Below are positions 1-35,768 of a stretch of DNA of 35,768 bases, in pieces (position 1 is the first letter of the stretch; the number at the start of each line of letters is the position of its first letter). The DNA is from a virus. Its lineage: Duplodnaviria > Caudoviricetes. The DNA lies in the IMG/VR virus record IMGVR_UViG_3300032233_002708, positions 1 to 35,768 of that record, one strand, 5' to 3'. The translations under genes were made by a program, and so were the position numbers. The notes beneath the pieces are model-generated. The model did no database searches. It was not told where the DNA came from and worked only from the letters and a program-made list of their open reading frames with translations.

Positions 1-424
1 CATTTCTAGCATCTTCAATCATTTTTTCCTTTGATCGTCCGTGGACCCCAGTTTTTTTATCATAGGTTAGTTTTCCATTTATTTTTCCCATAATTTTTCC
101 AGTTTTTCTTCCATTTTCTCTTAATACTTTAAGTGATGTTTTTCCCCCACAACTTTCATTCAAGCACCATTTATCAGTATTATAAACTGGTCTTATTATT
201 CTTTTCTCAATTTCTTGTGCGTTTATCCAACCTTGATCATTATAATTAAATATTTCTAATATTTGTTTCTTTGGAGTATAAAGTTCCCAACACCATTTAT
301 TTGTATATGGAGACCCCCAATATTCTTCATCAAATTTTTTTTCCTTATGGACTCCATAGTAATAATATGGAACTTCTTCAAAAGTAATTTTGTATATATA
401 AACCCTTGGACTTTGAAAAGTCAT
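1..424 (-). CDS. GIY-YIG-family (Seg-like) homing endonuclease, 3' end beyond the window
   Basis: Not in the ORF track; translated by hand from ATG at 424: MTFQSPRVYIYKITFEEVPYYYYGVHKEKKFDEEYWGSP...AQEIEKRII...CLNESCGG..., open to position 1. YIY-x9-YYG variant of GIY-YIG plus YxGS, catalytic E and N motifs; late promoter at 452-459. Confidence 0.8.
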   Translation of the reverse strand, partial: MTFQSPRVYIYKITFEEVPYYYYGVHKEKKFDEEYWGSPYTNKWCWELYTPKKQILEIFNYNDQGWINAQEIEKRIIRPVYNTDKWCLNESCGGKTSLKVLRENGRKTGKIMGKINGKLTYDKKTGVHGRSKEKMIEDARN

Positions 425-451
425 AGTTCTACTCTGTTAGGTTGGCATTAT

Positions 452-459
452 TATTTATA
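452..459 (-). promoter_or_regulatory. T4-type late promoter TATAAATA for the endonuclease
   Basis: Exact gp55 consensus 28 nt upstream of the ATG; +1 predicted near 446. Confidence 0.8.
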
Positions 460-465
460 AAATAT

Positions 466-493
466 AAAAGAGAAGGTGCCAAGAGACACCTTC
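466..493 (-). terminator. Intrinsic terminator of the putative sRNA
   Basis: GAAGGUGUC-UCUU-GGCACCUUC then UCUUUU; the U-G wobble only forms on the minus strand. Confidence 0.75.
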
Positions 494-521
494 CTACCTG
501 AAAAGCGCCAACCTAACAGGT
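466..521 (-). ncRNA. Putative ~56-nt antisense sRNA against the endonuclease 5' UTR
   Basis: Own late promoter (527-534), stem ACCUG/CAGGU (521-517 with 500-496), terminator (493-466); 519-507 is the exact complement of UTR 446-434. Confidence 0.7.
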
Positions 522-526
522 ATTAT

Positions 527-534
527 TATTTATG
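527..534 (-). promoter_or_regulatory. Late promoter CATAAATA driving the putative sRNA
   Basis: Same CATAAATA variant precedes several late genes here; followed by the same ATAAT spacer as the 452-459 promoter. Confidence 0.7.
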
Positions 535-591
535 ATTTTTTTTTATTTTTTAAATCCTTATGATGTGGCCTAGGTTATTATTTAGGATTTG

Positions 592-801
592 TCAAGGGGT
601 TGGGCCATTAGTAGTTGTGATGCTTAGGATCTCAATCGTAGGTTCCTCATCATCTTCACTAATGCTTAACCATTCATAAAACTCGGAGTCCAATGCAATT
701 GCATCTTCAATTTTATTGGCACTGATTAGTTCACTATGTCGTTCTAAACACCAGTCCCGAATATCCTTCACAATCAATTCAGTCGCTGTAATTTTTTCCA
801 T
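592..801 (-). CDS. Hypothetical acidic protein (69 aa), probably early
   Basis: ATG ORF directly downstream of a consensus sigma70 promoter. Confidence 0.7.
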   Translation of the reverse strand: MEKITATELIVKDIRDWCLERHSELISANKIEDAIALDSEFYEWLSISEDDEEPTIEILSITTTNGPTP

Positions 802-806
802 AAATA
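799..806 (+). promoter_or_regulatory. Late promoter CATAAATA for the + strand GIY-YIG gene
   Basis: Motif overlaps the start codon of the opposite-strand 69-aa ORF and points at the GTG start at 854. Confidence 0.5.
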
Positions 807-824
807 TTAGCTGTATACAAGATT

Positions 825-853
825 ATTGTACCATACCCAAGGAGCGGTGTCAA
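825..853 (-). promoter_or_regulatory. Sigma70-type early promoter
   Basis: TTGACA (853-848), 17-nt spacer, TGn-TACAAT (830-825). Confidence 0.8.
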
Positions 854-1276
854 GTGTGGATGATGAATGATAAAGAATTTTTATCTATACCAGAAAAAAT
901 GGAAGGTTTTGTTTATTGCATTACTAATCTTGAAAATGAGAAGAAGTACATTGGAAAGAAAACTTTTTGGGAAAGAAGAAAAGATAGAAAAACAGGAAGA
1001 AGAAAGAAGAAAGAAAGTAATTGGCAGGATTACTTTGGTTCCTGTGATGAATTAATTGAAGACGTAAAAAAACTCGGAAAAGATAAATTTTTCCGAGAAA
1101 TTTTATATTTGTGTCCCCATAAAAAATCTATGTCTTATTATGAAACATATGAGCAATTTAAGAGGAATGTTTTATTACGAGAAGATTATTATAATACTAA
1201 TATAGAAGGTAAATTTTTTAGCAGTGAAGTTGAAAATATATATTCTATTGTTAAAACAGAATTAACCGATCTTTAA
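854..1276 (+). CDS. Stand-alone GIY-YIG nuclease (140 aa, catalytic domain only)
   Basis: FVYCITN...KKYIGKK, YFGS, E and YYN motifs; start moved to GTG 854 because of RBS AAGGAG at 839-844. Confidence 0.8.
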   Translation: MWMMNDKEFLSIPEKMEGFVYCITNLENEKKYIGKKTFWERRKDRKTGRRKKKESNWQDYFGSCDELIEDVKKLGKDKFFREILYLCPHKKSMSYYETYEQFKRNVLLREDYYNTNIEGKFFSSEVENIYSIVKTELTDL

Positions 1277-1417
1277 TTCATCGATATAATTTAAGACTTC
1301 ACTTAAATATTTGTGTGTAACCCATTTTTCATGTGGTGAGATTTGCTCACTATCCAATTTATGTTTTAGTTTTTCTACTCTTGCTTTTAGAGTATAAATG
1401 TCAGTAATGTGAATCAT
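1262..1417 (-). CDS. Small hypothetical helical protein (51 aa)
   Basis: Hand translation MIHITDIYTLKARVEKLKHKLDSEQISPHEKWVTHKYLSEVLNYIDELKIG; fills the gap and resembles small cyanophage ORFs near nrdB. Confidence 0.7.
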   Translation of the reverse strand: MIHITDIYTLKARVEKLKHKLDSEQISPHEKWVTHKYLSEVLNYIDELKIG

Positions 1418-1434
1418 AAAATTTACATATAATA

Positions 1435-1457
1435 AAGGGGAGTGAAAGACTCCCCTT
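1435..1457 (-). terminator. Intrinsic terminator
   Basis: 9-bp stem AAGGGGAGU/ACUCCCCUU followed by a U-rich tail, just after the 374-aa gene. Confidence 0.75.
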
Positions 1458-1473
1458 ATAATTTAATTGCAAA

Positions 1474-2598
1474 TCAATCTTCTAGATATTGGGATGCAAT
1501 ATTTTCAATTACATCTTCAGAAAGATTTTCTAAGATGACAAGTGCATTTTCAAGATTATCCGCATAACCTTCGTTAATTAGATCTTCAAGAATACATTGA
1601 GCTAAAAGTTCATAGTTACTCTCAGCTATTGCTGCTTTTCTTGCTGCACGAATTGCAGTATCTCTTGCTGCTCCTGTCAGTTCTTTTTTGTTTGCTCCAA
1701 TAGGGACAATTCTTCTCTGTGCATGTCTACTGAAGGTATGTGCAGTAGAAGGACCGCCCTTGCCCAAAGTTTTTAACCCCAATTCTACTTTTGGTGAGGA
1801 AGCTGATTTTGGTGCTGGAGATGGACCTTGCATAGCTCCAGTTCTCTTTGCGCTAGCAACAGCAGCTTTATTCTTTTCAGATCTTATTGCACCAACAACT
1901 GCTTTTCCAGCTCTTTTCAGTAAACCACCAATTGCTCTACGCTTACTGCCACCGGATTTGGTTTCAGTTTCGGTTTCAACTGGAGCTGGACGACCACCAC
2001 CAGAAGTAATAGTTTTTGTTCTAGTTGTTACTTGGGCCTTTTCTCCAGCTTTTTCAACTCCACTACCCATTCTTTCTGCACTTCTACCGGCTTTGAGCGC
2101 AGCAGCAGCGCCAGTACGGACAACCTTTGTAAGTGCTGCCTTTGCCTTTCCAGCAAGACCAGCCGCACGGTTATATGTACCAGTTGCAGCCTTACTAACT
2201 GCTGAACCAACTCCTGCAGCAGCAGATTTAACTGATTCTCCCGCTTTCTTAACGGCACCAGTTACTTTGGCTACTCGCTCTTGTCTTCTAGCTGTTTTTA
2301 AAGTTGCAGCTCGTTCTGCTCCAACTCTAGCAGCTCTTTCTGCTTTCTGTCTTGGGTTCATGGCTTCTGCCAAAACTTCTTCCAAAATAACATCAGAAAA
2401 AGTATTTTGAATTAAATTATAAGACTCATCTAGAGTATTTCCATAATCCATAAATTCCCAAAGAAGAGATTCCATAACCTCTTCAATCTGTTCATTCATA
2501 AGATAATCTACAAATTTTAGATTTTCGTAGAATGTCTCATCAGTTTTTCTTGGATTATATAATTCTCCGTAAGCTTCAGTAAGATAATATCTTGACAT
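1474..2598 (-). CDS. Late protein with basic Ala/Lys/Gly-rich core and acidic ends; probable virion-internal protein
   Basis: Late promoter 2629-2636; LxEAY N-terminus and C-terminal LINEGYAD...ENLSE motif shared with 12658..13545. Confidence 0.75.
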   Translation of the reverse strand: MSRYYLTEAYGELYNPRKTDETFYENLKFVDYLMNEQIEEVMESLLWEFMDYGNTLDESYNLIQNTFSDVILEEVLAEAMNPRQKAERAARVGAERAATLKTARRQERVAKVTGAVKKAGESVKSAAAGVGSAVSKAATGTYNRAAGLAGKAKAALTKVVRTGAAAALKAGRSAERMGSGVEKAGEKAQVTTRTKTITSGGGRPAPVETETETKSGGSKRRAIGGLLKRAGKAVVGAIRSEKNKAAVASAKRTGAMQGPSPAPKSASSPKVELGLKTLGKGGPSTAHTFSRHAQRRIVPIGANKKELTGAARDTAIRAARKAAIAESNYELLAQCILEDLINEGYADNLENALVILENLSEDVIENIASQYLED

Positions 2599-2628
2599 GG
2601 TAGTATAGTATTTGTAATTTCCTTTATA

Positions 2629-2636
2629 TATTTATA
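2629..2636 (-). promoter_or_regulatory. Late promoter TATAAATA
   Basis: Exact consensus upstream of ATG 2598. Confidence 0.75.
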
Positions 2637-2663
2637 AAAAAAAATTGCTGGAAACACTTTATG

Positions 2664-3866
2664 TCAAAGTTTAAACCCAGAAAATGCATCCGATTTCATG
2701 TCCTGGCTCACCCCACCAATAACATAAGACTCTAAAGCCTCTTCTTGTGGTGGATTTTGAACATTTTTACTGTTCAACCAATCTTCTGTCCAGGGTAGTG
2801 GATTATTATTTGCGGGAATATCATAAATTGGTTTTAATCCAAGTGCCTTCATTCTTCGATTTGTGATCCACTCAACATAATTGAATAATAGTTTATCGTT
2901 CAATCCAATCATAGATCCATCTTTAAACAAATACTCTGCCCACTTCTTTTCTTCGTTTGCTGTTTTTTCAAACATAGAATAGACATAAGGTTCTTCTTCC
3001 TTTGCTATTTTTTTCATATCAGGATCATCAAGTCCATTTTTCCATTTCGTAAGAATATTCTGTGTTAGAAATAAATGGAGCCTTTCATCAAGTGCAATCT
3101 TAGAAATAATCTTTGCAGATCCTTCCATCAAATGAAGTTCACCAAATGCAAATGAACAAGCAAAAGAAACATAAAAACGAATTCCCTCCAGAATATTTAC
3201 ATTTGCAATGGCACGATAAAGTTTTCGCTTGACTTCATATAATTCAAGTTTTCCTAAATCTACACCCTCATTATTAAATTTCCAAAGATTGGTAGATGAA
3301 TATGTATTTGCAGATTGAACATAATCATCATATGAACTCGTTACACTCTTCGCACGTTCAAGAATATTCTCATCATCAATAATTTTATCAAATACCTCAG
3401 ATGGATTTGAGTAAACATTTTTAATAATATAAGTATAAGAATAACTATGAATCATTTCCATAAATTCCCATACGATCATTGCAGATTCTAATTCTGGTAA
3501 TGAACAATGCGGAAGAAAAGCAAGTCCAGGACCTCTTCCTTGAACAGAATCCAACATAATCTGATACTTCAAATTTGAGGTAAAAATATGTTTCTGTTCT
3601 GGTCTTAATTTTTGATAGTCCGCACGATCTTTTGTCAATGGATATGCCTCAGGTCGCCAGAATGCACCTAACTGATCCTGGGTTAACTTATAAAAAACAG
3701 GAAACTTATGAACATCATATCTTTGAATTCCCAAAGGGGGACCAAAGAACATGTTATTTTTTGAATAGTCCGAAATATTTGAATTAAAAACTGTCATGCC
3801 TTTGATTTCAGATTTGTCAATCACACTTTTTTCCTCACTATTTGCTTTAAATCTTACAATACTCAT
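2664..3866 (-). CDS. nrdB: Class I ribonucleotide reductase beta subunit
   Basis: FWRPE, LDSVQGRGP, EMIHSYSY (radical Tyr), EGIRFYVSF, DERLH, PQE...Y motifs. Confidence 0.97.
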   Translation of the reverse strand: MSIVRFKANSEEKSVIDKSEIKGMTVFNSNISDYSKNNMFFGPPLGIQRYDVHKFPVFYKLTQDQLGAFWRPEAYPLTKDRADYQKLRPEQKHIFTSNLKYQIMLDSVQGRGPGLAFLPHCSLPELESAMIVWEFMEMIHSYSYTYIIKNVYSNPSEVFDKIIDDENILERAKSVTSSYDDYVQSANTYSSTNLWKFNNEGVDLGKLELYEVKRKLYRAIANVNILEGIRFYVSFACSFAFGELHLMEGSAKIISKIALDERLHLFLTQNILTKWKNGLDDPDMKKIAKEEEPYVYSMFEKTANEEKKWAEYLFKDGSMIGLNDKLLFNYVEWITNRRMKALGLKPIYDIPANNNPLPWTEDWLNSKNVQNPPQEEALESYVIGGVSQDMKSDAFSGFKL

Positions 3867-3873
3867 TATTTAT

Positions 3874-6150
3874 TTAAATAGAACAACTATCACAAGAACT
3901 TTCATCTTCTCCTTCTTCTAAAATTACATTTACTAAATCTTCTAATGCCATATCGTCTTTTTTCCCATCATATGTATTCATATAATATGCTGTCTTATGT
4001 CCCTTTTTGTATGCCTGTAGAAAATCATTTACAACAACACTCATTGGAACTTTCTTATCTGGATAATTTTCTGGATTATAACTCCAATTTGCACTAATTG
4101 ATTGATCAAAAAACTTTTGCATCGCAGCAACAATATTAAAATAACCTTCATTAGACTTCATATCCCAAAGAAGAGTATAATCGTTCTTTAAAGTGGAATA
4201 CTGTGGAACAATCTGTTTGATTTTTCTCTTAATAGATAGATAACCTCTAGGTGGCTCAATTCCATTTGTTGCATTTGAAGTTTTTGACGAAGTTTCCGAA
4301 GGCATGGCGGCGGTAAGTGTAGTATTCCTTAGTCCATACTTTAAAATGTCTTGTCTCAGTGTTTCCCAATCATGATGAAGAGGTTCTGAGATAAAGTCAT
4401 CAATATCTTTTTTGTATGTATCAATAGGAAGAATTCCATGTGCATATTTTGTATCAACAAATCCTTGACATACACCCTTCTCTTTTGCGAGCTGATTTGA
4501 TGCTTTCAATAGATAATATTGAAGTCCCTCTGAAAGTCTATGAATCGCATTACATGCCCTTGGATCTTCATACTTAAGTCCAAGTTTAGCAAGATAATGT
4601 GCGATCCCAATAAACCCAATACCAAGAGATCTATATTTTCTCGTTGAAATTTCTGCTGCTTTTACTGGATATTCTTGGATGTCAATAAGTTCATCCAATG
4701 CCCTTACCATAAGATCACAACATTCTTCAAATTCTCTTTCTGTTTTGATGACGCCAGCATTAAGTGCAGATAAAATGCAGAGTGCAATTGAACCATTTAC
4801 ATCATCAATATGCTCTATCGGTTCAGTTAACAGACAAATTTCGACACACAAATTGCTCATTCGAATAGTCTTTGTATACGGACTATGTGAATTTGCATGA
4901 TCAATGTTCAGTATGTAGATTCGTCCTGTATCACTTCTTTCATTCAAGATTTCAAGAATAAGTTCTTGTGCATTAACAGTTTTTCTCGGAACAGAGTTAT
5001 CTCGTTCGTAACTAACATATAGATCATCAAATCCATCAGTACCGAAAGCATCATAAAGACCAGGAACGTCATTTGGAGAGAATAGACTAATTTCTTCATT
5101 TTTGATGAACCGTTCATAGAAAATCTTAGAAATTGATACAGCATAATCTAATGATCTTGCTCTATTTTCATCATTTCCCTTTTCATTTTTTAGGACAATT
5201 AATTCTCTAATCTCTTGATGCCAAATTGGAAAGAATAAAGTTGCAGATCCTTTTCTGAGACCGCCCTGAGAACAAGAATTTAAATCTCCCTCAAATGATT
5301 TAATGAAAGGAACTATACCAGTATGAATTACTTCGCCATTCCGAATTTTGCTTCCAATCCCACGAATTCTACCAACATTAAGTCCAATCCCAGATTTCGC
5401 AGAAACATACCTCATCAATGCACTTTTAGTAGCAATAATAGATTCAATGGAATCACCACAATCTAATAGAGTACAAGATGCATATTGTCTTTTCTTTGTT
5501 CTCACTCCTGCCATTACTGGAGTGGGAATATTGATTTTATGCTTACTAATAACATCATAATATCTTTTTACATAAGACATTCTAGTTTCTTTTGGATATC
5601 TAGAAAAAGTTACCATTGCAACAAGAATGTACATGAACTGTGGAGTCTCATATACTTTTTTTATGATCCTATCCTGAACAAGATATTTGTCTACAATTTC
5701 CCTAAGTCCGGCATAAGTAAACAAATAGTCTCTATGGTGGTCAATAAAAGAATTTGCAATATCAAACTCTTCTTTAGTATACCAATTTAAAATATCAGAA
5801 TCATAAAATCCCAAATCAATTACTTTATTGACATGTTCATATAGATGTGGAAGATCAATTCTTCCTTTGTATAGGCTCTTGCGAATGGCAAATAAAAGCA
5901 ACCTAGCCGCAACAAACTGATAATTAGGATGTTCTAGACTAATTAAGTCACTTGCAGATTTAATTAGTATTTCTTGAATTGCATCCGTAGAAATTCCATC
6001 ATAAAATTGAATTCCAGAGGTCATTTCAACCTGCGACGAAGAGACGCCTGAGAGGTCGCTACAAGCCTCCTCAACCATTCTATGCATCTTTTCGAGGTCT
6101 AGATGCTCAATACTACCATTTCTTTTTTGAACTTTAATACCATTGCTCAT
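3874..6150 (-). CDS. nrdA: Class I ribonucleotide reductase alpha subunit with ATP cone
   Basis: VQKRNG ATP cone, PTPVMAG, ASC, SQGGLRKG, SNLCVEI, MPSETSS, C-terminal CDSC. Confidence 0.97.
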   Translation of the reverse strand: MSNGIKVQKRNGSIEHLDLEKMHRMVEEACSDLSGVSSSQVEMTSGIQFYDGISTDAIQEILIKSASDLISLEHPNYQFVAARLLLFAIRKSLYKGRIDLPHLYEHVNKVIDLGFYDSDILNWYTKEEFDIANSFIDHHRDYLFTYAGLREIVDKYLVQDRIIKKVYETPQFMYILVAMVTFSRYPKETRMSYVKRYYDVISKHKINIPTPVMAGVRTKKRQYASCTLLDCGDSIESIIATKSALMRYVSAKSGIGLNVGRIRGIGSKIRNGEVIHTGIVPFIKSFEGDLNSCSQGGLRKGSATLFFPIWHQEIRELIVLKNEKGNDENRARSLDYAVSISKIFYERFIKNEEISLFSPNDVPGLYDAFGTDGFDDLYVSYERDNSVPRKTVNAQELILEILNERSDTGRIYILNIDHANSHSPYTKTIRMSNLCVEICLLTEPIEHIDDVNGSIALCILSALNAGVIKTEREFEECCDLMVRALDELIDIQEYPVKAAEISTRKYRSLGIGFIGIAHYLAKLGLKYEDPRACNAIHRLSEGLQYYLLKASNQLAKEKGVCQGFVDTKYAHGILPIDTYKKDIDDFISEPLHHDWETLRQDILKYGLRNTTLTAAMPSETSSKTSNATNGIEPPRGYLSIKRKIKQIVPQYSTLKNDYTLLWDMKSNEGYFNIVAAMQKFFDQSISANWSYNPENYPDKKVPMSVVVNDFLQAYKKGHKTAYYMNTYDGKKDDMALEDLVNVILEEGEDESSCDSCSI

Positions 6151-7121
6151 GTCTTTTTCCAGTTGTTAAAATTAAGGTTTGCTTCCAATCCAAAATATAC
6201 ATTAGATTCAATTAATTCTTGTACATCATGTCCGGCTAAAATCATATCATTTAAATCTTTTTCTTTGATGTTAGGTGGCCAAATTACAATGCGATTTCCA
6301 GCTTCAATCTGTTTCAACATTCGATGATGAATGTGAATATTTCTTGGTTCATTATCATAAACATAGACTGGGTGAGAAATATTTAGACTCACAAGATCTA
6401 TATCTGCCCCACACATCGCAACAGAGTTTTTAATAAAAGTAGAGTCAAATGGACCCTCCACGACGTAAACTGGTTCTTGTAAATTTACATCATCATAGCC
6501 ATATATTTTTGGAGAATCTTCATCTAGCATAATAGTGATGTATTTAATCTCACTATTACCTAAAGATCTTCCTTGAAATCCTATAAGTTCTTTGCTATAG
6601 TACAAAGGAATTATGATTCTACTTTCTTCATATTTCATACTTTTCTCATCAAAAGTATGAATCATAGAATTTACCCATTCTTTAAACTTTTCTGCATAGT
6701 AAAATTTAGTTGGATCTAATTTCCTATTCTCTAAGTATGTTTTACTCTGTTTATTTTCAGTTGCTTTTGGTAAATTTAGACTCTTTCTAAATTTAGGTTG
6801 TTCAAATTTAAATTTTGGTTCTTCTGCGGTAAAGTTTTTTCCGGTATGGCCTTGCATATACTTATCTAAACAATATTGATCGTGTAAATTACCATCAACA
6901 ATTTTTAAATAATTATTCAAAGAAATATTAATACCACAATTATGACATTTATAATTGGTATTATTCTTTACCGAATAAAAATATCCTCTTGCTTTTGATT
7001 TATTTTTATGTGAATCTCCGCATATATTACATCTACAGTTATATAAAGAAGGACCTTTCTTTACAAACTTATCCAATGATAGAGAAACCAAATTTATATA
7101 TTTGTGGTCAATAGAATCCAT
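6147..7121 (-). CDS. gp61: DNA primase (T4 gp61-like)
   Basis: CNICGDS...CHNC zinc finger, FQGR, TOPRIM VVEGPFDS, DNEPRN, KDLND; start may be 7121 or 7142. Confidence 0.95.
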   Translation of the reverse strand: MDSIDHKYINLVSLSLDKFVKKGPSLYNCRCNICGDSHKNKSKARGYFYSVKNNTNYKCHNCGINISLNNYLKIVDGNLHDQYCLDKYMQGHTGKNFTAEEPKFKFEQPKFRKSLNLPKATENKQSKTYLENRKLDPTKFYYAEKFKEWVNSMIHTFDEKSMKYEESRIIIPLYYSKELIGFQGRSLGNSEIKYITIMLDEDSPKIYGYDDVNLQEPVYVVEGPFDSTFIKNSVAMCGADIDLVSLNISHPVYVYDNEPRNIHIHHRMLKQIEAGNRIVIWPPNIKEKDLNDMILAGHDVQELIESNVYFGLEANLNFNNWKKT

Positions 7122-7148
7122 TATCAAACTGCAACTGAGCATCCCAGT

Positions 7149-7177
7149 ATTCTAGCATACCTTTTTTGAGTTGTCAA
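7149..7177 (-). promoter_or_regulatory. Sigma70-type promoter for primase-nrdA-nrdB
   Basis: TTGACA (7177-7172), 17 nt, TGC-TAGAAT (7154-7149). Confidence 0.8.
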
Positions 7178-7699
7178 CTATTTGGAGGCTGGAGTGGACA
7201 GTTGTGGAACTGGATATTGAGTATTTTGTTGATATGGATGTTGTAGTTTAGGATCAATCCAACTTGATATTATAGTTGATAATGCTCCGGTTACCACTAT
7301 CAATGCAGCACCACACCCAATTGTAATCCATTTTATTCTAGTTGCGTCTTCTACTTTTTTTTCTAGTGGAATAATAATATCATCAGATATTTGTTTAGGT
7401 AAATTTTTTATTTCTTCTTCCAGTGGAACTATTCTTGCACTTACAATATCATTTATCATTATCTTAACTTGATTGTGTTCATTCGTATTTGATTCTTTTA
7501 TTGAATTAATCATCCCAACAATCAAGTCATCTGTATTGTTACATTGTTTTATTTTTTCTTCGTGTACGGCCAACATTCGCATAAGATTGGCGTTAACCTC
7601 ACTAATTTTTTCAATTGCGTTATCTAATTTTTGAACAATTGCAGCAAAATCTGTTAACTTCTGCTCCAATACTGCTATTTTTACGTTTTCTTCGGCCAT
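7178..7699 (-). CDS. Coiled-coil protein with a C-terminal transmembrane helix
   Basis: Heptad N-terminus with LAVHEEKI; hydrophobic WITIGCGAALIVVTGALSTIISSW; late promoter GATAAATA at 7762-7769. Confidence 0.75.
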   Translation of the reverse strand: MAEENVKIAVLEQKLTDFAAIVQKLDNAIEKISEVNANLMRMLAVHEEKIKQCNNTDDLIVGMINSIKESNTNEHNQVKIMINDIVSARIVPLEEEIKNLPKQISDDIIIPLEKKVEDATRIKWITIGCGAALIVVTGALSTIISSWIDPKLQHPYQQNTQYPVPQLSTPASK

Positions 7700-7771
7700 T
7701 GCAATACAGCGAATTTAATTTAATTACATAAATTCACTTAATCATCTAAACTTCTTTTTATTATTTATCTA

Positions 7772-7996
7772 TCACAAAAGTCCCATTGAATTTAACCATT
7801 TTTTGTATGTATTTTTTACGCTTCTTCCGTCTATCTTATTTGTTTTAGTTCTTCTGAAAGTACCCAATCCCATGACTGGTGTAAATCCTTGCATATTTGG
7901 ATTTGGAGAATCGGATCCCAATGCACCGCCAGTTCCTGGTGCATTTGCTACCATGTTCTCTCTTACTATTTGAATTATTCTGTCTATTTTACTCAT
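7772..7996 (-). CDS. Small hypothetical late protein (74 aa)
   Basis: Start set at MSKIDRIIQIVRE (ATG 7996), overlapping the upstream stop by 8 nt. Confidence 0.7.
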   Translation of the reverse strand: MSKIDRIIQIVRENMVANAPGTGGALGSDSPNPNMQGFTPVMGLGTFRRTKTNKIDGRSVKNTYKKWLNSMGLL

Positions 7997-8369
7997 TGGA
8001 AATTTTTTGCAACTCTGACATACAATAAGAATCAATATTAATATCATGAATATAACATCTAGGAAAATCTGGAAGACGACCTAGAAATATGATGAATGTT
8101 TTCATAGTAGACCACAACTCCTGTTCAATTTTATAAAACAGCATAGGAGTTGTGGCATCTCCAAATATATTATAAAGTATTATAAAATGATTCATGAGTA
8201 AATGAGTTTTTAAATCACCATTATTTTTGTATCGTTTTAATAAACGTTTAATATATTTAAAGTGATTTAGATCCCGATCAAAATCTTCTTTTGTTACTGC
8301 CTGAGGGTTTTCATAATTTTTGATTGCAAAAAGAAGAAATGTCTCATCATTCAATTCAGTGAATATCAT
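7989..8369 (-). CDS. Conserved T4-like cyanophage hypothetical protein
   Basis: FAIKNYENPQ...FKYIKRLL...LLMNHFIILYNIFG signature typical of the gene upstream of gp61. Confidence 0.85.
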   Translation of the reverse strand: MIFTELNDETFLLFAIKNYENPQAVTKEDFDRDLNHFKYIKRLLKRYKNNGDLKTHLLMNHFIILYNIFGDATTPMLFYKIEQELWSTMKTFIIFLGRLPDFPRCYIHDINIDSYCMSELQKISNE

Positions 8370-8398
8370 TTAAAAAAATATCGTAGTATCTATATTAA

Positions 8399-8932
8399 TC
8401 AAGGCAAGTAAATTGCATCATCTGCGGCATCGCCATATGCAGAATAAGTGGCAGTTCCAGTAGAAATACCAGAGAAAGCAACTAAAGTTTCAGTCTTAAC
8501 TCTCAATTCCCCACCTGACATATAAGTCTTAATTCCTACCCATCCTGCATGGGTTACTGCATACTTGGTAGTAACAGCAGATGCAGCTTCATATATATCA
8601 ACTCCAGCTACTTGATTAATGGTATTACCGACGCCAAGAACAGAATAATTAGAATCTTGCATTACATAAACTGGTTTCTGTGACATTGTGTATCCAACAC
8701 CAGAAATAGCTGCTCCACTTAAAAATTGAGTAGAAGCAATTGAAATAACTCTATCTGAAGTTATTCCAGAAATAACTGCTTCTCCAAATGTTTTTCCTGT
8801 GCCGATACTAATTACTGATCCTATTCTTGCTGCAGTAAAAGAAGTACCAGTTCCAGTTATTGTTTTGGTTGAATAATTTACTGTTACTGTACCAGGAGAG
8901 TAAATACTATCTGCGGTTCCCCAAAGTGCCAT
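8399..8932 (-). CDS. Probable virion structural protein
   Basis: MALWG start, Thr/Gly/Ser beta-rich body, HAGWVG...RVKTETLVA motif; late promoter CATAAATA 8965-8972. Confidence 0.75.
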   Translation of the reverse strand: MALWGTADSIYSPGTVTVNYSTKTITGTGTSFTAARIGSVISIGTGKTFGEAVISGITSDRVISIASTQFLSGAAISGVGYTMSQKPVYVMQDSNYSVLGVGNTINQVAGVDIYEAASAVTTKYAVTHAGWVGIKTYMSGGELRVKTETLVAFSGISTGTATYSAYGDAADDAIYLP

Positions 8933-8987
8933 CTTTGTTACCTTTAACTAATTAATCTATTGAATATTTATGTTAGATTAATATTAC

Positions 8988-9019
8988 AAAAAAAAAGGGA
9001 AAATTAATATTTTCCCTTT
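8988..9019 (-). terminator. Intrinsic terminator
   Basis: 11-bp stem AAAGGGAAAAU/AUUUUCCCUUU running into a U tract. Confidence 0.75.
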
Positions 9020-9023
9020 ATAC

Positions 9024-9194
9024 TCATTTTACTAGAAGTTTAGTCCTAACTAATCCAACTACAACATCATCGATATCATTGCTAGTAGATTTAGCATAAC
9101 GATCTAAAAGATCTACAACTAATCTTTTTACTGCATCTGATTCTAGAAATGCAATTAAAACTGGTTTTACTACGTTTACGAATGCGGAATTCAT
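9024..9194 (-). CDS. Small amphipathic protein (56 aa)
   Basis: Hand translation MNSAFVNVVKPVLIAFLESDAVKRLVVDLLDRYAKSTSNDIDDVVVGLVRTKLLVK; RBS AGGAG 9202-9206; late promoter 9233-9240; terminator downstream. Confidence 0.85.
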   Translation of the reverse strand: MNSAFVNVVKPVLIAFLESDAVKRLVVDLLDRYAKSTSNDIDDVVVGLVRTKLLVK

Positions 9195-9235
9195 GATGTT
9201 TCTCCTGAATGGGTTATGGGAATCACCCGAAATAT

Positions 9236-9814
9236 TTATTTTAAAATACTTTTACGATACTTTTCTATAAATTCTTTTATTATTTTTTTTCTATGTGCTC
9301 TATCCAACCTAGTTTGAGATCCTGCTCTTTTAGCATCTCTAATCCTTTTTAATTCTGCATCACCACCTGGTTTTAATCTTTTTCCCCTAGAGGTAAGATC
9401 AACTGGACCCCCAGTTGATAATCCTTTTTTTCTTTTTTGTCTAGCCGACAATGAATTAAGAACAGTCTGCAATTCAGTTGAAGTTAATCTAGATGTTGAT
9501 TCTGGTTTTTTTGATTCTGGTTTGGGGTCATCTGGAGCAACGGAATAAAAGGTTACTCCACCACCAGAAGAAGATTTTTCTGGTGGCCTTGGTATATCTG
9601 TCCTATAAGTAGTTGATGGTCCAGTTCTTCCTTGTTTACTAGCTTGGGTGCCAGCCTGCCTAGCCAATCTTCTATTTATTGGCAACTCCGATTGCGATTG
9701 TTGTGGTAAAGTTCTACCTGGATTTGTTGAACCTTGCCCAGGAGAAATTCTATCATTTCCCCTTGGTCTTGGTCTAGATCCAGATATGTTTGCTTCTTTT
9801 ATATTTTTTTTCAT
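9236..9814 (-). CDS. Basic low-complexity protein, probably disordered
   Basis: 192-aa Arg/Gly/Pro/Ser-rich ORF coupled by ATGA overlap to the upstream gene. Confidence 0.7.
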   Translation of the reverse strand: MKKNIKEANISGSRPRPRGNDRISPGQGSTNPGRTLPQQSQSELPINRRLARQAGTQASKQGRTGPSTTYRTDIPRPPEKSSSGGGVTFYSVAPDDPKPESKKPESTSRLTSTELQTVLNSLSARQKRKKGLSTGGPVDLTSRGKRLKPGGDAELKRIRDAKRAGSQTRLDRAHRKKIIKEFIEKYRKSILK

Positions 9815-11349
9815 GATGCAGTTTTTGGTAATCCTTTATGTTTGGTTGATGCGAATTTACGAATTTCACCAACTGACATTCCATCAACTATTTTTAAAAC
9901 TTCGTCACTAACTTCAGATCTTGGTGTATCTCCTCTTTTAACAGATAGAGCAAGACCAAATATTTTTTGTTGTTGTTCGCTAGTTGCTTTCTCAACTAAC
10001 TGTAATGTCTCTTTTAAATTAGTTGACTTTACTTTTTGTCTGGCATATTCTTTTGCTGCTGTATTAACGGCGGCTTTGGTCAATGCTCTAGCTCCTCTGA
10101 TTAAGCCAGCTTGAAGATTTCTTCCGGCTTTGGTTTCAAATGGTGCTCTGGCTCCACTTCCAAATTCCTGTGCAGCTTTACCTACATTCGTTGCAATTTT
10201 ACCAGCAGTGTTTGCAGTTTGACTTGCAGCTTTACCAAATTGTTTTGTTGCTGTATTGTGTCTTTCTATTCCTGCTCTAGTAGCATCCGCAACTTTACCG
10301 GCAAATCCCAATGCTCCCATTAGAGCAGATCCAATTGCAGTTTTATTTGGTTTTTTGGTTGATTGAGTTTGTTTTGCATTTTGAGTCGCAATATTTCCTC
10401 TATCCATAGTTATATTTTTAGCTAGTTTTTCTCTTTGTGCTGGTCCATGATATTCACGTCTACGTGAACTACGCTGCTCAGTGCTTCCAGATGCCTGTCT
10501 CTCTTTATGTTGTTTAGTTGAAGAAATGGCACGATTAAATGCTTTTGGATCTTCTTTCTTCAATTGAGAATAATGCATTCCTTTATTTTTGCCGGAACCA
10601 ACTGTTTGCCTGGGTGCGGCACCTCCTTTCTTTTCTATTTCTTTTTGTAATCTAGTTTTTTCGCTCAAATATTCTTCAGATAAAGAAAGTTCATCTGCAA
10701 TTCCAAAAACATAATCAATAAACTGAGCTTCACCCAATTCTTCTGCAATTAATTCTATACCATTGTCATTTATTCCATTGCTATAGAAAAATTCAGTTGC
10801 AAGCTCTACAGCTTCATATATAAAATTTTCATTTAATTCTTCTACATAAAGAACTTGCTCAGCAACAGAAATACTTGGATTTATTTCAATTTTATTTTTA
10901 ACTGGTTTTTCTACTATTTGCTTTTCTTTTGATGCGTCAATCTCAGATTCAATATCTCCAATAGACTCATAAAGTTCATTTCTCCAATCAGAGAAAAATT
11001 CATCTAATTCTTTTTTATTTTTCTTTTTACTATTTTTATCTTCTTTCTCATCTTCATCTTCATCATCTTCATCGTCTTCATAAGAATCACCAATTGCTTT
11101 TTTTATAGCTCTGTCTTTGACACCAGAATATTCATCTGCTTCGTCTTCTACTTCTCCATCTCCATCATAATCTTTTGATTTTTTACCAGTTTTTTTATAT
11201 TTATTTTCGTATTTTTCACCTGGCTTATCTTCTTTTTCTTCTGTAATATAATTTAAATATTCATTTCCTTCTTGAATATAATTGCCAGAAATTGAAGACA
11301 AATAAATTTGCTTCATTTCATTGAAACTTTCTATTATACGATCAGACAT
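9811..11349 (-). CDS. Late acidic/basic mosaic protein with DxDxDG motif and C-terminal DUF3008-like domain
   Basis: DYDGDGEVE motif; C-terminus SEQQQKIFGLALSVKRG...MSVGEIRKFASTKHKGLP; late promoter TATAAATA 11375-11382. Confidence 0.75.
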   Translation of the reverse strand: MSDRIIESFNEMKQIYLSSISGNYIQEGNEYLNYITEEKEDKPGEKYENKYKKTGKKSKDYDGDGEVEDEADEYSGVKDRAIKKAIGDSYEDDEDDEDEDEKEDKNSKKKNKKELDEFFSDWRNELYESIGDIESEIDASKEKQIVEKPVKNKIEINPSISVAEQVLYVEELNENFIYEAVELATEFFYSNGINDNGIELIAEELGEAQFIDYVFGIADELSLSEEYLSEKTRLQKEIEKKGGAAPRQTVGSGKNKGMHYSQLKKEDPKAFNRAISSTKQHKERQASGSTEQRSSRRREYHGPAQREKLAKNITMDRGNIATQNAKQTQSTKKPNKTAIGSALMGALGFAGKVADATRAGIERHNTATKQFGKAASQTANTAGKIATNVGKAAQEFGSGARAPFETKAGRNLQAGLIRGARALTKAAVNTAAKEYARQKVKSTNLKETLQLVEKATSEQQQKIFGLALSVKRGDTPRSEVSDEVLKIVDGMSVGEIRKFASTKHKGLPKTAS

Positions 11350-11377
11350 GTTTTAACACTAGTGAATCTTAATATAT

Positions 11378-12634
11378 TTATACTTTATTTTTGCTTCGTC
11401 TATGTTTATGAACAAAATTTGTTATTTTCTTTGTTCCTGTCATTTTCATAACATAATTCCGAAGCGCATCAGTGCCAACTTCTCTTTGACTTGCTGGTAC
11501 GCCAGAAACATCAGTCCATTCAGTAAGATCTTTTATCCATGATTTAAACATATGGCCATCTTCAGTAACGCAAATAAGATAATTTGGCCCCCTTCTTTTT
11601 ACTTCACCTACTAATCCTGTATTCAAGTTTTCTACTATATCACCAATTTTAAATATATTCTCTTGATAATATTGCTCTCTTAAATTTATTAAATCCAACT
11701 TTGGTGCATATTTCCACATTTCCTGAACTTCCTGTTCTGGTGGTGCTTCTTTTCCAGTTGTATCTTCTACTGGTTTTTTACCAAGAAGAATTCTCTGTAC
11801 AGCAAAGAAAAGTGCATTCATATCACTTTTTGACATTCTCTTAGGTAGACCTGCTCTGAATGTATTGAAATCATCTTCGAGTGCTGCTTTTCTTAATCTA
11901 GATGCAGATGTACCTTCTGGTCCAACTGCGTCAGGATCTCTACTATCAGAAGGAATAACATTTAACTCAGTAAAATCATACAAAGATCCATTATATTGAC
12001 TGGATAATCTATCAAATTCAGAAGTCCTATTTGCACCAACAACCAAATTTATTTTTGTATATCCATCTTCATTTGCACGAACAAGAACATCAAAAATTGT
12101 TCTCATTTCATCGTCATTAATAATATTGTCTTTGAACTCAGGGAACATCTTCCTCATATATTTAATTTTTTGAGGAGGATTTAATGGGTTTTTTGTACTA
12201 TCTTGAGCACGAGATGGATATATTTTTAAATCTCCACCTGCAGATACTTCTGATGCCTTTTGTAATAATTTTTCATGCCCCACGGTAGGTGGATTAAATC
12301 TACCAAATACAATCGTGAGTTGTTTTTCCTTTTCTGGTTCTGGTGCTGGCTCTTCTTCTTTTCTTTTTTTCGGAATTGATCTTTCTTGTGGGGCAGATGG
12401 ATTTGTTACTTGCGCTTGCGACTCTTTTGATTTAACTGGCGCCAATTCTGCTTTTTCTGGGGATGGTGATTTTTTTCTTACCATTTCGAGGTCACCATTC
12501 ACAGTTTGGGCAACCAGTTTACCACCTCTATCAACCCAGCCACCGTGACCATCAGAAACCAGACCAAGACGATATGCTTTCTCCGAAGCTCTTGATCCCC
12601 TAGATTCTGATATAAATTGCGAAAACTTTTTCAT
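11378..12634 (-). CDS. Cytidyltransferase-like (HIGH superfamily) nucleotidyltransferase
   Basis: FGRFNPPTVGHEKL, VVGANR and SASRLR motifs; late promoter GATAAATA 12652-12659. Confidence 0.88.
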   Translation of the reverse strand: MKKFSQFISESRGSRASEKAYRLGLVSDGHGGWVDRGGKLVAQTVNGDLEMVRKKSPSPEKAELAPVKSKESQAQVTNPSAPQERSIPKKRKEEEPAPEPEKEKQLTIVFGRFNPPTVGHEKLLQKASEVSAGGDLKIYPSRAQDSTKNPLNPPQKIKYMRKMFPEFKDNIINDDEMRTIFDVLVRANEDGYTKINLVVGANRTSEFDRLSSQYNGSLYDFTELNVIPSDSRDPDAVGPEGTSASRLRKAALEDDFNTFRAGLPKRMSKSDMNALFFAVQRILLGKKPVEDTTGKEAPPEQEVQEMWKYAPKLDLINLREQYYQENIFKIGDIVENLNTGLVGEVKRRGPNYLICVTEDGHMFKSWIKDLTEWTDVSGVPASQREVGTDALRNYVMKMTGTKKITNFVHKHRRSKNKV

Positions 12635-12657
12635 CTTTATATTTTTTTAACTATTTA

Positions 12658-13545
12658 TCAATCGGTTTTATTTCTGGTCGTAATTGGACGATTTGGATCA
12701 AAGCCAGTTTCTCCTCTTCTTGGAGTTTGTTGTCTAGCTGGTCTTCTTCTTTCTGATCTTGTTTGATTAATGTATTTAGATTGATCAATTCCACTCTCAG
12801 TGTCTTGAGATATATTTGAAACTACATTACCAGAGCGATCAACATGAGTAGACATTCTAGCTGGTCTATCGGGATTATCTGGAATACTATTAATAATTGC
12901 CGTTCCTCTTCTAGCTAGTCTAGACCTAAGAGTTGAAGAGGATAATCCAGATACAACTCCACCTTTTGGCGTTTGTGGTTTGGAAGTATCTTTAGTTGTA
13001 GTTTCATCTGGTTTATCTTTATTCAAAGCTACTCCAATTTTAGCTTTAGTTCCAGGTGCAAGTTCAGCTAATCGTGCAGCTATTTTTTTTACAGTAGCTT
13101 GATCATTCTCCCTCAGTGCATCTGACATTTGTCTTCTTAATTTTGCAATTTCAGAAGAATCAGATTCTTGAATAATAGTATTTTTCCATTCCTCACTCAT
13201 AACCAGAATAATTTTGTTTGCTGATTCTTCTGTATCAGCATATCCCTCGTCCAAAAGATAATCCAAAATTATATCATAATAATCTAATTCTTCTTTTCGT
13301 ATTCCAACTTCTCTATCTTGTCTGCGTTGAGTTTGAACGACCGCATTTGCTCTAGATTTTAATCTGGCTGCGTTCTTTTCTTCTGCTGTCTGTCCTTCCC
13401 ATGTGTCTGGAGTTTGGTGTTTCCAATCATCAAACTTTCCAATATTTTGTTCTCTACTTTTTGGCATAACAGTAGGTCTAAGTTCTCCAGGCATACCTTT
13501 TCTGGACTCATAGATTTCCAAATATGCTTCTTGTAAATTATACAT
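12658..13545 (-). CDS. Late protein of the EGYAD-motif family; probable virion-internal protein
   Basis: LQEAYLEIYE N-terminus; YDIILDYLLDEGYADTEESANKIILVMSEEW; late promoter TATAAATA 13566-13573. Confidence 0.75.
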   Translation of the reverse strand: MYNLQEAYLEIYESRKGMPGELRPTVMPKSREQNIGKFDDWKHQTPDTWEGQTAEEKNAARLKSRANAVVQTQRRQDREVGIRKEELDYYDIILDYLLDEGYADTEESANKIILVMSEEWKNTIIQESDSSEIAKLRRQMSDALRENDQATVKKIAARLAELAPGTKAKIGVALNKDKPDETTTKDTSKPQTPKGGVVSGLSSSTLRSRLARRGTAIINSIPDNPDRPARMSTHVDRSGNVVSNISQDTESGIDQSKYINQTRSERRRPARQQTPRRGETGFDPNRPITTRNKTD

Positions 13546-13574
13546 TTTAATTATTATTTCTGTATTATTTATAC

Positions 13575-13601
13575 AAAAAAATCCCCTCGTGTGAGGGGAT
13601 T
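13575..13601 (-). terminator. Intrinsic terminator after mazG
   Basis: AUCCCCUC-ACAC-GAGGGGAU followed by a U tract. Confidence 0.85.
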
Positions 13602-13604
13602 AAA

Positions 13605-14021
13605 TCAGATATCTCCAGCTTTTCTATTCTCGCTTCGATGAACATCAAATGTTCCTTCTGGATATCTAGCCGAAAGTTTTTGATAGTTGATTTCCATGAG
13701 TTCCTCAAATGTTACATCAAGAGCAATGCAAAGTTGAGACATGTACCATAATACATCTCCAGCTTCTTTTTTAAGATGAACAATGTTATCTTCGTTGTAT
13801 GGTTTACCCTGAAGAATTATTTTTTTTACAATTTCAACTAATTCGCCACCCTCTGCAGATATGCCCAATGCAGCAGTCAAGAGCCTAGGGACATCAGCAT
13901 CCTGTACAGTTAGTTCCGTCATTCTTGCAAACAAATTTGCAATATCAGTACTAGCTGGACTTGTAGTCTGACGTACAAAATCAATGTACTTTTCTGAATC
14001 AATCTTTTTCTGTTCTGACAT
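13605..14021 (-). CDS. mazG: MazG-like NTP pyrophosphohydrolase
   Basis: GISAEGGELVEIVKK, KEAGDVLWY, NYQKLSARYP; usual position after gp41. Confidence 0.93.
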   Translation of the reverse strand: MSEQKKIDSEKYIDFVRQTTSPASTDIANLFARMTELTVQDADVPRLLTAALGISAEGGELVEIVKKIILQGKPYNEDNIVHLKKEAGDVLWYMSQLCIALDVTFEELMEINYQKLSARYPEGTFDVHRSENRKAGDI

Positions 14022-14026
14022 AATTA

Positions 14027-15406
14027 TTAATTAAAAATAAAGTTTTTAAATTTATCGCTGAATGAGTTATCCTCATTATTTGTTTCTTGTTCTGCACCAG
14101 AATCCAATAAATCATCCTGAGCAGTTTGTTCAACATCATAAAATCTCATTTTTGGTCTATCAATACCAACCATTCCTTTTCGATATTTATTGACATCACC
14201 ATAACGATTTTTTAATTGTTTAAACATAACTTGTCCCATTTGTTCAAGTTCTTCTGTACTTATCATTGCAAAAATTAAATCAGCAGTATATACAATACCA
14301 ACAGAATCACTAGTATTGGTAAGATCTGGATCTGTATTGTATCCACCACCACGATTAAATTGAACAGCAGAGAAGACAGGAACGTTACGTTCAACTCCAA
14401 TTCCACGAACTTCTTCTGCAATTGATTTTACATAAGAATATGAATTTGGAGAGTTATTTAATTTTTGACGACTTGATGCACAGATATTAAGATAATCAAT
14501 AAAAATAATATCTGGAAAGAAAGATTTCTTTAATGCAAGATCATCTAACAATGCCCTAAAGTGACCAGAATGAGCTGCAGTTGGTGGATATTCTTTAATG
14601 ACCAAAGTGCCTTGAGTCTTTTCTGATATTGATTTAATTTTACTATCAAATACAGACTTTGGTAGATCTTTAATATCTCCAATGTTAATATTCATCAAGT
14701 TTGCATCTATTCTTCTTGCGATCTCTTCCTCTGCCATTTCAAGTGAAATGTATAATACATTTTTTCCTTGAGTCAACAAAGTTGCGGCATAGTGACACAT
14801 GAACAAAGATTTTCCAACTCCACTAAATGCAATGATTAAAGATAGAGTCTTGGGACTGATTCCACCGTTTGTAATCTTGTCCAAGTATTCCAAACCAAAT
14901 GGAAGTTTAATATCTTTTTTATTATAAAATGAAAATCTTTCTTCTGCATTTGTGAAGTAATCGTGTCCAACATGAGTATCAAAACTTACGGCAAGAGCAT
15001 CTGTAAGTATAGAAGGAATTGCATCTGCAGTTTTATCTTTATCTCGGCCATCCGCAATCAGAATTGATTTTTGAATTGCTAGATAAATTGCTCTTTTTTT
15101 GCACCAATCTTCTGTAGTGTTGATTAACCAATCCAGATTGACAGGTTCTTTTGTTAATGAAGAAATGGAAGATTCAATTTTTTTATACAGATCTTCATTT
15201 AAGTCTTTTCGTTTGTCCAATTCAATTTCCAACGCATCTTTTGTTGGCAATTTATTGTATTTTGTGACAAATGAAGATATTTCATCAAATAGAATTTGTT
15301 CCGTTTGGTACATGAAATACTCGCTTTTGATAAAGGGCAGAACCTTTCTAGTATAGTCCTCATTATAAATTAAATTTCTTAATACCAAGAACTCATTCTT
15401 ATCCAT
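14027..15406 (-). CDS. gp41: Replicative DNA helicase (T4 gp41-like)
   Basis: Walker A SGVGKS, YISLEMAEE, IKEYP, FIDYLNIC, KQLKNRY; ATG 15406 overlaps uvsX stop (TGATG). Confidence 0.95.
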   Translation of the reverse strand: MDKNEFLVLRNLIYNEDYTRKVLPFIKSEYFMYQTEQILFDEISSFVTKYNKLPTKDALEIELDKRKDLNEDLYKKIESSISSLTKEPVNLDWLINTTEDWCKKRAIYLAIQKSILIADGRDKDKTADAIPSILTDALAVSFDTHVGHDYFTNAEERFSFYNKKDIKLPFGLEYLDKITNGGISPKTLSLIIAFSGVGKSLFMCHYAATLLTQGKNVLYISLEMAEEEIARRIDANLMNINIGDIKDLPKSVFDSKIKSISEKTQGTLVIKEYPPTAAHSGHFRALLDDLALKKSFFPDIIFIDYLNICASSRQKLNNSPNSYSYVKSIAEEVRGIGVERNVPVFSAVQFNRGGGYNTDPDLTNTSDSVGIVYTADLIFAMISTEELEQMGQVMFKQLKNRYGDVNKYRKGMVGIDRPKMRFYDVEQTAQDDLLDSGAEQETNNEDNSFSDKFKNFIFN

Positions 15407-16455
15407 CAATTAATTATCTCCACAAGATCTTCTTCATTCTCATCAACAATTGTAGATCCATATTTGAATTTCTTCTGAGCATATGAATCAATACTATCTA
15501 ATAATTCTTTAGTAAAGTATTTTTCTGGGTCCTTTAGTATCTCCTTTTCATATAATTTTTTACCACCAACTAGATAGCGATTTCCTAGCTTTTCGATTAC
15601 TCCACCTTCATATCCAAGTTGCAGTAAACCGTAATATTTATCAAGACCTCTTTCATCATAGAATAATCGAATCTCCACTACTCTATTTTCTCTACTCAAC
15701 CTAGATTTAATTGCCTGGGCTGTAATTATATTACCAACAACTTCAGTGCCATCTTTTTCTTTTGATTTTGAAAGATAAATGATCGAAGACGAGGAATAGA
15801 GGAGACCCGAGCCTCCAGATTGAACTTTAGCTGGCCCATATCCACCAACATTGGCATAAAGATGGTTTGTAACAATCATTGGAATATTAGCTTGACCAAG
15901 TTTGAGAGTTAACATTCTAAAAGCACCCTTAATTAGACCCGCCTTTGTCATGTCTTTCTTTTCTTCTCCAGCAATAGCATCCCCAATTTCTTTATTTGTG
16001 GATAACATACCTAATGAATCAAGAACAAATAAACATGGTTTTTTTTCCTTATTCTCTTTCTTCATGTATATATCAACAGCTTTAAGTGCCTTTGTTCTAA
16101 ACTCTTCGATTGTCACTACATTAAGAACGATTACTCTAGATAGGTCAATTTGTCTTGATTCCAAAAGAGACTTTGTAATAGCTGCTTCCGTATCAAAATA
16201 TAAACAATAACCATCTGGATGCGTATCCAAATAATTTTTAACAATTGCAAGAGAAAAGAAAGTTTTTCCGGTTGATGTTTCCCCGGCAAGTGCGGTAATT
16301 TTATTTCCAGATACTCCACCATAAATGCTACCACTAACAAGTGCATTAAAAATGTAAGATCCAGTATCTACAAATGCTTCTTCTTCTTTAATATTTGAAG
16401 CAAGAGAAGTGTATTCTCCTCCTACTTGTTTTACTATTTCATCTAAAAAATTCAT
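15406..16455 (-). CDS. uvsX: RecA-like recombinase UvsX
   Basis: DTGSYIFNAL, GETSTGKT, FDTE, LDSLG, VTNH, GGSG motifs. Confidence 0.95.
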   Translation of the reverse strand: MNFLDEIVKQVGGEYTSLASNIKEEEAFVDTGSYIFNALVSGSIYGGVSGNKITALAGETSTGKTFFSLAIVKNYLDTHPDGYCLYFDTEAAITKSLLESRQIDLSRVIVLNVVTIEEFRTKALKAVDIYMKKENKEKKPCLFVLDSLGMLSTNKEIGDAIAGEEKKDMTKAGLIKGAFRMLTLKLGQANIPMIVTNHLYANVGGYGPAKVQSGGSGLLYSSSSIIYLSKSKEKDGTEVVGNIITAQAIKSRLSRENRVVEIRLFYDERGLDKYYGLLQLGYEGGVIEKLGNRYLVGGKKLYEKEILKDPEKYFTKELLDSIDSYAQKKFKYGSTIVDENEEDLVEIIN

Positions 16456-16472
16456 AATTCTATCCTGTTATA

Positions 16473-18974
16473 CTATGCGAAAAATGAAGTGAGTGTCGAT
16501 ACTTTTTCTGTATGCCAACCAATAATGTCAAGAATAGATTTTAGAGGAAGCAAAAAAGTCTTTTCGAATTGGAGCTTATAATCAACATAAGGATGAACAT
16601 CAAATTCAGGTGGAAGTTTTTGTATGAAAGAGATTACATTTTCATGAATTGGATTTGGAAGCTTCAAATAACAAAATTTAATTTTTTCTCCATTTTTTAT
16701 TATGGAGTATTTCTTGTCCAATTTTTTGGTTTTGACCAACTCATTATACAAAATTGATCCCCTAGTTTGGATTGGGGTTCCTTTCTTATACCTTTCCACT
16801 TTAGACATGTATTTGGTAACATCATTTACAGATTTTGGAAACGATACTTCTTCTGGAGACAAAGCAAAAAATTCTTTTTTTGTTTCCGCAATGTATTTAA
16901 TCATTTCATCTTCGGTTGAATTCATGATCAAGCTAATTGCTTCTTTTAATTTTGTTCTACAGAAAGAAGGAGTCGATGATCGAATTGCTTCCACTCCAGT
17001 CATTGATAACTCAGGCTCATCGTATCGAATGCCCTCATTGTCCCAAACATTAGCAATGTATTTTTTCTTTGCTAAGAACACAGCACGGTCTGTTATTTTT
17101 TCTCTCTTCATATGCAGTTTATGTCCATATGCAGACAAATAAGTTGCCAATTCTCGATATGATGTGTCCACATATTCTTGAATTGTAGTAGCAAATATTT
17201 TATCTAAGAAGTTTATAACTTCTTCTTTTGTGTGTGGTTTATCTTTGAATATCTTATTGACTAATGGACCCATGTTAAGAAAAGTAGAATCAGTATCTAC
17301 ATAAATCACATAATCAACATTATCAGTTTTTAATATTTTATTAAAATATTCATTAAATTTTTTCTCAATCCATCTAATTGCAAGTTGTCCGGTATAAGTA
17401 ACTGCCTCTGCATTCCTCAAATCATAAAATCTAAAATAAGGATTTCCAGTTGCACCATAACATGAGTTCAAACAAACTTTAATTGACTGCTCCTTAACTG
17501 AATACATTGAAATCAATTTTTTCAATTTTAGATCTTTGGTTTTTTCATATTCTTTTTTTATTTCTTTCATCTTGTCTTTATAAAATTTTCTTTTATTGAA
17601 CATTTTATCTAACAACTCTGGAAGAAATCCCATACTGTCTTTTTTATACATTGAGCCATTTGGGCAAACTGAATATTCAAAATTTTCAGGAATTTTAACA
17701 GTCTTGGCCAATGCAGAGTCAACTGATATGGAAGAGAATGTGTCCTCCAACAAGGTATCTGGACTGATATTGAAGCCCATCATGATATGTGGATACAGGG
17801 AAGTCAAGTCCATACTAACAACATAATCATAAACACCAGTCAATGGAGTTTTTACAAATGCCCCAGCATACTTGTCTAATTTTTCTTTTCTCTTTTCCCG
17901 GAATGGAATGATTACCTTCTTTCTTCGAAGATAATTGTAGATAATGGTATCCCACATTCGTACTTGATAGAATATATCTTCAAAGTTTGTTTTGGAATCA
18001 AATGCAAGCATGATTGCTAGTTCAATTAGATGAAGCTTATCCTCCAATTTGTTTACAAGTTCTACGTCAATAACATTATACTCAACAAATATTTCCCATG
18101 CGTTATCATAAAAATCTTTGAATGTTTCAAATTCACTATGGTCTAATTTTGTCAGTCCTAGCTCATTATTTGCAATTGTATCCAGTCTATAATTTTCTGG
18201 TTTTTTAAAAGAATATTTTTTATAAAGATCAAAATAATCAATAACAGAAATACCAAAAATATCATATATTGTTTGGTATTCACCCTGTCTTATTTCCACA
18301 TCTTTATTGGATATCCAAGTACAAGGAGATAGTCTTCTTGTTACTTTTTCACCCAAACATTTATACATTCTTCCTATGATGTATGGAAAATCATAGTACA
18401 GACAATTCCATCCGGTAACAATTTCTGGATAGTTATTTGACCAATACTCTAGAAAACAATTCAATAAATGACTCTCAGAACTACATAAAAAATATTTGTG
18501 ATTTTTTAATTTCTTTGAGAATGGTCTAGTTCCCCAAGTAAGTATTTCTTTTGTTACGTAATTTTGAATTGTAATAAGAAGTATTTCCTCTTCACAATTT
18601 TTTGGATCTGGGAATCCATTTTCCGATGATACCTCAATATCCAAAGCAAGAATGTTTATTTTTGTGATGTCGTATTCTATTTGCTCTTCTGTATATGTAT
18701 CTGAGATGTATTGATATATACAAGTCTCATTACCATATATTTTAAATCCTTCTACATCTTTATATTGTTCTATGAAATTTTTAGCTTCTTTGATTGTACC
18801 TGGATTTATTGGTTTAATGTAATCTCCGTCTAGAGTTGTATATTCAGTTTTGACTTTTGATTTAACATAGTAAGTTGGATGATAATCAACTACATTATTA
18901 AAGTGAGTTCCATTTTCGTATCCACGAATATAGAGCTTATTTCCAAGTTGTTTTACATTTGTATACCAACGCAT
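16473..18974 (-). CDS. gp43: Family B DNA polymerase (T4 gp43-like)
   Basis: Exo DIE, TGWN..YD, YNVIDV; pol DLTSLYP, KxxLNSxYG, YVDTDS; no intein or intron seen. Confidence 0.97.
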   Translation of the reverse strand: MRWYTNVKQLGNKLYIRGYENGTHFNNVVDYHPTYYVKSKVKTEYTTLDGDYIKPINPGTIKEAKNFIEQYKDVEGFKIYGNETCIYQYISDTYTEEQIEYDITKINILALDIEVSSENGFPDPKNCEEEILLITIQNYVTKEILTWGTRPFSKKLKNHKYFLCSSESHLLNCFLEYWSNNYPEIVTGWNCLYYDFPYIIGRMYKCLGEKVTRRLSPCTWISNKDVEIRQGEYQTIYDIFGISVIDYFDLYKKYSFKKPENYRLDTIANNELGLTKLDHSEFETFKDFYDNAWEIFVEYNVIDVELVNKLEDKLHLIELAIMLAFDSKTNFEDIFYQVRMWDTIIYNYLRRKKVIIPFREKRKEKLDKYAGAFVKTPLTGVYDYVVSMDLTSLYPHIMMGFNISPDTLLEDTFSSISVDSALAKTVKIPENFEYSVCPNGSMYKKDSMGFLPELLDKMFNKRKFYKDKMKEIKKEYEKTKDLKLKKLISMYSVKEQSIKVCLNSCYGATGNPYFRFYDLRNAEAVTYTGQLAIRWIEKKFNEYFNKILKTDNVDYVIYVDTDSTFLNMGPLVNKIFKDKPHTKEEVINFLDKIFATTIQEYVDTSYRELATYLSAYGHKLHMKREKITDRAVFLAKKKYIANVWDNEGIRYDEPELSMTGVEAIRSSTPSFCRTKLKEAISLIMNSTEDEMIKYIAETKKEFFALSPEEVSFPKSVNDVTKYMSKVERYKKGTPIQTRGSILYNELVKTKKLDKKYSIIKNGEKIKFCYLKLPNPIHENVISFIQKLPPEFDVHPYVDYKLQFEKTFLLPLKSILDIIGWHTEKVSTLTSFFA

Positions 18975-18975
18975 A

Positions 18976-19248
18976 TTACTTCAACAAATTTTTGTATTTT
19001 TCTACCATGGAAGGTTTTGCTTCAGCTATGGTTATCATCTTTTCTGAACTTACCCTAAACTTATTTTGATTAGTATAATCAATTAACCAAGGAGAAAAGG
19101 TAATTATTTGTTCAAGTTTTCTTGATATTAAAAATGGTTCTACCAAAAGATAATCTGGCTCTCCGATATCAACTGATAATCTATCCATTTGAGAAATTAT
19201 AGTTTCGCCTGTTTGTAAAACTATAATATTAATTGGCATCTCTTCCAT
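18976..19248 (-). CDS. Conserved cyanophage small beta-rich protein (possible Sm-like fold)
   Basis: IIVLQTGETIIS...LVEPF...PW pattern shared with 19229..19534 and 30112..30519. Confidence 0.75.
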   Translation of the reverse strand: MEEMPINIIVLQTGETIISQMDRLSVDIGEPDYLLVEPFLISRKLEQIITFSPWLIDYTNQNKFRVSSEKMITIAEAKPSMVEKYKNLLK

Positions 19249-19534
19249 TGTTAATTACCTCCTTTTCATACATATCTTTGACTTCATCGATTGGTTCAGT
19301 TACGGTTACAACCCAATCAAATGGAATAGGAATAGTCGTATCTTTTGACAATACCATCCATGGTACCATGTTAATTTTATAATTAGAATCTGCTGATTCG
19401 TTAAATTGTTCTATTAGTTTAACTACACATGGTTTAGTTAAATTGTAACCAAGAAATTTTTCCCCAACGAAATATTCTGATATTTCAGATACAATGTCTT
19501 CTCCTGATTTCAGCAATATGAGTTTTGTCGCCAT
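19229..19534 (-). CDS. Conserved cyanophage small beta-rich protein (possible Sm-like fold)
   Basis: KLILLKSGEDIVS...LTKPC...PW; RBS AGGAGG immediately upstream. Confidence 0.8.
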   Translation of the reverse strand: MATKLILLKSGEDIVSEISEYFVGEKFLGYNLTKPCVVKLIEQFNESADSNYKINMVPWMVLSKDTTIPIPFDWVVTVTEPIDEVKDMYEKEVINNGRDAN

Positions 19535-19554
19535 TTTCCTCCTGTGCTCTTCTG

Positions 19555-19583
19555 ATATTATAGCATAAAAAAGAGGGTGTCAA
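19555..19583 (-). promoter_or_regulatory. Sigma70-type promoter for the gp43 operon, overlapping a terminator
   Basis: TTGACA 19583-19578; TGC-TATAAT 19562-19557 (15-nt spacer) or TAATAT 19560-19555 (17-nt spacer). Confidence 0.65.
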
Positions 19584-19640
19584 CTGATTTCTGGCCAGTT
19601 TTCCCTCTGTCTGTTTGGCGACGATATTTGGGTGTAGCCC
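19567..19640 (-). ncRNA. Putative late sRNA or structured hsp20 3' UTR
   Basis: Late promoter AATAAATA 19645-19652 with no ORF before a terminator; hairpin GGG-CUACA-CCC; interrupted stem AGAGGG..AACUGG/UCAGUU..CCCUCU plus U tract. Confidence 0.5.
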
Positions 19641-19650
19641 TAACTATTTA

Positions 19651-20067
19651 TTAGAACCATACTTTTTTCTTTTGATGTTCTGGTACAATACGAGTCAATA
19701 AAATTACAAGTAAACCATTATCATAAGAAACATTTTTTACTTCTAAATCATCTGGTATTGTCCATGATCTAGTAAATTCCCTTGTCGCCAATCCACGATG
19801 AACATAAGTATTATCCGAAGATTCCTCTTTATGTCCTTCGATATAGAGTTTGTTATTTTCTGTATATACAGTTATTTCTTTACTATGGAATCCAGCTAAG
19901 GCTACTTCCAATTTAAATTCGTTATCACTTAACTTAATTGTATTGTAAGGTGGATAGTTAACTTCAGTACGAGTAGAATATAATGTATCTATCCAATTAT
20001 CCATTCCAATAGTATATTTTTGAATGTCGTTTCTGAGACGCTGAAGTGTATGTACAGTGTAATCCAT
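19651..20067 (-). CDS. hsp20: Small heat-shock protein
   Basis: NYPPYN, LEVALAGF, YVHRGLATREFTRSW, NGLLVI..PEHQK; RBS AGGAG 20073-20077. Confidence 0.95.
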   Translation of the reverse strand: MDYTVHTLQRLRNDIQKYTIGMDNWIDTLYSTRTEVNYPPYNTIKLSDNEFKLEVALAGFHSKEITVYTENNKLYIEGHKEESSDNTYVHRGLATREFTRSWTIPDDLEVKNVSYDNGLLVILLTRIVPEHQKKKVWF

Positions 20068-20173
20068 GGTTTCTCCTAAATGCGAGTTAATAAATCAAAA
20101 ACCCCAAAGGCATTTTTGATATATTATATATTCGAAATTAGAGAAAAATTAAGGTTCGGAAAACTAGAATTTA

Positions 20174-20614
20174 TTATTCGGTTTCCCTATACTTTTCTTT
20201 TTTTGTTCCGATTGAATATTTTGCTTCTAGGATCCATTCATCCTTTTCCTTGTATGGAAGAACTTTAATTTGATTCAATGGAGCAATATCCGTTACCTTT
20301 TGTGGAAATACAACAGAAACTAGATTCCAATCTGAAATAAGTTTAATTATTCTATTTCGTCTTTGAATATCATTTACTGTCAGGTTTGCATGTTTTCCAT
20401 CAAGTGCAAACAGCTCTTTAAAACTAACTATGTAATATTTTCCTTGCTTATGCAAAATATGACATGATTGATATAGTTTCTTTTCTTTTCGGGATGCAAC
20501 CCCAATTCTAGTTAAAGTCTCACGAACTTTAAGAAAGTCATCAGGTTCTTTGAGTAAAACTTCGACCATCATATCTGGGGTCCAGTTCACCTGAGGTTCA
20601 TTAATAGTAGTCAT
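20174..20614 (-). CDS. regA: Translational repressor RegA
   Basis: PDDFLKVRETLTRIGVAS...LYQSCHILHKQGKYYIVSFKELFALDG. Confidence 0.96.
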   Translation of the reverse strand: MTTINEPQVNWTPDMMVEVLLKEPDDFLKVRETLTRIGVASRKEKKLYQSCHILHKQGKYYIVSFKELFALDGKHANLTVNDIQRRNRIIKLISDWNLVSVVFPQKVTDIAPLNQIKVLPYKEKDEWILEAKYSIGTKKEKYRETE

Positions 20615-20997
20615 CTTCTTCCACCTTTGTCAAGTTGTTGTTTAATATAAGAAATTTGTTCTTTAGTAAGTATTTTTAGAACTTGAGAAGCTTTTTCTAA
20701 ACTATAATTATAGTATTCTGATATGCACTCTAGATCTTCAATATTTTCTTTTTTTATCCAAGGAGAAAATCTTTTTCCTTTTCTTAGACTATTTAGAAAA
20801 AATGAATATTGCATATCTAAATCTAAAGTATAGTATTCATTCATTTCATTTGCATACAAGATAGAATCAAGATGAGCAGATAGACATTTATTTACGACAT
20901 ATGCTGGATATGATTTTATTGATTCTGGATTATCTTCCAATAAATTTTTCTTGGTGTAATTAATAGAATTTAACCAATCTTTCAATTCAATATTCAT
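20611..20997 (-). CDS. gp62: Clamp loader small subunit (gp62)
   Basis: WLNSIN, YPAYVVNKCLS, ANEMN, KRFSPW, YYNYS..KA; between gp44 and regA. Confidence 0.92.
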   Translation of the reverse strand: MNIELKDWLNSINYTKKNLLEDNPESIKSYPAYVVNKCLSAHLDSILYANEMNEYYTLDLDMQYSFFLNSLRKGKRFSPWIKKENIEDLECISEYYNYSLEKASQVLKILTKEQISYIKQQLDKGGRR

Positions 20998-21929
20998 ACA
21001 AATTCAACCTTACACATAATTTTGACAAAACATGCGATAAGATTAATTTCATTATCCACTACATTTTTATTTTGATGTTCGGCAATGATTAAAATTGCCT
21101 CAGGTATCGTGTGTGGTACCGCATATTCGGACAACCCATCATATAGTCTTCTTAGAATAATATTTGGATCATTATCTAAATTATTAATCACCCATGACCT
21201 AACTTTATTAAATTCTTTTTCTTTCATGAATTTAATCAATTCTGATATTTTAATATCAGTAGCATTAGCCAAAACACTAGAATCAATACTTCCACCCAAT
21301 GAATGTCTTTGTATTTCGTGTAGAGTTCTCCTAAAGTCAGGAAAATGCTTCGTTACTAGTTTCATGATAGTTTTTTTGTCATCATATTCAATCCTTTCGG
21401 TCGTTAAGATTTCCAAAATTCTATCATAAAAAACTGCAGCAAGTTTTGGCTTTTCTTTAGCTGGAATAGAAAATTCGATTATGGGACACCTAGACAACAA
21501 AGCAGAATCCAATCTATTTTTATAGTTACATGTAAATACAAAAGTGCAGTTTCTTTGAACATCTTCAATCAGAGATTTAAGTGCTAATTGTGCATCCATT
21601 GTTAGGTTGTCTGCCTCGTCTATCAGCAGTATCTTCTTTCCGGTTAACGAAAGAGATACAGTTGAAGCAAAGTTCTCGACTCTAGTTCTGATAATATCAA
21701 TGGACCTTTCTTTAGATCCATTGATTTTCATAAAGTCTCTTCCAAGTTCATGTGCCAATGCTTGAATAGTTGATGTCTTTCCAATTCCAGGTGGACCAGA
21801 AAGAGTCATATGAGGAACTGTACCAGAATCCCTAATATTAACAAAATATTTTTTTATGGTTTCTGGTAGAATACATTCATCAACTGATTTTGGCGCATAT
21901 TTTTCAACAAATATAAAGTCTTTGTTCAT
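20994..21929 (-). CDS. gp44: Clamp loader ATPase subunit (gp44)
   Basis: VEKYAP, GPPGIGKT, IDEAD, LLSRC, HFPDFRR. Confidence 0.95.
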   Translation of the reverse strand: MNKDFIFVEKYAPKSVDECILPETIKKYFVNIRDSGTVPHMTLSGPPGIGKTSTIQALAHELGRDFMKINGSKERSIDIIRTRVENFASTVSLSLTGKKILLIDEADNLTMDAQLALKSLIEDVQRNCTFVFTCNYKNRLDSALLSRCPIIEFSIPAKEKPKLAAVFYDRILEILTTERIEYDDKKTIMKLVTKHFPDFRRTLHEIQRHSLGGSIDSSVLANATDIKISELIKFMKEKEFNKVRSWVINNLDNDPNIILRRLYDGLSEYAVPHTIPEAILIIAEHQNKNVVDNEINLIACFVKIMCKVEFV

Positions 21930-21951
21930 TATAAAATACTCAATTATGTAA

Positions 21952-22620
21952 TCAATTTACAGTTTTAGAATCCTGCTCCAATGCAATCCAATATGTTATT
22001 GGTTTAGATTTGTGAGTGAATTTGGAAATCAATGAATTTGATATTACAACATCATAAGAGCCAAGAATAATCTTGATGTTATCAATTTTAAAATTGAAAC
22101 AAAATTCATTATTAGTTTCTCCAACTACGATTGAAAATTCATTAGATGTGTCATTTTCTTTATCCCTAATGGATAATTTAATTACTCCATTTGAACCAAT
22201 CACAGAAAAATCAAACATTCTATAGACATTAGATGCATCCAATAAACTTTTTAGTTGAGAATGATCTAATTGAAAACTAACTTCTTCCGATGGAACAATT
22301 AGTTCTTTATCTGGAGGACATACAATAATAGACGGATCAGAAAAAAAGTATTTTACTTTTCGTTTACCTTCGACTATAGTAAGATAAGAATCGTTATCAA
22401 AGTTTAATTCTGGATTATCATGTAATTTTAATCCAGACAAAAATTGATTTAAATCATAGATTGCAAAATCTTTTTCAAACGTTTCTTCAATTGTAGCTGA
22501 ACCCACAACATTTTGCATGATTGACATGGTGCTCAATTTATTTCCCTTTCTAATATAAATTGATTGATTTATATTAGAAAAGTTTTTTAGTATTTGTAGG
22601 GTATCAGTTGATAATTTCAT
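21952..22620 (-). CDS. gp45: Sliding clamp (gp45)
   Basis: MKLSTDTLQILKNFSNINQSI, FAIYDLNQFL, YWIALE. Confidence 0.95.
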   Translation of the reverse strand: MKLSTDTLQILKNFSNINQSIYIRKGNKLSTMSIMQNVVGSATIEETFEKDFAIYDLNQFLSGLKLHDNPELNFDNDSYLTIVEGKRKVKYFFSDPSIIVCPPDKELIVPSEEVSFQLDHSQLKSLLDASNVYRMFDFSVIGSNGVIKLSIRDKENDTSNEFSIVVGETNNEFCFNFKIDNIKIILGSYDVVISNSLISKFTHKSKPITYWIALEQDSKTVN

Positions 22621-22921
22621 ATTGACTCTTTCCTGGTTTATCGTGCTTGGAAAAATGGTACATTAAAATACCATAATGAATAATTTTTAATGCATCTCGT
22701 TTAGACAATCCGTCTTTTTTTCCATATCTCGCAGCATATTTGATAATAGAGCTTTGAGAAAAAGATATTCCATTTCCGATTGAATTAATTAGCTCAATTG
22801 CCTGAACACTACTTTCATCATCGGCATAATGTGATTCATAAGTCGAGATAATATAATCTCTTACATGCTTAAGTATTTCACCTTCATTAAATTTCCAAAA
22901 ATGTTCATTATTTGATTCCAT
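22604..22921 (-). CDS. DUF3310-like small protein
   Basis: SHY...QAIELI...IKYAARYGKKDG...DALKIIHY pattern. Confidence 0.75.
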   Translation of the reverse strand: MESNNEHFWKFNEGEILKHVRDYIISTYESHYADDESSVQAIELINSIGNGISFSQSSIIKYAARYGKKDGLSKRDALKIIHYGILMYHFSKHDKPGKSQYEIIN

Positions 22922-22975
22922 AAATTTAAATCCATTAATATTGTTTCAAGGGAGGAAACTGAAATTTCCTCCAGT

Positions 22976-23004
22976 ATCGTAGCACACTTTTACTCAGATG
23001 TCAA
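22976..23004 (-). promoter_or_regulatory. Sigma70-type promoter for the gp45-gp44-gp62-regA operon
   Basis: TTGACA 23004-22999 (inside the last cobS codons), 17 nt, TGC-TACGAT 22981-22976; leader hairpin at 22951-22972. Confidence 0.75.
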
Positions 23005-24094
23005 CCTCTTCTAGTTTTTGTGCAGCCTCTGCATCTTTCTGTTCTTTGTCGAAAGTTTCATCAATTTTATCGTATAGTTCCAGGAAAGAAGTTTTTGTAT
23101 CATCATCAAATCGTGCAACAGCTAGTTTGATTGCTTTTGCTTTATTTTTGAAGATGGCATAAGCTCGAATAACGTGAATTAGACGACGAGTTGAAATTAA
23201 CTCATCCACACCGCCATCGAAGAATGTCTTACGAATAGTATCACTCCAGTCTACCAGTCGTTTGATGTAATCTTCACAATCTGACAGTCCCAAAGAATTT
23301 GCAAACTTGGTGAGAATTTTAATTTCAATAGAAGGACTTGGATATGCTTGCTCAAAGGTAACGCTAAATCGTTCCAGGAAAGCTTCATTCAGCACATTGG
23401 TACCAATAAAACGTCCATCATCGGATCCTTTACCTTTTGTATTTGCAGTTGCAATAATATTAAATCCAGGTTTTGGTGTGACTAGCTTATTAATTTTCTT
23501 GAGGAATAGTGGCTTACCTTCGAGAATAGATTGAAGGACCATGATTTTGTTTGATGCTAGATCGCACTCATCCAAAAGTAGAATAGCTCCACGTTCCATT
23601 GCTTCGACAACTGGACCATTGTGCCAAACCGTATCGCCATTAACAAGCCTAAAACCACCAATTAGATCGTCAGAATCAGTTTCAATTGTAACGTTAAAAC
23701 GAATCAGTTCACGCCTCAGTTGAGCACATGCTTGCTCAACTGCAACTGTCTTTCCATTTCCAGATAGACCAGTAATAAAAACTGGATAGAAAATATTAGA
23801 CTGGATGATTTTTTTAATGTCAGTAAAATTACCAAAAGATACGAAGTTAGAATCTTTGACTGGAATCAATGATTGAACCTTGGTGACAGTATCTTCTTTA
23901 GTAACAGTAACTTCAGTAATTTCAGTATTTAGTTTAAAGTTCCATTTTCCACGACCACTCTTGTATTGGTCCAGTTTGCCACATACATTGGAATATGAAA
24001 TCCCATTGAGGGCACAATATCCACGAAGATCAGAAGTCGTAATTGATTCTCCGTAAATTTTAGTAAGATCGGAGATGAGTGTTTGTTGGTCCAT
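22994..24094 (-). CDS. cobS: CobS-like / MoxR-class AAA+ ATPase
   Basis: GLSGNGKT, LLLDECD, IATANTKGKGS, NEAFLERF, ISTRRL; ATG 24094 preferred over TTG 24106. Confidence 0.9.
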   Translation of the reverse strand: MDQQTLISDLTKIYGESITTSDLRGYCALNGISYSNVCGKLDQYKSGRGKWNFKLNTEITEVTVTKEDTVTKVQSLIPVKDSNFVSFGNFTDIKKIIQSNIFYPVFITGLSGNGKTVAVEQACAQLRRELIRFNVTIETDSDDLIGGFRLVNGDTVWHNGPVVEAMERGAILLLDECDLASNKIMVLQSILEGKPLFLKKINKLVTPKPGFNIIATANTKGKGSDDGRFIGTNVLNEAFLERFSVTFEQAYPSPSIEIKILTKFANSLGLSDCEDYIKRLVDWSDTIRKTFFDGGVDELISTRRLIHVIRAYAIFKNKAKAIKLAVARFDDDTKTSFLELYDKIDETFDKEQKDAEAAQKLEEVDI

Positions 24095-24124
24095 AATAAA
24101 TTTCAAATAATAAGGTTTACAAAA

Positions 24125-26287
24125 TTAAGCAATTAAATCAATAAAATCGGATAGAATTTTTTTATTTGTTTTTTTGGAGGAGAGAACTTTTTTAAATGCT
24201 GTTTTGATATCAGCAGTTGATGCTCCAGAATTTACATTAAATTGTGAATTATCATGTAAAGAGTTTGAACTCAATCCAAAATAGGTATGATAACCATTTG
24301 TTTTAATGGAACACGATTTATTTTTTTTCCATTCAGATATATGAATTTGACAATCCCTAGTTGTCTGCGAATATTTGCTGATAAAACTAGAACTGCCGTA
24401 TGCCTCCAATAGTCGAATTCCAATAAAATTAACTGAAGGAAAATTATCTCTAAGATTTCGAAGAAGAACTTCGGTGAATTTATGGTCATCAGAATAATAA
24501 CTACTCGCATTTAAATCTGGAAATTTATATGTAGTCTTTAATTTCAAATCTTTTAAGTAACATTCTCCACCAACTTGATACAATGATAATGAATTATGAT
24601 TAAAATCATGTCTAGGTAAATTACTGCATTCGCCATCAGTTAAAACTACACATTGAACTTTATGTACTTTTGTTGTTTTTTGAAATTCTGGAATAATATG
24701 ATGAAGACACAATAAAGTTTCATTTAATGGAGTCCCAGATAAACAAAAATTTCCAGGAATATTTAACTTGCTATTGTAGTTGCGAATAGAAAAATAATAA
24801 GCAAGTCTATAAATATGCTTCATGTGAAGATCAAGAGTAAAAGTATTGACTTTACTGCTGATCAAATTTAATAAATTAAGGGATCCGTAAATACCAAGTG
24901 TATTATGTTTTTTTACGTAAAGTTGGCTAGCTGGTGATCCATAATTTGTAGTAAATGCATATACTTCAAATGGAATATTAACTTTTTTACAGAACCAAAT
25001 TAGATTATAGAGCTGTTTGCATGTATCTAACATAATGTTGGACATAGAACCAGACCAATCTAAAATAAAAATTAGTCCATGATTTTTTCCATCCATAACA
25101 GTAGTTATTTTCTTAAAAATATCATCATTAAATTTGTATGTATTTAAAAGATTTGAATCTAGAATTCCAGTTTTAGATTCACTTGCTCTTGCATATGATT
25201 CTGCTGCTTTTTTACATTCAAATTCTTTAATAAGATAATTAACTTCTTTGCTTGATGATTTTTTGAATGCTAAATAGTCTGCATCCATCTCCTTCCATTT
25301 TGTTTGCTGTAAACTCCAATATTGTTTTAATTCAGAATGAATTTTTTTATTGCTGACTAAAATATTCTCCATTTTAAGTGTTGGAATTGTCAAATATACC
25401 AACTCTTTTGACGGAGTATCTTTATTTAAATTGTTAACTGATTTTTGATATGATTCCATGGTTTTAATCACATCATTTTTTTGACTAGTTCCAACTGATT
25501 TTCCCGAATTGTTCCGATGATCGTTGGTGCCGTCCCCACTAGTTACCTGTTGGTTTGTATTGGGTTTAGATGAATCTTGTGGTTTTGCATTATTGCCATC
25601 ATTTACATTTGGCTGAGAAGATTCATCTGAAGTATTTTCCGAATTACCTAAATTATCAGATTCTGAAGGTTGACCTTCTTGTTCCTGCGACTGACTTCCT
25701 TCTTGATTTGCAAGAGAAGAAATTTGTTCTGGAACTTCATCTTTTTTATCACAATATTTATATAAAACTTCAGATGCATAAATGGCATCATCAAAAGTTT
25801 CAGAGTTTTCAATTAACTCAATGATTTCTTTTTCTTGTTCGGAAAAATTAAAACTATAGAAATTAGAAGACTTAAAGAAAATATTAACTTTGTCTGCAAA
25901 TCCAAGAGTTGAAATATCAACATCTTTTAGTTCAAAAAAGTCATTCTCGCAAAACTCATTATATCCAGAATAAAAAATCTTCTTAAGTCCTGGATACTTT
26001 CTCTTCATTAACTTTTCAATTCTAGCATCTTCTACTACATTGATGTATGCATGTGGAACTTTAGTAAGAGTTTTTGTGTCTACATCAGGAGTAAAAATAG
26101 CATGGGCACATTCGTGACTAATTAAAAGTTGGTATAGCACGTCTGAAGCTTTTTCCCATAGTGGAAGAGTCAATGTTCTAGATTTAACATCAAACATTGC
26201 AGTTTCAACATTTTTATGTTCAATATTCAAGTTCTCAGTAGCCAGTAGTCTGGCTAAGTTCCCATGAATTTCATGATTATGTTTCAT
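24125..26287 (-). CDS. HExxH metallopeptidase-like domain plus vWA (MIDAS) protein, CobT-like partner
   Basis: HECAH and NVVEDARIE; polar linker; LDWSGSM, SGTPL, LTDGE. Confidence 0.88.
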   Translation of the reverse strand: MKHNHEIHGNLARLLATENLNIEHKNVETAMFDVKSRTLTLPLWEKASDVLYQLLISHECAHAIFTPDVDTKTLTKVPHAYINVVEDARIEKLMKRKYPGLKKIFYSGYNEFCENDFFELKDVDISTLGFADKVNIFFKSSNFYSFNFSEQEKEIIELIENSETFDDAIYASEVLYKYCDKKDEVPEQISSLANQEGSQSQEQEGQPSESDNLGNSENTSDESSQPNVNDGNNAKPQDSSKPNTNQQVTSGDGTNDHRNNSGKSVGTSQKNDVIKTMESYQKSVNNLNKDTPSKELVYLTIPTLKMENILVSNKKIHSELKQYWSLQQTKWKEMDADYLAFKKSSSKEVNYLIKEFECKKAAESYARASESKTGILDSNLLNTYKFNDDIFKKITTVMDGKNHGLIFILDWSGSMSNIMLDTCKQLYNLIWFCKKVNIPFEVYAFTTNYGSPASQLYVKKHNTLGIYGSLNLLNLISSKVNTFTLDLHMKHIYRLAYYFSIRNYNSKLNIPGNFCLSGTPLNETLLCLHHIIPEFQKTTKVHKVQCVVLTDGECSNLPRHDFNHNSLSLYQVGGECYLKDLKLKTTYKFPDLNASSYYSDDHKFTEVLLRNLRDNFPSVNFIGIRLLEAYGSSSFISKYSQTTRDCQIHISEWKKNKSCSIKTNGYHTYFGLSSNSLHDNSQFNVNSGASTADIKTAFKKVLSSKKTNKKILSDFIDLIA

Positions 26288-26318
26288 AAATTAGTGGTAT
26301 TTTCATGTAACTGAAATC

Positions 26319-26373
26319 AGTATACACAAAAACGAGGCACCGAAACCATTTTGTGTGCCAGTTTGTGAACTGG
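26319..26373 (-). promoter_or_regulatory. Early promoter with upstream palindrome in place of a -35
   Basis: CCAGTT-CACA-AACTGG-CACA (26373-26354) and -10 TATACT (26324-26319). Confidence 0.65.
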
Positions 26374-28089
26374 TTATTTTCTGACGATCTGAGAGAAGTT
26401 TATCTTCCTTTCCACTTCGAATGTAGTTTCGAATTTATCTTGAATTCCTTCTTTATGTGAAATTACAAATATATTTGAATCCTTTACAATATACTTAATT
26501 ATTTTTAAAAACTCATCTGTTCCATTTGCATCCAAGGAAGAATCAAATACTTCATCCAATATTAGTAAATTAACATTGGTGGAATTTTTTATTTTCGCAA
26601 TCTCTCTCCAGGTAAACAGAAGTGCTAGATTTATTCTTTGTTTTTGCCCTTCGGAAAAAGACCCATAACTAAAATCTTCATACAATGGAGATTTTATGGT
26701 TTCATTGAATTCTTCATCTAAAGAAAAATTAACATAAAAATCCATTCTCTGCAAATACTTATTGAGTTGTAAATTTATGACTGGTAAATATTTTTTAATA
26801 ATTTTAGATTTTACACCATTGTCTTTTAACAAAGAATAAGTATAATCATAGTAACACATTAAATCTTTCTTGTTTTCATATTCTGAAGATACTTGTTCCA
26901 ATTCGGATAAAAATTGCTCTAATTTTTTGTGCTCTTGATTTTTATTTTCAATTTTGTCTTTAATTGTTAGTATTTCCTTTGCCAAATCGGTGATCTGTTT
27001 TTTGTGTTGCAATGATTTTAAATTATTTTGAGATATTTTGTGATTTATATTTACTATTTCTTTGGACAATTTATTAAATTCTATTTCTCTAATTTCCTCT
27101 TCTTTTATTGTATTGCATAAATCTTCATATCCAGAATTTAAATTATTAATATTTTCTTCCAATTGTGTTATTTTTGTTTTTCTAAACTGATCATCCAAAC
27201 TTTGTGTGCAAGTTGGGCATATTGTATTATCTGAGAAGAATTTATGTTCTGTGTTTATTGAAGAGATTTTTTGATGTAGCTTTCCTTTTAGTGTTCCTAG
27301 TTTTTTTAATTTTCCTTGGACATTAGTAAATTCATCTAACTTCAAATTCATTTTATCTACCTCAGAAATCAATGAGGTATTTTCCAATTCATAATTTTCC
27401 TTTAATTGCTCAAGACTTAAAATTTTATTTTTTCTTTCTAATATATTATTTTTTCCTTCTTTTTCTATCTCAGAAATGAAATTGGACTGTAACAATACTT
27501 TTTCATCTAGTGTATTTTTTTTAATCTCCAGTATTTTTAATTCATCTTTTATCTTTTTTATTTTATCCTTAACCACAATATTCATAGAAGAAAATATTTT
27601 AATGTCCAATAATTCTTCTATAACCTCTCTTCTACTTGCTGGTGTCAATTGCATAAAAGGAGTAAAATTACTATTGCCAAGTATTACAATTTGAGTAAAT
27701 GATTTATAGTTCATTTTGAGAACGTTTTGTTCAAACCATTTTTGTTGGTCGGTAGATGATGCGTTCTGATCTATCATCTTTCCATTTCTATAAATTTCAA
27801 ATATATTTGGTTTTTGTCCTCTTCTCACTTTCCATTCTATTGTTCCTACTTTAAATTCTATTTCAACCAAACAATCTTTTTGATTTATTATATTAATTAA
27901 CTGAGGTTTATTGATTGGTCGGTATGCCTTACCAAATAATGAGTATGTAATTGCATCCATAAAAACGGATTTTCCGCAACCATTTTTTCCAATAATTAAA
28001 GTATTTTGAGTTGAATTTAATTCTATACTTGTTGGTTTATTACCGAAGGACAAGAAATTTTTAAATGTTACTTTTTCAAATATTATCAT
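26374..28089 (-). CDS. gp46: Recombination endonuclease ATPase subunit (gp46, Rad50/SbcC-like)
   Basis: KNFLSFGN, GKNGCGKS, CPTC zinc hook, FSEGQKQR, LILDEVFDSSLD, VISH. Confidence 0.96.
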   Translation of the reverse strand: MIIFEKVTFKNFLSFGNKPTSIELNSTQNTLIIGKNGCGKSVFMDAITYSLFGKAYRPINKPQLINIINQKDCLVEIEFKVGTIEWKVRRGQKPNIFEIYRNGKMIDQNASSTDQQKWFEQNVLKMNYKSFTQIVILGNSNFTPFMQLTPASRREVIEELLDIKIFSSMNIVVKDKIKKIKDELKILEIKKNTLDEKVLLQSNFISEIEKEGKNNILERKNKILSLEQLKENYELENTSLISEVDKMNLKLDEFTNVQGKLKKLGTLKGKLHQKISSINTEHKFFSDNTICPTCTQSLDDQFRKTKITQLEENINNLNSGYEDLCNTIKEEEIREIEFNKLSKEIVNINHKISQNNLKSLQHKKQITDLAKEILTIKDKIENKNQEHKKLEQFLSELEQVSSEYENKKDLMCYYDYTYSLLKDNGVKSKIIKKYLPVINLQLNKYLQRMDFYVNFSLDEEFNETIKSPLYEDFSYGSFSEGQKQRINLALLFTWREIAKIKNSTNVNLLILDEVFDSSLDANGTDEFLKIIKYIVKDSNIFVISHKEGIQDKFETTFEVERKINFSQIVRK

Positions 28090-28349
28090 ATATTATATTT
28101 TGGTGGAACTACAATATCATTTGGTGTAATTACAGTGTATTTATTTCCTGTTACTTCACATGTTTTTATTAACAACGCATCATCATATTCTATAATGCAA
28201 GTTTCTGGATATCCTTTTTCTTCTAACATCAATGCATATCGAATTGCATCGTCCTCCGCTTGAAATAAAAATAAAACTTTGTCTCCATCTTCATTTTGAA
28301 CGGAGAATGCACCTTCCTCTTCTCTTCCCTCTATAGTTATCAAAAACAT
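28086..28349 (-). CDS. Conserved cyanophage hypothetical protein between gp47 and gp46
   Basis: LFLFQAEDDAIRYALML...VITPNDIVVPP; coupled to both neighbours. Confidence 0.8.
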   Translation of the reverse strand: MFLITIEGREEEGAFSVQNEDGDKVLFLFQAEDDAIRYALMLEEKGYPETCIIEYDDALLIKTCEVTGNKYTVITPNDIVVPPKYNI

Positions 28350-29389
28350 TATACTAACTCACATGCTTCTGTATGTATTTCGGTTAAGATTTTTTTAATC
28401 ATTGTTTTATCTAAATTAATTTCACTATCTTCAATGAATTTTTGTAGGAGTGATAGTGTATCTTCATTTTCTAGAGACACGTCAATTTCATTATCTTGAA
28501 TTGCAAAATTTTCAATTATTTTTAGTTCAGCTACATTAGAAAGATATAATTTATTTACAAAATTTTCATATTGTTTTACATTTGTTTTTTTACGAACTAT
28601 TAATTTAACAATTTTATTTTCATACTGTGACACATTGAATAACTGAGGTGGAGTATCTTCATAATATATGTTATAATGTAATTTATATGGATTATTGACG
28701 TGATAATGTTCTAATGTTTCAGTATCAAAAATAGTAAACCCTCTTGTATCATCAATATCATTAAAATAAATTTCATATGGATTTCCAAGATAAAATATTT
28801 TACCGTTATTTGATCTTGTATGATAATGTCCAGAAAAAACTTTATAAAACTTTTCATATATGTTCGGATCATGTCCATCTTCCATTACATGACCTCTATG
28901 TGCAACAAATCCATTTAACTCCAAATGTCCCATTGCCATCTTGGCGTCAGTATCTGAAATCATTTTTAATGTCTGTTCCTCATTTTCTTGATTTATCCAG
29001 GGAATAAAAAGAACTTTTAGACCAGCTAAATTTACTTCAGTTGGTTCCGAATGTACTGTAAAATTTTTATATTCTTTTAGTAATAAGTTAGGTGAATTAA
29101 TTTTGTTTGTATTTTTAAACTTTGATGTATGATTACCAACAATGATATGATGATCTATATTTAATTTTTCAAGTTTGTCATAGTAATTTTCCTTTGCCCA
29201 TTCAATTGCAGAAAAATCAATGGAATTTCTATTATCAAAAGTATCCCCAAGATCAATAACAGTTTTTATTTCATTTTCCTCTAGATAAGGAAAAAATACA
29301 TTCTCATAAAATTGAAGAAAATAATCATGGATCAATTTTGAATTTTTACGGCAGCCAAAGTGCTGGTCATTTATGATTGCTACTTTCAT
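28349..29389 (-). CDS. gp47: Recombination endonuclease nuclease subunit (gp47, Mre11/SbcD-like)
   Basis: DQHFG, LGDTFD, VGNH, GHLE, SGHYH metallophosphoesterase motifs. Confidence 0.96.
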   Translation of the reverse strand: MKVAIINDQHFGCRKNSKLIHDYFLQFYENVFFPYLEENEIKTVIDLGDTFDNRNSIDFSAIEWAKENYYDKLEKLNIDHHIIVGNHTSKFKNTNKINSPNLLLKEYKNFTVHSEPTEVNLAGLKVLFIPWINQENEEQTLKMISDTDAKMAMGHLELNGFVAHRGHVMEDGHDPNIYEKFYKVFSGHYHTRSNNGKIFYLGNPYEIYFNDIDDTRGFTIFDTETLEHYHVNNPYKLHYNIYYEDTPPQLFNVSQYENKIVKLIVRKKTNVKQYENFVNKLYLSNVAELKIIENFAIQDNEIDVSLENEDTLSLLQKFIEDSEINLDKTMIKKILTEIHTEACELV

Positions 29390-29404
29390 TATCTACCTTA
29401 CAAA

Positions 29405-29899
29405 TCAATATCTAAGTTTCTGATGAACATTGTCCTTAATGCTGTTATAATCAGAATAGTTGCCACCATAAATTGAATTATCATCAGTAAAAACTTCGTC
29501 AAATCCAGATCTTTCTAATATCTTACCTTTAATTTCCAATTGTCTCTTTTCTTTTTGTATTCTTCTTAAAAATGCATAATGTATAACTTGAGTGAAATAA
29601 GCAAATGGATTTTGTGATTTTTCTGGATCAAAATTCAAAATGTATTGTACGCAATTTTCAATCCCATCTGAAATCATATCATCCTTAAACATATAATTAA
29701 CAAAATTTGGTTTAAACGATAAATGAGTTGCAATCTTATAAAAACACTCTCCAATATAATTTGGTATTCTTGGTTGGGGTTTATCTAATTCTTTTGCTTC
29801 TTTTACCTGTCTACGATATTCTATCATTGCAGATAAAAAATCTTTATTATTCACATAATGTATACTTCTTTTTCTTTTTGTCATTACGCTTGTCTGCAT
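29405..29899 (-). CDS. gp55: Late-transcription sigma factor (gp55)
   Basis: HYVNNKDFL, YIGECF, DMISDGIENC, NPFAYFTQ, AFLRRIQKEK. Confidence 0.96.
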   Translation of the reverse strand: MQTSVMTKRKRSIHYVNNKDFLSAMIEYRRQVKEAKELDKPQPRIPNYIGECFYKIATHLSFKPNFVNYMFKDDMISDGIENCVQYILNFDPEKSQNPFAYFTQVIHYAFLRRIQKEKRQLEIKGKILERSGFDEVFTDDNSIYGGNYSDYNSIKDNVHQKLRY

Positions 29900-29926
29900 T
29901 TGTTTACACTACTTATATGTAGTAAC

Positions 29927-29955
29927 ACTATAGCATGGATTTAATTCCTTGTCAA
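29927..29955 (-). promoter_or_regulatory. Sigma70-type promoter for gp55-gp47-gp46
   Basis: TTGACA 29955-29950, 17 nt, TGC-TATAGT 29932-29927. Confidence 0.8.
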
Positions 29956-29982
29956 GCCCTAGGGGAGAAGAGGGGGGGGGGG

Positions 29983-30011
29983 TTGACAAGGTTTTGAGAA
30001 TGGTGTATAAT
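29983..30011 (+). promoter_or_regulatory. Perfect-consensus sigma70 promoter with no downstream ORF
   Basis: TTGACA 29983-29988, 17 nt, TATAAT 30006-30011. Confidence 0.8.
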
Positions 30012-30076
30012 AGCTTTGTTAGCGTTGAAGCCACCAGTAACTATTAACTTTATATAATATAAGAACAAATAATACT

Positions 30077-30108
30077 CTTTCCGAAGGAAAGGTTTTCCGT
30101 AGGAAAAC
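30077..30108. repeat. Two abutting perfect hairpins
   Basis: CTTTCC-GAA-GGAAAG (30077-30091) and GTTTTCC-GTA-GGAAAAC (30092-30108). Confidence 0.85.
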
Positions 30109-30111
30109 TAA

Positions 30112-30519
30112 TTAAGAGTTATTATATATCTTTTCTAACATTAACTTAGCTTCATTCACGTTATTGATATATCCCATCTGTTTAGTAACTTTAGCCATAT
30201 TAGGATGTCTATCATTTTCTAAAGTATTATTTTGTTTTTTATTAACGTACTTCTGATGCATTTCAATCATATCATCATCATAAGATTCAGTCATAGTTAA
30301 TACTCTAGATATATCAATTATAAACATATCATCAGTAGTAGTTTTCATCCATGGTTCTATCTTGTAACCAATTCCTTGTTTAGTTTTAATTTCTGTTATT
30401 ATTATTGGATCTGATAGAATCAATAAAATAGTATCATTTTCTTCTGTAGCTGATACTTTACTGAAAATTTCTTCTCCTGTTATTAACTTTAAGGAACAGT
30501 AAAAATCGTCTTCCATCAT
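30112..30519 (-). CDS. Conserved cyanophage protein downstream of uvsW (possible Sm-like fold)
   Basis: SLKLITGEEIFSKV...LSDPI...EPWMK; ATGA overlap with uvsW. Confidence 0.8.
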   Translation of the reverse strand: MMEDDFYCSLKLITGEEIFSKVSATEENDTILLILSDPIIITEIKTKQGIGYKIEPWMKTTTDDMFIIDISRVLTMTESYDDDMIEMHQKYVNKKQNNTLENDRHPNMAKVTKQMGYINNVNEAKLMLEKIYNNS

Positions 30520-31994
30520 TTTCTAAAGTCTACAGGTATAATTTCATAATTAAATTGTTCTTCGTTGTACAGTTTGATTCTTTCTATAAAATGATTTAGG
30601 GTATAATTTTTTCTATTGTTGTGAGTACAATCATCCGCAATATCATAAAGAACAGCTTTATTTTTATCCTGTCCCAATCTAAGTAATCTACCTATACTTT
30701 GTAATATTTTTATTTTTGATTTATATGGAGATGCAGTTATTGCATAGTGTAAATTTTTAATTGAAATTCCAGTACTGAATACGCCATAGCTTGCTACAAT
30801 AATAGCATCAACTTCTTTTTCTGTAATGGCTCTCACTTCCTCTCGTACTTCAACTTCAACTGAACCATGAACAAAAAATACTTTACGTGTATCTCCGACA
30901 CTATTATTTATTAAATCATAAATTATTTTACCATGAGTATCTACTCTAGTGAATAATATTAAAGTATTCTTTTTTAAACTAACTGCTAAATTTTTTATGA
31001 AATTATTTCTCTTTTCGTTGTTAATGATAAATTGAATTTCATCTTCATAAGCGTCAAATTTTTGTGGTGGGTGTCGAATCAATAAACAATTAATATCTAA
31101 TTGAGCTGCTCTACCTTTATCCATTAATTCTTTTGTTCCAATTGCTTTATATTGTGGTCCAAATAAACCAGCAATTACCCACTCATGAGTTTGAGAATCT
31201 TTTCCTCCATTGGATAAAGTTCCTGTAAATCCAAATCTGTATTTTGCACTATGAGATTTTTTCATAATGTCGATTAGACTTTTACTTTTACAAGTATGGC
31301 ATTCGTCTACGATTACGCAATCATACTTTTCAAAAAAAGATTTATCCAACTTATGAATACTTTGCCAAGTTGTTAAAGTAATTGGCATATCACTTTTTTT
31401 TTCTTGTCCAGTATAAATCATGTGGCAGTGATTTTCTGGATCCCAGCCATAACTATCCCAGTCTTTAAACATCTGATGAATTAAACTAGTTGTAGGAAAA
31501 ACAACTAAAATATTAATTCCTTTGTTGATATAATATCTAATCAGAGCATAAATCATATAAGATTTGCCAGAACTGGTAGCAGATATTAATGTTTTTCTGT
31601 TATATCTTAAACATTCATATACTGCATCAATTTGATAATCATATGGTGACATTTTTTTGCAAATTGCGTTTAAATATCCTTGTACTCCTTCTCTATTAAT
31701 TTCATCATTAACTTCGAATGGAAGTCCATAATACTTATTGTTTTTAAATTCGTATGAATATCCGTGACTTTTTAGTTTTGCAATTACTCTATCTAATAAA
31801 CCAACGTATATTTCTCCAGTAACTACAGATAATAAATTTATTCTACCATTCCACCCAGTATTTCTGAATTGTGGCATGAATTTTGCACTATCGAGTTCAA
31901 ACGTGAAATATGGTTGCAATTCATGTATTACGTGTGGCTCACAATTTAATTTAATATAAACTTCGTTTTTCTTTTCTATGATTACGTCTGACAT
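30516..31994 (-). CDS. uvsW: SF2 helicase UvsW
   Basis: PYDYQ, TSSGKS, TWQS, DECH, GFTGT, QSIGRLLR; late promoter CATAAATA 32015-32022. Confidence 0.95.
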   Translation of the reverse strand: MSDVIIEKKNEVYIKLNCEPHVIHELQPYFTFELDSAKFMPQFRNTGWNGRINLLSVVTGEIYVGLLDRVIAKLKSHGYSYEFKNNKYYGLPFEVNDEINREGVQGYLNAICKKMSPYDYQIDAVYECLRYNRKTLISATSSGKSYMIYALIRYYINKGINILVVFPTTSLIHQMFKDWDSYGWDPENHCHMIYTGQEKKSDMPITLTTWQSIHKLDKSFFEKYDCVIVDECHTCKSKSLIDIMKKSHSAKYRFGFTGTLSNGGKDSQTHEWVIAGLFGPQYKAIGTKELMDKGRAAQLDINCLLIRHPPQKFDAYEDEIQFIINNEKRNNFIKNLAVSLKKNTLILFTRVDTHGKIIYDLINNSVGDTRKVFFVHGSVEVEVREEVRAITEKEVDAIIVASYGVFSTGISIKNLHYAITASPYKSKIKILQSIGRLLRLGQDKNKAVLYDIADDCTHNNRKNYTLNHFIERIKLYNEEQFNYEIIPVDFRK

Positions 31995-32035
31995 AATATA
32001 ATCTTTATTTTAGGTATTTATGCCAAAAAAAGAAA

Positions 32036-32461
32036 TTAGAATCCAGCTAAAAATTTCTGTACGTCTATGCAATTCTTAATTTGATAAGTTCTATTGTGAA
32101 TCATTTTTAGTATATCATAAACAAAATCTAACATCGATTCATAATATTCAATTTTTAATGTTAGCTTAGAATATTCTTGATCTCCATCTATTGCTACTTT
32201 CAAATCTTCTGATCTTGCTTTATATAATTCGTTTGGTATTTCTTCTATTGAATAATTTCCTTTTCCTGTGAACAGATCATTTTTTTTCTTTTTTGTGTGT
32301 TTTCTTTCTTCTATTGCTTTTGCTTTTAATAGACGTAAATTGTTTAAAATATCATAATATTTGGAATGTAGTTCTGGAACTCTTAATGACTCTTCTTGTA
32401 AATTTCCCATATTAATTTTAGAGTCTGTCCGCCACATATCCTGTAGATCATTTATATTCAT
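32036..32461 (-). CDS. uvsY: Recombination mediator UvsY
   Basis: WRTDSKI..ESLRVPELHSKY...IHNRTYQIKNCI; between gp3 and uvsW. Confidence 0.9.
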   Translation of the reverse strand: MNINDLQDMWRTDSKINMGNLQEESLRVPELHSKYYDILNNLRLLKAKAIEERKHTKKKKNDLFTGKGNYSIEEIPNELYKARSEDLKVAIDGDQEYSKLTLKIEYYESMLDFVYDILKMIHNRTYQIKNCIDVQKFLAGF

Positions 32462-33017
32462 ATAGTTTATTTCCCAAATTGTCAGTAATTTCGTAATATG
32501 TGTATTTAAATTTTACTTCTGCTGTAAATGGATCAGCATCTGTTATTGTAGCATCAAATAATAGAGTAGTCAAGTCATATGGAAAAAGATCATAAAATTT
32601 TACTTGAAAATTTGGTCTTTGGCTACTTGTTAATACTTGCAATGTTCCATCTGAATAGATATTCATTTTTGATTTAATATTGCTGTCAATATTTTTATTT
32701 TGTTGTTGTAAAGTGTAAATTTGATCTAATGTTTCTGGGTAACCAAGTCCCTTTATCCAATTATGTACTTCCATGTAATTTTCTAAATTTTCATCAACCA
32801 AAAAACGAAGAGTAAGATCTTCAAAAGATATCTTATCTCCTGGTTGTGAAATATCTTTCAGATAATTTGGTTGAATCGCAATACCCAATGTCATCGAGGG
32901 AATGTTTGCTGAGTTTGAAAAGAAAGATACTTTTGGTGCTCTATTTAAAGTAAATAAAAATTGAGTTGGTAATAGAAAATTTCTGTTTTCTATTTGATTG
33001 TCGCAAGCACTAGCCAT
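32448..33017 (-). CDS. gp3: Tail tube terminator / tail completion protein (gp3)
   Basis: NRNFL, ANIPSMTLG, PGDKISFEDL..RFLVDENLENY.EVHNW, FKYTYY; late promoter CATAAATA 33029-33036. Confidence 0.9.
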   Translation of the reverse strand: MASACDNQIENRNFLLPTQFLFTLNRAPKVSFFSNSANIPSMTLGIAIQPNYLKDISQPGDKISFEDLTLRFLVDENLENYMEVHNWIKGLGYPETLDQIYTLQQQNKNIDSNIKSKMNIYSDGTLQVLTSSQRPNFQVKFYDLFPYDLTTLLFDATITDADPFTAEVKFKYTYYEITDNLGNKLYEYK

Positions 33018-33064
33018 GGTTTTTTAACTATTTATGAGTTGGTATTGATTCATTGAATTCCAAT

Positions 33065-33088
33065 AAAAAAGGGACCCAATTGGCCCCT
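33065..33088 (-). terminator. Intrinsic terminator after the endonuclease
   Basis: AGGGGCC-AAUUG-GGUCCCU followed by a U tract. Confidence 0.75.
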
Positions 33089-33095
33089 AATCTCT

Positions 33096-33857
33096 TTAAT
33101 CAATTTTAAAAACTTGATATCCTTTATGTTGCTTTTGTCTTCCTCTGGCAACATGCATCATATTTCCTGGATCTAGTCCTCTATCTAAAGAATATTGACG
33201 GAGATTTTGTATTATTTCTATATTTCCATCAGGGGTTATTATTTTCCAATTTTTTTGATTTGCTTCTCTTGCTTTTTGTTTTTGGTATTCTGTCTGTGGT
33301 TTATTATTATTTTTTCTAGTATTAATTCTTTTTTTTATTGTTTCTTTAGATTGTTTTTTACCTAAATGTTTTTGTCTATTTTTTTCCTTGGATTCTTCTG
33401 ATTGTTTATGTCCGACTCTTTTTTTAATTTTTCCGGACACATACATTTCTTTTTGTGTATCACTTATCTTTTTCTTTGTTTCTTCTTTATGTGTTCTCCC
33501 CCACCATGGATGATTTTCTCCTTCGTATTTGGGTGGTCTTCCAGATTCCAATATGTTTAATAAAATACCATCTTCTTCAAATCCTACTCTTCCATACTTT
33601 TTAATTTCATTTTCTTCTAATTCATATGAAGTTTCTTCTGTAAGATTTTCTGCTATTTTTATGATGGTTGGGATATTACCATCATCTATTAAGTTTCTTA
33701 TGTATCCGTTTAGTCTTTTGTTGAATGAATATTCTTTTTTATCGCTTAAATGTTGCTTACATCTATTTCCTGTTCCTTTTCCGATGTAAAATATTCTATT
33801 TGTTATTGGATTTATTATATGATAAACATAATATTTTTTGTTTTTGTTAGAGTTCAT
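33096..33857 (-). CDS. Free-standing GIY-YIG homing endonuclease with NUMOD3 repeats and C-terminal HTH-like domain
   Basis: YVY...FYIGKGTGNRCKQH; HPWWGRTHKEETKKKIS, GHKQSEESKEK, GKKQSKETIKK; interrupts the gp23-gp3 junction. Confidence 0.9.
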   Translation of the reverse strand: MNSNKNKKYYVYHIINPITNRIFYIGKGTGNRCKQHLSDKKEYSFNKRLNGYIRNLIDDGNIPTIIKIAENLTEETSYELEENEIKKYGRVGFEEDGILLNILESGRPPKYEGENHPWWGRTHKEETKKKISDTQKEMYVSGKIKKRVGHKQSEESKEKNRQKHLGKKQSKETIKKRINTRKNNNKPQTEYQKQKAREANQKNWKIITPDGNIEIIQNLRQYSLDRGLDPGNMMHVARGRQKQHKGYQVFKID

Positions 33858-33872
33858 GATTAAAAATTTTAT

Positions 33873-33905
33873 AAAAAAAAAGAGAGGGTCTAAAGACTCT
33901 CTCTT
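33873..33905 (-). terminator. Intrinsic terminator of gp23
   Basis: AAGAGAGAGUC-UUUA-GACCCUCUCUU (one A-C mismatch) plus a long U tract. Confidence 0.8.
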
Positions 33906-33912
33906 ATTTATG
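33905..33912 (-). promoter_or_regulatory. Late promoter CATAAATA for the endonuclease
   Basis: Motif abuts the 5' arm of the gp23 terminator. Confidence 0.6.
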
Positions 33913-33918
33913 TGATTA

Positions 33919-33955
33919 TCACATTAGGTTTTTTACCTCACATGAGATTTCGGAC
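33919..33955 (-). repeat. Tandem degenerate duplicate of the gp23 C-terminal codons
   Basis: GTC CGA AAT CTC ATG TGA (VRNLM*), one G, then GTA AAA AAC CTA ATG TGA (VKNLM*). Confidence 0.75.
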
Positions 33956-35347
33956 AGAAACCCTTCTGTAATATCTATTAGCATTGATCTGTAGACGGCC
34001 AAGGCCCTTGTCGAGACCTTCAGCAAATGGATTAGCAACAAGACCATATCTGGTCTTAAAGCCGATTTTTGGCTGGAAGGTGTTCTCACCAACGGCACGT
34101 ACCATTTGGAGAGGAACATAAGGACAATAGAATAGTCCAGCGTCATAAGGAGAAGTACCCTTATAACCAACAACGTAATACTGGTTTGCAGATACGTTAG
34201 CGGAATATGGGTCAATATAGACACGGAACTTGCCCATTAGAACACCAGCAAAGGTATTGCCAGTATCATCAACGTTAAGATTTGCGTTAAGTGCAGGGGT
34301 ATAATCAAGTACGCCAGCCATGGTTAGAGCGGAAGCTACATCAGCGGAGCACATGATAACATTGCCCTTTCCTCTACGAGTTCTTTGTGCGATAGCGTTA
34401 GCATCACGCTCGATTTGGAAGAGAAGACCCTTGAACTTTTCAACTGACCAACGACCATTGGAGTCGATGTCTAAGTCGAATACACCAGGAGTTGCAACGT
34501 TTACCGCAGCACCTTGCTCAGCAACTTTATAGATGGTACGAATAACTTCACGGTTGATCTCAGCAAGAATCTCAGTTGAGAGAATATTTGCGAGTTCCGC
34601 TTCAGCATTCAGACCATGAATTGCTTTCAAGTCCTGAGAAAGCTCAAGGCTGTACTCAGCTTTCAATGCACGGCTCTTTGCTTCAACGAGAACTTTCTCG
34701 ATGGTGAATGCCATTTCATTGAACTGGTTTCCAGCACCGTTACCGAGATTCTCAGAATCTCCAGTCTTCATGCCTTGGCCAACTTGATATGCGGTAGAGG
34801 ATGCGGTACCAACTGGGTTAAGCAAACCAGGATTAGATCCAGAGTTTGTATTGTTGGTGGTACCCATACCAACTACTGGATCAGTGAAACCGCCAGTAAG
34901 ATTAAATCCATCGTCCTGACCAGAGAAAGTGGTATCGACTTCATCGAAGAAGGTCTCAGCGCCACTTTGGTTGGTATAACGTGAACGCATCGCAAAGATA
35001 AGTCCAGTAGGACCAGTCATTGGTTGAACGCCAGCAAGGTCATAAGCGACCAAGTTAGGCATAGCACGACGAATTAGGGAGATCAGAACAGGATCGAAAC
35101 CTGCAACTGGACCACCTGCGGTTGCATTACCACCAAAACCACCACCTGCGCCAGCAGAGTTAGCGGACATGGTTGGGGATTCCATTAATACCCCAGTATT
35201 AAATGCTTGTTCTTGACGTAAGAAATTTTCTTGGTTTTCTAGCAAGACTGCGGTTACTGCTCTACGATGTGAATCTCTGATTGGATCAAGACCATCAAAG
35301 TTAAGAAGCGGTGCCCACTTTTCTTGCAGATGCTCGGATTGGAACAT
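33938..35347 (-). CDS. gp23: Major capsid protein (gp23)
   Basis: KWAPLL, LLENQE, FDPVLISLIRRAMP, GVQPMTGPTGLIFAMR, KSRALKAEYS, YCPYVPLQ, FQPKIGFKTRYG. Confidence 0.98.
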   Translation of the reverse strand: MFQSEHLQEKWAPLLNFDGLDPIRDSHRRAVTAVLLENQENFLRQEQAFNTGVLMESPTMSANSAGAGGGFGGNATAGGPVAGFDPVLISLIRRAMPNLVAYDLAGVQPMTGPTGLIFAMRSRYTNQSGAETFFDEVDTTFSGQDDGFNLTGGFTDPVVGMGTTNNTNSGSNPGLLNPVGTASSTAYQVGQGMKTGDSENLGNGAGNQFNEMAFTIEKVLVEAKSRALKAEYSLELSQDLKAIHGLNAEAELANILSTEILAEINREVIRTIYKVAEQGAAVNVATPGVFDLDIDSNGRWSVEKFKGLLFQIERDANAIAQRTRRGKGNVIMCSADVASALTMAGVLDYTPALNANLNVDDTGNTFAGVLMGKFRVYIDPYSANVSANQYYVVGYKGTSPYDAGLFYCPYVPLQMVRAVGENTFQPKIGFKTRYGLVANPFAEGLDKGLGRLQINANRYYRRVSVRNLM

Positions 35348-35397
35348 TTGCGTTTACCTCGTTAAATGTGTTTGTTTTTGTTTGATTAATATTAAAA

Positions 35398-35768
35398 TCA
35401 ATTAATTGACAACATAGAAGCTGCCTTCAAATATGCACCCATTGAACCAGAGTAAGACTCTGTTAAGTTGGATACGCCCTCTGAAAGAGTTTCAGGTTGT
35501 GATATTGGAGTTGCTTTTCTGGTTGGGAAAAAAGATTCCCTCAAGATCTCCAGCTTTTCACGATATTCTTTTTCACTCTCAAACTCAACACTTTCGGCAA
35601 GTGAAGCGAGCTTTTCTTTCTGAGTGGTCGATAGACCTTCAGATACATAATCAAAGATTCTTACAGCAACCGACTCAGAAAGACGATTGTTTAAAGTAAT
35701 ATTTTTCTCACTTTGCTCGTTGAGTTTTGTTTCCATTTCATCAAGTTTTTCTACCATACTCTGTAGTA
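35398..35768 (-). CDS. gp22: Prohead core scaffolding protein (gp22), 5' end beyond the window
   Basis: Frame is open to the right edge; GLSTTQKEKLASLAESVEF...LRESFF...MGAYL; directly upstream of gp23. Confidence 0.92.
   Translation of the reverse strand, partial: LQSMVEKLDEMETKLNEQSEKNITLNNRLSESVAVRIFDYVSEGLSTTQKEKLASLAESVEFESEKEYREKLEILRESFFPTRKATPISQPETLSEGVSNLTESYSGSMGAYLKAASMLSIN

Follow-up and report, generated by a model that had tools for sequence, protein, structure and literature searches.

Why should a phage nuclease gene be preceded, on its own strand, by two late promoter-like sequences, the first of which appears to serve only a short hairpin RNA complementary to the leader expected from the second? 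The question is raised by positions 425-534 (minus strand) of a complete 35.8-kb viral contig (35,768 nt), called the window here because it is the whole stretch that was analysed; nrdA, nrdB, and primase genes lie on the same contig. These positions are the control cassette of a mobile nuclease gene in a T4-like cyanophage.

The cassette and its nuclease gene

Read on the minus strand, the unit consists of P1, a hairpin RNA, a terminator, P2, a leader, and the nuclease ATG at 424. Every element named in the earlier note was found in its place. The features are as follows, with the basis of each assignment in brackets:

579-595, minus: remnant of the promoter region of the host site, TTGACA at 595-590 and TAAATA at 584-579 (common to the empty allele L249)
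527-534 (534-527), minus: P1, octamer resembling a T4-type late promoter, CATAAATA (sequence; family conservation)
522-526 (526-522), minus: P1 spacer, ATAAT (sequence)
466-521, minus: predicted small RNA of ~56 nt, hairpin plus terminator (fold z of -6.4; family length)
496-521, minus: hairpin 1, ACCTG...CAGGT, comprising arm, loop, and closing strand (covariation at 6/6 stem pairs)
507-521, minus: antisense arm, a perfect 13-nt match at 519-507 plus 521-520 past a bulged A of the leader
461-494, minus: intrinsic-terminator-like hairpin (494-471) and T-rich tail (sequence; family pairing)
452-459 (459-452), minus: P2, late promoter, TATAAATA (sequence; family conservation)
447-451 (451-447), minus: P2 spacer, ATAAT (sequence)
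425-446, minus: leader of 22 nt, target of the arm from +1 to +16 (fold and predicted binding)
2-424, minus: nuclease gene, free-standing and truncated where the contig ends, resembling GIY-YIG/Seg on inspection of its motifs (phrog_314 match; related loci; alignment)

The accessible part of PMC2984593 gives NATAAATA as the cyanophage late promoter consensus. Based on promoter spacing, the small RNA is predicted to start at 521 and the mRNA at G446. The 494-471 hairpin is the only terminator-like site between 380 and 720, where shuffled sequences averaged 0.2. Segment 519-507 is the exact reverse complement of 446-434, as had been claimed, and no other exact 13-nt inverted match spaced 40-120 nt apart exists in the entire window. 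The match does begin at the predicted +1; its end moves from 9 to 6 nt before the AUG once a bulged A (433) is allowed, which adds two pairs to the duplex. Folding of 460-524 was well below that of shuffled sequences (z = -6.4), the free leader was unstructured (-5.4 kcal/mol, z 0.36), and the net predicted binding of arm and leader was -16.1 kcal/mol. The hairpin loop had been thought to hold 10 of the 13 complementary nucleotides; ViennaRNA predicts a weak inner stem that closes part of the 16-nt loop, with UGGC staying open.

The visible part of the nuclease is 141 aa, and its nearest relative is 217 aa. The protein has a weak match to phrog_314, 'homing endonuclease' (E 1e-4), and 0 Pfam matches; a relative, L097, matches the same PHROG at E 2.4e-8, and the Y and G positions of the GIY-YIG motif align between the window protein and its relatives. 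Proteins 58-67% identical to it occur in the Synechococcus phages S-SRM01, B3, and B23, whose records account for the only 4 matches among 50,697; no relatives in bacterial or archaeal genomes were found among 58 candidate stretches.

Occurrence and covariation of the cassette

A search with the 2-424 protein yielded 78 related loci (among the best 80 of 133 stretches). The homologue alignment proposed in the earlier note upheld the architecture: with the window included, both promoters were present in 77 of 79 loci (best 80 of 133 stretches), the remaining two lying at contig edges, and the arm co-varied with the leader. The flanks of the cassette vary between loci. A search by RNA pattern only, with P1 left out of the pattern, yielded 122 loci; just 22 of these encode the nuclease family of the window. 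The others precede further GIY-YIG-like and HNH-like families, and one cassette copy in S-SRM01 precedes an endonuclease-VII-like gene. The collection comprises 155 distinct combinations of cassette, gene, and site, at 151 sites, part of them from a genome scan that selected on pairing energy; the non-circular counts are those for scaffold-picked loci and for a set of 56 pairs described below, and the family loci are redundant and phylogenetically non-independent. A nuclease-like ORF is present in 154 of the 155 and a 1-codon ORF in the other, and the terminator tail has 6 T in 8 nt in 132. Predicted small-RNA lengths in the family are ~47-60 nt.

Six whole genomes contained 85 tandem-TAAATA pairs, 23 of which (20 cassettes) had a strong duplex; all 23 preceded nuclease-like genes and were clearly separated from the other pairs. 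The cultured phage S-SRM01 has six cassette copies, at 17955, 48435, 51249, 55961, 62408, and 192423, with different predicted specificities, and its predicted pairing matrix is diagonal. The cassette is thus far placed in viral and metagenome contigs, S-SRM01, B3, and, by similarity, B23. A cassette model, R1, matched 7/7 records chosen as carriers and 0/5 control phages (S-CRM01, S-PM2, P-SSM2, S-CBWM1, T4).

Rfam 15 returned nothing but tRNAs at the gathering threshold for window positions 1-3000, for seven loci that included four type-I cassettes and the S-SRM01 sister cassette, and for seven loci of the sister scaffold described below, in agreement with the earlier view that the RNA belongs to no described family. 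A full-text literature search, with most subscription journals outside its reach, found no description of the cassette. The words 'promoter', 'antisense', and 'small RNA' are absent from the accessible part of the S-SRM01 paper (PMC8557907), and six motif strings had no match in the searched part of a survey of viral structured RNAs (PMC10690425), in whose catalogue the motif may sit unannotated. The cassette is real, widespread, strongly co-varying, and apparently undescribed.

Covariation between arm and leader was assessed on 56 distinct pairs taken from the protein-retrieved loci (best 80 of 133 stretches). In all 56, the arm paired with +1 to +7 of the leader, through 37 different 8-nt seeds. 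Watson-Crick pairing at +3 to +7 was 93-100%, as compared to 35-45% by shuffling; upstream of +1 it fell to 11% at -2 (32% expected) and 16% at -4, position -1 being merely conserved. The register had been picked at each locus for maximal pairing, which gives weight to the energy control: duplexes of cognate partners reached -22.1 kcal/mol versus -9.1 kcal/mol for non-cognate ones, and 48 of the 56 leaders had their own RNA as best partner.

The RNA scaffold was examined in 59 sequences, from which the covariation structure was also drawn by hand. All six stem pairs of hairpin 1 have changed on both sides, with 87.6% of cells paired; the value for the terminator hairpin is 95.4%. Together the two hairpins reach 92.5% in the 59-sequence alignment, a level seen in 0/500 shuffles and compared with 46-58% in slid controls. 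The proposed combination of a fixed scaffold and an exchangeable loop holds for the loop, which co-varies with the leader; the scaffold is fixed in shape, not in sequence, since its 5' stem strand co-varies too, as does the closing strand with the arm. In predictions for 64 arm/leader types, the hairpin is open only opposite mRNA +1 to +4 (unpaired probability 0.90-0.97), and its 5' stem is paired (0.90).

Because seeds are shuffled across protein families, we set aside the protein tree and followed changes on a spanning tree over the 64 types, near neighbours being joined by only 9 of its 63 edges. The tree contained 121 compensated two-sided changes, 22 one-sided changes that keep pairing, and 11 that break it. 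In the full collection, G is found at the predicted +1 in 147/155, and the duplex ends 2-9 nt before the AUG in 153/155 (6 nt in 97). Leaders are AG-rich, without a clear or strong GGAG-type Shine-Dalgarno sequence, and the helix ends ~6 nt before the AUG. A recurrent feature of the RNA/leader helix, in many type-I cassettes and most of the sister type, is a bulged A, perhaps a means of avoiding double-strand RNases.

That the RNA has its own promoter, as the earlier note held, is consistent with the persistence of P1. Among 119 loci selected by the pattern without P1, 117 have TAAATA at the P1 position (~4% expected per 70 nt); the two that lack it are one false match and one degenerate cassette with mismatched arm and leader. 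P1 is present in all 73 scored scaffold-picked loci, and its TAAATA is followed by 5 nt and a purine in 149/155. It matches the consensus less well than P2: the base before TAAATA is A in 112/155 and C in 41/155, as compared to P2, where the two preceding bases are T in 151/155 and A in 153/155. When empty alleles were compared, TAAATA stood at the projected junction in only 5 of 78 rows, one of them not truly empty and three from the same site; the projection may err by as much as 25 nt, and in L074 the TAAATA may likewise derive from the site. P1, kept in 117/119 and missing from most empty alleles, thus travels with the element. In L249, the empty allele of the window's own site, a TTGACA-N17-TATAAT promoter is intact before a different gene and the cassette TAAATA is missing. 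Empty-allele homology often extends to the last base before TAAATA (A or C in 153/155); the right edge is usually the stop codon, past which no conserved signal was seen by eye. The elements are strikingly minimal and their ends sharp. These comparisons establish the architecture, the complementarity and its covariation, pairing that begins at the predicted +1, P1 kept as the left edge, and portability across nuclease families.

Three loci merit separate description. L088 is a degenerate cassette, with P1 lost and the arm mismatched to the leader, and is apparently a chimera of two seed types. L112 (minus strand, 985-770) has an intact P1, hairpin, terminator, and P2, followed by what appears to be a nuclease gene reduced to its 3' end and, next, by a gene that looks hsp20-like by eye; it is a solo RNA left by an apparent nuclease deletion. 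L249:1700-2200 contains a sigma-70-type promoter, a ~150-nt leader without an Rfam match, and then a gene, putatively RlpA-like from its motif, and tRNAs.

Probable trans repression and its alternatives

We consider it rather probable that the small RNA is a trans-acting translational repressor resembling RNA-OUT, with a cis lock on read-through RNA as backup. The proposed course of events is as follows: P1 would make a separate hairpin RNA of ~55 nt, and its loop would seize the P2 message at the free 5' end; the duplex would then zip down to ~6 nt before the start codon, likely blocking translation of the nuclease. Read-through RNA from upstream that escapes termination would form this helix within one molecule, so that the cassette probably acts both in trans and in cis. 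Early in infection, the terminator and the cis lock would keep the nuclease silent; late, with transcription from many genome copies, the small RNA would limit how much nuclease is made. The messages silenced by a given cassette would be chiefly those that carry its own seed. We infer transcription from P1 and P2, termination, pairing in trans, and repression.

A locked read-through RNA alone gives no reason for keeping a promoter, so the retention of P1 suggests that the terminated product has a job. With a duplex that reaches to ~6 nt before the AUG and a leader that has no structure when free, repression is the most likely job. That pairing ends at +1 favours action in trans, since a cis helix has no evident reason to stop there, as does the co-varying closing strand, which a cis-only lock would not need. 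Open bases facing +1 to +4, set against a paired 5' stem, form in these predictions the geometry described for RNA-OUT of IS10. Against a trans repressor, judging from sequence, stand the weakness of P1 relative to P2, the absence of P1 from most copies of the sister scaffold, and the rarity of solo RNAs; moreover, RNA and message have the same class of promoter and would be co-expressed, with a benefit that we infer.

RNA-OUT is transcribed from the strand opposite its target, which makes complementarity automatic; unlike it, the cassette RNA and its target are arranged in tandem on the same strand, and a change in either has to be matched in the other. In IS10, as presented in the accessible part of PMC4737173, the RNA-OUT hairpin loop starts pairing with the unstructured 5' end of the RNA-IN mRNA and blocks translation. 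The loop of the cassette is likewise predicted to pair with the 5'-terminal bases of its target, the +1 of which is derived from promoter spacing; unlike IS10, the cassette has 60 natural seeds, and its cargo is a phage nuclease under late promoters. In type I toxin-antitoxin systems a small RNA blocks translation of a potentially harmful neighbouring gene, as is predicted here, although the cargo in our case is a DNA nuclease of 150-360 aa and not a small peptide. The S-PM2 antisense RNA CfrI, according to reviews, is also a cyanophage RNA linked to a homing endonuclease gene; it is ~225 nt long and spans psbA and F-CphI on the opposite strand, unlike the cassette RNA, which is on the same strand with a predicted ~47-60 nt and whose model R1 has no match in S-PM2.

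The closest counterpart among phages is the cis hairpin of T-even genes (I-TevI/II/III, segB, Aeh1 mobE; e, soc, 49), in which, according to the accessible parts of PMC2988022 and PMC3014915, an upstream arm masks the leader and a late promoter in between gives a free message. P2 (459-452) lies in the same manner between arm and leader, and the read-through RNA is predicted to fold the arm onto the initiation region. The T4-type arm flanks its promoter and, in those sources, is described only in cis; the cassette arm is 40-60 nt upstream, in a hairpin of its own, with its own promoter and a terminator. The cassette would work like RNA-OUT and descends conceptually from the T4 hairpin, and it lacks a defining feature of each.

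The main rival is accordingly a cis-only lock, an elaboration of the T4 mechanism: the terminator would stop most upstream transcripts, leaked ones would fold arm onto leader and stay untranslated, P2 would bypass the lock late, and P1 would be incidental or only occlude P2. We regard this as the less likely but still serious account. It is the mechanism established for the T-even genes listed above, and the read-through fold has a predicted energy of -44.3 kcal/mol versus -30.5 kcal/mol for the separate parts, favouring cis by ~14 kcal/mol. A same-strand ORF ends just upstream at 138 of 148 sites, so read-through is expected, and the sister scaffold manages mostly without P1. The cis-only reading nevertheless leaves unexplained why P1 is retained, why it forms the left edge, why the closing strand co-varies, and why pairing stops at +1. 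Plain T4-type hairpins in the same genomes lack these parts, which makes the cassette extra machinery. By eye, L051 (terminator just upstream) and L074 (divergent promoter upstream) have kept a cognate arm where no read-through from upstream is evident. The full answer likely includes a cis role.

It is improbable that the RNA pairs in trans to stabilise or time the message, by shielding its 5' end from RNases, rather than to repress it. Pairing does cover exactly the 5' end of the message, leaders lack a strong GGAG-type Shine-Dalgarno sequence, and antisense duplexes that protect mRNA in cyanophage infection have been reported (PMC3113571, accessible part). The duplex nevertheless ends within the stated 2-9 nt of the AUG, and the free leader has no structure that needs opening. 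The last few nucleotides before an AUG fall within the region covered by the ribosome.

We give little credence to a reading of the inverted repeat and TAAATA as DNA-level signals (element end, cruciform, or operator) rather than parts of an RNA. Empty-allele homology often stops right at TAAATA, giving a sharp edge, as such a signal might; G-U pairs and bulges occur in the arm/leader duplexes, however, which points to RNA rather than DNA pairing, spacing and purine start fit a late promoter, inspection by eye showed nothing conserved past the stop codon at the right end, and no transposase accompanies the cassette.

Least credible is a guide or cofactor role for the nuclease, already judged the less likely in the earlier note: an RNA of constant shape with one variable stretch next to a nuclease gene recalls one, yet 18 of 60 seeds are common to two or more unrelated nuclease families (one seed to five), identical RNA/leader pairs are found in front of GIY-YIG, HNH, and endonuclease-VII-like genes, which disfavours a protein-specific guide, the longest match of the arm is 7.8 nt in its own flanks and 7.7 nt in those of other loci (48 loci), and in two whole genomes the best late-leader partner was the own leader for 10/10 arms, with exact matches elsewhere of only 9-12 nt. 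RNA-guided nucleases (OMEGA/TIGR-like) differ in both respects, as these comparisons gave the variable segment no target match outside the locus and the RNA is not tied to one protein family.

Co-infection, sister scaffold, and neighbouring genes

Our broader proposal is tentative. Freshwater T4-like cyanophages may carry at least 60 seed-specific RNA/leader pairs on two unrelated scaffolds, swapped between HNH, GIY-YIG, and endonuclease-VII genes. These pairs might act in trans as self/non-self locks, a resident cassette silencing an incoming nuclease of the same seed during co-infection, and seeds might diversify in the manner of plasmid incompatibility groups and so determine which of the selfish genes can home.

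The repression of related endonucleases in co-infection suggested by the earlier note found little support, with one solo RNA and within-genome cross-pairing at background. Two specific forms of the idea fared no better. Selection for orthogonality within genomes was one: cross-reacting pairs numbered 1/30 and 1/29 (overlapping sets, the second without four de-duplicated cassettes), equal to the 3% background. Solo-RNA immunity modules were the other, with one case (L112) and 0/73 among scaffold-picked loci. Orphan target leaders were absent from two whole genomes.

In its accessible part, a review of T4-type homing endonucleases lists promoter choice, autorepression, and cis hairpins as modes of control, and calls regulation of free-standing endonucleases an open area (PMC2988022). 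A portable antisense RNA with dozens of natural specificities would, if true, add a trans layer to this control, and would give selfish nucleases a way to interact in mixed infections. The RNA/leader pairs would also supply, ready-made, a set of translational repressors that are compact and orthogonal. Should the cassette act in cis alone, it would remain an RNA family absent from catalogues, with covariation of unusual clarity. The idea is directly testable in cultured S-SRM01 with its six cassettes.

A second, unrelated RNA scaffold was observed in S-SRM01 (L227:18172-18265, corresponding to ~77.57-77.67 kb of the phage) and in L388-L457. This sister scaffold has an outer stem, a conserved internal loop, an inner stem, and a large antisense loop, and stands in front of genes of GIY-YIG-like, HNH-like, and other types. 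Pairing between its loop and the leader extends nearly to the AUG, and the two co-vary across 33 types (cognate -25.5 versus non-cognate -17.1 kcal/mol). In 69 scored loci, three of them chance matches, P2 was present in 66 and a cognate leader in 65, and an upstream TAAATA in only 16; an arm without its own late promoter is workable in this scaffold.

Classic T4-type hairpins with a nested promoter stand before other nuclease-like genes, whose families were assigned by eye, at 126143 in S-SRM01, 186485 in genome G002, and 158397 and 45948 in genome G004. Their arm lies beside the promoter, with neither P1 nor terminator, in the same genomes as cassettes.

Two further genes of the window were noted. 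The plus-strand gene at 716-1276 encodes a SegE-type GIY-YIG domain protein (PF19835, E 5e-38), for which the best PHROG carries the label 'NAD synthetase'; no cassette accompanies it, and it adjoins cassettes on their upstream side in L042, L046, L053, and L057. The minus-strand gene at 1474-2598 encodes a 374-aa, Ala/Lys-rich, low-complexity protein with no Pfam match and a weak match to phrog_764, the acidic ends of which look conserved.
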